Origin: Dimorphilus gyrociliatus
Lineage: Eukaryota > Animalia > Annelida
Assembly: GCA_904063045.1 (NCBI GenBank)
Contig: CAJFCJ010000002.1
Span: 558,001-622,000, forward strand
Direction of reading: 5' to 3'
Length of the DNA stretch: 64,000 nt
Shown: one piece after another, positions 1 through 64,000 of the stretch
Numbering within the stretch: position 1 is the stretch's first letter
How the letters are laid out: each line of letters opens with the position of its first letter
Notes under the pieces: generated by a model
What the model was told of the DNA's origin: nothing
The model's database searches: none
The model's input: only the letters and a program-made list of their open reading frames with translations
Translations under genes and position numbers: made by a program

Positions 1-1299
1 GGCTTCGACCTAGAAACGTACTTAGTAAATAGGGCTTATATTAGGTATCGATCTCCCCACTTTAAATTCTCTAAAGCTCATCACTGTTTACAGATATAAG
101 CAATTCTAGGATCCTATAAATATGTTTATAGGTTGAGGCAAAAATCTCCATTTACCTTGATTAGGAGATTCTACAGGCTTTAAAAGTACGGAAAAACCCC
201 CGAAGAATACCTAGATTTCAAATGTAGTGCAATTATCTTACTCAACGGAATGATGCTTGAAAATCAATTCTATTTCCAGTTATTTCTATTCCTTTTTATT
301 CCTCTCGTTTCGGAATATAGGAAAAGACTATGCGTACATGTATTGATTTTCTAGATAGAGGAAATCCATGTCATTGTTCATTTGTAAAGTTTGTTCAATA
401 GCTAAGCTTGTCTTCCCAGATAGAGAGTCATAAATAATATATAACACCTTTAATATATAATCTAAAATTAGAAATGACTGAAAAAACTGCTAATCCTTAG
501 ATTTTGACCTCCAAAAAATCCATCACTTTAATAAGGGGCTTCATATTCATTCTTTTGGATTATCTTCTCACACTGATGTCAGAGCAAATATAGAATAATA
601 GGCCTATCAAGAGAGGGTGATTCCTCGCATTCCTTTCATATACCCTTTACTGCTAGTAAAACATAGAGTAATTGAATATAACATTATTAAACTTTTAAAT
701 CTTCTACAACGATATTTTTATCGTTTTGAGAAATGAAATATCATTTTTAGTCCAATTATATATTTTTGGCATACTTTAAAGCCTAATTATGTATTAATTT
801 ATCTTAATTACAGATTCCTGTTTTTTGTAATATTTTGTTTAAATACTATAATACAGAAAGTTTCAATATTCACTATATTCAGAAAAAATACAGTATACTA
901 TTTTAAGCAGTGTATATCCTTGGTATCATATATTAAATACATTATACTTACATACTGCATAACAAAAGAATATATTTAAAAAATATGTTTATTTTGTATG
1001 GTTCACATATGAATTCATGAATTCTAATGAATATTCCATATAATACTATAATATAATATATATATATATACATATATATAAGAAAAGTATGAGCTACTTT
1101 AAAATTACAATGCAAAAATTTTGAAATATTACATATATTGTTTGGATTTACCATAGTATTTTAAAGAATTACGATTTAATGTTAGATATAACTATATAAA
1201 TACTTAAAATAAAATTTAAAATATTTAATACCTTAAATTTTAAAGTATGTTTGATATGAAGTTGTGATGCTGTTTATTATCGATCGAATATCCTACTTG

Positions 1300-1430
1300 G
1301 TATATTTATCTCTCCAGAACGCCATTTCAGTTGTCTACTGCAAAGTGCTGCAATATACACAGGCGTCGTTAAGTCATTCCACAACTGTCCTGCAGATGGA
1401 GCAAACGACTTTCATTTAGGTGGCGTTAAT
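1300..1430 (-). mobile_element. Possible decayed 3' fragment of a non-LTR retrotransposon ORF2 (CR1/L2-like)
   Basis: The minus-strand frame reads QLLTPPK*KSFAPSAGQLWNDLTTPVYIAALCSRQLK, which resembles the SF.P.A..LWN.LP motif at the C-terminus of LINE ORF2. The match is short and has an in-frame stop. Pattern recognition only. Confidence 0.3.
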
Positions 1431-1918
1431 AGTTGATCGACCATCAAATGCATTTTTTAATTTAGTTGTCACGTTTTTCCCAAAAGAAAAATGTCAACTA
1501 TTCTTAATCTACTTAGAGAGCCAAGAGAAAACCGTTGTTTGAAGTAACTCACCCCAATTAGATGATGATTCTATATCTTAAATATTTTTATAGAAAATAA
1601 AATTGTTAACGCCGGAGGGCAAGCTGTATAAGTCTGCGTCAGTCACAGATTTTACATAATTGACGAAGCCAGTAATACTTTCCTTTTACCACTTAAGAGT
1701 CTTTTAAAAAAAACTTTAGTTTTTTTATGATTATAATTTGGCAATAGAGTATAACGAGCGGGGAGTTTACAGCACGCTCTAAAATAAAGTCTTATCTTTT
1801 ATTTTCTTTTAAAATATAAGAGATGATTCTGAATATTTCCAACACTTTAAAACTTGTTACCGCTTAATTTAAAGGGTTGAAAATATTTGTAGGCGACGCA
1901 GCGAGCGTTATGTAGGTG

Positions 1919-1926
1919 TGACGTCA
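1919..1926. promoter_or_regulatory. Perfect CRE palindrome (TGACGTCA) upstream of receptor paralog 1
   Basis: Exact 8-mer about 1 kb upstream of ATG 2960. An acceptor at 2946 implies a 5'UTR intron, so the site may be promoter-proximal. Confidence 0.5.
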
Positions 1927-2959
1927 AAATCGAGTGCCCAATCGTAGTTCTTTTTCAACCCACTTCAAATGACGCTTTACTGCATATTCTACGCACTAAA
2001 TTCTGCACTGTAAACTTATAAGTTTCTAAAACGACTTCTTTTCTCTACAAGACTACGATTAACGTTGGTATAATTTTAATTTTTATAAAAATCATAGGAG
2101 TAAATTAAGATTATTTAGCCTTGTATGCTCTTTTAACTTAAATCGCTTTCAAAATCCATTAATTCTATGGAACAAGTAGCAAAGAAATCTATCTGATTAT
2201 TTTGGACAGGAGTAGAATTATTATATTTGCAGTGACAGAAAATAAAATAAGAGATAATTGTATTTAGTTTTAAACTTCTTTTCTACCTTGAATTTTCTTT
2301 TTTTACAGGTAAAAATTTCCAAAATATTCTGAGAACCAATTAGTTTAAGATCATTTATAGGACTCTGATGAATGATACACTTTTTAGCCCTTTTCCTATC
2401 TTCATATAATTTAATAACTTTAATGAACAAAGCCGATTTTGATTTATGACAAGCCATTTAGCAAACTTCTGGAGAGAATGATGACTAATATATGAAACAA
2501 TTTACAAAAATTGACCAACACATCCAGAAAAGCAGATTATTAAAACTGTTACTGCTACTTACGTCTTATTTATCAAATTAGAGTTAATAGACATATTTTC
2601 CGCTTTTTCTACTCCACTTATAGTAGAACTGCGATATTTTATTTAAGATTCAGATATTGTTAAATTTTAAGATTGCAATCGTTGACGTGTAGCGTTGTCC
2701 ATGGTTTTACCACCCAAAATATATTGGTATTCGGCTGTTGCTGCTTGTTTAATACACAGCTGTTACTAAACTCCTGTATAGTCCATTAGTTTTAATGGAT
2801 TTATATTGAGTGGACTCCACTCGAAATGAAGAATATATGATATACAGACCGTTCTCGATCAGATTTACTTAAAACTATCATTCGAATAAAAACAGCTTCA
2901 ATATTTAGAGTTATTAAGTACCGTTTTGGTTTCTTTGACTTTATAGATAACAATCACAA

Positions 2960-5503
2960 ATGACAACTGAAGCATATCCAGATAATCAAACTACACTCAA
3001 TCCATTATGTGAATTAAATGAGTATTGTGAAACAATAGAAGATTATGAAGATAGAATACACACCTATTTGGAGCTAAAATGGTACGAATGGATCCTGGTA
3101 CAACTTTATATCATCACGTTTACAGTTGGGCTATCCGGAAATTTCTTGGTCTGCTATTGTGTATGGAAAAACCATAATATGCGAACGGTAACGAATTATT
3201 TCCTTGTTAATTTGGCAGCTGCTGACTTCTTGGTCATGCTCTTTTGTCTTCCATTCACGGTTGTGGTTAATTTCACTGAAACCTGGTTTTTTGGAGCTGC
3301 TATGTGTAAAATAATAGCTTTTATACAGGTTTATATTGTTTAAATTCTACTTCTTTAGCAAATTTTTATGCTCTACATTAAATAGGAACTCAACTCATAT
3401 AGAAAAGAGAGTATTCACAATTTTTTATTAAGCGGTTAGAGTTCTTGAGCCTTTTTTTCATTAACTTTTTTTTCCTGTTTGGGACAATAAGGTACTCTTC
3501 AACCTCATGCAATGCCAAAGGTCTGTAAACAAAAAGCTTGCTGCAGCAACAAGAATCTATAAGCTCGACCAACATTTTCTAACGAATTTTTTTTCTCAAA
3601 AATCCTTAATTAATAGAATCTCGATTACATTTTATATTACAAGCTGCACTTTCTTTTATATATTCTATTACAGATGACCACACCAAGTCATTTGAAGTTG
3701 ACATTGTTTTTTAGATGATTTATTACTTGTACATTTATAGGCCAATAGCTCAAAGGCAATCCTATTATTCGATGTGTCGTTATTTATATACGTGCATATA
3801 CATTTTATATGTAACTGTATTTTAGGAGTTCAGATTATAGAAAACAATAATCGAAAAATATTTTATCCAAATTTACAAAAACTCATTGGTCTTCAAATTA
3901 CAAATAGGGCCTATCAGTTGGAGTATCTTCTTTAACACTGACAACGATTTCGATAGAAAGATGGTATGCTATATGCCATCCGTTGAAGTTTAAATCAACT
4001 CCTCAACGGGCAAGAACTGCTATCATTGTTATTTGGGTAATATCGATGATCGCTTGGACACCAGAATTAATACTAGTGAATACAATTGTAAGCAATGTCA
4101 ACGTAATTTGGTTCACAATTTGTAAAGCGAATAATACATCCGTTTATTTGCGTTTGCAGGTTTGTTTATGTTTGTTTAACTGTTATTCTATTTAATGGTT
4201 TCCTTTTGCTCTAGCTATTTCAATTCGTTGCTGTCTATATTATGCCATTTATTATTATGTTTGTTGCCTATTTCCAAATAGCTAAATGCTTATGGAGTAA
4301 ATCAACTCCAATGTCAAGTAACTGAGAATTTTATTTTGAAAATTTTATACTGTATATTACTTTATTTTATCTTGTCAAAATTTTCAGACAAAAGTGACAA
4401 GTGCCAGGAAACTTACAGAAGTTCTTCTGCACTGGAAGCCCAGCTGCAAAATCGACGAAAAGCTGCAAAAATGCTTATAGCAGTTGTCATTATGTTTGGA
4501 ATCTGCTATCTCCCTGTATATACTCTAAATCTATTAAGGTATTGCATAATCTTATTTCATAAGAAAAATATTGCAAGATGATAGGTTGCAGCAAATCAGC
4601 CAAAAAGTCCTTGCAGAATGAGCTTTGAAAAGTATTTTATTTCATATCACGATATTTTATCGTTGAGTAAAAACTCAATCCTTAAGATTACATACTCAGA
4701 ATTATCAGTGCTTTCACATTGGCACTAAATTTGTCAAGTTTTTTTTTACTTTCATTTATCTTTGGATTACACGCAATGTCTTCAACATTTTAAGCAAAAA
4801 TTTTTGTTGTTAACATAATATCAATATTTATAAACCATTTGAAATATGCTTTTAAAGTTTATATACTAAAAATGTAGAAATAGATATAGTAATATAATCT
4901 TCTAGATCTCTTCGAAATAGTCAGGTAAAAAAGTGATTAATATTGGATTAGTAAGATCGTAACGAAAGTTTGTTTTATTTTCATCAATTATACACCATAT
5001 AGAACTTCTAGCCGTCTATCCTTTTTTCTATTGGTTTAATTTCCTTTGGATTTATCTTTCGTTGCAGATATGGGAACGTTTTAAAATCCGTAAGAGATAA
5101 TGAAGTTATGATCTTTGCCAATTCTTCTCACTGGTTGGCCTATTTCAACAGTTCCATTAATCCAGTTATTTACAATTTCATGAGCGGTTTGTTTCGTTGA
5201 AAACTGATAGAATTGTTTTGACTAATCAAGAAATAATTCTCTTAGCGCGTTTTCGACGAGAATTCAAAAGAATCTGTCTTTGTCGAGCTAATAGGAACTC
5301 AACCACTACACAAAGACCTGCCTATCCAGTTTTCAGGTATTTATTAAATATAATTTTATCGCCTTGAAAGTACAGTTTCAAGATGTATTACATTCATTAA
5401 CAACCATTTGAATTGCAGAAGGGACAGAAACGTCAACAACGCACATGATCATCATAGATTTTGCTCTAGATACAGAAAAAAAGATGTCTGTCAAACATTC
5501 TAA
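2960..5503 (+). CDS. Orexin/allatotropin receptor-like class A GPCR, paralog 1 (7 coding exons)
   Basis: Exons 2960-3328, 3908-4159, 4215-4317, 4388-4538, 5068-5186, 5246-5336 and 5419-5503, all GT-AG with consistent phase. Orexin-receptor-like motifs: WKNHNMRTVTNYFLVNLAAAD, TETWFFG, ERWYAICHPLKFKST, RRKAAKML, CYLP, SHWLAYFNSSINPVIYNFMS. Confidence 0.92.
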
Positions 5504-6457
5504 TGATGGAGACTTATCACTCAGTTATTTATAATATAACTATAGCCTAAATAACATTAACGACATGTTACTTTTTTGAAACTGTGAAACGATACAAAAT
5601 ACCCCGAACTGAAAAATTTGATATAATAATCAAACAAAAAAATATCATATGTACTGTATACTGTACACCTAAAATACCTATATATCTAAACTGCGTACAA
5701 CCATATATACAGTATATATATATATATATATACAGTATATATTGTTTTTGTTTTAAATAAATAATCTATCCTGTCATTCTTTGCAGCTCATTAACCCTTT
5801 GACCTAATCAAGGGCTTATATTAAAGAGCCAGGAGGTCATCTGACTCTTTTCCAAGTCTAAGCACTTGTAACCAAAGATATACCAACAACTTACTTATGA
5901 CAAGTCAAGATCATTTGTACATGAAAAAAGTGTATTGAAATCAAAACGTTAAAGTCATTTAATATATCTAAAATATTAATAAAAGATAATCGAAAATCAC
6001 CGATTTCTTTACATGATACTAAATTTACAGATAAATTGTTTTTTTTTAAATATCAAATAGTAAGTTTTAATGACCATTAAATAAAAATTGTAATCTTAAG
6101 AAACTTTATGACTCTCTTATAAATTGACACTGAAAGAGAAGACTGTTTTTTCTTTATTAGCTTTTATTGATTCTTTTATTTATTCTTTTTGAGCTTTCAA
6201 TTAGTAAATAACCTGTTATTATTTGTAAAAGAATACTATCTATTCAAACATTCATTTTCCACGAAGTATAGACTACATATAAGCTCCTCTCAAGTCCTGA
6301 GAGAACATAGAATACCACATAGAGTCACAAAGAGAAATACTCTAAAGTAACTTAGAACTTTAAAATATACTTAATAGCATCATTATCCCTATTAGATTTT
6401 TTGCATGCTTATTTCCTCTTTAGTCTTTCTCTCTTTTCTGTGTCATCTATTTCTTCC

Positions 6458-9400
6458 TTAGAACTCTTCGTCCTCGATTTTTATTTTTGGACCAACAGTC
6501 GACATCGATATAGTCTCCGTTCTTCCATGTTGATAGTGGTATGTATGGTATGTAAAACTACTATTTGATCTATTCCTTGACCGTAAGAGCACAGAACTGA
6601 ACTGCAAACACTTGCATGCTTGTTTAAATTGTGTTCTAAAATGAGCTAAAATACAAAAAGGATGTTCAATATTAATTGTTTATTTAATTATATATAAAAA
6701 ACATTTTATTAGGTAATTTTAACGTTAGCCAAGAAAAGACTGTAAACCATTTAAAAAAATTAAAAAAAAGGAAATTGAACAGCTATAATTTTAATATCTT
6801 GGCCTGTCTATATATAAACTATCCGAGTACAATAATTTAAATTACACTTACCACTCATAAAGTTATAGATAATAGGATTAATCGTGCTGTTGAAATAAGG
6901 AAGCCAGTGAATAACTAAGGCCAAATTTGAGGCATGAGGACCTGATCCTATCTTAGTTACGTATCTACAAACAACAGAGTTGTTTTCACAAAATTTATAT
7001 CGCTTTATTCGAAAGTTTGGCTTGCCTTAAAATGCTAAGCAAGTGAACTGGCATATAGCATATAGCAAAAACTATGACGACTGCTATGAGCATCTTAGCT
7101 ACTTTTCTCCTACTTTGTAACTGCTGTTCAGCTGATGAAATTCTCTTTCCTGGACCATATTCGTTCACTCCTTGCGAATGAGGGTTCAAAGGTCGTCTAC
7201 TACCTGTCAAAAAAAACCTTTGACGGCGCCATCTATCAAGTAAATTACTTACTAGTTTCGTCCGTTGGTATGGTCGTTCTCCACAACGTTATAGCAATTC
7301 TACTATAGGTAATTACCATCAAAATAATAGGTAGAACATACAAGCAGATAACAGAGATAAAAGTGTAGATGTAATAATGTTTAACGACTGCTCCGCAGGA
7401 AGTTAACAACATGGTTGAAATATGTTTTAACACCGTTGGTGGAAACGCTGAAAACGTTTCCACTAAAATCAATTCTGGTAGAGATATAAGATTAGCCAAT
7501 AGCCATATAATTCCAATGATTAACTTTACTCTTTTAGAATTACTGTGTAAATATTCATATGGTATAACACTATTTAAATTTTTGTACTTGATCTAATTTA
7601 ATGAAAACTTTCGCCTTAAAAGCTTTCAAATTAATATTTATACCTGACAAATCTCATTGGATGGCAGATGGCATAATATCTCTCTATCGATATAGCTGAC
7701 AGTGTTAGCACGGACACAGATATGGAGAGCATCTGTTTTTTTGTAAAAGTCATTAGTGATGGTAACAATGAGGCATCGGTTTAAAAAATGAAAGCAGAAA
7801 AAGAAGAAGTAGTAGTACTAGTCGAAGACAATGAAATGCTTCTTAAATTAACTAATGGCACATTGCCAGGACTCCTTCGATTATGGAAAATCCTTGTTTT
7901 TTTTAGATTACTTCTCCGCATAGCTTCAATATTTTATTTTTGTTGGTAGATACATGGGCGTCAGAGCAGAAAAAATAATGATGTGGTGTAAACATAAAAA
8001 TATCAAGTAAATTAAGTTTGGTAAAATAAAGGTCTCTCAATTGATCTCTTAATTAAAAAGTTTGAATATAATGACCGATACAGTTTTGAGAAGCCGGTAT
8101 GATTAGAAGTTCTTTATCTGTAATAGAAACTTGACGAAGCAGTATTTGTATAAACTGTTAGTGAGTATTATATACCAACCCTCAACATCTTTCATTTTGA
8201 GTAATATTTGCTAAAGCATTTATTTTCTTTCCGTATTTTTTATCTATCTGTGGTATTAGTTGAAAAATTGCGGAAGATACAGTATCAGTCCGTTATAAAC
8301 GCCTAAACTCCCTTTCGTATTACCTTTCAACTGCATAGAGCTGTTTATGACATATTATAGGGCCTTTACGTTAATAAATCTTGCCACGTTATTTCGATAA
8401 GAATTGTTTATGCACGAGGGTTTTTCATCTCTTCCCATTTTTAACTTACCGAGAGCGTTTAATTGAAAAAATATGCTCTGTTAGCGTCAAAAAACGGTTC
8501 TAGAAACAATAAACATAAGGAGGAAGTGTAAACATTGAAAATTTTGAGGAAAGGTCAAAAGTCTAGTGAAATATTCAAAATGGTGGCTAAAGTTCTTCAT
8601 TTATCATTAGAAATCTTTAGCCATAGTTAATTTTTCTTTTTTTCTTTACTGAATTGGCTGTATCGATTGTCATAGGTACGCCTTTTAACAGAGCAAGATC
8701 ATTACTAATATAATAAGATATAGCGTGTAAGTTTAATTTAACGTGTCTCTCTGCTTGTATTTCAGATAGATATAAAAACTTCGTTGCACCTGCTTCAGCG
8801 TTGGCTATTTCAGATTTTATCAGGATCAGTGAATTCCTTATATCTCCGAGACAGTTTTGAAAATATTATAAAGATCTTTATTACGTTAACTGAACAGAAA
8901 TAACCGAATGTACAATCAAATATTCGATTAACAATTTATTTGCTATCCTTAAAATATATACCTGATTATCATTTCAATTTCACAATAAACTCCCCTACTA
9001 GAGTTTTTTAAGCCGATTAATTTTTCACATAATGAGAATTTCTTTTTTATATTCATATCATGTATTGACCGATCAAAAGGATCCCTTAAGAGCTAACCAT
9101 CATTTTGTAAAAATAAGGAAAACTTTGGTATTATGACACATATCCAAGACTTTGCTCGTTTAAGTTTCTGAACGGTTGTGGAAAATTTGAGTAGATGTTA
9201 AGAAATAAGGCACATTTGCGTTTCGAAATAACCTTCCTAACTGATATACTCGGCTGGAATAGAATAAAAAACACTGCTGCAGAATTGCAGCTGTCGTTCA
9301 CGCTTCTCTAATTTTGTTGTTTGGAAAAAATATCATGAGCATTTAAAGTAGTTACCATGGATGAAAGAGAGACTAATCCAAGATTAACCCGCTGTCTAAA

Positions 9401-11248
9401 GCTCACAGAATAGAATATAATGATAGACTAAAGATAATCTTTATATTTCGTTTACGAAATTTTCAATTACAGCCTTATTGCATGCTTCGTCTTAAATTCA
9501 ACAGCATTTTTAAATTGTTTAAATTTTTTACACATGTAAATTTATTTATCATAGAAAAATTCTTTCTATATTTTAATGCAAGCTTTAATCTATAGAGAGC
9601 AAGTGTTGGAAAAATCTCATGAGTAAAAATTATGCTCTGCTCTCCTTTTCATGTCTTAAACAATACGACTAAATATCTTACGTTAGACTGTCACAACCAA
9701 ACCTAGCTTAATAATTTGTATCACATTTGGGAGCCCTTCTTGTTTTATTACTATAGTTTTTAAGTCCCTAATATAATACATTATCTTCAGTAATATTGTT
9801 TCTTCTAGCAGAAATGCATCACACTGTACAGTATATTGCGATTCAAATATATCAAACTATTAATACAAATGAAATAAACGTAATAAAACATTACAACAAA
9901 TTGCGGATTCTGTTTTAACCTATAATATAACAGGTGCGAATTGCAGGCTTATTCATGTTAGTGGATTTACCAAGGATTTTGAAGCTAGCGAAAAATTTTG
10001 AAACAGTAAAGCTTTTCCCTTACTTGCTAGCTCACATATCATTCATTTATTGTTTAATTATCTTATATATTATTTAATTTCTAAGCTCTCTACTTTTATT
10101 ATAAGTAAGTTAAAAAGCCTTATTTTGGGATTTCTACAAGAATACTGAAAATACAACTTTACTGACAAATTTGCCGGAAGGGAAAGAGTCGAAACAGGAA
10201 TTACCTCTCTTAAACGTTTCGACGCCGTAGACTAATGAAAATTTGCTGGCTACTACCATTCGTCGCTTTTACCTAATTCTATTACAGTTTGTCTTTGTCT
10301 GCTTAGGACCATTTGGTCAACTTTCCAAATTAGATGATGGATTAACTTATTCGTTTATCTTGTCAGCGTTTTAAAATTTAAAGGAAAATCCTAGTAATTC
10401 AAAAAAAGCAATTATATCTTGTATACTAGAAACAAAACCATGTGGAACATCAATTAATCATTTAAATCTTAGAAGTTGTTCAATATCTATGTAGACCGTA
10501 TTGATGACTGAGCATTAATATGTTTCATAGCTATTGTTAGTTGCTTCTATTAAACCGAGTTTCATATCAACTCAATACGAAGTCTCTATAACAGACAATC
10601 TTGTTGCAAGACGCTTTTGGACAATAAATCTATTCATTTCCCTATTTCCGGCTTTCCGAGCAAGTAAAGTATTGTGAAATCCCTAACTACATAAGAACTC
10701 TATAACCGCAGGCAAAATTTTGATAATATAACGATAGTATTCAAATTATGCAAAGATTTTACAATTTCTAATAATGGTTTGAACCAAAAACCATAGTTAA
10801 CTTGAGCTAAAGTTATAGAATTTTCAGAGTACAAAATCGTTGGTCGGTATCAACCCTCGAGGTAATTTTTTTAATTAAATTTGTAATTAAAGAAGGGTTA
10901 TACCTGTAAGAAGATAGTTATCTTGCACATAACAGTGCCCAAATACCATGTTTCCGTTACATCTCCTAAGCAGGTGATTGGTAGACAAAATAGTAAAACA
11001 AGCAAGTCAGCTATAGCAAGGTTAGTTATAAAGAGGTTCGTCACTGTTCTCATATGTTTATTATTACAGACTGCCCAAATGACTAAGGCGTTTCCTGTCA
11101 AACCAATAATGAAGAGGAAAACGTAGAATACTATCATCACCCATTCAAATATAGTTGGCGAAACATGTTTCAGGATTCTGATATAAAATTGCTTTTCATC
11201 TTCACAATAGTCATTCCAGCAAAGGGTACTATTTGAGCTATTCTGCAT
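6458..11248 (-). CDS. Orexin/allatotropin receptor-like class A GPCR, paralog 2 (6 coding exons)
   Basis: Exons 11248-10904, 7732-7644, 7542-7253, 7203-7026, 6964-6852 and 6645-6458. Motifs: NKHMRTVTNLFITNLAIAD, DVTETWYLG, ERYYAICHPMRF, RRKVAKML, HWLPYFNSTINPIIYNFMS. One intron (6965-7025) has a GC donor, and intron 1 is 3.17 kb. Confidence 0.92.
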
Positions 11249-11410
11249 TTCCTGAAATATTTTTAATATGGTGTTTTCTTAAAATTATTAATAATTTTTG
11301 GTTTCTTAATATTTTAATGAGTCCTCTGAGAACGAAACTTTTTATCTGTAGTCCATCGACGAAGTGATAAAAACGCGACTATTTCGCGGTTAGGAGGCGA
11401 AACCGTGTTG

Positions 11411-11418
11411 TGACGTCA
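11411..11418. promoter_or_regulatory. Perfect CRE palindrome (within GTGACGTCAC) upstream of receptor paralog 2
   Basis: Exact 10-bp palindrome about 160 bp upstream of ATG 11248. Confidence 0.55.
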
Positions 11419-12400
11419 CGACTGCAGAGCAATAGATGCAGATCTGTAATTGGTCAGAAACTTTCAGTAGAGAAATGCTTTTCTTTCCTTAATATAAAAT
11501 AAAAAAATTGCAAAACATGAAGCTAATTGGATTAGAAATTTAGAACTTCGAAGGAAAAAGAAGAAATTGCTTGCAATGTAATACGTCAAATATCGCGTAG
11601 TATAAGACATACCAATAGTCAGGAATCGTGATTTTTCTATACGCAATAGAGAGGAAGGCAAATTCAAAGTGCAAACAAAGGCTATTTTACACAGCGTCAC
11701 TAGTCATAGATGCAAGCGCTACAAACAGGCCAAATACAATTAATTACTACCCATCGGTCACTTTCATTACCGATTCTGTTATTTGAATAAACAACCAAGA
11801 AACGTCGAAAATGTTTTTCGACGTGACTGGCAATAAATTAGGATAGAAAAAGGAGGATTTCTACTGTTGTTTGAAACGAATAAAGTATAATTTTCACCCA
11901 TTTCGTTTCTATACATGAAAAGAAAATTATTGATACTAGATAATGTCAAGCAGCTAATTAACAAAGTTTAACTTTGAAAGGCTACTTATAAACGAAAATA
12001 GTGTGTTTCAATTAAAATTGTATCCTGCTTCAGCTCCTAATTTATTATTTTCAAAAGATGTAATAAATTATCAAAACCTTATTAATGTAATTCCTGATCT
12101 AGAGGGGACCAATTCAGTTTTTTTGTGTAAGCGGAAAATTCGAATAAGCGTTGTTCGTTTTAAGCTGGTAAATAGAAAGCTTACTTGTATTTCACTTGCA
12201 CAATTCCCGAAATAGCATTTACAGAATATATTTTTGTAAACTATATTTTATAAAAACTATGATATCCTTAAATGACAAGTTTTTATAATGTAATTATTTT
12301 TTATACATCTCATATTCCAAAAATCACAAGCTATCTTAACAAAACTATACACATCAAAATAATTGTTTTATGACTGATTAAATTGTTCAAATATCATTAG

Positions 12401-12414
12401 CCACTAGATGGAGC
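12401..12414 (+). promoter_or_regulatory. CTCF-like core motif CCACTAGATGGAGC
   Basis: One mismatch to the bilaterian CTCF core CCAC/GYAGRKGGCRC. It lies just 3' of the F-type lectin gene stop, between genes. Confidence 0.45.
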
Positions 12415-12416
12415 CG

Positions 12417-13537
12417 TCAAGTTTTCAATACAGCAACTTCGCAAATACTCAGGCTTCTCTCAATGCCAATATCTAATAACTCAATTCTTAAGTATCTTCC
12501 ATATATGGGTCTCTGACAATCTATCAATAAATTCGGTTTGATTGGTATCCCTAGATGTTCCCGGCAAAGAATTGTTTCCTCCAATTTATCAATACCAACT
12601 TGTACCTTAAAGTTGCATTGAGTCCTCACTGTATTGAAAATCTCTTGTTCATTTATTACGCCTAAAGAATTATAAAACTTACAAGGGTAATCAAAAGGAA
12701 ATATTAAGTATATTGAACTAATAACTCTTTTATGGCCCAGATCAATGATGAAGAAAGGATTCGTTTCAAAATCTGTCATTAAAATTACAATTAAAAAAAA
12801 AAGGAATTTTACTGAATTTGGCTTGCAATTATACCTGTTTGAGAACAAGAGGGCTCTTGCGATGTTTTCAAGTTGAAGACCTTCTTACCATCTATAGCTA
12901 AGTCAGCTATTAAAGCATAACTTCTTTTAAAACGCGTGCTTGATTGCACAACGTTCTTTACAGTAGCACTGTTCCTGAGGCGTTCAAAATCAATGTCATA
13001 TTTCCTGTCATGCTCCCATTCTGATTGATTGACTGATTGATTTGTAGACGAATTGCTAGGAGTCAGAGACAGTTGTTGGATTTGTCTTTTATCGTGTGAC
13101 TGTTTAGAAAAAACATTTCACTCAAGAATATACGCATTTGAAGAATACTTTAAAAAGTCTTCATTTTAATACATTAGAACTATTTAAATATTATTATAGA
13201 GAGGAGGTACTACATGCACTCTCATTTTAGCCAAAAATAATAAACCTGCCTCTAATCTAATGTTCAAGTTTGCTTGCAGGCAAACAAGTTTAATAGATGA
13301 AAAGAAACTTACCTCTTCAATTGCACATTCTGAACTTGTGATTAACCATATGGCTACACTCAATGATGTCAATCCGACGAATAAAAATATTATCCCACAA
13401 ATAAGCAAAAGTTTTATTTTTCCTTCATTTAATGATCTAGTCTTATCAGAGAAAGAGGATTGACAAGAATGCAATAATAGTGAATCCTTTTTTGGGCTAT
13501 TATCGTCAATCGACATTGATAAACAGTCACGTGTCAT
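12417..13537 (-). CDS. Type II membrane protein with a C-terminal F-type lectin (FTP / F5-8 type C-like) domain
   Basis: Exons ~13537-13313 (TM segment LLLICGIIFLFVGLTSLSVAIWLI), 13099-12835 (QSST..LAIDG..CSQT) and 12772-12417 (PFFIIDLG..GRYLRI..LSICEVAV), matching the FTP-domain signature. The start codon is uncertain (13537, 13516 or an upstream exon). Confidence 0.75.
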
Positions 13538-15769
13538 TAGAACCACGTTAAAATTTACCTTTTTAGGGTTTCGAGATGACTGAGAACTAATTCCTTTTCT
13601 ACCAATAAACTCCGGATAAGTGAAAATATATAAGAGTAGGATAGGAGGCCAATAACAATAAATCAAATTGGTATTAATTTTGGTCGTTGAAACAATTTGT
13701 GAAATTGTCAATTTCGTTTAAATTTGAACTGATATCACACAGAATTTCTAACTAGAATATTTCTGACCAAGTTAATCAAATTTGAATCCAACTACAAACA
13801 TAAATATCTCTGTAAATGAAAGCATACAAATGATATTTGTTCGTCAGAATATCGTCTGTCTCTAGTATGAGTAAAACAGGTGTTTCTTCTAAAAGGTATA
13901 GACGGAATATCAACTCGACCAATAATCGTTTGATTTTTAGTCACGTGATTCGAATTGTATTGAAATAAAAACCCATACAAAGAAAAGTTAAATTTTGTTT
14001 TTTATCTACGAATCTAAATTCTTAGTTATATCTCCTTCTTTACTTTAGAGATATTTAAAAGCAAAGGACTTTGGATTGTTCAAAAATTAAAACAAAAAAA
14101 TTATTCTCGCAAGGGATATTCGTCCGGAAAGAAATATAGTAAAACTTTATCGAAAATTAATGTTACTAACTGCACAACACATTAAAAACGTGATAAATAT
14201 GTTTGTATTTTATAGTTTTATATGACTTATCTTCTGAGAGTTTTCTCATATAAACATGCATGATTTTGTAATATGTGGCGTTACTGAGAGTACATTTGAT
14301 ATGACACCGCTTTATTAAATCGTCACTGTGTATATTAAAACTTTATTTCTGTGAGAACGAAGGGATAAAGTAGAAGTATACAAAGCTAAGCGTGTTTGTC
14401 TTTTATTTTAAAATATTCACTGATAATCCGACTCGGAAATGCTATACCCTCGTTTTTAGTTTAGGGAAAGAGTAATAAATACTATGGCTAAAATAAACAA
14501 ATGTCAAGATCAAAGCTATACCAAAAGGCCAGACTTTTTAATCACTTTTTTCTTGCGGCTACGTTGTTCTCTTTGGAGAGAGAGCTACTTTTAACACTAT
14601 TATTATTAGAAAAGATGGCAAAATTGACAGAGGTTTCCATGTTTGATTCGAAAATATTTCAATTAAATCAAATTGTGACTATCCTATTCATCCGCGCCTA
14701 AAATCAAAGATAATAAAAAAAGTACCGATAGTTTTCTAATTAATTTAGAAAGGAGAAAGAACTTTGAAAGCAAACGTGAGTATTCGCGCCTCGTTAAATG
14801 ATAAATTGAATAAAGCCATTGGAGCGCCCTTTTTGAAGTTCACCGATGCTAGTGACATCATTCGCTCTTTCCATACAAATTTACAATTTCTTTCGCTAAG
14901 ACGTTACAAAGACTTTTGACAGAATAAATCAAGGACACCTATGTTGAGGATACAGGACTTATTCGGAGAATGACATTTTTTAATTAGCAAATAATTTTTC
15001 ATCAACTGTACTAATAAGATATTATAAGTACTTAAATGAAATTTTCAGTTTAATCTGTCTTAATATCCTTATCTCAAACGGAAGTTATGCACATTTAGCA
15101 AAAATTGCATAATCAATCGTAGAAACAACTGATGCAATGTTGTAAAACGGTTTTGTTACCAATTTTTATATAATATAAATTTAAAAACGACTGACCATGT
15201 GTAACAAGAGACCCCTCGTGAGATTAAGGCTGTACACCAATAATTTATTCATTTAAAGTATAGGAAATAAGAATAAAACCAAAATTTTTCTCTCTGCTTA
15301 TATATAAAAAAAATACGGTTTTGTCAGGATAATGCGAAAGCTCAACAGCCTATAAACTGGCAGAGAGAAGAATTTGCACAAAGGCAGGTGAGTGCTTATC
15401 AGATCCATCAAAAAACTTAAGTTCTCTATACACTATCTCGTCACTTCCCTCCTTTCTTTCTTCTCTCTTTTTTACTCGAAATAATATTGCATAATCTTGA
15501 TCATGACACCGGGCTGCTAGTTGTCAGGAGTAGTTAGCGTACTATTAGGAAAGAAGGTCCAGAGATAACCATCAATGACAATAACATGGTATAAGATCAA
15601 TTATATATCCAGATCAGCTCATGGGCATATGGGCATGACTCGAGAAATATTTTTAACAAGGTGAAAAGGTTATTGGTAAAAAGAACAAATTGGCACTGGA
15701 GAGACAAGAGCCCAATAACATTCTTACGTATGCTAAATTTTGGTAACAGATGCTACCGATTAATCAAAC

Positions 15770-16107
15770 TACCTTAATGGAATATCGGTCTGCTTAATGG
15801 CGATTAAAATTCTGGAGGTATTTTCCGGCTGATTTCATACAATTACTCTTAATAAGCCACGCCCAATACAAATCTCCAAAAAAAAAATCTTTAGGAGAAC
15901 CGAGACTAAGACCCAGTACTCTTTCTATAATCTGTTGCTGTTCCCTTCTTGTATCACATTGGAATTGCTACCTACTGCTTTTTGCTTTATGCTTTAAAGA
16001 ACCATGGTCACGCAATGCGATTAAATGCTCCTTTCCCCAGAGAACGCAAACGTTCGAACAAGTAGCAAGCAAGCGCTCCCGGTTTTGCTTCCTTTTATCA
16101 CTTTGAC
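15770..16107 (-). mobile_element. Decayed non-LTR retrotransposon (LINE) fragment, post-RT region of ORF2
   Basis: The minus frame reads VCVLWGKEHLIALRDHG...*...EQQQIIERVLGLSLGSPKDFFFGDLYW...KYLQNFNRH*ADRYSIKVV. This follows the LW..YG..Q..I.R..LG..P...GDLGW..K.KY..RL...R..K.V pattern of LINE ORF2 C-termini, with at least 2 in-frame stops. Confidence 0.5.
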
Positions 16108-16602
16108 TGAATATTTTGGAAATCAAATCTTAGGAAATTCAGAGAAATTTCGATATGTTTAACAAAGGAAAACCGTAAATTGATTTATTTAACACTACAG
16201 AATGCTCTCAGTTTTTCTTAATTCGTATAATTGAAGATTAGAATGTATCTTAAATCAAATAGCAAACAAGTATTCTTTAAGTAGTAATTCTTCTTGGTTA
16301 CCTCTTCAAAGACGGAACTATTTGCAAGAATATGTAATACTAGTCAATTTTGTTATCCAGGTAATTTCCAATTCAGTGTGAGACATATTCGCTTGGGATA
16401 ATTTGTGCATGTCAATTATAATATATCAGTGCTATTTATTGGCTTTAAAGCTAGCAATCCTAAACTATTATTTATATATACATTTTCGAGAAGCAAAAGC
16501 GTTACAGCAACTTAAATTAATTTCTTTTTGAACTCTTAAGCTGGGAATATCTAAGAATGTCAAGATATTATATATTCTAAAAAACAAAATGGCAACTTTT
16601 AA

Positions 16603-19437
16603 TCAAAAAGATGGCGACACATGTCGCTCATAGTTTTCAGCCATCTGATGGAAGCCATTATCATCATCAATATCATGATTCCTCCTAATTTGCACATGTC
16701 TAACATCTCCATTTTCGGCTGCGAGATTATGTAAATTTCTTACGGAAACTGATTTTGAAGTGTGACGATTATATTTAGGAAATGTTGTTGAATCAATGGC
16801 AAAATGTTTCCTTATCTTATTGCGTCTAATTTGTCGAGCCTCCATTAACTTTTTCTCTCTGTATCTCATTCTACATAATAAGCCAATACCTATAATTAAA
16901 ATAAGAGAGAGAAGAAATATTGCCGATGATAAACCAACTATAGCAGCAGTTTTAAATTGTTTATCAGTTTTTATTGAGATACAATCCTGTGAGGTTGCAT
17001 TTGTATTTGCTATGGAGACAATACATATGATGTAATAACTATCTTCTTTCAGATTTGAGATCTTAAAACTATTTGCTGATGGCTTTAAATTTATTACTTT
17101 ATATTTTGCACTGTCGGTAAAAGGTTTATATTTTATCAATAATTTGCTAACATCTTTCGTCTGATCTATTCCCCAAGAAACTGTTACAGAATCTGATTTA
17201 AGAATATGAACTTTAAGATCTAAATGATTTTGCCCAATAGGTCGATTTGTAGAGGAATAATCAATTGTAAATGCTGGCTGAATTTCCTTCGTAGCGTTGA
17301 GCTTATAAAAGGTTTCTGTACTCGGAGTGTTTTGTACATATTTCGCTGTAGAGTTGTCTACAATTGTATAATTTGTTTTCTCAAGACTTGAACAAGCATC
17401 CGATTTTTTAAGAGATGAGTCAAAATCTTCGCATAGTGAAAAGTTATAGCATGACATTATTTGACCACCTGAGCAATTTAAACTATGAACATCTCTTATT
17501 CTTTTGTCAAGGAAAAACCAGAATATGTCACAATTACAGTTCCAAGGGTTATTTTTCAAAAAAATGCTATCTAGAAACTTTAAAGAGCTCAAAACGTTTC
17601 GAGACAAACGGGTCAAGTTATTGTTGGTGAGGCTAATGTGTTTTAAATTGGTGATCCCATAAAAGGCATAAGCATAAATACCTTCTAGATTATCCAGTTC
17701 ATTGTAACTTAGATCAATTTCCTGAATGTTTTTCAGTGCCTCAAAAGTGTAAGGATAGATTTTCTTCAGTTTATTTCGATGTAAGGTTAATTCACTAAGT
17801 TGTTGCACTTTATTAAATGCATCTTCCTCTATTTTACTTATTCTGTTATTATGCAAGGACACTTTTTTGAGATTCGTCATTGACTTAAACAAGTTTGATG
17901 ATACTTTCTCAAGTAGATTATTTTCTAATCTCAAATGAGTCACCTTAGTTAATGCCAAGAAGCTGCTTGAAGTTATTAGTTGAAGGAGATTATTTGACAA
18001 AGTAAGAGTGTTCAATTTGGTATTATTCTGGAATAATCTGTTATGTAGCTTATTAATTTTATTTCTCTCAAGATTGAGGTAAGTAAGATTTACAAGTTGC
18101 GAAAAGCTGCGATGATCTATTTCTGATAAAGAATTATTTCCTAATTGCAATGAATCCAAATGATTTAAACCATTGAAACTGTAAGGTGAAATAACCTCTA
18201 TTCCATTACTGGTTAAGCTCAGAAATTCTAAGTTAGTCAAGCTCGAAAATGAAGCATCTGTTAAACTTTTTAAAGTATTAAAAGATAAATCCAACTTCTT
18301 CAGATTATTTAATTTGGAGAATGTTGCACTACTTATTTCTGAAAGCTTGTTATGTCGTAAATTTAAATCTTCTAAAGATGTCAATGAATTCATTGTGGAA
18401 AGTTGTAAAATAGCAATCTCATTTCCTTCTAAGTTTAATAAGGTAAGTGAGTTAAGGTTGGAAAAAGCGTCCTTGTTAATGTTGAAAATACTACAATTTT
18501 TTAGCACTAACGTGTCCAAATTTATTAAATTATTAAAGACGTTGTTCTGTAGATTCCAAAAACGATTTGAAGAAAGATCCAAATGAGCGAGATTTCGATT
18601 AGATGTGAATAGTTTAGTAGGCAAAAATCTGAGATTATTGTATGATAAATCTAATACGTTTAGATCATTTAAATCTTTGAAACATTTTTCATCAATTTCA
18701 TTTAATAAATTTTTGGCGAATTCTATTCTTCGGATTTTTTTTGTTTTATTGAACAGATCTTTTGGTAAAGTTTTTATCTGGTTCTTCACAAGGCTCAATT
18801 CTCTTAATTCAATAAGTTCCTGAAATGCTCCTTCCTCTATCAATTCAATATTATTGTTATGAAGTTCCAGCGTATGGAGGTTTCTTAATCCATTAAATGT
18901 TACTGCTCTAATATCTGTAATCTTATTACCAAATGCGATGAGGTGAGTTAGGGAATTTAAGCCAAAAAAAGAATTTTGTCCCAAATCTACTAATTTATTT
19001 CCAGATAAATTTAAGTAATTTAAGTTTTTCATTTTAGAAAAAATTTCTCCTGCTATATGGGAAATCAAGTTCGAATCTAAATACATTTCTTGTAATCGAT
19101 TATAATCGAGGTTGCTGAAACAATCGCTTTCGATTTTCTTCAGTCCTATTTCTTGTAGTTTTATCCTTTGAATAGATAAACCATCAAATGAATAGTTTTG
19201 ACAGATTTCAATGTTTGAATTATATTTAAATTGCAATTCTTTGAAAAAAACTTTAGAGGGTTTAAAGCTTGGAAAATAAGTTCTATTTCCCAAATATTCG
19301 CACAATAAGAAGTTTTCAAATGTGTATTTTATTTTGCAAAAGCACTGTTTATCCAAATTGGGACATTGAAAAGATAAAATTTTCGAGGACAGCTTTAATA
19401 AAATCCATATTAAAAATAGTCCTTTGACTCCAAACAT
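16603..19437 (-). CDS. Single-exon LRR + LRRCT + fibronectin type III + TM cell-surface protein (FLRT/Fish-lips-like architecture), 944 aa
   Basis: Signal peptide, LRRNT (CPNLDKQCFC), about 24 typical 24-aa LRRs, LRRCT (NPWNCNC), S/T-rich stalk, FN3 (SVTVSW..Y.I.L...S.Y.ICI), TM (AAIVGLSSAIFLLSLILIIGIGLLC) and a ~85-aa basic tail. Confidence 0.93.
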   Translation of the reverse strand: MFGVKGLFLIWILLKLSSKILSFQCPNLDKQCFCKIKYTFENFLLCEYLGNRTYFPSFKPSKVFFKELQFKYNSNIEICQNYSFDGLSIQRIKLQEIGLKKIESDCFSNLDYNRLQEMYLDSNLISHIAGEIFSKMKNLNYLNLSGNKLVDLGQNSFFGLNSLTHLIAFGNKITDIRAVTFNGLRNLHTLELHNNNIELIEEGAFQELIELRELSLVKNQIKTLPKDLFNKTKKIRRIEFAKNLLNEIDEKCFKDLNDLNVLDLSYNNLRFLPTKLFTSNRNLAHLDLSSNRFWNLQNNVFNNLINLDTLVLKNCSIFNINKDAFSNLNSLTLLNLEGNEIAILQLSTMNSLTSLEDLNLRHNKLSEISSATFSKLNNLKKLDLSFNTLKSLTDASFSSLTNLEFLSLTSNGIEVISPYSFNGLNHLDSLQLGNNSLSEIDHRSFSQLVNLTYLNLERNKINKLHNRLFQNNTKLNTLTLSNNLLQLITSSSFLALTKVTHLRLENNLLEKVSSNLFKSMTNLKKVSLHNNRISKIEEDAFNKVQQLSELTLHRNKLKKIYPYTFEALKNIQEIDLSYNELDNLEGIYAYAFYGITNLKHISLTNNNLTRLSRNVLSSLKFLDSIFLKNNPWNCNCDIFWFFLDKRIRDVHSLNCSGGQIMSCYNFSLCEDFDSSLKKSDACSSLEKTNYTIVDNSTAKYVQNTPSTETFYKLNATKEIQPAFTIDYSSTNRPIGQNHLDLKVHILKSDSVTVSWGIDQTKDVSKLLIKYKPFTDSAKYKVINLKPSANSFKISNLKEDSYYIICIVSIANTNATSQDCISIKTDKQFKTAAIVGLSSAIFLLSLILIIGIGLLCRMRYREKKLMEARQIRRNKIRKHFAIDSTTFPKYNRHTSKSVSVRNLHNLAAENGDVRHVQIRRNHDIDDDNGFHQMAENYERHVSPSF

Positions 19438-20583
19438 TGTAATCTTTCATTGAAATTGTGACAATCCTAAATAGGAATATGTAAAAACGAAAGTTTAGAG
19501 TGAGAAGAATACAATTTTAAATAAACAAAATGTAAGAGTATGTGAAAATCACTCATGTAGCCTCTTCTTCATATGACTATAAATTAATTCCTTTTCAATA
19601 ATGCAAGGCATATAGCTTTGTTTCTACTATTCGCCTATTTATCGCTCATATTCTATAATTTTCTTCAACTTAAGAGAACGAATAATAACGTTACATGGTA
19701 AAAATAACCATAATATTTAGATCAAACCTGTATAAAATTAAGACTTCACATAACAAAATGCGAAATTTTTGAAGAATTATATTTTAGTGAAATGAGTCTT
19801 AAAGCATTTTACAGATATTTTTAAACCTTTAACTTGTTTTCTTTTTTTTTCAATAAATAGTATTGAAATCAATATACATCTTAGATTTAACGTTATTTAT
19901 AGCTTTTATCCATTCAAATCCTACCTTTAGACTTAATTCATCAGTAAAAATGTATATTCAGAACAATTATATAATGCGAATATACCTTACAGAAAGATAT
20001 TTCTCGTTTCTTCGACGCTAATTACCATTGTTTTTAGCATTTCGAAAAAAAGATCAATAAACAATATAGTGGAACGAAGAATGGTAAAAATTAGATCAAT
20101 TATTTAAATGGAAAAAGTCTATTATTGAAAAGATCAAAATATGGGTGTTAAATTCAATTTCAAAGTGCTCTGTTTAATAGTATTACTCCGAAATACATTA
20201 TTAATTATGACAAAACTGTCAGCTAGTAATTTTACATTGATCGAATAATAGTCGATGTGTCTTTTAATCTCACTTTGTGGAAATTTTAAAGTTATTCATT
20301 TATATCAGTATAGAACTTAGCTGGTTTCACTTGAAAACAAAATAGATGCCAGATGCTACTTGCCTGATGAAACTGATTTTAAAATAATAAATTTAAGAAT
20401 TTTACGACTTTACCTGATTAAATAAAATCAATCCGTTTTCACTTTAAAACCCAGAAAAATTATATGCCTGATGTTCTTTGACAGTATATTGTCATTTGTG
20501 CCGGTTTATCTAACTCTTAATCATCAGTTATTAATGAAAATCAATCGACTTTTCAGTTGATTGTATTAAAAGAATACCTTTTC

Positions 20584-20597
20584 GCGCCATCTGTTGG
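20584..20597 (-). promoter_or_regulatory. CTCF-like core motif CCAACAGATGGCGC
   Basis: One mismatch to the CTCF core. It lies in the divergent intergenic region between the LRR gene and the adaptor-like gene. An oppositely oriented CAGATGGCAC sits at 20834-20843. Confidence 0.45.
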
Positions 20598-21047
20598 GCT
20601 ATCGAATTTTTTATACACAGTATAATTTGTACAAATCTGTTTGCAACGCACAATATCTGTTATCACATAATATTTCTAACCCCTGTTCGAATAATTAGTA
20701 GTTATATTTCTCATCGTGCGTTTCCAAAGTTCATTTTAAATTGCTGTTGTAAACATAGTAGAATATAAAAAATATAATTGGAAAACGTAACAACATACAG
20801 TATATTGACAATTTTTTGTAATATATTATCCTTCAGATGGCACCAATATTCTGGTAAAAGTATTTTGCGAATCACACGCTCTAGTTTTATCAGCAGATCA
20901 ATAAAAACTTTTGTACTTATTCTTCTTATCAGATCATGAATTTTATCAGGTGTGCCTTAGTATTATATCTTTGTCGTCAATAAAAGAGCAAGAATTACAG
21001 AATGTCCGAATGAAAAATAAATGCTTATTTAACTATTAGCATTGGTC

Positions 21048-22548
21048 ATGGCAAATCAGTTTCAATATGAAACTTATTTACATGAAGACTATACAATTAT
21101 GTACCCTAGAGTAACTCCAACTCCGTCACCACTTCTGCCACCAGCCAAACCAGTTACAAGTATTCCCGCTATAGTCATTCCAGTCATTTTGGGAACTGCT
21201 TTGCTCGTAGGAATTTTTATTTATATCTTTCTTTATTATAAAAGACGTAAGCGACATCAAAGATGGAACTTGAGGTGAATATACTAATCATTTTAAGTAA
21301 ATTACAACTATTTTTATTTAAGATTTCTTTTTCATTGATCATATTAGTGAAAATAAAAATAGGACTGAATCCTTTAACATAAAGTTAGACCCTTCTCTGA
21401 GGAAGACAATCACAAAAAATGAAACAGATAATTCACATAAAATGGCAATCAGTCATTTAACGAAATTAAATTATGATAATAAAGAGGATAATGATTATGA
21501 CACGATAGGAGTAAATATTCCATTATTCACAAATGAAGACGACTTGGGTTATGTTGAACCAATTTGTTCTGGTAATCACGATCAAGGATTAGACAAGAAT
21601 TGCGTAAAGTGCGGATTAAGAACATCTAATAAAGCTCCTAATTCCAAACAAAGCTTGGTGACTAATTCAAGCGGATCCTATGAAAAAATGCCCTCCCCAA
21701 AACTGACACCATTAAATTCGGCTAATTTAAAAACATTAAATGGGTGTGACGATGCACCAAATATGCCACCTCCTCCAATTCCTCTAACAGATAGTGATAA
21801 TGAGTACGATGTTCTTCTGACTGGAAAAGAGGTAGATATAGATGAAAATATATATGATGACCCGGAAACGGAGGATCAAGTAATTGTTATTAAAAAAAAA
21901 TCACGTCCAATCGGCGACCAATTTCCCCTCCCACCAAGCTCACCTTCTCATGATGTAGAAAAAAAAGAAATTAGCTCGGAAAAAGGAACTTTTCTAAGCG
22001 ATGTGCCTCCACCATTGCCACCCCGAAATCTCCGGGTAAAAAAAAAGAAATGGCTAGGAAAATTGAAAAGTGCTAAAAGTGAGCCAAGGATTTCAACCAA
22101 GTCTTTAATAAAGAAGGATTCTAAAGAAAAAGAGAAGGAAAAAGTGAAAGTAAGGCCTAAACGATGGAGTTTTCTAAGTAACAATGATGAAGAAATAGGA
22201 ACATCTAAGTCAAAATTTTACTACCCCTTCAACGGTGTATCTGACCTAGAATCGGATACAATACCCTTGTCAAAAAGCATGTTCAATTTAAATATTATTG
22301 ACTTTGATGAAGAACAAAGCTCCGTGTCGGGTTATTCATCTTGTAGAGAAAATGTCTCAACTGATTCATCTTTTTATAAAGAGAGTTGTTATACTTCAGG
22401 AGATGATTCTTCTGTTTATAAAGACCACAACACGGAGCATAATAGATTTGTTGGTTCTAAGACTGTCATAGAAGATGAGAACACTAAGAAAATTAAACCT
22501 GTTACCAGATCTGTTAGTTTTCCAAAAAGTGGCGAGTCAAACGCCTAA
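21048..22548 (+). CDS. Uncharacterised single-pass membrane protein with a short ectodomain and a long Tyr/Pro-motif cytoplasmic tail (transmembrane adaptor-like)
   Basis: Exon 21048-21274 (TM IPAIVIPVILGTALLVGIFIYIFLYY followed by KRRKR) splices in phase 2 across a 73-nt intron to 21348-22548, in frame with ORF 21442-22548. Further upstream exons are possible. Confidence 0.75.
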
Positions 22549-22994
22549 TTGTATTATTTTACAATGTTACAGTAATTCTTCCAAGTTCATTAGATTTAGA
22601 AGTAAAAATATGTTTTTCCTCTTTTTATGTCGAGTTTTTTCACTAGCTGTGAAAGATATGAATTATTTTGTGGTTGCGCGTTCCATTTGATTACACAATG
22701 ATGTTAAAACTACTGACAGAACAGCTTAATTCAGAAAAATTTGTTATTTTCTTAACTCTTTAAGTGTCAATAAATTCCGCTGAAATTACCATAAAAATTA
22801 AAGTTTTAACAACTGGTATTTTTCTAATAACTCCAAATTTCTTATTATTTAAGAAGATTTTTAATGAATTAAATTTCTAAAAAAATCTCTTACCTATCTG
22901 TGACATAAATGTTAAAGAAAGCTAAGCATTGAAGACAAATGTATTTATATCAATTTCGAAGTTTAGCCAGAATTTCGTCAGAGAACGGATTAAT

Positions 22995-23932
22995 TTATTC
23001 AACTTCGTTGTTATAGTCTTCCAAAGATTTATTCACCATATCTTTTGATGCCGGAGCTCCTGTTTATATTATCAATCATAAATTAACAATCTGGAGTAAA
23101 CTCGCATCTATTTAAATTTTCGTAATACTTATTTTATGATCATTTAGATACCTGTAGAATTACATAGAATGTTCGTACCATTCCATTGGCCAGTTTCTCT
23201 GTCACAGTGGATAAAAAAGCTTTGCTGTCCCAAGCAATTTGCTATAAAATGGCTATCTTCATAGAATCGAAAAATTGTTACATTTAATTCTTTTGATATT
23301 ACTTTCGCTGATGATAAGTTACATTCCGTACCTGTAAAAAGAGGAAAGTTTATTACTTGAATTTCTTTTAAAGCAAATATATTTTAAATCAGAGAAAATA
23401 TTTTGTACATAGCTTAGTGAATTCTACGTTTATTGACAGGAAATTGAAAAAGTAATTCAATCCAAAAAATAATTCCGTTTTTACTTACGAGAACAATACG
23501 AAAACGATCCTACCCATCTTCCATTCATGCACAAAAAAATACCAGCATTAACATTTTTAATATGATATCCACGTTTGCATTCTAATTTAACAAGACTTGT
23601 TGTTTGTTTAATCACTAGCATATTTTCTGGTAACGATCTTTCGAAACTCTCGCAGGTACTTCCTTTCACTGCAGACAATTCAAAGCTAAATGCAAAAAAA
23701 ACAATTTGCAAACATTAAATTTTTACCGCAACGATAACGGATTAAAGTAGTAATAGTCAGAAGAAACAATTCAATTAAATGAAAAAGCATTACTCTCATT
23801 GGAATAGTCTAGTAACTTATTTGTAGGGGTCAACCATTCAAAATATACTTTTCTAAATTTGAAAGAGAATAATATGTACCAATAATAAAAATTTAACAGT
23901 ATTGAAAGAAGTTGCTTTTTCAATTGTTGCAT
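22995..23932 (-). CDS. Small protein with two Sushi/CCP-like modules
   Basis: The well-supported phase-1 exons are 23668-23489 (C..C.RGY..C.NGRW....C) and 23331-23152 (C..C..C..ETGQWNGTNILC). The first and last exons are tentative. Confidence 0.6.
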
Positions 23933-25332
23933 GATCTTTGGCCAACGTAAAATTTTACTAATATTCAAAAAAGAAAGTAATTTGGGCACTTCTACAAAAT
24001 GGATGTTTTTTTCTTTCTAATTAGAAAAAACACACATGTTTTATCAAATAAATAGCTTCATAAGTGTTAATTTAATAATAAAGAAGCTATGAAGAATATT
24101 ATACAACTGCCATTTGTAAAAATAATCAACAATAGACAGAAAAAACACTTATAATTGCATTTTATGATTGAAATATCAATGTTAACCTACTTTGACATCC
24201 TATGCGCCTAAATTCTGAAATTTCATTACACATAGAGCAGTACCTTAGAAGTAGTGCATTCAAGCTAATCTAGAAGAATAGATAAATTATTTAGTCATGC
24301 AAGTTTTTAAAAAGAAGTATCCTATTTCTATGAAGACATTTTGTTGATTGAAGTAAATTTATTTTGAATTACAAAATCATGCAAATTTGAATGATTGAAA
24401 ACGTATATTGTAAGTGTATTTTATGTTAAGTATCATTATTATAAAGGTGAATTGCAGTTTCTATTCTAAAATTCTTGTTGGGATGAAAATTATCTATTTA
24501 TACACACTAATATATATATATGTATATCTAAAATATCATAGCTGAAGATCATAGGATATTGTCTGTTTTTAATACGCATATGCTAATATGAAACCTTTAT
24601 CATCAAGAGAAACTTTTTTAGTTAATTAGATTTCGTAATCGAGTCGGATCGTAGAAAGAATGTCTTCAAATCAATGATAAAGAGTTCTTTTAGTTTATTG
24701 AAGATCTTAGAAGACTTAGTTTACAAATGTTCAGATCATTCATATATTTTGGTAAAGAAATAAGACTTTGAAAGAGCAAATATAAAAATGCAAATCTTAA
24801 GCATAATAGTTTTAAGTCTAGTAATAGCTTTAAACATACTACAACATCATGTATACAAATATAATATATTGTATGAACCAATTTAATCTCGAGAAAAAAG
24901 ACATCTAAAAGCAGATCTAGTTTGCTAAAGCTTAACAATTATCTATATCAAGCTATATCATCAATAAAAGGCTCAGGTAAATGTTGACGCTTGGTCAGTT
25001 AGAGTTGTTATGTTGTTCTGAGGCTTTTGTAATTTTCTGCAAAACAAATAAATTTGTCAAATTCGAATAAAGAAAGTGGTAAAGTGAGCACATGTTTAAG
25101 CACAAAAATATGAGTCACAACATTTTGATTGAAAGTCTTAGATTGCTTGGAAGTTAGACTCAAAAAATATAAATCTCAAAGCCAAAAATTATAGGAATTA
25201 GGCAAACTAAATTAAAACAGTTAAAGGATGAAAAGATATCTAAAACTCATTAATACTATAGATTGGAAGGGAAAAGAAAATCTGTCTATAATTTTGAAAA
25301 AAAGTAACAATTCTTAACAATAACACAAACTA

Positions 25333-28300
25333 TTAAGATGTTTTGTCTTCGCCCGCTTTAAGTCCGCTTTTTTCCGTCATCTCCACATCCTCCGAATGAG
25401 ACATACCGTCCTCTTTTTTTAAAGTTTCGTTAACTAGATTCACAGCCTCCTGTTAAAGTTTGTTTTGAAATATTACCAATTGTGAATATAGAACAAGGAA
25501 TGTTTGAAAATACATCATGTCATGTCATTTGATATTCTTAAAACACGGCCTGTTCAAGTAAAATGTAAAGTCCCTAAAAATCGGTGTCCAACACAAGACA
25601 GATACAAGTTCAAGACAACCTAATTTTGACCTTACTGTTCCATAGAAAGATTAAGACAAATTATCTCCGATCAATTTCATTTCAGATACAGATAATTTGA
25701 TAGAGATTATGAAATGTCACAAAAGTTTTAAACAACATCCTACAATTCTTACGTAATTTGACTTGAACAGCTTTCTGTTATCTGGATGCTGATTGGATTT
25801 ATTGAACTATTTAACTGTGGATTTTGCGAATAGTCTTCAACGAATACCTATTTCAATTAAATTGGTAATGCTTCTGTAATTATTATCTTTCGAAAAAACG
25901 ATCTTCGGCTGAAAAAAAAAAGATAAATCAAGAAATGTTCCTACCAAGAGACTTTTATTCATAAAATAAGGCTTTTCTTCACTTCCATCATTTATACGCA
26001 TATCTTCACAGAAACATAACAGTAAAGAATCGATTACCATCTGTAAGGATTATATAAAAAACGGACTATAAAATTCAAATGAAAAATGTAGCAAGAATAC
26101 TAACATCATAGACTGATAAGAAGCAGTGAGCTATCAAAAAGCTAAAAACGCACATAAAAACTACTGGTATACCCCATAATTCCAGATCATCTCTTGAACC
26201 CTTGATTGTCAGCAATAAAATTACTAATTAAATTAATGAAAATATACTAACCACATCAACTCCACGAACAAACTGAAATAAAATATTTTTAATGGAATAT
26301 TCCTAAACTTCAGAACTAAAATTTACCTTTAGCCAAACAATAGTTACACCAACACCAATAGCAGTTATACCGATTTTACCGAGAAACAAAATAAAATTAC
26401 CCACGCAATTGATAGCAGAAACTCTCAAAATGTTTGATGCAATTATCTTTAGAGCTATGCAAGCTGATTTACAAAAATTTGTTTTCCTAATTGCTGTAAG
26501 AAAATTCTAACTCTCTCTTTGTTAATGTGAAATAAGAGAATAACAAACTGATGATTGTGTAAGCATTCTCATTTAAAAATTTCAAAGCCTTTTCTAAGCA
26601 CCAGAGACAGCACTGGCAACATTTCAACATAAATTCTGCACATTTTGTTTTTTTCCCTCTGGTTCTTTTATATTACATCATTTTAGGAATGCTATGACAT
26701 AAAAATATTACTAACTTTTGATCGATATACATAAGAATAGCTCGAGGTAATTTGACAAGCAAGATGATGAAAGAGCCAAAAGCAACTGATCCTAAATGAA
26801 ATAAGATTAGATTTTTTGTCGATCGCAAGACTCGAAAGGTTGCAAATTCTTTTTCTCTGAAAGAATTTCAAAAATTGTAGTAAATATATCTTTAAATTTT
26901 GAAGATAGTCACCTATCAAAATACCAATCTGTTACAGTTCCAGCGACAACCATTTGTTGGCAGGCAATAATAAATTCACAAATCCATATCAAAGCAACAA
27001 AATAGTAAGCGTAGAAAATAGTTAGCTTTGTATCTCTTTTAAATTCAACCGTCATTGTGTCATTTCTATACTTTGGCGGCTCTGTTAAAAGTCAAAAATT
27101 AAAACAAGCAAGTGATAAAGAAAAATTTACCAGATGAAACAAGAAAAGCCATGCTCATTGCCCAAAACAAGAGATATACACCCAAGACAAGAAGAGTCCA
27201 CACAGGCTGAAATAACAATGTCGGAGTGTTCATAAAAACTTTTCCAGCTTCATGAAATAATGCAGCCACTAATCTTATCCTTTTGAACATAACAACTACT
27301 ATTAAAATTAAAATGATCTGTATTTATGATAAAAAAAGATTAAAACAATGCTTCAAGATAATTAGTCAATCAACCGTGCAAATGGAAAAAAATATCCCAA
27401 GGCCAAGAAACACTTTTTTATTTGATACGTCTAAGTTTATAAATGGGATTGAGTAATCTTTTAATTTTTCTTCTCTTTTTATAATATCATAAAATTTCCA
27501 CCATACAAATAATGTACCAGCTGTAGGATAAAAATGACTTAAAGTACCTTTTTTTCACTCTATGTGACATACCTATAGCACCAACAACAGCTATTATCAT
27601 AGACAAATAGGCTACAACTGAAGCAATGAATCTTAATATAAAAACGAAAATAAAGGCTAGAACTGAAAGAAGTTTTGACAGATTAGAATATAAAATTTTT
27701 ACTTTTTAATTTTAGTAACCTATAGTAATTGCGCAGACAATCAGTACTTCTTTCCACTTTTTTACGAAATCTAGGACACTTTCTCTTAGAAATTCGCTAA
27801 CTTCACTAAAGTATTCGGTAAGAACATTTCCCAATCTTGTTCTATTGGCTTGATCTAAAGTTTTCTTTGCTTTTAGCAAATCGGGTACACATCGACTTAA
27901 GATTGACGTGCTAAAGAATTGTGAAAATATAATTTTTCCATATTTAATACCGTACTGGATGTAAATACCTTGCAAGTACAGGCAAACTAGGGCAGGGGCC
28001 TAATTTTCCGTTAGCTTGGCTTTCGTATTCATCAACATCAGTTTCATAAGTACAAAGATTTGAATCTGCTTTTTCTGCGAAATTTTTAATGTCCTTGTTG
28101 CTGCTCAAAGTTGATTCTGGACACTTTTTGACGCATAAAGAGATTGCAGATTTGAAATTCTTTATGTCAAGAAAAAATACTTTTCTGAAAAGTAAAAAAT
28201 TTGTGACAAAATTAAAATGTGGCTTTTAAAGGAATATTCATAAAATAAAAAATGTATACGTTTTATCGGTCATATCTCTGCCATTGTTAGAAATATTGAA

Positions 28301-28853
28301 TTTTTGTAGTGACTCAATTTTAGAATTTTTACGACCACAAGTATTTCCATAGCTGTCATAACCATAGTACAGTCTGTAAATATCTCCATTAATAAAAGCA
28401 TGTGCAGCTATGTAGCCCTAAAAAAATTATCTTTAGTTTTCAAAGTAGGAAAGCTATCACCTGACTTACCATTCCTCCAACAAAGACAAGAAAGATTAGG
28501 CAACAAGGAATATCTGTAAATCCTTGTTTTTGTACTTTAAGAGATTCTTTGGGTAGGCCATTCCCATCCTAATCGTAAAATTCCCCAATTAGTAACATTT
28601 GAGTGATTACATCGCAGAAATACAACAAAGAATAAATTTGAAAAGAAATTTCTATTTGTTATATATTTCTTAGATAATTACTAATTACGTATACTTTATG
28701 AGCAATTGGGTCACACAGTGTCTTCAAGTTAAACAAAAGCACTTCCTGATTCAAACTATAGTTATTATTTTCAGATTCAATTGCATTTCTTTTCATATTG
28801 TACTACTCTAAATTAACGAAATAGCTTACCGATTCCTCACCGCAACAAGTCAT
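25333..28853 (-). CDS. SLC44A1: Choline transporter-like protein 1 (SLC44A1/CTL1), multi-exon
   Basis: MTCCG start (ATG 28853), [65 protein letters not shown], and stop at 25333. All segments match CTL1. Confidence 0.92.
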
Positions 28854-29550
28854 TTTGGAAGATGATGTAGAAATTATCTAGTACTAAGAAAAATACATTA
28901 TAATAAAATATCGGTTAATGATGAGGTCTAATTTGATAATTTAATAGCTTAGTTTGCTAAAGAAAATAGTGAATATTTTCGAATAAAAAGAAACCTTCTC
29001 CACTGCATTCAAAGGCTGAAAGTGAGAGAGACTACTCTAAACTTGAAGTAAATAGAGCGAAAAAATTAATTTCAACAAATTCTTGTAATATCGCTCAGAA
29101 TGCAGTTATATAATATCTAGTTTAGAATCTCAATCTTATTGTAATTGCATTCTATTCTTAAGTTCAGCGGTAATAACAGATAGCGGATTTACCTGATTTG
29201 TAAAGTTGCAAGGTAAAAAAAAATACCTATTTTTTTTTGGAAAAACACTGAGCGAAATACTCAATAATAAAACTGGAGAAATCTGGTAGACTATAATTGG
29301 CATCTAGTTCAAAATTTTGCTTCATTTTCTCTTGAAGTACGTTAAAATTTATGAAAGCAAGGAGTTATTATCTAATAACTATTATCTAATATTTCTTACT
29401 TGTCAGACAGTTTTAGAGGAATCACTCATATTTGTAAAGCACAAATGATGTATTTAAAGATAAAGCATTTTGCAAAGAAACAAAAAACATTAAAACTACG
29501 TGTAAAATGTTTTTATATTATGATAACAACAAGAAAACACTTCATGTTTT

Positions 29551-30047
29551 TCATAAGACAATACAGCCACTTTTTTCCCGATAAGGATTACTGAAATTTA
29601 AAAATAATTTTGTCAATTAATCTAAATTATTTAGACAATATTAACTTTAACTTCAATTACATGGTAGGTACATATCTACTTACTCGCTCAATTTGCGAAA
29701 TCCGCTTATCATGACATCTTTCTCCGCTTGCTCCTCACAAAACTGTTATTTAAAATGTATCATATATGTTCATATTTATATACACATATACACTGCTATA
29801 TTGAAACATAGAAGATATAAGATACTTACCTTAATCATTTCTTCGATAGCGACAGACGCTGATTTTCTGGGAATTTGGGCCTCATTTCTTAATTGGGCGT
29901 TTATTTTCTGTTGCTCTGCGACAGATTTCTCATATCGACTATTCTATAAGGCGATTTTTCATATTAATGTTATTTATGGTCGTTATATTATCATTAAATG
30001 TAAATTTATAAGATGTATCTTACGTATTCACCGCCTGCTGTAGCCAT
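29551..30047 (-). CDS. Heterotrimeric G-protein gamma subunit, 78 aa (not in ORF track)
   Basis: Exons 30047-30024, 29943-29830, 29742-29684 and 29590-29551 total 237 nt: MATAGGEYNSRYEKSVAEQQKINAQLRNEAQIPRKSASVAIEEMIKFCEEQAEKDVMISGFRKLSDNPYREKSGCIVL. This is a GGL domain with NPY and a CAAX box (CIVL). Confidence 0.93.
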
Positions 30048-30579
30048 ATTTCTTCAACAGGTAGATGCCGCAACATTAAATAGGAAACTGTATAATTTTA
30101 ATAAATATCAACGTTTTTAATAACCCGACACACTATAAGCTATGATCGGTGAATCGTGATGAGATTATTACAGCACGACCTGTGCCAGCATGGAGTGTGT
30201 GTAATGATGTATTCGCATGTATATATTGACTCTTAGGCCTACGGTAGAAAAAAGAGCATCAGATTTAATTTAATGAAAACTTTTATGTAAAAAAACCTTG
30301 ACAACGTTCAGACAGCGTATTTTGTCAAAGCATAAATGAGTATGGATAATTGAGTCTTGTTCCATTGTTTGTTCATTATAGAAACTGTAATGATACATTG
30401 GTTTTTCTGTTTTAGCTGCCATATGAGGATAAAATATATGGTATCTAATAATATTTCTAACACGAAAGACGAAGTCAAGAAAAATATAACAATTCTGGAA
30501 GATGGCGCTTAAGACGTCTTCGTGGCGCTGGAGCAGCATTCGACAATAGTGAATCATTATTAACATCCAATATATTACA

Positions 30580-33500
30580 ATGATTACATGCAGCCTCCAA
30601 CTTTGGATGTTATTCTTCAGCCTCTGCACATTTGTTTTCTGTAATAGAAAGGGGTTCTACAATTTCTGTGTGTCTAAAGACAAGTTTATGCCTATAACAT
30701 TGGATTGTGATGGTAGAGCTTTCCAGACAGGGAATATAGAACAGTTTAATCAAGTAGAACATCATCCTATCACGAAATTGTAAGTATTTTCTGCGTCAGA
30801 GCAATTCTTAAAGTTATAATGAAAGCTAATATTTTTATTCTTGTTAAAGCCGGAATTTTTAAAGTAATTTAGAGAATGAAATATTTAATTTCCTTTCTAA
30901 TACAAAACTGTTAATGCTATTAAAAATTTATCATTCAAATTATTATTATAGCAGAGTAGAGTTTCACTATACTTAACTAACAAGTTTTTAAACTTTTAAA
31001 GTAAAGCCACCTGAGACCCTTAACACTTTCTCAGTAAAAACAAATTTTTAACCAAATATTAGAAACTTTCGAAAACCATAACAACAGCTTAAGAAATCCT
31101 AATATTAGCCGGAAAAGTCAGAATACAACAGGATAATTTCAATTATTTCCTATTGAATTATAAAAATACAAAATTTTTCGAGAGCTTGATATATACAAGT
31201 ATATATTAATTCATTTTCGCCAAAAATTGGCTTTAATTCTTACCTTATTGTCAAATCCGAACTATATTTAGGACATATTGTGCTTGTCGCTTATTTTAGA
31301 TTATTTTAAGTAATTAGGTCACCACAAAGTGTATTTCCATAATTGCATGCCACTTCTCCCTACCAATCTTAGAACCTTCTATTTATCTACATCAAAAGAC
31401 AAAAGCTTTTCACTTTGATATATGGTAAATACTTTGCAAAGATATCGATATTTCCATTGACAATCTCTCTACATTTATTTAGAAACAGTAGCTGGGCGAA
31501 ATATAGTTGTTATATACTCTTCTAGCAAATAAATGCGTCTCTACTTTAAAGCTTAAGATAGATACTGTAAAAAGATTTTTAAATGTACTCATAAAGTAAT
31601 TTTAACTAAATAAATGTAATTATAAATTTAAGATTACGTGGCTTTACTGTAGTTAATTATGAAAGCACTAGAGACACTTACATGTTAAAAAAATTTATCG
31701 AAAAAGATGATTAGGTTGAGAGAAGTGTTATCTTATAAGTGTGTACTTGACAAACTAGTAGAATGAAAATTATAATATATATTTTCATGTTTTCTTTTCC
31801 CTCTTAGCTTTAACAGTTTGATCTAAATATATATCTAGATATCTAAGCTTGAGTTTCAATTTTATATTTCTATTACCATAAATGACTAGGCAGATTTCAA
31901 ACAATAAATAATCTTCTTGTTTTTAGAATTCTTAGAAATGTTGGTCAAAATATAAGTATAGTACCAAGAAAACTAATGAATTCATTAAAGGAACTGTAAG
32001 TTTCAAATGGATGACTTTTTCTTATTTGATCTCATACAAATTTTCGATACAGGATTATTACAAATCATACTATTACTCACTTACGACCAAAAGATGTCAA
32101 AAATTTTTCCAAGCTCAAATATTTGTAAGCAAAGTCTACAATATTGAAGAAATTTCTGATTTCTGATTATTTTTACGATTCTAATTAGTGAACTAATAAA
32201 AGGGCCTTTGATGTTTTTGGAAAAGGATGTGTTTAAAGCAATGACCAATCTTGAAAAACTGTAAGTTTCTATTTTTTCAATAAACCTTTCTTCTTGTCCA
32301 GTGCCTTTCCGTAATATATAAAGAGATAGTTTTCACTTAGAAGAAGAATATTATGTCATATTCAATACTGCATGTGATTATATATAAATAAATATGGAAA
32401 ATATGATACTTATAAATATATATATAATCAACCAATGGGAGTTAATGCTAAATGAAAAAAATAACACGTCTTGCATAATGCTTGGCTTTAGACATTAGTG
32501 TGATTGAAGAGAATGATTTTTGTTCGTTAGATGTATGACTCAGAAACTCGTAATAGATTCTTCAGTCAGCGCAGCCATGTATAAGAGGCTATATATTTCC
32601 ATCTTTGTAGAAATTGTGATTATTAAAGTATATTTCTTGTGACAGAAATCTAGAGGAAAATCGTTTGAGCGAGATCAATGGGCTGAGAGGATTACAAAAT
32701 TTAGAACATTTAAAACTTTCTTCAAATTTGTTTACGAAAATACCAAATATTTCTCTCTTAAAGAAACTACATACATTGTAAATAATTCTATTTACCTAGA
32801 TAATATCTGACATTTTGATTGATTATAGGGATATTTCAAGTAACACGCTAAGACAATTAGAAAAAATCGTTCTTTCAAGTCCACATGTATCACTGAAAAA
32901 CTTGTGAGTAACTATTAATATTTGTATCTTATCATTAATCTGTCAAGAATAACATTTCTCTCAAGGTTATTGAAAAACTGCAGTATTTCAGAAATTTCCG
33001 ACTTAATGTTTAAAGATTTCCCCCAACTCGAGCGTGTGTAAGTTTTATCAATTTGTCCTATTATTTTTAGAAATATAGAAAAGATTCATAGTACTTAAAT
33101 GGCAAACAGAAATTAGTCTTATTTCCTTGATCATAAAATAACTCAATTTTCCAGAGATCTTCAGTTCAACATGTTAAATAATATTCCTACTTCTATAAGG
33201 TTCCTTCAAAATTTATATTACCTGTAAGATTCTTTGTGTTTTTGTACTTGTCAAGTAAAATAGATATCCTTTTGTTTTAGCGATCTATCGAATAATCGAA
33301 TCACCAAGATATCAAACAATTCGTTCCACAATAATGCACATCTTGAACACCTGTCTATTGAATCGAATGTAATCGAAGTAATGGAAACTTATTCATTAGT
33401 TCCGCTAATAAATTTAAAGATACTGTGAGTTTTTAATACGGGGAATAATAAGATTCTGACAGGAAAAATGATTTGAATATTTTTCAAGGAGTATTTCGAA

Positions 33501-36144
33501 TACAAAAGAGAGTATATCGTTGCCTATCCTTCCTCAGAACACAAGAATGACAGATCTTCAAGTGGTTGGTTGCGAGCTAACTTTCATTCCCCACGATTTA
33601 TGCCAAAAATTGCCTTCACTTGAAAAAATGTAAGAGTGTAATGTTAGTTATTGATCAAACCTATAAAAACCCATTGATGCATACTAAATAGTCGTCTTCA
33701 CCACAACAAAATTATTAATATATCTTTTGTTGGAAAATGTACTAATCTTACGACTCTGTAAGTATTTTATAAAGATGCTGATATCTTCTATAACATAATA
33801 TTGATTAAATTTTCTTTGAAATATAAATTTTTTCCTGTTCAAACTGTTAACAGAGATGCTACACGTAATCGTATTAAGATTTTGGATGAGAAGTCATTTG
33901 TAAATCTCACTGAGCTTTTAGATCTTGTGTTACGACGAAACTTGATTGAAACCATTGACAAAAAAATTTTTTCTAATTTAAGAAATTTGGAATTACTGTA
34001 AGCTGCAGGTTCTTTTGGATTTTGCTTTCATATGATAACATTATATTTCAGAAATCTAGCAGAAAATAAAATTACATATATTCATCCAAAGGCTTTTATA
34101 AATTTAGCTAAATTGAAAAAATTGTAAGTGCTAATCACTTTTACAACAACTAATTAACATTTTTGCAATAGATACCTTGAAAAAAATTCTTTGAAAAGTC
34201 TTTCTTGGGAAGGATTACAATCACTATCAACACTAGTAGCAAGTGGAAATGAGAATCTTTTAACATTTCCGGGACCTGAAAAATTCCCAAAACTTGAGAA
34301 AATCAAAGTGCCATATGTGTACCATTGCTGTGAATACATAAAAGAAAATGAGAGTAGAATAAGACCCTATGTTAGTCTGAAATTTTCATTCTAATAAATT
34401 ACTACTACGAATACTAACACTAAAACTAAACTATAAAGAAAACGAATTCTGATTAAAACAGAATTCTCCTAAATTTATTGACTTTTTTAAATTTCAGTTT
34501 GAAAATCTAAAAAACTTAGATGTTGCTGAAAGCTTCACTTATGAGGATTCAGATCACGAGTCATCATTGCAATTTAATCATGCACCAAAAAGTACTTTGT
34601 AAGATCATTGTAAATTATTTCTAAACTTTAAATTTTTCCAGATGAATCTCTAAATGATAAGTATCCTGAATATAATTATCGCAACAACGGTGAGCAATTT
34701 ATTCCAAGCAACCAGTTTAAACCTTTAATTTATTGTTCACCGCAACCAGGTAATTCAAAAAAGAAATATAAAAAAGTAATACTATTTAAAAGTTGTTATA
34801 ACTGAAATTCTATAATTTTTAATAGATGTATTTCACCCTTGTACCGACCTCTTAAGTTGGTGGGCTCTTCGTTGCGGTTCATGGACGGTTTTTTTATTAG
34901 CTTTGCTTGGGAATTGTAAGACCTAAGAGATTTAATTGTTGATTATCATCCACAATTTAATTTCAGGTGCAGTTCTCACTGTTAATATATTCGGCAGAAG
35001 CCGAATGGACGTTCCAAGATTTTTAATTTGCAATCTTGCTGCTGCTGATTTATGTATGGGAGTATACTTAGGTTTCCTGGCCGTTGAAGATGCTTTTACG
35101 CTAGGAGAATTTAAACGATATGGGATATCATGGCAACAGTCCATTGCCTGCTCTACAGCGGGATTTTTAGCTGTTTTTTCGAGTGAACTATCAGTTTTCA
35201 CTTTAGCTGTAATAACTCTAGAGAGACTTTATGCTATCACTCATGCTGTACATTTAAATAAGCGTCTCTCTCTACGTAGAGCTACTTATATTATGGTCAT
35301 TGGTTGGATTATTGCTGTTATTATTGGTAGTTTACCTTTATTTGGAATTAGTGACTACAGAACTTTCGCCGTTTGTTTACCGTTTGATGTTTCTGATTAC
35401 AAGTCAAAGGCATACGTTTGCTCTATTCTAGTTTTAAACTGTTCAGCTTTTTTTGTCATTTTAGCAAGTTATACTAAAATGTACTATTCGATTCGTGGCT
35501 CACCTGCATGGAATTCCTCGGACTCAAGAGTCGCAAAACGAATGGCATTGCTTGTATTTACAGATTTCTTATGTTGGGCTCCAATTTCTTTCATTTCGTT
35601 GTCTGCAACCTTCCGTCTGAATTTTATTACACTGGAGCAAGCTAAAATTCTGACAATTTTCGTTCTTCCTCTAAATTCGTGTGCCAATCCTTTTTTATAC
35701 GCTATATTCACAAAGCAATTTGGCAAGGACTGTGTGCAATTATGTAGAAGAATAGAGGAAAGTTCTCTAAGTAGATCCTTGTCAAGACTCAATCAACGGC
35801 ATCTTTCGTCCTCTATGGATTCAAAGAGTTTACGAAGATTAACGAGTGCATCGTCCAGCATAAGAACGAGAAACCCCACTGACAAGAGTGACAAGTCTAC
35901 TTTAAGCTCCCAAGAATCACAGATCAAGTCAAAATGGTTAAATTTTAAATCAGCAAGGAGATGCTGGTTGAGAAAATTTTCAAGAAATAAAGAGGAAATA
36001 AGTTTACAAATGACCCGAAAGGTTAACAACAAATTTCCGTTGATTGTTTTTCAAGCCAGTCCTAAATCTTATCGGAGGACATACGATAGACATTTACAAA
36101 GTGAAAATGGCTCTATTTCTTATAGATTCGATGTCTCGTTATAA
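30580..36144 (+). CDS. rk: Bursicon receptor / rickets-type LGR (type B leucine-rich-repeat GPCR), 18 exons
   Basis: Signal exon 30580-30779, then a run of phase-2 LRR exons giving about 18 LRRs, hinge YVYHCC and FHPCTDLLSWWALRCGSW. The 7TM exon (34967-36144) has MDVPRFLICNLAAAD, ERLYAITHAVHLNKRLSL, DSRVAKRMALLVFTDF and LEQAKI..LPLNSCANPFLYAI, all closely matching Rickets. Confidence 0.93.
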
Positions 36145-36989
36145 ACAACATCGATCCCTGCTATCGACTATATCGCTCAAACTATAAGACAAAAATTATT
36201 GAGTTTTTCAGAATAAATAAAGCTAAATCATTAAAGAAAATTAGTTGTCTTTCAAAGTGGACAATTTAACCATACAATTTAATTTTGTATTAAAGCAAAG
36301 AAATAAATCTTAAATTTTAAAAAGAGACTAACAAGTTTTATATCATAGCTGACTCTCATTTGAAAAGCAGAAAAGATTACTTCTGTTTAAATCGTTAATC
36401 ATCAACATTTTACACATAAATTCATTCAGAACTTTTTCACACAGTTGCTAGAAAGCATGAAATTTCATTTAAAAAGATTTTCTTATTATTTTAGTGCTAG
36501 TAATTGTGTGAAAAATGTATGAAATTAAATTATCTTTTCATATTTTAAAGCTATTTAAAAAATAATTTCTTGATACGGCTCCATATAACAATTGGTATAA
36601 TGTAAAAAAATAATGAAAGATTCACTTAACAAGTAATTTTTTATAGATTAAAATTGTTTGTCATCGTGATCTTCCATATGCTTTTATCTACTATAAATAC
36701 ATTAGCATATACAAACTTCAAAGTAAAATTTAACTTATTCAATTCACAAACAAGTTTAAAATACTTAAGAAAATATAAAAATATAATTCGAATCGCATAT
36801 AAATCTTATTTATTCTAAATCAACACCAGGCGTCCGTAGTAACAATGTTTGATAATGTAATTCAAAAGATTCTTAGATTTTTATAGCTCACTAGTACCAT
36901 CTGTATTTTATCACTTTCAGATGTAGTAAAAATATTCTTTTAATTAATAAGTTTTTTTATTTCCTTTAATATCAGCAATTCTGTATTTG

Positions 36990-37759
36990 TTAATTCATCA
37001 GAGAAATGCAGATACACGATCAATGATAATGATGATAATCATGTATAAAAGTGAGGAAATAATTATAAACTATCTGCAGGGAAAAAACAATATTTTATTA
37101 TTGTATCTTACTGAACTGAGATACGGTTTTGCTGAATTTTTTGCAACATATACGTTGGTGATATTTAATAATTTCTCCAGAGACGCAAAACGAAATCTTT
37201 TCAAATAAAAAGGTTGATTGAGGAAATAAATGATCAATGAAGGTAAGAAATTCAACATGAAGAATAACATAAATAGCTTGTATTCAGCTTCTAATGCCCA
37301 TATCTTTATTAAGAAATGAAATTTTCTAAAGTAATTTCTTTGTTGTAACAAGCTAGTCAAATATTTAAAGTCAAATTTAAGTATAGATTTGATTAATATT
37401 TACATTATATCTATCTTTTGTCGAAAGTTTGGAGACTTTGTAAGAGATTTTATATATTTGTGGCTTATTCACAATATCATGTATTTGTGACTATTTATCA
37501 AAAAACTAACATTTATTCAATCATTCTCTTCATATATTTATTGAAATCGAATTTTCAAGATAAGGTAAAATCACTTTATTATTTTTTTATCAAGAAAACT
37601 TTTTACAATTGAAAACATGTAGTATTGTATTATAAGGCACTTCTTCCCGATACAGTATTGAAATTCATAAATCTCAAACACTAGCACTATAGGATATGAA
37701 GATAAAATTTCAAGGCTTATTAACAAATGAAGATGCGACAGTTTAGCTTGATCTCTCAT
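36990..37759 (-). pseudogene. Possible divergent or decayed Cid1-family poly(A)/poly(U) polymerase-like fragment
   Basis: Joining ORF 37759-37575 to the 37070-37360 frame via a phase-2 GT-AG gives ..ILSSYPIV..FLDKKIIKKFHFLIKIWA..LIIYFLNQP..ASLEKL..IVYNYF. This echoes VPIV..LDPR..LIK.WA..II.FLQ of TUTases/PAPs. No catalytic GS/DxD is found, and stops follow. Confidence 0.22.
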
Positions 37760-38025
37760 AGAGATTATTTTCTATATTATTAGTATGTATGATATTCTAT
37801 CCAAGGTAGTTTGACTTATTTCATTTTCTCCAACCAATTGTTAAAATCGATAACAAAATATGTAAAAATTTAAGAACTTGCTGATAGATGGAGTTTTACC
37901 AATGTAACACTGCAGCAAAGAAAATTTGCTTATCCAGAGGGCAATACTGCCGAGTAAATTTCATCTATGCTGGAAGCAAAACATTCTGGTTGATTTTCAA
38001 GAATAGATTTCCTAAACGACTAAAA

Positions 38026-38814
38026 ATGTTTATTAACACACTAATTCTTTTAATGGCGTATGTATCGCAAGGTAAAATGGATGATGAATGTGGGAAAAAT
38101 TACTATTCCATTAAACTGAAATACTGTAAACAATTAAATCTCTGTCGAACAGTGGCCTCAATGTGCAATTGCCCCAATGATGGTCGTATAGAATGCCCTG
38201 ACAACATATGTGTCCCAAATGGAGTTAAAGTTTTCAATTGCTTAAAATGGATTAAGAGAGCTTTTATGAAAATGTGCATATTGAATTTTACACGGTGTGA
38301 TGCTAGGAATAAGTGTGTTCGTGAGGGTGAATGTGTTTCTCCTTGCTCAGAGTCAGAAAAGGAATGTACAACAGGAACAAGAAGGTGTATAGATAGAAAA
38401 CGTGAATATTGCCCTGCAGAATCTTGCCCAGATTTTAAATATAAATGTGGCTATCAGTGCTCCATATTTCCATGTGAGAAGAGGTTTCAATTCATTGATA
38501 ATGGTGCAACTCAAGAACATCAAAATGAAAACGATCCCTATTTTATACTATTCTACATTTTCATACCAATATTAACAATTATTTATTCTTTTGTCTTGTG
38601 TTTAATGTGCCATAAAAGATGTAGACTATCAACAAACCGAACAAATGAAAACACCGTTCTTGGTCCACTACCCGAACTGCCATCTTTAACAATAAGAACT
38701 GAATCTTCAGCTATTTGCAACACTAACGAAAAATACAGACTGAGAGCTATTCCTTTATCATCACCACCATCTTATAGCGAGGCTATTAATTCAATGAGAC
38801 AGGGAAGTGTTTAA
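38026..38814 (+). CDS. Cys-rich type I membrane protein, paralog A (20-Cys ectodomain, PPSY tail), intronless CDS
   Basis: Signal peptide from M47 of the ORF (MFINTLILLMAYVSQG), 20 Cys, TM (FILFYIFIPILTIIYSFVLCLMC) and a PPSY motif. Confidence 0.85.
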   Translation: MFINTLILLMAYVSQGKMDDECGKNYYSIKLKYCKQLNLCRTVASMCNCPNDGRIECPDNICVPNGVKVFNCLKWIKRAFMKMCILNFTRCDARNKCVREGECVSPCSESEKECTTGTRRCIDRKREYCPAESCPDFKYKCGYQCSIFPCEKRFQFIDNGATQEHQNENDPYFILFYIFIPILTIIYSFVLCLMCHKRCRLSTNRTNENTVLGPLPELPSLTIRTESSAICNTNEKYRLRAIPLSSPPSYSEAINSMRQGSV

Positions 38815-39256
38815 GATTTCTAATTTTCGAAGTCTTTATTTTTAACCTAAATATACATTACTTTACGCAGCTCTTTTGTTTACCTGATTTAGCACATACG
38901 TCATTTGAATATAAACTCAGTGTGTATCATCTAGTGCGAACCTTAAATTACATGGCCTTTTTAAGTTGATGAGATTGTGTATGAGTAAAGAATTCATAAC
39001 GTCAACGTTTAAGTTAAAATATTTCACTGATGTTTTTAGTAGTGAATACAGTTTTCATAGAAAAATGAGCTATATTAGCTTTTCAAATGTTTTGATGAAA
39101 AATTACAGAATTAAAATCCTCATATAATCTATCTTGGTTATGCAATATATGATATGAATCAGATGGCATTACTGTTTAAGGTGAAGGACTTATAATATCT
39201 TACTGTTGAAAATATTCATTCCCTATTTCTTGTTTATTTTTTTGAATGTTTTTGGG

Positions 39257-40027
39257 ATGCCATTCTTAGATGTTAATTTTGGATCATTTATTGTCTCAAT
39301 GTTATTTTGGAATTATGTTTACTCAGATGTGAATTGTTTATCTAAAGGATCTGATTTTAAGTATTGCAATAGGTCAGCTTCTTGTAGAAAAATACATTTT
39401 TCTTGTAACTGCTTTGAAGAAGGGGCTATAGAGTGTACTGATGGTAGATGCGAAAAAAATTTTTTTGGGGCTACTAGCTTCTGCTTTAGTCCTGCCTTTA
39501 CTACAAAATCTTCTCCATCATGTATATATGACCACAAATGGTGTACATACTCAAAAAAATGTGTACGTGATATAGATTATGCCAAAAATTGTCCAAAATA
39601 TATGTGTAGTAAAAGAAGAAAAAAATGCAAATATGGAAGAAGAAGATGCGTTGCAATGTCTGAGTATTGTGAGGAAGAAAAATGTCCAAATCCTATGGTA
39701 AAATGTGGCTATCAATGTAAGATTTCTTGTCAGCCGACTTTTGAACAGCATTCAAAAACTCACTTAATACTTTACTTTTTACTACCTGTATTCTTGGTTG
39801 TTGTCTTGTGTCTAATAATCTGCAGAAGATGTTGTCTGCAAAACACTACATCTGGCAGAAACATTGAGCAAACTGAATTGGGTCCTCTGCGAGAAAGCCA
39901 ACCAACAATACCAAACATTACACCATCCGTAGGTTGTTATAACGAACATCAACCCTCTTTTCCTCCACCGGCTTATGAAGAAGTTAGTAAAGAGGGATTG
40001 CCTTCATACGAAGATATTATTAAATAG
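39257..40027 (+). CDS. Cys-rich type I membrane protein, paralog B (20-Cys ectodomain, PPAY + LPSY tail), intronless CDS
   Basis: Likely start MPFLDV (39257). The 20 Cys are collinear with paralog A. TM LILYFLLPVFLVVVLCLIIC, followed by PPPAY and LPSY motifs. Confidence 0.85.
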   Translation: MPFLDVNFGSFIVSMLFWNYVYSDVNCLSKGSDFKYCNRSASCRKIHFSCNCFEEGAIECTDGRCEKNFFGATSFCFSPAFTTKSSPSCIYDHKWCTYSKKCVRDIDYAKNCPKYMCSKRRKKCKYGRRRCVAMSEYCEEEKCPNPMVKCGYQCKISCQPTFEQHSKTHLILYFLLPVFLVVVLCLIICRRCCLQNTTSGRNIEQTELGPLRESQPTIPNITPSVGCYNEHQPSFPPPAYEEVSKEGLPSYEDIIK

Positions 40028-40826
40028 CATGGGACAACTGATCATTTTCATAAATTCACGTCACAAATGTATGAGTCATTTGATTGATGACACGTATTTT
40101 TGCTTTATAGATTATAATAAATTTTAAATAGTTCAGACACAAATCTACACGAATAATCAAATACAATACAAGTAAATGTTTTTAATGATCTATGCTTTTA
40201 AAGACTAAGCGGAGGCAAATAAATACTGGTCTTTTGAAATTTAAATAGCAAAAATTAATATCACTGCAACCGATGGAGAGATATACAGTATAATTTCAGA
40301 AACCTTTGTAACAGTTCACGGAAATTAGGACAGCTATTGTATTCAAACTTTATAAATTATCTACAAAGTTGACAGATTTTTCAAATAATTCTCTCCAAAT
40401 GGTTAATAAAATTGTACTCTCGCAGAACATTAGATCTCAGAAAACATAATTGATCGATGGTAATGAATTCATAGGTTCTTTCAGAAGTTTCCAAATTTCT
40501 TTCAGCAATATTATCAGTAAAATAGTTAATTTTACTCAATAGATCATTTTTAGAGAAAAAATTTCAAATATATATTCTCAGTATTACATGTACTGTTTGT
40601 GTATTATGAACAGTTTCATTTTATTAGCAAACTTTTAAAAAATACGTTTATAAATTCATTCAATAATAAATATCTGTAGCTTCATCCCTAAAATATAAGT
40701 TCATATCATATTCTAATTCTCAGTTAGATGGCGGTAGAATTCGTTCCAAATTTATTCCTCATTATCTATTCAAGGTGAAGGATACATACTGCAACTAGGC
40801 TACTTTGCAAATCTGTATTGACTTGA

Positions 40827-41672
40827 ATGAAGACGAAAAACGTTCCTGATCTATTTTTATTCATCCTTACAGCTTCCAATTGTTCACCAACATTGAACAA
40901 AGACAAGGAATGCCGCAATCCAGCGGAAAAATTTTGCAATGTATCGGGTGAATGCAGAAATTCTAAATATTCTTGCTTATGTATAAATGATAAACATTTT
41001 GATTGTAATGACAAAAGGTGCGTTGACAAAGAGACTGGTTGCTCTGTTAAAAGTATGTTTAACAGTAGATATAGAGGAAAATGTATTAGAGGCTACGAAT
41101 GGTGTTCCAGAATTCTGCATTGCGTAAAAAAAAACGACTACGATCAACGCTGTAAGTCTAATTATAAAACTTATAGTCAAGCTCCGAAATGTGACAGCTT
41201 CAAGAAAATATGTAGTAGTGGACAACGATTGTGTATTGATTCTGATGAATTCTGCCCCGATGAGGGTTGTACTTATAATCTACGTAAGTGCGGATATAGA
41301 TGCTACGCTGACAGCGAAATTTGCGAATTGAATTTACAGAGTCAGTGTGATGGATCAGCGGCAATACGGTGTAACAGTGACAACAATGTTCTTATACTTT
41401 TTTACATTATTATTCCCATATTATTGATTCTTTTGGCTGCCTATGGGATGTACCAAAAATTCATAAAAAGTGTCCGTCCGACATCTTTGCCATTCCTTAA
41501 CTACGGCCTAGCAAACATGCCAGCTTCAAACCGAGATTCGAATATGGATGTGGACTGTAGTGCAAGTTCAAGTGATTCTCCGCCAAAGTACGAAGATGTA
41601 GTCAAAGAAACCCAAACGAATTATTTACATAACTTTAAAAATGAAAGCAAAAACACTAATTCCTCTGAATAA
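40827..41672 (+). CDS. Cys-rich type I membrane protein, paralog C (20+2 Cys ectodomain, PPKY tail), intronless CDS
   Basis: Signal-like N-terminus, the same 20-Cys frame plus one extra Cys pair, TM VLILFYIIIPILLILLAAYGMY and a PPKY motif. Confidence 0.85.
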   Translation: MKTKNVPDLFLFILTASNCSPTLNKDKECRNPAEKFCNVSGECRNSKYSCLCINDKHFDCNDKRCVDKETGCSVKSMFNSRYRGKCIRGYEWCSRILHCVKKNDYDQRCKSNYKTYSQAPKCDSFKKICSSGQRLCIDSDEFCPDEGCTYNLRKCGYRCYADSEICELNLQSQCDGSAAIRCNSDNNVLILFYIIIPILLILLAAYGMYQKFIKSVRPTSLPFLNYGLANMPASNRDSNMDVDCSASSSDSPPKYEDVVKETQTNYLHNFKNESKNTNSSE

Positions 41673-41848
41673 TAGCATATATTAATGTACATAAATATGC
41701 AGATATACTGTATATATATATATTAGTATACATATTGTACGAATTCTGTATGTCTATTTAAAATGAATAACGTCTAAACACTAAGTTTAATGTAATTATC
41801 ATTATACGCTGCACGACAAGAACTACTTTAGTCACTAAAGTGAGTGTT

Positions 41849-44297
41849 TTAATTGTCAATAGTGCGACCGTTACTTAAAACTACTTCAGTTAGAGGTGTT
41901 TCACGGTTCTTCGATCGCGTCGCTGATATTATTCCTCTATTTTTGCTTGATCTCGTATCCATTTTACCTTTTAAAAAGTGGGTCATCATCCTTCCCTTTC
42001 CTGGTATCTCCCTTTCTGATCGTTCTTCTGTTAGATATCCCCCAAAACTCTCTAGACACTTCATCGTATCCTCACTGATATGAATTTTCATTGCTAAATA
42101 AAAAGTTTAAAAACAAATAATACTGAGTTGAATACTTTTTAAAATCCCGGATACTAACGTACTCCTGTAGCCTCCATGATGTTAGCAATATTAACTGTAT
42201 CACCAAACAAACAATATCTCGGCATTTTAGATCCGACAACTCCAGCAACAACTGGACCTTAAAATATTGGGAGCAGATGTAAGTGATCAGATTGAACTAA
42301 TTATTCGCTTTGAAGTATCTTTAATAATCATGCTGAAGCATATAATTAGATTTCGGTTTTTACCTGTATGTATTCCAATTCGAAGCCTCAAAGTCTCTTC
42401 AGGTAGATGCTGAATATCAAACTCTTTTATACCATTTAAAAGATCCAAAGATAAAGAGCTAATTTCAGATACATGCCTCTTTCCTGTAATAAATTTAAGT
42501 CAACATGAGTTTAAAATGAAATCTTAGAAGAGCTGCATACTTATAAGTCGGATGTCACAAATTTTAACATTCTAAAGTTTAGGAAATTTCTGTATTACAA
42601 ACTAATTTTATAATAGGAATTTAAATTCCTCTTAGGTGATAATTTTACGTTAAATACATTTTTAAGTTCTGTCGGGATCGAAAAATAACACACTAAAACG
42701 TGATAACACTAATCCTTAAAATGAACAATAATCTTTTACTCTGCACTTCTAATAAATAGGCACGTATGCATGTAATTAAACTAATGGATATGTATTTTAA
42801 GATACTGGTATAGATTTGAAAATCCCACCATTTCTCTGTGGTAGTCCTGAAGCTACCATATAAGCATCTCCAATTGTCTCCACTTTGTATGCATCATATC
42901 TATCGATTGCGGTATCGAAGAAATAGTAAAGACTATTCAAAAACTGGATAACCTAATTTTTTTTAAATGATTACATTTGTATTCCATACTAGTTTAATGC
43001 TTACCTGCATGGGAGAACTTTTAGCTGAGATAGAAGTAAAACCAACAATGTCAGAAAAATATATTGTAACAGAATTAAAACTTTCAGCTGAAACCCTTTT
43101 AGATAATTTTAACTGGAGAGCAACAGACTTAGGAAGCATCTGATACAGAAGTTCATCAGATCTCTTCTTTTCCATTCGTAATTCTTTTGTTTTGCCTGAC
43201 AAGCCCAAGGCGTAATTGTGAATTGTGGCTGTTATCTTGTCTATCAAAATGATGACTATCGGACCTAAAAGTAATACTATAGCAAAGAGAAAGCTAACAC
43301 CTCCCAACTGAACATTGTTATTTGATTTCGCATCTTTGGAAACTTTTAAGATATAATCTCTGATCGTTTGTGTAAGTTTTTCAATTCCAATCAAAACTTC
43401 TTTCACATTTTTTTTCCATTTCAGAAATTCTTCATAGCTAATAATGCTAGTCTCATTGCTCATTTTCACATTAAAGTACATTATTTCATCCATTAACTCT
43501 TTTTCCATTAAATTATGTTTTTCAATTTCTGCCGTTAATATGCTAGAAATTTCTTTACTAACCTCAACTTGACTGAACGCCAAAAAATTATATTTTATGT
43601 AGTTTTGAACGAAATATGTGTCTGATCTATTAAAGAACGACTGCTTACCAAAATAGAGAGCAATGTCAAAATTCTTTTGCATTTTAATTAAGAATTTATA
43701 GGATAGAAGATCCCTCCAAATTTTCGTGTTATCAACATTTTTGGATAAAATAGTTATTGCAATCGAAAATTCATTTACTAAATCGTCATAAAATACGAAG
43801 ACTTGTTCCTTTGAAAGGCTACCATTCATAATAACGAAATGCACTTGTTGTAGCTGGCTCCGAACTGCTAGCCTGTCCTCATATATACCTTTTAGAGACC
43901 AGATGGTAATTTTCGACATCACCTTAGTGGTAATCTCAAATCTAGATGTTAAATTCCCCTTGCTTACGTGACCGTCCAAGTATTCAATTACTAAGTCTTT
44001 TTCCTTAGTTATAGAATCAATAGTGTTACCATATTCTATTACCACCAAAGTTTCTTCATAAGCCTTTTCCGTAAAATTTTTTGCACTAATAGAGCGCGCT
44101 AAACAAATAATTGCTTGTCCAAGAAGTATAACGATTGGTATAAGAGGAATAACAAGCATTTGTACAGTTTGAATTTGCTTGCCTTTTTTTGTAATAGGAT
44201 CAGCATTACAAAATCCTGATTTGATATCCACTGTACTTCCCTTAGATATATCAGAAGCAATTGAAGATCTTCGAGTAGGTATTATTTTGTTACCCAT
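41849..44297 (-). CDS. NIT-domain-type membrane guanylyl cyclase (2 TM, no kinase-homology domain)
   Basis: Exon 44297-43005 encodes TM1 ([13 protein letters not shown]), a helical sensor, TM2 and a coiled coil ([26 protein letters not shown]). Four further exons give [38 protein letters not shown] and MKIHISE. The E and C specificity residues indicate GTP. The NIT assignment is by motif resemblance. Confidence 0.88.
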
Positions 44298-44466
44298 ATT
44301 CTAGACTAGCAAGTCTCTAATTAAACTAAGCTTGAAGAAAGCTAATCTTAATATGATGTTCAGAGTCATCTATCGAGTAAGAAAAGTAAGAGATATTTGA
44401 AAGGCTTTCTCAATAAATTCATGTATATTTTCAAAAATGTGTTAGAATGCTTAAATTAAGAGAAAG

Positions 44467-44547
44467 TATATATATATATATATATATATTAATAATTTTA
44501 TACATATATTGTTGATAGTAGTAAGAATATAAGGTGTTACTGATTTG

Positions 44548-44598
<51 letters not shown>
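44467..44598. repeat. Two (TA)n microsatellites (44467-44489 and 44552-44598)
   Basis: Directly visible perfect TA runs of about 11 and 23 units between the PDE4 stop and the guanylyl cyclase ATG. Confidence 0.95.
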
Positions 44599-44600
<2 letters not shown>

Positions 44601-44920
44601 CATTATGTGCAAATATACACATGTTAATAATCGCAAAAAAGTAATATGCAGGATAGAGGCAGATCTGGACTTTTACAACGTTAACGAGTTCTTCATTGTA
44701 CGTCATAATGAGTAGTCATGTTTCTTCAAGTCACGCTTCCCAAACTATTTACAAATGGAACTTGAGCACGATTAGTACATAGTGAAACGCAGCATGATTC
44801 CGTTAAATTTCGTTAATGATGAAGTATATGGCACGGATGAAGATATTTTTTATTTGTAACTCGACATCATTCATCTTTTTATTGCCAATATATAGTCATT
44901 TCTCACACTTCTATTAATAC

Positions 44921-47900
44921 TTAAACATCTGTTATTTGGTGAACTTCTAGAGGTTCATCAATAATTGTTTCAGTTGGAGCCGGTTTAGGCTCTTCCTCCT
45001 CTAATGTTAATTCAAATTGAAACTTAGAATCTGCTGTTTCTTCAGTAGGGTTTTCGATGTCTTCAGTTTTCTGACTAAAGGAGTTCGTGGGAGACAATGG
45101 AATCATGTTATGATACCAATCCCTGTTATCTTCCAAAGCATCGAGAATATCTTGACAATCAGGGTGAACTAAGTCAGCCCAAGTTTCCCATAAAGGATGA
45201 GCGATATAGTCAATAAAACCAACCTGAAAACAAGCAATATTTTGTCAATTTTGAAGAATAAAAGCTGTTTCTCAATAATCTTACCTGACTCCTCTCAACT
45301 GTACAATTATGTCTGTCGCACATTGGGGAAATATCCATTCCTTTCTCTCTCTCTAAATCTCCTTGTCTCCAGAATTCTGTCATGACCCGATCTGTCCATT
45401 TTCTGTACAGTTCTAGTGGTTTTGCTGGGCTGCTTAGGTCAGCACAGTGTACCATATTTTGTAACACCTAAATCCCAAGGAAAAGTAATTTATGATGATT
45501 GAATGGAATAAAAAGTCTAAGAAGTATAGATTTTGCTTTCAAACACATATACTCTGTCGCTCTTTCCTCTTATAAATTAAACATTCATCGTAAGTCAGTT
45601 AGGGTGAAGCAGTGAATAATACTTAAAACGTAAGAGAGATTTAATTTTAGATTTTTCAATATATTAAAAAAACAACCTTTATTCTTGAACCATATGATTC
45701 AAATTTCACTAAAGGTCGATCTTGAGACATTTTCCTGGATTCATTAAGTGTCTTCATGTCGGCTAGTATAGCCATATGTTTACTCATATCAGTGGCAATA
45801 ACCTATTATTTAATGAAACGTACGTTGTCTTTTGGATAAAACAAAAAATAGAATATTGGTGGTTTTATACATAGCACACGTCAAACTCTCTAATAACTGT
45901 ATTCCAAGGAAAGAGAAGAAACCGCAAAACGCATAAAAACGAAAATAATTTGGCCATTGCTGTAGATTACCTGTATTCGATCCGTATAATTATCAAGCAA
46001 AAGCACCCCAGAACCAGCAACCTTTTTAGTTTCAACCATCGTTTTTAAGTCAGCCAATAAGCTCATATGTTTAGACATATCAGTGGCCAGAACCTGTGTT
46101 AGGTGAGAGTGTTAAATTGAAAAATAGCATTAAAGAAATAGAGAAAATGGCAAAGCTATAAGATACTTTTACAAGGTTTTAACAAAAAGTTAGATCGATA
46201 TTATAAAAGTGGATTGAAAATCAATTAGAAGAGAAAAATTTCTTATATTTTACCATATCAATAACCATTCTCCTTAAAGTCAATCGTTGTTTCTGAGTTA
46301 AACTGGTAAATATGTCACATCCTTCCTCTTGCAATAGTTTGAAAGCAACAGCCAGATGGTGATTTTCCAGTACACTCTCATCATTGTACATTAAAGCCAA
46401 TTCCGAACTTGTATTGATAAGATATTGATTAGTTAATCCTGGATGGTCTACGTCATGGATTGCAGATGCGAATATAGTGGCTAGCACCTCCAGTTCAGTA
46501 AAAACGTTCTGTTTGAATGAAATAAAACGATAAGATAGAGAAGTAATCTTTTCAAATAATCCCTCCTAAAAGTTAAACTGGTTCAATCAACAGTATATCA
46601 CCAGAATTAAGATAACCGCTATCTCAAATAAAACAAAGCCTTAACTTACCTCCAATGCTGGGACGGATATAAGTACGTGCGATGACTGAGTAACATCAGC
46701 AGCATGAGTAGAATTATGATATGGGTTATCTCGATGATAATGTGCCTCCAGGTGCATTAAGTAATTAATAATAGTAACCGAAGGTATTTTAAATTCTTTG
46801 AGTAGTCCCCTCTCCTAGGAAGAATATAGGTTAACTTTAAAAAATTTACCTAATCTTTATTACCTGCAGTATCGTATAAGTAACCGCTGTTAAGGGGCGA
46901 TAATCGGTTAGCTCGGCAACTTTAAAAATATCGATTCCCCACTTATCAAGATTATTCATATATTCTTCGAGTTCTTTTTCCCTATTACTTTCAACTCCAA
47001 AACGAGGAGTTATTCCGCCACTGAAACTACTAGTATGATGCAATCTTCTCACTCCACTTATTTGAGACATGGGTCCTGTAGACTTTTTACTTAAAACTGT
47101 TTTCTTTGGCTCAGCATCCTCAACCTTAAGCGTAGGTAAATCCACTTCTTGTTTATCTAATCAGTAAGTACAAAGATTTTATTCTGAGAGCGTTTTGCAG
47201 GTCAATTTTACATTTACCAAGGAAAGTGCTGCAAATATATTCGGATATTTGATTTCCGGATTTGCTTGACTCGGCAAAGTGACTCAATTCACGATTTAGC
47301 ATACGCTTAAACTATAAAAAGTAAAAAGTTATAAATATTCTTTCACTATAGAAACTATACAGAGAAATATTAAAGTAAGTATTTATTGGAGAGTGTGCTG
47401 TATTTAGTTTCTAATTAATAATTTGAAATTAATACAATAGACATTTTTCCTTAGCTAAATTTTATCATAATTCTCTGTCTCACAGAATTGAAAACTTTAG
47501 TAAAGAATAATCTATCGATATAACAATCAATAGTACCTTTAAAAAGTCTTTTCATTTCTTTCAACTATTTCTTTCAAAATTAATTTTTGATATAATAAGA
47601 AATATTTAATACATATTTACTCATAATACCTATTGAGAAATGGCGAAAAAAGATCTCTTTATATCTTTTATAATAAAAGTGACAATCTCTGACGAGTAAA
47701 GACATTCTTTAATCAAAACACTGTGGAGTAGAAACGCAATTTCAGAAAGATAGATCTTCAAATCTCAACTAGCTTAGCATTGATAGCTATACTAAAATTT
47801 AATTATACTACAAGATGATTTGTTAATAAAATCTTTGTAACACTTGCTAAAAGACCTATAAAATACGCTATTTTTACAATAGCATATTTTCTCCTTATAC

Positions 47901-50900
47901 ACTTTCAATACTAAGAAAGCAATAAATTTGTTCGAAGTGACCTTTATTTTCTAAAAATGGGAAATTGTAAAGAATTTTTAAATTATCAAAATTATTCTAT
48001 TTTTTTGTAATCAAAGAATTGTTTTGTTTTATGTTATTCGCAAGAGGGCATTAGTGCTCAATTTTTTTAACGTAAATCGTTGGATGTACAATGTTTTTTA
48101 TTCTAAAATAATTCGAATTCACTAAAGATTTTTAGGACTCACTTTGCTTGACGCCATATCTGATACACTCCGATGAGTCTGTATTGTTTCCAGTTGTTCC
48201 AAGCACCATTCCAATTCTTCTAAGGTATCCTGAGCCAGTTTTTGATAAGCCTCATCTGTCAATTAAATAATTAATAAAACACAATAATCTAATATATAAT
48301 TTAGTAAATCGAAGAATAGAATGCTCACCCGATAACTTTATGTTAGTCTGAGGAGGAGGGGTCGCAGTTGTTGTCGTAACATAGTGAGTATTTGTATGAT
48401 GTCCAATGGAACTTCCTCTCCGATTAGATCTAAAAAAACTACTAGTTAATAAATGTATCAAAATCGATATTTTAATTAATTGTAGATTCTTTAAATTTGA
48501 TTTTTTGTGCAGTAATACCACATATAAATTTATACATATACACTGTATTATTATATATATATATATATATACTGTATTATTATATATATATATGTATATA
48601 TATAGTGTATATTTTATACATATATATATATATATACTGTATATTTATATATATATATACAGTATATCTATACTGTATATTTATATACTGTATATATATA
48701 ATCAAAACTTTAAGTCTATTTCTCCAATTTTTTATTTCAAAAAAATAAGAAGGCCTTCGATGCTCTAGGAAACGAGCGTCGAATTTTCGATTAAGCCCTT
48801 AGCCCTGGAGTTGTCTTGGTGACGCTGACGTCAGCTTTCGCTTCTAACGGATTCACTCAAATTACGTTATTAAGCGTCTTTCCATAAATTTGCCAATTGA
48901 GAGAAGATATAAATTAATAAAACATTCAAAATTCTTACTTGTTTACTGGAGTTACATTTGTAAGGGATACGTAGTTATTCTTAACACTTCTTAAACTCGC
49001 CAAAATTTGAGCAAATGGAGTTACGATTAAGTCCTCTGCATGTCTAAAAGGCGAAAAATGACAATTAAATGAAGCTGTAAGTGATACACATATTGCAATT
49101 GAAGAAACGAAATGGGAAACTGTATAATAACTAGTTCTAAGTAACTGTAGTAGTATAAAAACGTCAGCAAATTGAATCTGTTTATTATATTCTTTACGCT
49201 TGGCTATAAAAACGAAGAGAAGAAATTTACAAACAGCTTTTGATAGTAAAAAAAAAATACTAAAACCGTTGTTTATAGCGCGGTAGGCGTCCTCATAGCT
49301 TCATTAAGTACGTTGTTTCGAGGGTTAATTAGCCCGATATCCGCTCTACAAACCTACCTAGGCTCATATAGGCAATGCCTAGAGCGACTCTTCTTTTTAT
49401 CAATGTCCGATAACAAATCATTGGAATCAAAAGCATCTCTACACTCTCCGCCTGAGACTTTCATGCTTCCGCCTAATTGATTGACGTCACTACACGATTC
49501 AGAGCAGCGCACTGCGTGACCTCTAGCGTCTCAATTCATCGATACTTGTGACGTCAAAGGGAATATAAACTTACAGAATATTGGGTCTAGCTAAGTTACT
49601 CTTTCTTGCAGCCTGGGGTGATCTAGAAACGTTATCCAAGCCTTGGGCCCAGGACAAGGAAAGACTCTTACTTAGACAGACATCTATTGAGTTTAAACGA
49701 CGTTCTTTAATCGCAGAATTATTCATATCGGTGGTATATTGAATAAAATAAAATCATTCTACCCTACCAAGTAGAGTACTGAATGCCGCTCGATAAAAAG
49801 AACGGAGTAGGCCAAAAACTAAGGTGAAGCACAACACGCCACCAAATGTGCTATTCTAGTCTGGCATGAAAGAATTGTTGAGAGAAAGAACTATTCACCG
49901 GTAATTTCTCATCGATAATCTTCTATATCGATTCACATCATTATGTAATTAAAGAATTCGTTAATTATAATTGAGAAAGGGTTGTAAGAAAACATTTAAA
50001 GTGGTGGCGGTTGTTTAGCCAACAGTGGTAGTATAGTAAAAAACAGTACCACAGAAGAGTACCACAAAAAAAGAAAAGCGGCCCTCACCTATGCCAAAAA
50101 GAATATTTAATATGTCTTGGTAATCCCCGCTTAATCTCATGAAACTCTTTCAAACTAGACACAGTGGTTGTCTGTCCTAACTTAGATGGAAAAATCCCAT
50201 TAGAAAGAGTAGGGAGTGAGGCTGCAAAGGTTGATATCCAAAATTCACCTCCACCCCCCGGCGACAATCCACCTTCAGATAGCGCAGTAGGTGACACTAT
50301 TGATTTTCCTCCTCGATCTCGAGGACTGGGTAGCGGAAGCATTATTCCTCAAATGGTCAATATGTGTGGTATGATACCAAAGTGGGAAAAGTCGCTGACT
50401 AAGCTCCGCATAGTCTCATTTGTATAAATACATATATATGCAGCACAATATTTATATTATATATGCTGATTATAAGTAGTATATTATGTATATAAATTTA
50501 TGTTTATAAATCCTTCTCAGGTGTTATTTCCTTCTACCTGCTCCGCAACAGTAAAACAGCAATATTACACTGTCACACACTTGCCGCCAGATTAGATTGT
50601 ATTTTTTGTAATTTAAGACTGGTCTCATTATACATTGGCTTCGCATCTTGTAATGGCGTTCCTTTGATGCCATAATGTTACACATTCATAGGCTCGAATA
50701 AACCACTACATTGAGTAAATATTGAATAAGATGCTTACGTATAGAAAGATAATTAACTAAGGAAAAGATGAGATAAAGATTCGAAACAAACCTAGTTCCT
50801 TTTTCCAAAGAAAAAGAAGGATACTCAAAATGTTCATGCCCTACCACATGCACCTTTTTTAAAGGCGGTTCACCAGACATTCTCTCACACACTGCTTGAT

Positions 50901-53900
50901 TTCGCGGATTTTTCGATTAAAAAACGTAAAGTGAACAAGAACAGCTATACTAATCCAGATTACGTCTATAAACGCTAGCAACGCAGCCAACTACTCGAAG
51001 AATGTTGGTCGATCGAACGCCGTTTATTCTACCTCGATTAGGTCATTCACGTCCGGGATATAAGCAACGGCACTCCAAAGACAATAAAAAGAATGGATTT
51101 ATTGGATTAACCCCTTAATCTAGCATTTACGATTCGCGTTCGATATTTGCTATAAATTATACATTTCGCTCTTAAAATAAATCACCCCAAAAAGTTCAAT
51201 TTCCTATCCTATCGTCAGATTACAAGCTACGCCATCTTTCGTTGCGCTATTCTCTTGGTGTACTTAAAAAGCTGATTAGCTTAGTAAGACAAAATTTTGA
51301 AATCTCATCACTTTTTAGTCTTGCACTCCAGAACCTTTCAGTAAATCGAAGCAAGAACGTGATCAATTATGAAAATTATCAGTGCAGCGTTAGAGCGTAA
51401 AATAATAATTCCCGTTCGATTTCCAGGGCTATAACAATCCATCTGTATGCCTCGGAAAAAACAAACCGCTTTTCAAATACCAATCTTTATAAAATGTTTT
51501 ATAAAAACCTAAAGACGGTTGTATCCTAAAAAAACGTGTTTTTCTTAATAATAGTCACAAATCACATTACTTTTACATTTAAAGCTTTTTTTCATTCTCC
51601 TTGTAGACCTCTTTATATACATAAAAAGACATAAAATAAAGGAAAGAAAAAGTGCATAAGAATAGAAATTGAAGATCTGCAACTATATTACAGAAGCAGA
51701 TATAGATCACCATAAGAAATACCCCTACATCAGAACCGAAACGTAAAACAGACAAACAGATAACTATAGCCAAGTCAAATGAAGAGCGGATGACGTCAGT
51801 GGCGCACTCCTTCGACCCTTCGATAGATGTGCGTATATACATAAAAACACAATACAAAAATAAAAATTACCATGAAAACATTAGTGCATTCATGTGTATT
51901 TGCTGCAATATTGCAAAGGACTCATTGTATAGACTTTTGTAACAGATTTTGAGTAAGGTTATTAATTTTTCTTTTGTTTATATGCATATACATGTTTTTT
52001 TTCATAACTCGTAAAATATATTTTCAATAAAACTTTTAAACTATTTGCTGACATTGTTAAATACTCTTATATTGATCGTTAGAAAAACAATTTCTTCTGT
52101 TTGACCGAAAAGTAAGCAAGGTCAACGAGATGCCTCAAGAAAGAATTCATTAAGGAAGCTATATCTCCTTAAGGTTTCATCTTTCGCTATAGTTTGCTTT
52201 TCTTAGACTGTTTGATAAGCAGTATCCATATTTGCATGTACAATGCGCTGAGTATTTTCTGTTCATTTACATATCCTATTTTGCATTATATTATATTATA
52301 TGTATTAGCATATTTATGGCATATAGTTTTTAATATAAGGCCCTTATCTCTAACAACAAGTACTCTTATACTTTTGTCTATAGCTAATCTGCATAACTTC
52401 TCACAATTGGAGGAAAAATATAAACGAAGTTACAAACGACGTTTGTTGGAAAATGATCTTAGAAATTTGACATTCAAATGACTGCCAAGGAGCTGTTATC
52501 CTGAAACCCTAATAGTTTAGAATGTTGATTTTAACATTTAAACACCAATATTTAGCCCTATAGTTGTCCGATTGTCCTGGAATTCTGTCAATAGCTATAA
52601 ATCCGTATCAATAACTTTGATAATCTCATTTGAAGGATAAAATCAATAAGACTTTCACATAACAATCAATTTTCTAGTAAAACGCAATTAGATAAGAAAC
52701 ACTCACATAGGACTCTTGGACCTGGACAAGAATCTCGAGTGATTATTCTTGTGATTCTGCAAGCCAATTACACTAGTCGACTGACTCCTAGCTACTTTCT
52801 GATCATCACTTTGTAACGTTGCTGAGCTGACTGCGGGTTTTACAGCATAAGCACTAGATACCGTTAATTTGCCTGACGTTCCAACCGTATGTGCTCTTCT
52901 TCTGTATAGAGGCGTCATTACAAAACGTACTTGCCAAATGACGAATGCGTTCTCTTTGCTAATGTGCTGCCAATGGCGTCTACCAATAGACGCTTGGCGA
53001 TTTTCAGTGTCGGGTTGATAATCGTAAAAAATTAGCTCTTTTCAAACACCAACAATACTACTTTAAGTTTTCTCCGTGGAAATATACAACAATAAACGAA
53101 TAATATCTCATGCACTTTTTAAAATCGAGTATTCTTAGCGATCCCCATCACAAGACATTGACTTATGCGCCCCCTTTCTCACGACGTTACATTAATGAGC
53201 CACGTTCAGATGCAAATATTTTTGTTTCAGATTGATTCGCTATATGATTTTGAAACAGCTCAAACAAATGTGAAAAAGCTATATCATTCACATCTCGTCA
53301 ATCACTCAAGACATTAATCCCTATCGAACGTTTCTATTATGAGCTATGATAAATGAATTACGGTGTACCGATCGATTTCTTAGCTGCCTTCGCAAAAGGA
53401 TAAGCATTTACGTCGAAATTAATCGTCAAAGCAAATTTCGAGTCTCCAATTCTACTAATCGATATCTGGCGGGCAAGTGGCTAATACTACAACCGGATTA
53501 CTATAATAAGAGAATAGTAATTAGTTTTCTTTAAAAGCTGAAATAATCATATGCTTCGTATTCTGAGTGATTCAGAATGTATCAATAGTACATTTTAGCA
53601 AAGGCGTAAAATGGAAATAAATTCATAAAGACCTCATATTTCCAACTTGAATTAAGATAGGTCTGTTTAAAATCTACTCAGTTGTGTGAAATATTCTTGT
53701 TTAGATGAATTTATTTCGTTAACTACAATCTCTGCATTTAAGTAACTTGAATTATTAATTATTGCTTCTACTTCAACTAATATGTTAAGTTTCTAAGGAA
53801 AACAGAATTTAAAACACCATGCCTTCCCTTTTCAGGAAAATAAAAATTAGAAAAAAAGAACAAAAACTTGCACTGTTGTGTGTTTGCACATCAACTAGAA

Positions 53901-56900
53901 TATTAACGAATTCTGCAAAACTTTTGGGTGGGATTTAAAAAGAACTCACTGCTTAGAGGCTGTGATGACGTTCCTACAAAAATGATGAACGTGAGAAGAT
54001 AGATAAAAGCATCTTGTCATGCGAAATGTCAACACATTATTTATTTCTCACACGCTTTATCATTAACCTCTCAGATCCGAATTATTTTGTTTTGTTATTT
54101 ATGTCAAATAATTAGAACTGACCAAGTTGACGGGCGGAAAAGTTAAAAGGGTTTCCCGAAGACTTCGATCAGTCGAGTATTTCTACGAGTTTTGAAAGAT
54201 AAATATACAAAATACTTACAAATCACTCGTTAGTGATGAATTCCTCGATAGAGATTTTGGTGACAAGTCAAAATCGGAATCACTTCTGTATAAGAAAGAT
54301 TCTCTTCTTTGGGGCATGTTCTGCAGAACAAGAGCGGAAGACGGGCTGCTGCCATCCAGCGGACTCCTACTTGGTGATGCTCCATTTTCAACATCGAAGC
54401 TGTTTTAGATAGAAATCGATAAACAATTAGCAACCCTGGGCATAATTGCGGTGGCCTACATTTAATAAACTATAGGTGGCATTTCTTTTTTAAATTTGCG
54501 CCATCTGTTATGAAATATTGTAATATCATAGAAAATTGACTTGATTTTGACGCTTGGAATTAAGCAGGATTAAAATATAATAGGCGTACACGTCAATTCT
54601 CTAGAAAATCGTATTACGAATGACAACACACAATAATGATAAGCATAACATCAAATCAAAATTAGAATGATGGTATATAGCTCAACGAGGCGCACAAACC
54701 ACTGTAATTGCGCACAGCCCAATGTTTCAGCTGTGTATGCTTTAGACTAACAAGACGCTTATAAATTTCTTTCCAAAGCATTCTCGCTTTCAATTAAGTA
54801 GGGAGAAAAACATGTTAAAAATAATTTTTTTTGTGTTTGTATATACGAACGATCGAATTGAACCGGATATACTCAATCGATTTAATAATGCATTAGACCA
54901 CCAAGAATACGTTGGATATTTCCTAGAGTTCGTTTGTTGAAATACGATGCAACATTTAGTTCAAAATATAAGAATTCTTTTCGATCACAAAGTGAAAAAA
55001 ACATGTTGTGTTTGTCATGAAACATATTGTTTACAAACAAAATTCTCTTTTCTGAATCATAATAGCTCTAACGAGAAGAGGAATCAAAAAAGTTTCTAAT
55101 GACGTGATATTCCATAATAATAAAAAACATAGGATACTAGACCTATACCATTAGGATATTTATTCACAGATGCGTGTAGGCTCTTGTTAAGAGGCTTATA
55201 GAATGCTGCGAAATACTTCTCTTACTTTTTACACGTTTTTACCATATTATGTGAAAAAAAGCATCAGATGAAGGAAGATAAGGTTAAAACGTCACCTCTG
55301 AGGCAACCGCATCCTCAAAGGAGTGGCCCCAAGACGACGTTGTAACAGGCTGCCAGTTTCAGTTATGTTCCTTAGCTCTTTCATTTGGTACTTTACAGGA
55401 GGAGATATTCTACATCGATTCGGTCTATATTTTTCGTGCCCTTCTGAGATAGATCTTTCTATCCTACCATGATGTGTTGAACTTATCCTTTGATTTTCGA
55501 TGATGTAGTACCGCTTATCCTTTTTATAACTTGAATCGGCCATTTCTTTCCTGACCGACGTAATAAGCATTTAAATAATTTAATAGATAGCTTTATTGAA
55601 GAATTGCAGCAAAATTGAGAACTCCCTGCAACAGATGATGAGAAACGTCGCCATATGGCGCTGGCTTCAAAATGATGACTGGAGCCGGCTTTCTTTTTAT
55701 ATATATACGTGCAGGTAACCCGACTTCAGGATGTGGCTATCATTCACCAAAGCGTAGCCTAGATCTTATTACTGTGCAATAGCTCCTGTGTATGTACACA
55801 CCTGAATATTGTCTATTTGCTTTTCTGAATATTTAGGTCGATTATTTCTGTTTATTATAGAATTCACTCTAAGGTTTACCGGTGTAGAGAGAAAAGAAAT
55901 ACCCGAGATGGAGTGACGGCTAATTAAGCACAGCGTAAACGTCAAAAAAATAGAGCTGTAACAACAAATCGATAGCTATTCTCTAACAAATTTTCTACCA
56001 AAATATTAGAAGCCACCATCCAGTAACACTCATCACGTAACCAAAAATGTTTGTACACGGTCATGTAAATATCAAACTGCACTATTTTCCTGCAATATTT
56101 CACCCTATATACCCTCTTTTCAGTTTTAATTGACTTTGGCTGATTTTCGCCAGACATTAACTGGAATTCGTGTTGTATCTTAGCTAGCAAAGATATAGTT
56201 TAATGGCGTTACGAAGTCTGACGTATATATAAAGAACAACAGCTGTTTCAGTCGCGACGTCATTTTCACAAACGTTTCTTACTAAGAAAAATGAGATTCT
56301 AAAAAAAATTTTAATATCACCACAAAATTTAAATAACGAATGAGGCTATTATGATATAGCTTAGAAAGTCCGCTAGGGTTATTATTGACCATGTTAATAT
56401 AATTGGGTTTGCTTATTGGCCACATGAGTGCCTTCAAACCACTTCGTTATTTTTTTTAAATCATGTAGATGGCTCTACCGATCATTCTCTCCTACTGGAA
56501 AAATAAAAGTGATCTAAAGTTGAAGATCACAAGAAATTTTCAAAAACTGATTCCTTGAAATGTTTTTAAAAGGTCCAATCGTAATACCAGAATCGCACTC
56601 ACCATGGGGAGAAAGCTGCTCTTGGAGTGACTGAGCCTCTTCTTAGTGAACTGGGAAGGACCATCACACGGTCTCTCGACCCCCTTTTTTCCAATTTCTT
56701 TTGTCCGAGATTATTCAAACTAGTTATTTCTAATTTTATTGAATTCCTTCTCCGAACGACTTCACCAAAAGGTTTCAGTGAATCTCCAAAAGGAGCACTA
56801 TAGCGTCGAAATTCCCTTACTGCTATGGGGACAAATGTTGGTCTTTTCGCTTTCCTCTTCCTTCTCATTTTCTCTTTTTTTCTGTCACAGGAATCTGATT

Positions 56901-59900
56901 CTGATGAAGTGCAAATGTTTTCTGCCATCCTCTTACTTTGGCGGAGAAATGCGCAAAAAGAAACGAACGGCTTGCAGACGAGCGTCTAAAGCTGTACTTG
57001 TCGAACTATTGACGACGGCGGCGTCGCGGAGGCAAGTACAGCCTTTGCACAAATCCAGGCCTAGTGAACGCCTGTCATAATTCTCATATTATCTAAACAA
57101 CCTTATCTTCAAATCGTCATATAATTTCCATTTTGTTGCCAGTTCAATCGTCTCCTACAATTTGTCTTTCCTTTCCTGTCTTACAGTTTTTATTGAAATA
57201 GAGAGAAGAAGGAAAACAGTTTCACTACGCACGCAGACAAAGAGCCTATTAAGCAAACAGATTGGCCAACAGGCTTTTTTTGATGTTCGTATAACGAAAT
57301 CTTGCTTTCAGTAAATAGCTTTTTAGGTACTAAGCAATCCCAAAAACTTACCAAACTTAAAAGTATTCAACGTCACCATGGGATAAAGTAAAATACTTTC
57401 TGCTAAAAAATAACAATTTTTTCATGCTCTAAATTTGGATCACGAAACTCTCCAAGCAATAAAAGCCAAGACGGAAGCTCATAATTCGATTACATTTTAA
57501 CCTTTCGCAGGAATACTATAACTTTTTTAATACCCTAAAATGCTCATATTTTGCAATTGGAATCATTTTATTCATCTATTAGTAGTAGTAATTTTTAAAC
57601 TGCCCGATTAAAACCCCATAAAGAATCGTGAGACTCATGTACTGTCAGTCGATTAACCATACAAACTATACGGTGTACTGTTCGATAAAATAAAACATAT
57701 GTACCGCGACGTCTATTTGCTTCCAGGTGCGATCGACAGAAGTCTTATTATTAGCAAAAATCGTTCTTGTACATCGTTAAAAGAGAGCGAAACGACGCTT
57801 TCAGCAATCTACATTATGTCAATGCAAAAAGACAGCGTTTAAAGGTCGCACTGACGTCATTCGTTAGACAGGTGAACTAAAAATTTAAGTAATAGGCAAA
57901 GCTGCGGAAATGACCGTCTTTGCGCTTAATACTTCTCAAGTAAGTTTTTTGAATAGCAACATGAATATTGTTTCTTGCATTAAAATATTTCATGAGTATT
58001 ACTATGTGAATACGGTGGGTTTTGTTAATAACCTTCAGTATAGAGATATGCATTATCAAAAGTATTATTTAAAAAGACAATAAATTTCGTCAACTAGTTG
58101 TGCCATCTACCGTTAAACTCAGAACTAGACAAAAGAATAAAGAAAAACGTTGAGGGAAACACACAAATTATTCACCTTTAAAATTTACGTTGTTTTTACG
58201 ATTTTATAGATAAATACACATGATACCTATATATGTATGTATCAGTTTCAAAAACTGAATTAACTCATCAATAATTCAATTAGCAAGGATAAAAGAGTTG
58301 TTATGACACTGTTCATTAATATGATATCCAGAAATGTCTTAATAAAATAGTTTATTTATATGATGAAATGTTCAGTCCTGTACTAAAAATTTTTGCCAAT
58401 TTTTTGCGTAAGCTCACACCATGACAAGATTTTAAAAAGATTGTTCACTGAAAAGAGCTGGGGTCAATGATCTGTTTTCCTCAGTACAAGTCATTATTAA
58501 CATCGACATTTCCGTCTGCTTCAATATATGAAGTTTTTACATATATGCAGAGTATTTAATCGAATCCAACAGGGAGACAAAAAAATCCAATTAATCTAAA
58601 TTAATTGACTCCAACTGAACAGTGAAAGACAGATACAAGACTGATATTCTCATTTTCCTAAAAAAAAATTTGGTAAAGAATGTTGATGAAAATTCAATTT
58701 AATTAATCTGCTATGGAAAAAGTTTGATATTATCAATGTATTGCTTTACTACCTGGCTGCATCTTTCATTTATCAATACAACTTACATGCAAAATTGTAT
58801 TATTAAAATTATTATTCTCGATAAAATGTATATTTTGAAATACTCAATTTAAAATATTAGTTAGGAATACTTAAAACAAAACAAATATTTGAACTTGAGA
58901 AAGATAAGATTACGCTTCTAAATACAATGTGAATGCATACTCTTTAACTTTTGCTGATGGAAAACATCTTCCAAATTCAAGGATAGAAATCCAACAAATA
59001 CCATTGTAAATTATAGAAAGCATGCGTGTATCGCACGTTTTTCTTCATCTTACTCTGCAATTCCTTCCACCAAAATGAAACTCTAAACCGCTTGTAATAA
59101 AGAGGATATACAATATACTTTCATATAGTTTATACCCTCAAGCAGAGAAGAAAACACTTCTAATGATTTTAGTAAAAGTTACATTCTGAGCAGACTAATT
59201 AATCTTAAAATGTATAAAAAGAAAAAGGTAGAAATACTCTAGATAAGATAGAAATAAAATTTTCAATTTATCTAGAACTGCATAGAATAAGTAATGAACA
59301 GCTAGAACTATGAAAGTAATCATTTAAATTGAGTGGAATTTTTCGACTGTAAAATTAACAGTTTCATGGTTGGCTAACGGTGAAATTTTTAATCAAACTA
59401 TCTTTATAAAGTCGAGATGGAGCGTTAATAATAAAATAGCATATTTAATGATAACTAACCATTGCTTTGTGCGAGTTCTAGTTAAAACTAGACCAGTCGG
59501 TTTACTTGGTTTCATTCTGGTAACACTTATGGTATGGGACCGTAACCGCAGATAATTCCCTTCATTAACAGCCATTGCAGAATTCCGAAAAGTGGCAGGA
59601 TTCATTCGTTTAGAGATACTAAAGTTTGTGTGATGACATTTAGAGAAGTAGGCGGGAGAAACGTATCAGGCGACGAATAGTATTGAAATAGTCTCCACAC
59701 CCCGCTTTTATCCTATACACCACAACAATTAAGCTTTCTCTAACGAATCAAACAGCCTTGTTGTTGGGTTCCGATTTCAATAGGACGAAGTTAATTTATT
59801 GCAAATATGCCTAATATGAAAACAAGTGATAAAGCAGATTATCACGTACCCTTCAAAATTTCAGTTGTCATTAGTGTTGTACGTTAAAAAATTGATTTAT

Positions 59901-62517
59901 TCATTTTAAATATGAAAATTAACAACGCCCTCTCTTTGTACGATTCACTTTTGAGTTCACTACTCAAAGACGATAGATGGCACTCTGAGAAAAATCGAAT
60001 TAAAATAAAGGAAAGTTCTGATTCTACAAAAATAAAACTGCAAGCACAGGAATCCTATTAGCCGGAAAACACGATCTTTTATAATTCATATTAGGAATGT
60101 AGAATATGTAAAACAAATCAATAGCGTATTAATGGACTGACTAACACTTCATCCTTCGGTTAACAAGCGTTCATCAACTGGAGCATCGCCTAGTGATTTA
60201 TAGCAATTCAGGGGCCATTCAATAAAGCGTGGATGATCTTTATTGAATTTTGGCAGTATAATTCGATCCGATAAACGTTTTTATGTTCGTTAAACGATTC
60301 TAGCCCATTACAATATACACAGAAAGCACGAAAACGAACGCTGGAGCTACAGTAAACAATCGATGAAATTGGCCTTTTTCGTTTCAACAATGTTTTTCCT
60401 TATTTTATTTATATTTATAAAGAGGTAGTAAACACAAAGAATAAATCGAAATTCTTTTACCCTGACTAGCATCAGGCCTTTATGTGCATAAAGAAATTTA
60501 GAATACTGCTGTATTTCAAAGAAAGACAGACGCAGTTGTCAAAACAGGCTAAAAGAGCTAGAAACATTTGGAGAAGAGGCACGTGCTTTTAGATATTTCT
60601 CTTGGGTAAAGAAAGCATTCGATTTCTAAATAAAGAGCCTTGCAAAACAATTAATCGTGAATACTAGGCACCCCTCGCCTTCCATCTTAGAAAATTGCAA
60701 GTAAAAATTCTTATGTCAGCTTCGTTAAAAGGTCTCTTTAAAAAATTGCATCTAGTCACGAGAAAAAAATGGATGGTTACTCTACTCTTAAATACAGTTG
60801 TTAATCAGTTAATCGTTGTTATAAGCGCGTCTTTCTTACCACTTAATACAGGACACGAGATTAACAATACTATACCATTTTTTCAGCCATCTTCTTTATA
60901 CATGTTTAATGGCTTGATATCCTTAATAAGTATTTGTACTCACCTGAAAGAAAGGAAAAGAATTAATGACGGGTTTTCGTAACATTTAAAATATCGATTT
61001 TCTAAGTAGATAGAAAAGACTGTTGCCTTTCACTATGATCCTTTTTTTCGGTAAAGACAATAATATTAATCATAAAAATAAATAAATATATAATAATATT
61101 TAAAAATAATATTTTTCATAAAAATAAACAAATTTTTATGAAAATCTCAGTTAATTTAGATATAAAATGCATTTTATAAATAATTATTTCTCATAAATGA
61201 AATATTTCGTAATTTCATACAAGCCAAAGTAGAGGGAATCGAGACACATCTTTAAGATATAGATTGACAGAATTTAACTCTACCGCTTACGTTTTACTTT
61301 ATTAGCCTAACATGCTTCAGAATTAATCAGATGGACTAAAAACTCATTACATTCTTTATAGAAAAGAATTACATACATCACGATCTTGTAAACCTATTAC
61401 AAACTATTTCACATTTGCCTTCCATCAGTCAATATAACCTTCTAACAAAGTTCACAGTTTCTTGGAATTTTTTTAGATCCGATTTTAAGTTCCGGCAACG
61501 ATGAAATGCCAAAGTTGATATTGGTTAAGAATTATTTGATTAAAAAAATATGGATAAAAATAAAAGAAATGTTTATAAAATCTATAGACTAGTCTTATAA
61601 AAAATTCTAAAAGTCCACCCAGATCAATTGGTGCAGAAAATAAAGTACATGAAGTAATAAAAGAACAGTGAACGATTGGAATAAAGTAAATCTACTAAAG
61701 CTATTAGGACTTATTGTTCTTGGCAAGTGACGCCTTTCGTCGTCAACGGACCTCCAGAACTTGTCGACGGTAAATCGATGAAATGCATTATTATGGTTAG
61801 TACAAAAGGAACATGACGACGCTTATTCAATATATAATTGACGAAGAATGCAATGCTTCCGCAATCTCTATGTATAACAATATGTTATTTAGCAAGTGAG
61901 GCCTAGTACTAAGCATCACCGTTCAAACTAAAAATAAAAAAACGATTTGTTTGTTCAGATAATATTGCACATATAAATAGGCCTACGGGAAAAGTCAACA
62001 AGTTTTAGAATAAATTTTTGAAGTAGTTTTGCAGTACGTGCCTGAGCTTACGCCAGGACTCCGACCTCATATATTATTAAAACCTACCAAACAAAAAGCA
62101 CTTTTCAATGAGACAATTATGGTAGCAAGTTTATCTTCAGAATGGCTCATGAATATTATAGCGCTGCCTGAACTTAAAATGAAAAATAGCCGTCTAAAGA
62201 ACATATCGACTTGTGATTATACAAAATGGAGATTGTAACTGCTAATAGTCTACACATAGAATAAGGTAACTAAAAATAACTATAGAATGCCTCCGTATTT
62301 TACATACTCCTTGAATTAATTGTAAGTGTAGGCCTGCCTGAAATAAGCTATTCACGTTGGATAACGTGTTTTAGACAACGTATTATGGTATTATGTCATA
62401 AATTTAATTTTTCAAAATGATACTTTACCATATCCAAGAATGTCTTCTTCTGCTCCCAGAATTGCCACCACCGAAATTTGGACTAGGAACGGACAAAAAA
62501 TTTCCACCGTTTATCAT
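44921..62517 (-). CDS. PDE4: cAMP phosphodiesterase PDE4 / dunce, multi-isoform locus
   Basis: Common exons: 54399-54220 ([18 protein letters not shown]), 49043-48939 ([15 protein letters not shown]1), 48429-48329, 48255-48143 and 47311-47218 (UCR2), 47156-46864, 46814-46650 (YHNSTHAAD), 46508-46254 (HDVDH), 46093-45971, 45467-45285 and 45223-44921 (QVGFIDY..PLSP..FQF). Confidence 0.96.
45677..45802 (-). CDS. PDE4: PDE4 duplicated catalytic exon (candidate mutually exclusive alternative to 45971-46093)
   Basis: 126-nt phase 0-0 open exon with AG acceptor and GT donor. It reads [42 protein letters not shown], against the canonical [41 protein letters not shown]. Confidence 0.8.
48533..48700. 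repeat. Compound ACTGTA/(TA)n low-complexity repeat in a PDE4 intron
   Basis: Visible repeated actgta(t)-tat-(ta)n units. Confidence 0.9.
48826..48833. promoter_or_regulatory. Perfect CRE in the PDE4 intron between the UCR1 and LR1/UCR2 exons
   Basis: Exact TGACGTCA with an adjacent TGACG half-site at 48820. Confidence 0.55.
49358..49464 (-). CDS. PDE4: PDE4 alternative first exon ([12 protein letters not shown]), joins the HAEDL exon; not in ORF track
   Basis: 107 nt from ATG to a phase-2 donor (ag|gtaggt), with two CREs immediately upstream. Confidence 0.6.
49482..49556. promoter_or_regulatory. Pair of perfect CREs (49482-49489 and 49549-49556)
   Basis: Two exact TGACGTCA sites 18 and 85 bp upstream of the ATG at 49464. 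Confidence 0.6.
50089..50342 (-). CDS. PDE4: PDE4 alternative first exon ([12 protein letters not shown]), joins the HAEDL exon
   Basis: 254 nt with a phase-2 donor (ag|gtgagg). Confidence 0.6.
51791..51798. promoter_or_regulatory. Perfect CRE in the PDE4 5' region
   Basis: Exact TGACGTCA. Confidence 0.5.
52707..52918 (-). CDS. PDE4: PDE4 alternative first exon ([11 protein letters not shown]..), joins the HAEDL exon
   Basis: 212 nt with a phase-2 donor (at|gtgagt). Confidence 0.65.
55296..55543 (-). CDS. PDE4: PDE4 long-form alternative first exon ([11 protein letters not shown])
   Basis: 248 nt with a phase-2 donor (ag|gtgacg), compatible with the FDVENG exon. Confidence 0.6.
56603..56928 (-). 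CDS. PDE4: PDE4 long-form alternative first exon ([12 protein letters not shown])
   Basis: 326 nt with a phase-2 donor (tg|gtgagt). It carries several PKA-type motifs (RRYS, RRNS, RRGS). Confidence 0.65.
57852..57859. promoter_or_regulatory. Perfect CRE upstream of the 56928 first exon
   Basis: Exact TGACGTCA. Confidence 0.5.
59460..59605 (-). CDS. PDE4: PDE4 long-form alternative first exon ([12 protein letters not shown])
   Basis: 146 nt with a phase-2 donor (tg|gttagt), giving KQC|FDVENG. Confidence 0.5.
62429..62517 (-). CDS. PDE4: PDE4 long-form first exon, PDE4D3-like ([16 protein letters not shown]); not in ORF track
   Basis: 89 nt with an upstream in-frame stop and a phase-2 donor (tg|gtaaag). 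Splicing yields RRHSWICFDVENG, matching the human PDE4D3 N-terminus RRHSWICFDVDNG. Confidence 0.85.
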
Positions 62518-64000
62518 TCGGGAAACATTTCAGAGTTTCATTTACAAGGAGATTTTATTTAAACCCTATTACAAGCTCTCTAAATATTTCAGAGTAATTC
62601 AATAAAGTTTTCTCTCGAGCCTTTAATAGTCCAACGACGCACAATGATCAGACATTACGAAAAAATGCTATAGGATCTCGAAACGCTCCCTACCGGCTTC
62701 AGAGAACACTATGCTCTCACTTTTCTGATCAATCTTTTCATCAATCACTCTCTGCGATTATTTCCCTTGATATTTCAACCTGCTCAACGGCGTAAATCAA
62801 ACTACTTATCTTAAATAAAATTTTATAGTCAAATATTCTAAAACCTAATACCAATAGTTCAAGTAGAATCAGATTTTAACATATATGAGAAATTATATCT
62901 TTCATTTATAGTATGATGGATATATGGTGATAAATATTGAGCTCTTCCTTAAATCTGCACTGGCTTAAAAAAAATTAAAATAATCTTTTCTAAACCTACT
63001 TTAGAGTGAAAAAATTAACAAAGAGCTCTTCTCCTCTAAGCTTCTTACGACTTCGTAATCAGAAACCATAAAAACTATCAAATATGAAATTTTAACGATA
63101 TGAACGCTCTATACTTGTATTAAAATTTCACATATGAATACCGAAAGAACAGGATGATGAGAGAATTTTGAGAAAATTCTAGATCGAAAAGCATACCCAT
63201 TAAAGTGACCGAGTAGAACTGGATTGATATTTCCAATACAGAAAATCTTTATCTTCTTAAAGTAACAACACACCTCATCAGCATACATAATTAAAGCTGC
63301 TACTATAAAATAGTACTATAGAAATAATGTTACGTCATTATTCTTTGATATAAAGATGCGGAAACATATACGACAACGTTGTGATATGGAAATTTACGGT
63401 AATAGATGTCAGTAGCAGATAAATTACAAGATAGTTTGTTTCTTTAAGATTCAAAATTTAATTAAGATGAATATTTAGCTGATCTGATTTAAGATAAATA
63501 GCTTGGACTTGAGATGCTCATGTGTTAATATATCGCAACAATTGAATAATCACAGATGAAAGAAATACCCTTTCTTTACGAATCTATTTAGCAGATACCA
63601 AACCTGATATTATTTACATTACACTTGATTTTATTACTGTAATCTATGACAGTGATATTTCCAGTATAACTTTTACCAAATATAGCAAGAGCTTTTAAAA
63701 CTCTTATTCATACAATAAAAAATTGAGAACGAAAATAAGAGACTAACCTTGTCCTACTCCAAGGTATTGTGGCTCTTCTTGTATGCAATCTTGGGATAAG
63801 TTTAATACCAACAAAATAGACATTCTTGTCACAATCAACCGACATATTTCGGAAAAGTATATTACAGCATTTCATATAATAGTAAATACAGAAGTATTCT
63901 CTCTTTTCTGTTTAACCAAAATATTCTACAATCTCCGCAAATCAATAGACAATTGTCCACACAAGCAAAAATTCTACCTCCAAACACCGTAGTCGACGAC

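What the first reader, a model, noticed from the sequence alone, without database searches (positions are those of the whole stretch)
38026..41672. Tandem trio of intronless 20-cysteine membrane proteins with PPxY tails: an unrecognised receptor/adaptor family
Seen: three same-strand single-exon ORFs each encode a signal peptide, a Cys-rich ectodomain, a TM helix and a short tail. The 20 ectodomain Cys align one-to-one despite low identity elsewhere. The shared frame is K[YF]C-x5-C-x6-CxC-x7-C-x4-C ... C-x6-C-x5-CV ... C-x6-C-x2-G-x-R-x-C ... [YF]C-x4-C-x6-CGY[QR]C. Every tail has a PY motif (PPSY; PPAY+LPSY; PPKY). A and B share T.LGPL.E and juxtamembrane Cys. Established: PPxY/LPxY bind the WW domains of NEDD4-family ligases, as in Commissureless, NDFIP, PRRG and Shisa-like/WBP1/VOPP1 proteins, but the Shisa-like ectodomain has only about 6 Cys. 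Inference: the C-x6/7-C-x4/6-C[IV] units resemble the first half of LDL-A modules without the acidic Ca2+ cage. This may be a lineage-specific, diversifying family of surface proteins that couple ligand capture to ubiquitin-dependent trafficking (immune, gamete-recognition or guidance roles).
Basis: partly seen in the sequence, partly recalled or inferred. Interest (0 to 1): 0.75.

Follow-up and report, generated by a model that had tools for sequence, protein, structure and literature searches.

The report
Worm-specific cysteine-rich PY-tail membrane proteins
Three neighbouring genes of the tiny marine worm Dimorphilus gyrociliatus, plus a fourth elsewhere, encode small single-pass membrane proteins with a 20-cysteine outer part and a tail carrying a docking motif for ubiquitin ligases; the family is new, the type familiar, the function untested.

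Summary
Three same-strand, uninterrupted ORFs (A 38026-38814, B 39257-40027, C 40827-41672) encode paralogous type I membrane proteins. Each has a signal peptide, 20 aligned ectodomain cysteines (C has two more), one TM helix, and a tail with an aligned PPxY motif; B adds LPSY.

The genome is Dimorphilus gyrociliatus. A fourth paralogue (D: 18 Cys, PPSY+LPSY) lies on another contig. Searches of about 15 billion proteins found relatives only in one other, unidentified assembly: orthologues of C and D. These keep every cysteine, the PY motifs and a 25/25 identical TM helix, while the ectodomain is 54-66% identical, so the genes look real and constrained.

No Pfam, PDB-sequence or fold match exists. 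The ectodomain parses as five 4-Cys hairpin units. Two of them weakly resemble the N-terminal half of LDL-A modules, but LDL-A membership fails.

Most likely these are PY-motif transmembrane adaptors or substrates of NEDD4-type ligases; two 4xWW-HECT genes exist in the genome. That makes them analogous to Shisa-like/WBP1/VOPP1 and LDLRAD3 proteins, but not members of those families.

It is a lineage-restricted new family of a known kind, of modest interest. Expression, ligand and WW binding are untested. Other follow-ups in this scan reported further PY-tailed membrane families elsewhere in this genome.

The parts
38026..38814 (+). Gene A: 262-aa type I membrane protein. Signal peptide MFINTLILLMAYVSQG; 20-Cys ectodomain; TM about residues 170-197; juxtamembrane Cys; NTVLGPLPE motif; PPSY at residue 247. 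The public model (P0002, 308 aa) starts at ATG 37888, 46 codons upstream of the signal peptide.
39257..40027 (+). Gene B: 256 aa from the first ATG; the open frame continues upstream to TTG 39206. 20-Cys ectodomain; TM; juxtamembrane CxxxCxxCC; QTELGPLRE motif; PPAY and LPSY. This exact protein is not in the 15-billion-protein collection, so it is probably not annotated in this form.
40827..41672 (+). Gene C: 281 aa (= P0001, present in NCBI/UniRef). 22-Cys ectodomain: the 20 shared Cys plus a juxtamembrane pair. TM about residues 183-213; PPKY at 252. Its orthologue P0003 comes from another assembly.
39178..39188 (+). AAGGTGAAGGA, an exact 11-mer 18 nt before B's TTG and 69 nt before its first ATG. 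The same 11-mer lies at 40772-40782, 45 nt before C's ATG. It may be a shared promoter or 5'UTR remnant of the duplication. Its significance is weak.
   Evidence: (3 matches with up to 1 mismatch; 4 of 100 shuffles reach 3)
40772..40782 (+). Second copy of AAGGTGAAGGA, upstream of gene C.

Best explanation
A-C, together with paralogue D on another contig, form a small family restricted so far to D. gyrociliatus and one related assembly. The proteins are single-exon, type I, single-pass membrane proteins.

The outer part is a disulfide-rich rod of five (four in D) short 4-Cys units of the form C-x6-C-turn-C[IV]-x4-9-C. Each unit is predicted to form one beta-hairpin between its second and third Cys. 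Two units look like the N-terminal lobe of LDL-A modules that has lost the calcium-binding lobe.

The inner part is a short disordered tail with an invariant PPxY, and a second LPxY in B and D.

The likely mechanism is inferred, not shown. The PY motifs would dock the WW domains of NEDD4-family HECT ligases, which the genome encodes. The protein, and whatever membrane partner it holds through its strictly conserved TM helix or its ectodomain, would then be ubiquitinated and sorted to endosomes or lysosomes. That would make it a PY-motif transmembrane adaptor or decoy of the Shisa-like / LDLRAD3 / PRRG kind.
For: - **Shown, architecture.**: signal peptide, 20 aligned Cys, one TM, an aligned PPxY.
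- **Shown, real genes.** The ORFs are 256-308 aa against a maximum of 118 aa in shuffles. A, C and D are in NCBI as D. gyrociliatus proteins.
- **Shown, constraint.** The orthologues P0003 and P0004 keep all Cys and the PPxY/LPxY motifs. The TM helix is 25/25 identical in both pairs. For D the TM plus tail is 86% identical against 54% for the ectodomain (Fisher p 5e-8). Tyr and Pro inside the TM helix are invariant in all paralogues.
- **Shown, topology hint.** An N-x-S/T sequon sits at the same ectodomain place in B, C and P0003.
- **Shown, unit structure.** The AF2 models place one hairpin in each 4-Cys unit.
- **Shown, LDL-A N-lobe resemblance of units 1 and 3.**
- **Shown, candidate partners exist.** Two genes with 4 WW domains plus HECT are present.
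- **Lead only.** The nearest clusters by language-model features are LDLRAD3/4, WBP1, VOPP1, TMEM92, CYYR1 and BEAN1, all with scores below 0.9. By their cluster names most are small membrane proteins; that WBP1, VOPP1, TMEM92 and CYYR1 are PY-tailed Shisa-like proteins is from PMC5578492, LDLRAD3's PPxY motifs from PMC11150648, and BEAN1 and LDLRAD4 as PY proteins from my own recall.
- **Established knowledge.** PPxY and LPxY bind NEDD4-family WW domains (PMC8509885). Short single-pass Cys-rich PY proteins act in trafficking and degradation (PMC5578492). LDLRAD3 has 3 LDLa repeats and 2 PPxY motifs (PMC11150648).
Against:
- PY motifs also bind other WW proteins such as YAP/Yorkie, WWOX and Kibra.
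- The tails are short, and outside the PY motif they are poorly conserved between paralogues.
- The structure models are of low to moderate confidence (pLDDT 61-63), so the disulfide pairing and unit boundaries are inferred.
- For C against its orthologue, the contrast between ectodomain and the rest is not significant (p 0.16).
Confidence: 0.55

Rival explanations
1. The family consists of diverged LDL-receptor class A proteins, that is degenerate LDLRAD3-like receptors. On this reading the ectodomain is an array of eroded LDL-A modules that still captures ligands for endocytosis.
For: - Units 1 and 3 match the N-terminal half of this genome's LDL-A repeats (hhalign probability 90% and 86%).
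- Foldseek's weak top hits are almost all LDL-A arrays such as CD320, megalin, LRP2 and VLDLR (E 0.08-10).
- LDLRAD3 is among the atlas neighbours.
- LDLRAD3 has the same overall architecture, with two PPxY motifs (PMC11150648).
Against: - Pfam Ldl_recept_a is not detected even at E<=10.
- An HMM built from this genome's own LDL-A repeats, run with filters off, scores at most 9.2 bits and covers model positions 1-17/26 only. Genuine repeats in this genome score 35-55 bits.
- The units have 4 Cys rather than 6, and there is no DxSDE calcium cage.
- With the whole-family profile the hhalign probability drops to 44% and 20%.
- VIA-align finds no fold match.
- Units 0, 2 and 4 show no LDL-A signal.
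Confidence: 0.2
2. The proteins are surface recognition receptors (immune, gamete or adhesion) whose fast-evolving ectodomain is the business end. The PY motif would serve only for turnover.
For: - The ectodomain diverges much faster than the TM and tail between orthologues.
- The genes are tandemly duplicated.
- The genome paper notes that the few expanded families in this species are mostly locally duplicated immune genes (PMC7854359).
Against: - There are only four copies in the genome, so there is no large expansion.
- No dN/dS could be computed.
- The strictly conserved TM helix and tail point to conserved intramembrane and cytosolic partners.
- Faster change in Cys-scaffold loops is also expected under mere relaxed constraint.
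Confidence: 0.15
3. The PY tails recruit non-ligase WW proteins (Yorkie/YAP, Kibra, WWOX), so that the proteins tether Hippo-pathway components at the membrane.
For: The genome has further WW-domain genes besides the two WW-HECT ones. From general knowledge, PPxY/LPxY are also the motifs by which membrane-associated proteins hold YAP.
Against: Nothing specific supports this. From my own knowledge, the small single-pass Cys-rich PY proteins studied so far work mainly through NEDD4-family ligases; PMC5578492 describes the Shisa-like class only as acting in trafficking and degradation.
Confidence: 0.07
4. The ORFs are not functional genes, being either annotation noise or decaying retrocopies.
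For: B lacks an ATG at the head of its open frame and is absent from the protein collection. No transcript evidence was available.
Against: - The ORFs are more than twice as long as any in the shuffles.
- All Cys are kept in four paralogues and two orthologues, and the TM helix is identical across species.
Confidence: 0.03

Closest known systems
Shisa-like / STMC6 superfamily (Shisa, WBP1, VOPP1, TMEM92, CYYR1; Pei & Grishin 2012 as cited in PMC5578492)
   Same: Both are short single-pass proteins with a signal peptide, a Cys-rich luminal or extracellular N-terminus, aromatic residues in the TM helix, and a proline-rich tail with PPxY motifs. Several members are the nearest language-model neighbours.
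   Different: The defining six-Cys C*C*CC*CC pattern is absent: the ectodomain has no CC pair and carries 18-22 Cys in 4-Cys units. There is no Pfam hit to Shisa, WBP-1 or VOPP1 models at E<=10. The ectodomain is about 140 aa rather than about 40.
LDLRAD3 (LRAD3)
   Same: Both are type I proteins with a modular Cys-rich ectodomain, a TM helix and a tail carrying two PY motifs. LDLRAD3 has 3 LDLa repeats and 2 PPxY motifs; its regulation of Itch and Nedd4 is known to me only from the title of Noyes et al. 2016 as listed in PMC11150648. Units 1 and 3 resemble the LDL-A N-lobe.
   Different: There is no complete LDL-A module: no calcium cage, 4 rather than 6 Cys, and at most 9.2 bits against an LDL-A HMM. 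The tail has no detectable similarity to anything else.
PRRG1-4 / Commissureless
   Same: Both are short single-pass proteins with PPxY plus LPxY in the tail. The LPSYED of B and D is like the LPSYDEAL/LPSYEQAV motif discussed in PMC5578492. Those proteins control trafficking of other receptors.
   Different: PRRG proteins have a Gla domain, and Comm has no ectodomain Cys. No sequence similarity was found.

Membership tests
LDL-receptor class A (Pfam PF00057) | Match to the Ldl_recept_a profile above its gathering score (24.1 bits) | tested here: not met
   There is no hit at E<=10 in any of the six proteins. An HMM of this genome's own LDL-A repeats, run with --max, scores at most 9.2 bits and covers the N-terminal half only.
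LDL-receptor class A (Pfam PF00057) | Six Cys per roughly 40-aa module, with the acidic D-x-S-D-E calcium cage in the C-terminal lobe | tested here: not met
   The units have four Cys in 19-27 aa, and no unit has a DxSDE cluster.
LDL-receptor class A (Pfam PF00057) | N-terminal lobe: C-x5-[FY]-x-C-x3-5-C-I hairpin | tested here: inconclusive
   Units 1 and 3 score hhalign P 1.4e-6 and 5.4e-6, and Cys-fixed shuffles reach that in 0/200 and 1/200 cases. With the full-family profile the probability is only 44% and 20%.
Shisa-like / STMC6 (Shisa, WBP1, VOPP1, TMEM92, CYYR1) | Six conserved Cys in a C*C*CC*CC pattern directly after the signal peptide (PMC5578492, citing Pei & Grishin 2012) | tested here: not met
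   The Cys spacings listed show no adjacent CC pair in any ectodomain. There are no Pfam Shisa, WBP-1 or VOPP1 hits.
Shisa-like / STMC6 (Shisa, WBP1, VOPP1, TMEM92, CYYR1) | Single TM helix followed by a cytosolic tail with PY motifs | tested here: met
   This feature is shared with many unrelated families and is not sufficient for membership.
EGF-like domains | Six Cys with the C-x-C hallmark, and a profile match | tested here: not met
   The N-terminal C-x9-11-C-x5-C-x6-C-x-C-x7-C stretch of A-C has an EGF-like spacing, but no EGF-type Pfam model matches at E<=10. D lacks this part.
NEDD4-family WW-domain ligands (functional class) | A cytosolic [PL]PxY motif that is conserved in evolution | tested here: met
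   PPxY is invariant in the alignment of six proteins, and LPxY is kept in D and P0004.
NEDD4-family WW-domain ligands (functional class) | Physical binding to WW domains and ligase-dependent ubiquitination or sorting | not testable with these tools
   I could only show that two 4xWW+HECT genes exist in the genome.

The most novel reading that the evidence does not exclude
On the most novel reading, this is a dinophilid-specific invention: a new disulfide module, a 4-Cys hairpin unit descended from the LDL-A N-lobe. Its fast-changing surface would recognise external ligands (microbial or gamete), and the signal would pass through a strictly conserved TM helix and PY tail to NEDD4-dependent endocytosis. 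That would be a compact, orphan recognition-to-ubiquitin receptor system.
Probability: 0.15. Interest if true: 0.55.

Novelty: new variant of a known kind. Interest (0 to 1): 0.3.

Why it matters
PY-motif transmembrane adaptors such as Shisa, NDFIP, PRRG/Comm and LDLRAD3 decide which receptors reach or leave the cell surface. This family shows that the same logic (Cys-rich outside, one helix, PY tail) has been assembled again on an ectodomain with no detectable relatives, in an animal with a very streamlined genome.

It also offers a small, tractable case of a truncated LDL-A-like hairpin used as a stand-alone repeat.

In practical terms, it flags one probably unannotated gene (B) and one probably over-extended gene model (A) in the D. 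gyrociliatus annotation. Without expression or binding data the wider importance is modest.

Tried and rejected
- **Pfam** scans of all six proteins at E<=10 gave only chance TM-region hits: TIC20, ABC2_membrane_3, TMEM89 and TMEM252.
- **PDB sequence search** with the family profile gave only a TM-level chance hit to GPR61 (E 0.69).
- **HMMER over 1.84 billion representatives** found only the family itself, P0004, and one spurious repetitive bacterial protein, P0005.
- **Word-indexed searches** with 3- and 6-sequence profiles, and with the TM plus tail of D alone, added no relatives.
- **AF2 of full-length B and of its ectodomain** gave pLDDT 61 and 63.
  - Foldseek against PDB had no hit at E<=0.001.
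  - VIA-align wide on the full-length model was swamped by the TM helix.
  - On the ectodomain model, the single row at Z>=2 was Z 2.2, a zinc-finger array; the pdb_via second look gave Z 2.5.
  - BFVD gave nothing.
- **Internal repeat homology** between the five units is not demonstrable (hhalign P 0.004-0.3).
- **Upstream regions** of A-D do not align apart from an 11-mer shared by B and C.
- **dN/dS** was not attempted. The paralogues are only 26-36% identical, so synonymous sites are probably saturated.
- **The species behind P0003 and P0004** (Logan assemblies) could not be identified.
Full report
**What is there**

The window is AT-rich (about 30% G+C) and is G000:C2:558001-622000 of a 78-Mb assembly. 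The identical protein of a paralogue is recorded at NCBI as 'unnamed protein product [Dimorphilus gyrociliatus]'. The genome is therefore that of the miniature annelid described in PMC7854359.

Between a rhodopsin-type GPCR exon (34936-36144, +) and a guanylate-cyclase exon (42963-44297, -) lie three + strand ORFs:

| Gene | Coordinates | Notes |
|---|---|---|
| A | 37888/38026-38814 | public model starts at 37888; signal peptide starts at 38026 |
| B | 39206/39257-40027 | open frame from TTG 39206; first ATG 39257 |
| C | 40827-41672 | |

They are 256-308 codons long. Shuffles of the same 6 kb never exceed 118 codons.

**Check of the observation**

The three products align over their whole length at 30-36% identity.
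- 19 Cys columns are invariant. The remaining Cys is present in all three but sits in a shifted loop.
- The position lists give 20 ectodomain Cys in A and B and 22 in C.
- Each protein has a hydrophobic N-terminus and one strong TM segment.
- Each has a tail in which PPxY occupies one invariant column. B has an extra LPSY.
- The NTVLGPLPE/QTELGPLRE motif and the juxtamembrane Cys clusters of A and B are present.

Two corrections apply. B's open frame starts with TTG, and its first ATG (39257) still gives a signal-peptide-like N-terminus. The family also has a fourth member, D, at G000:C1:3010872-3011549(-). D is 258 aa, lacks the first 4-Cys unit and carries PPSY plus LPSY. A six-frame profile search of the whole genome finds only these four.

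**Are the genes real?**

A, C and D are in NCBI/UniRef; B in this form is not. Only two outside relatives exist in about 15 billion proteins, both from Logan assemblies of an unidentified sample: P0003 (orthologue of C) and P0004 (orthologue of D).

These orthologues keep every Cys and the PY motifs. Identity by region is as follows:

| Pair | TM helix | Ectodomain | TM + tail | Fisher p |
|---|---|---|---|---|
| D vs P0004 | 25/25 identical | 54% | 86% | 5e-8 |
| C vs P0003 | 25/25 identical | 66% | 75% | 0.16 (not significant) |

A Tyr and a Pro inside the TM helix are invariant across all paralogues. This is the pattern of constrained, functional genes whose membrane and cytosolic parts matter most. 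Transcription itself could not be checked.

**What the ectodomain is**

No Pfam family matches at E<=10, and no PDB sequence matches.

AF2 models are of moderate confidence: pLDDT 61 for full-length B and 63 for its ectodomain. They place one beta-hairpin between the second and third Cys of each of five 4-Cys units, C-x6/7-C-x3-6-C[IV]-x3-10-C.

Fold searches are blank.
- Foldseek's best rows have E 0.08-10. Most are LDL-A arrays such as CD320, megalin/LRP2, VLDLR and ApoER2.
- VIA-align finds nothing above Z 2.5 for the ectodomain.
- BFVD gives nothing.

I tested the LDL-A lead directly, using 32 LDL-A repeats taken from this genome's own loci.
- Units 1 and 3 match the N-terminal half of the module: hhalign probability 90% and 86%, P 1.4e-6 and 5.4e-6. 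With the Cys columns fixed and the other columns shuffled, 0/200 and 1/200 trials reach these scores.
- Units 0, 2 and 4 do not match.
- The whole-family profile reaches only 44% and 20%.
- An LDL-A HMM with all filters off scores at most 9.2 bits, over model positions 1-17/26 only. Genuine repeats in this genome score 35-55 bits.

There is no calcium cage and no fifth or sixth Cys.

**How it most likely works**

The part with the clearest reading is the tail. [PL]PxY is the ligand of NEDD4-family WW domains (PMC8509885), and it is the only tail element invariant in all six proteins.

The genome encodes at least two ligases with four WW domains and a HECT domain. Language-model neighbours of B and D are LDLRAD3/4, WBP1, VOPP1, TMEM92, CYYR1 and BEAN1. 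All score below 0.9, so they are leads only.

Short single-pass, Cys-rich, PY-tailed proteins of the Shisa-like class act in trafficking and degradation of other membrane proteins (PMC5578492). LDLRAD3 joins LDLa repeats to two PPxY motifs (PMC11150648).

I therefore read the family as PY-motif transmembrane adaptors or substrates. The tail would recruit a NEDD4-type ligase, and the protein and any partner held by the invariant TM helix or the ectodomain would be ubiquitinated and sorted.

Architecture and conservation are shown here. WW binding, ubiquitination and any partner are inferred.

**Rivals**

| Reading | Confidence |
|---|---|
| Eroded LDLRAD3-like receptor | 0.20 |
| Fast-evolving recognition receptor with the PY motif used only for turnover | 0.15 |
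| Tether for non-ligase WW proteins such as Yorkie | 0.07 |
| Non-functional ORFs | 0.03 |

**Comparison and novelty**

Membership of Shisa-like/STMC6 fails on the defining C*C*CC*CC pattern. Membership of LDL-A and of EGF fails on profile and module tests. The family is thus a new, lineage-restricted family of a familiar functional kind.

A caveat applies. In databases of billions of sequences, a 25%-identical small Cys-rich homologue would fall below the E-value threshold. 'No relatives' therefore means none detectable, not none existing.

Other agents' notes on this genome mention several further PY-tailed membrane families. I did not test those.

**Limits**

- No RNA-seq data were available.
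- No coordinates of the models were available, so disulfide pairs could not be read.

Noticed in passing
G000:C1:3010872-3011549 (-) = L004:1474-2247:-: This is the fourth paralogue, D (258 aa, P0006 in NCBI). It has an 18-Cys ectodomain lacking the first unit, and PPSY plus LPSY. Its orthologue P0004 has an identical TM helix and an 83% identical tail.
   Followed up: yes
window 39206-39257: Gene B's open frame starts with TTG. The codons before the first ATG (39257) still read like a signal-peptide core that aligns with C's N-terminus, which suggests an ATG-to-TTG change and use of a downstream start. This exact protein is absent from the public protein collection, so the gene may be unannotated.
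   Followed up: partly
window 37888-38025: The public model of gene A (P0002, 308 aa) starts 46 codons upstream of the signal peptide. It is probably an over-extended longest-ORF call.
   Followed up: partly
window 39178-39188 and 40772-40782; L004 about 2282-2293 (-): An exact AAGGTGAAGGA lies 18 nt before B's TTG (69 nt before its first ATG) and 45 nt before C's ATG. D has TCAAGGTCA at a similar distance, which is the consensus of an NR5A/ERR-type nuclear-receptor half-site (from my own recall). It may be a shared promoter element, but it is statistically weak.
   Followed up: partly
L016:2005-3939:- (G000:C4) and L017:641-2938:+ (G000:C9): Two NEDD4-family-type genes, each with four WW domains followed by a HECT domain. 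They are candidate partners for the many PY-tailed membrane proteins noted in this genome.
   Followed up: partly
window 34936-36144 (+) and 42963-44297 (-): The flanking exons are a rhodopsin-family 7TM receptor (7tm_1, E 2e-32) and the HNOBA/cyclase start of a guanylate cyclase with an N-terminal TM region. I see no evident functional link to the family.
   Followed up: partly
L004 about 2385-2440 (-), upstream of gene D: A (GA)n microsatellite followed by a run of about 13 G lies about 150 nt upstream of D's start codon.
   Followed up: no

Follow-up and report, generated by a model that had tools for sequence, protein, structure and literature searches.

PDE4 is among the best-studied drug targets in cAMP signaling, and to our knowledge its isoform diversity has been described as N-terminal, with the catalytic unit of each gene invariant. 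The PDE4 gene of the annelid Dimorphilus gyrociliatus raises the question of whether splicing can also vary the catalytic core itself: two homologous exons stand side by side within its catalytic domain. At issue are whether the second exon is a genuine coding exon, whether it replaces its neighbor in the transcript, and which part of the enzyme would be altered by the exchange.

Layout of the PDE4 gene and its adjacent exon pair

The window analyzed here is a stretch of 64,000 nucleotides from contig CAJFCJ010000002.1 (assembly GCA_904063045.1, positions 558,001 to 622,000), AT-rich with a GC content of 31% and with introns of 60 to 210 nt. Its minus strand contains a long-form PDE4 gene, running from approximately 56.9 kb down to 44.9 kb, whose exons matched the Pfam profiles PDE4_UCR and PDEase_I in order. 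The PDE4-specific regions UCR1 and UCR2 were represented by matches to PF18100 (PDE4_UCR) at 48125-48262 (E 5e-15) and 47156-47311 (E 1e-15), and successive exons covered positions 1-21, 25-109, 110-135, 150-209, and 209-237 of PF00233 (PDEase_I). A PKA-type site, RRESF, was located within the segment 54219-54404, and all 45 PDB matches of the two exons of interest, termed A and B, were PDE4A-D or PDE4-like chains. PDE4 is here a single gene of D. gyrociliatus with UCR1, UCR2, and PDEase_I exons. The features around the pair are as follows, in the order of transcription.

46254-46508, minus strand: upstream constant exon, 85 aa, PDEase_I positions 25-109 (E 2e-33), with the HD motif; ends ..VIDM in phase 0
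46094-46253, minus strand: intron before exon A, 160 nt, holding a pyrimidine-rich block at 46138-46153
45971-46093, minus strand: exon A, the canonical copy, 41 aa, PDEase_I positions 110-134
45803-45970, minus strand: intron between exons A and B, 168 nt (142 nt in the related species)
45677-45802, minus strand: exon B, the diverged copy, 42 aa, PDEase_I positions 110-135
45468-45676, minus strand: intron after exon B, 209 nt
45285-45467, minus strand: downstream constant exon, 61 aa, PDEase_I positions 150-209, with the metal-binding Asp; starts VLQN..
44921-45223, minus strand: last coding exon, with P-L-S-P at about 45089-45100, FQF at about 45014-45022, and the stop codon

The first-pass annotation of this DNA, made from the letters of the sequence, had placed a canonical exon and a homologous second exon 168 nt apart, both in phase 0-0 with intact splice sites, and had listed the P-x-S-P and FQF motifs as conserved. 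The two exons were found exactly as described, and both motifs were located in the last exon, where P-L-S-P is a candidate ERK site. The next gene downstream of PDE4 is a guanylate cyclase gene of the receptor type, also on the minus strand (window 41852-44300), in which one open exon of 445 aa with a transmembrane-like region is followed by cyclase-domain exons. Long TA/TATATA-type microsatellites, which translate as YIYIYI, occupy 44454-44715 between the two genes and 48255-48800 within a PDE4 intron.

Exon A comprises 123 nt, or 41 codons, between the acceptor ..aacacag/G and the donor CAG/gtaatc, and exon B comprises 126 nt, or 42 codons, between ..aataatag/G and AAG/gttgtt; the flanking borders are 46254, the end of the upstream exon, and 45467, the start of the downstream exon. 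With BLASTP, the two were identical at 20 of 42 positions (48%) and similar at 33 of 42 (E = 2e-13), a likeness far beyond chance, and their first ten codons were nearly identical, at the nucleotide level included. Both begin at the same PDEase_I profile position, 110. In the PDB comparison, exon A was identical to human PDE4B chains at 40 of 41 residues, while the sole relatives of exon B were again PDE4 chains. Adjacent, homologous, equal in phase, and each provided with its own AG and GT sites, the exons form a tandem pair of 123 and 126 nt. No third copy was detected in the 77.9-Mb assembly (349 contigs), which holds two copies only.

The part of the enzyme encoded by exon A comprises the last part of helix 11, the helix after it, a beta-hairpin with the KIM (approximately 45995-46036), and the beginning of the helix after the hairpin. 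When aligned with PDE4B and PDE4D chains, the swapped stretch starts shortly after Arg499 on helix 11 (numbering of PMC4371794) and ends at the start of the helix leading into the HCAD metal ligand. In exon B, the hairpin segment (approximately 45701-45745) is rewritten and one residue longer, and both helix ends differ. The helix pattern is kept, as is the active-site stretch ATDMSKHM, which we take to face the metal site in PDE4 structures through its residues T-D-M. Exon B also carries nonconservative changes, V20N and D38S, at two positions invariant in all other sampled exons, and these may alter the activity of the B form.

Selection on both copies and occurrence of the pair in other lineages

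A word search with exon B led to one 44-aa ORF (P0007) in the Logan assemblies and from there to contigs L003 and L004, genomic DNA of a related dinophilid species with the same PDE4 gene. On these contigs the two exons followed the same order, and their AG and GT sites were kept. On global alignment of the window with L003, the introns were unalignable and the exons approximately 90% identical. Across eight constant exon segments, 212 of 323 synonymous sites differed (pS 0.66), against a pN of 0.024. Exon B showed 11 synonymous and 3 replacement changes (pS 0.44, pN 0.030), corresponding to an omega of ∼0.05 (0.046) and a highly significant excess of synonymous change (Fisher p = 5.6e-7). All three replacements were conservative (D>E, V>M, and K>R), and the pN was similar to the 0.024 of the constant exons. 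Exon A (L003 2660-2782) encoded an identical protein, with 0 replacement and 6 synonymous changes. Its pS of 0.22 (6/27 sites) was threefold lower than the 0.66 of the constant exons (p = 1.4e-5), and the synonymous divergence of exon B was also somewhat low (p = 0.049).

In the comparison of the window with L003, both copies were thus kept as coding sequence by selection, and exon B, as judged from its substitution pattern, is translated and as strongly constrained at the protein level as the rest of the enzyme. Conservation of the second exon in related species had been proposed as a check by the first-pass annotation and was borne out, the exon being intact in L003 with both splice sites and an omega of ∼0.05; the view that the duplicated exon is real holds as well, given a second copy that is kept as coding sequence and covers the same domain positions as exon A. 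Alternatively spliced exons often show reduced synonymous change, and the low value for exon A therefore suggests that this exon is not simply constitutive. It points to constraint at the nucleotide level, for example from splicing control or RNA structure.

Beyond the dinophilids, a metagenome scan with two exon-B sequences returned 80 loci with this PDE4 exon. The A/B pair is not general, since at 64 metagenome or assembly loci, L006 and L007 included, a single copy was followed by the downstream exon. L006 and L007 were inspected in their genomic context, and each had a single exon; L007 is a fish-like PDE4. Four loci (L008, L010, L033, and L073) carried a canonical A exon and then a diverged B exon between the same flanking exons. 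The first three, together with the B-only contigs L009 and L005, represent a single lineage comprising several species, and L073 represents a separate one. L009 counts among the 64 single-copy loci; its B-type exon lies so near the start of the contig that any A copy upstream would fall outside. The intron between A and B, 168 nt in the window, ranged from 142 to 1107 nt elsewhere. Among the B-type exons of the five-contig lineage, all of which had AG/GT sites, up to 46% of synonymous sites differed with at most one replacement, a pattern indicating that B is under purifying selection in that lineage too.

The switch is probably old, because A-then-B pairs occur in at least two other invertebrate lineages and B appears to be selected there as well. 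The B types of the three lineages have Leu at column 30 in common, and at columns 11-12, where they carry Asp plus His or Tyr, they are set apart from every one of the 30 distinct single or first exons. In a tree built from 41 columns, the two metagenome B types grouped together (92/91) and the dinophilid B stood on a long branch; the tree is compatible with one origin of all B exons, which may be the case. The exon itself is an ancient exon unit, since its borders are the same in the fish-like contig L007, which has a single copy. In several of these contigs, an intron after ..INTS interrupts the upstream exon (L008 215-576, L033 2098-2633, L073 3037-3770, and L007 8198-8607); this exon is unsplit in the window (46254-46508) and in L003, an intron loss in the dinophilid lineage. 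Vertebrate-type PDE4 exons were present on L045, L051, L057, L078, L079, L083, L087, and L007 and may represent host or human contamination; these contigs, together with the protein matches P0001-P0003, were included in bulk counts only.

Splicing of the pair and the kinase-docking surface

The preferred account is that tandem duplication of the 123-nt exon encoding PDEase_I positions 110-149 would have given rise to exon B, which is likely to be a functional alternative coding exon of the animal's only PDE4 gene, most likely with one copy per transcript. Exon B preserves exactly what the position of exon A needs and so reads as a replacement for it; on that ground there is a good probability that the pair is mutually exclusive. 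Exon A, nearly unchanged from human PDE4B, would belong to the common form and exon B to a less frequent or regulated one. The two catalytic cores would share their chemistry but expose different surfaces at the site where mammalian PDE4 docks ERK via the KIM. The gene is probably the source of two enzymes, distinguished by the surface loop that serves kinase docking in mammals.

The donor of exon B is weak, with T at +3, both in the window (GTTGTT, 45667-45676) and in L003 (GTTTTT, 3051-3060), and from this donor we infer a lower usage of exon B. T at +3 was found again in the B-type donors of L008 (1732-1741), L010 (2599-2608), and L033 (3882-3891), all GTTTGT, and the B-type donor of L073 was normal (GTAATG). 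The recurrence of T at +3 in the B-type donors of three contig groups amounts to a weak 5' splice site of unusual form that appears to be conserved.

A search of the sequence for a mechanism that would enforce exclusion, by frame shift, steric hindrance, U2/U12 mismatch, or RNA pairing, found none. Both exons are multiples of three (123 and 126 nt), and double inclusion of A and B stays in frame; all splice sites of the pair are GT-AG and U2-type; and the 168-nt intron between them is long enough for splicing, with no steric block. As to competing RNA pairing, the introns of the window and L003 contained only short AT-rich inverted repeats, none of them conserved. Exclusion may be exerted by trans factors. 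A pyrimidine-rich block, TTGC..TTTTCTCT, occurs shortly after the exon A donor in the window (approximately 45905-45930) and in L003 (2792-2807), and a near-copy with a 15/16 match lies upstream of exon A at window 46138-46153. A splicing repressor, PTB for example, may bind this block, or the block may have arisen by chance in AT-rich DNA.

Exon-B-like protein was absent from an HMMER search of 1.84 billion representatives. Its best three matches, P0001-P0003, were vertebrate PDE4 predictions in which whole blocks, or an identical exon, were repeated, and they were discarded as apparent artefacts of assembly or annotation. P0006 was a Trichuris suis PDE4 and not exon-B-like, whereas P0004 and P0005 were genomic exon ORFs, the latter a B-type exon of another lineage. 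When cDNA-derived fragments were sought with the downstream exon, 135/135 matches were genomic exon ORFs preceded by translated intron; the search with the exon B protein likewise gave genomic exon ORFs only, with no exon junction.

In mammals, the KIM lies on the hairpin encoded here by exon A and acts together with FQF (PMC12699188 and PMC7291338); its position is also given in PMC2929239. That the swapped segment holds the KIM, as had been noted at the outset, is correct, exon B replacing the segment that corresponds to the mammalian KIM hairpin. Exon A has KK, six residues, and then LLL, as in human PDE4. Exon B has RK followed either by six residues and L-V-K or by seven residues and V-K-F, which is a D-motif-like pattern with a spacer one residue longer than in A. 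A D-motif or KIM consists of a basic pair and, within ∼1 to 6 residues, a hydrophobic-x-hydrophobic triplet on an exposed loop. As this pattern survives in exon B, its effect on ERK may be modulation rather than loss, or there may be none, and different ERK docking between the A and B forms can be put forward only tentatively.

The first-pass annotation had also raised the prospect of different dimer surfaces, and this part was not supported. The catalytic-unit dimer contacts of PDE4D5 are MYNDSSVLEN and Arg499 (PMC4371794), and the residues matching them map to the upstream constant exon. A change of the PDE4D5-type dimer surface by exon choice is therefore unlikely.

Alternative readings and comparison with known systems

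Exon B could be a pseudo-exon, the untranslated and decaying remnant of an old duplication. Its weak donor GTTGTT, its poor pyrimidine tract, and the changes at two otherwise invariant positions would fit such decay. A neutral copy at the divergence seen here would, however, have lost its frame or its splice sites, and exon B has kept an open frame and both sites at ∼66% synonymous difference, with introns that can no longer be aligned. The 11 synonymous changes against 3 conservative replacements (p = 5.6e-7) and the purifying selection on comparable second exons in other lineages speak in the same direction. A recent gene-conversion tract, or L003 being of the same species, might be invoked to rescue the idea, but both are countered by the saturated synonymous divergence of the flanking exons. 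The pseudo-exon reading is barely credible and is already close to refuted. The joint inclusion of A and B, always or sometimes, which would insert a 42-residue in-frame repeat in the catalytic domain, fares somewhat better and is still quite improbable. It is permitted by the phase 0-0 exons in multiples of three, by a 168-nt intron with normal GT..AG ends, and by the lack of any enforcing mechanism among those sought. Against it, the two exons occupy the same Pfam positions, and a helix-hairpin unit would be duplicated inside a compact all-helical domain. Exon B, moreover, retains ATDMSKHM and the helix pattern, exactly what is required at the A position, whereas an added insert would have no use for these, and exon A shows the reduced synonymous change of alternative exons.

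A third reading accepts that exon B replaces exon A and holds that the exchange alters something other than ERK docking, such as stability of the hairpin region, another partner, localization, or allosteric coupling to UCR2 or the C-terminal helix. We regard this as a realistic possibility, slightly short of an even chance. A D-motif-like pattern survives the exchange, exon B keeping RK and then L-V-K-F and the B exons of other lineages having RK..LLKL, and the B types of the three lineages are marked out not by the dibasic pair but by column 30 and by columns 11-12, which lie in the preceding helix. On the other side, the KIM is the sole function assigned to the hairpin in PMC12699188 and PMC7291338. 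A wider proposal can be framed, namely, that many invertebrates possess an old, undescribed A/B switch that would change the kinase-docking hairpin and give isoform-specific control of cAMP breakdown by MAP kinases or other partners through the catalytic domain instead of the N terminus. In this breadth the proposal is speculative and rather unlikely.

Full-text searches on mutually exclusive exons in PDE4, phosphodiesterase, or dunce yielded no report of a duplicated catalytic exon, and such an exon is also absent from a study of how PDE4 splicing evolved (PMC2929239). A selected second catalytic-core exon in several invertebrate lineages would show that splicing can vary the PDE4 core itself. 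The A and B forms would constitute a natural enzyme pair differing only in the KIM-bearing hairpin and the flanking helix ends and would thereby offer a ready-made experiment on the role of the hairpin surface.

Mutually exclusive pairs that arose by tandem exon duplication occur in ion channels, myosin, tropomyosin, and pyruvate kinase M. The PDE4 exons resemble these pairs in being adjacent, homologous, of near-equal length, and of the same phase, with splice sites of their own, and in that both copies are under purifying selection, with core residues conserved and the surface variable. They differ from such pairs in that double inclusion causes no frame shift, and neither a too-short intron, a U2/U12 mismatch, nor a conserved docking/selector pairing was found. 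The worm gene as a whole is like the mammalian PDE4A-D long isoforms, with UCR1, UCR2, PDEase_I, RRESF, P-x-S-P, and FQF; its exon A is identical to human PDE4B at 40/41 residues, and its exon borders are those of the vertebrate contig L007. Vertebrate PDE4 diversity results from alternative promoters and N-terminal exons (PMC2929239 and PMC12699188), whereas the variation encoded in the worm gene lies inside the catalytic core.
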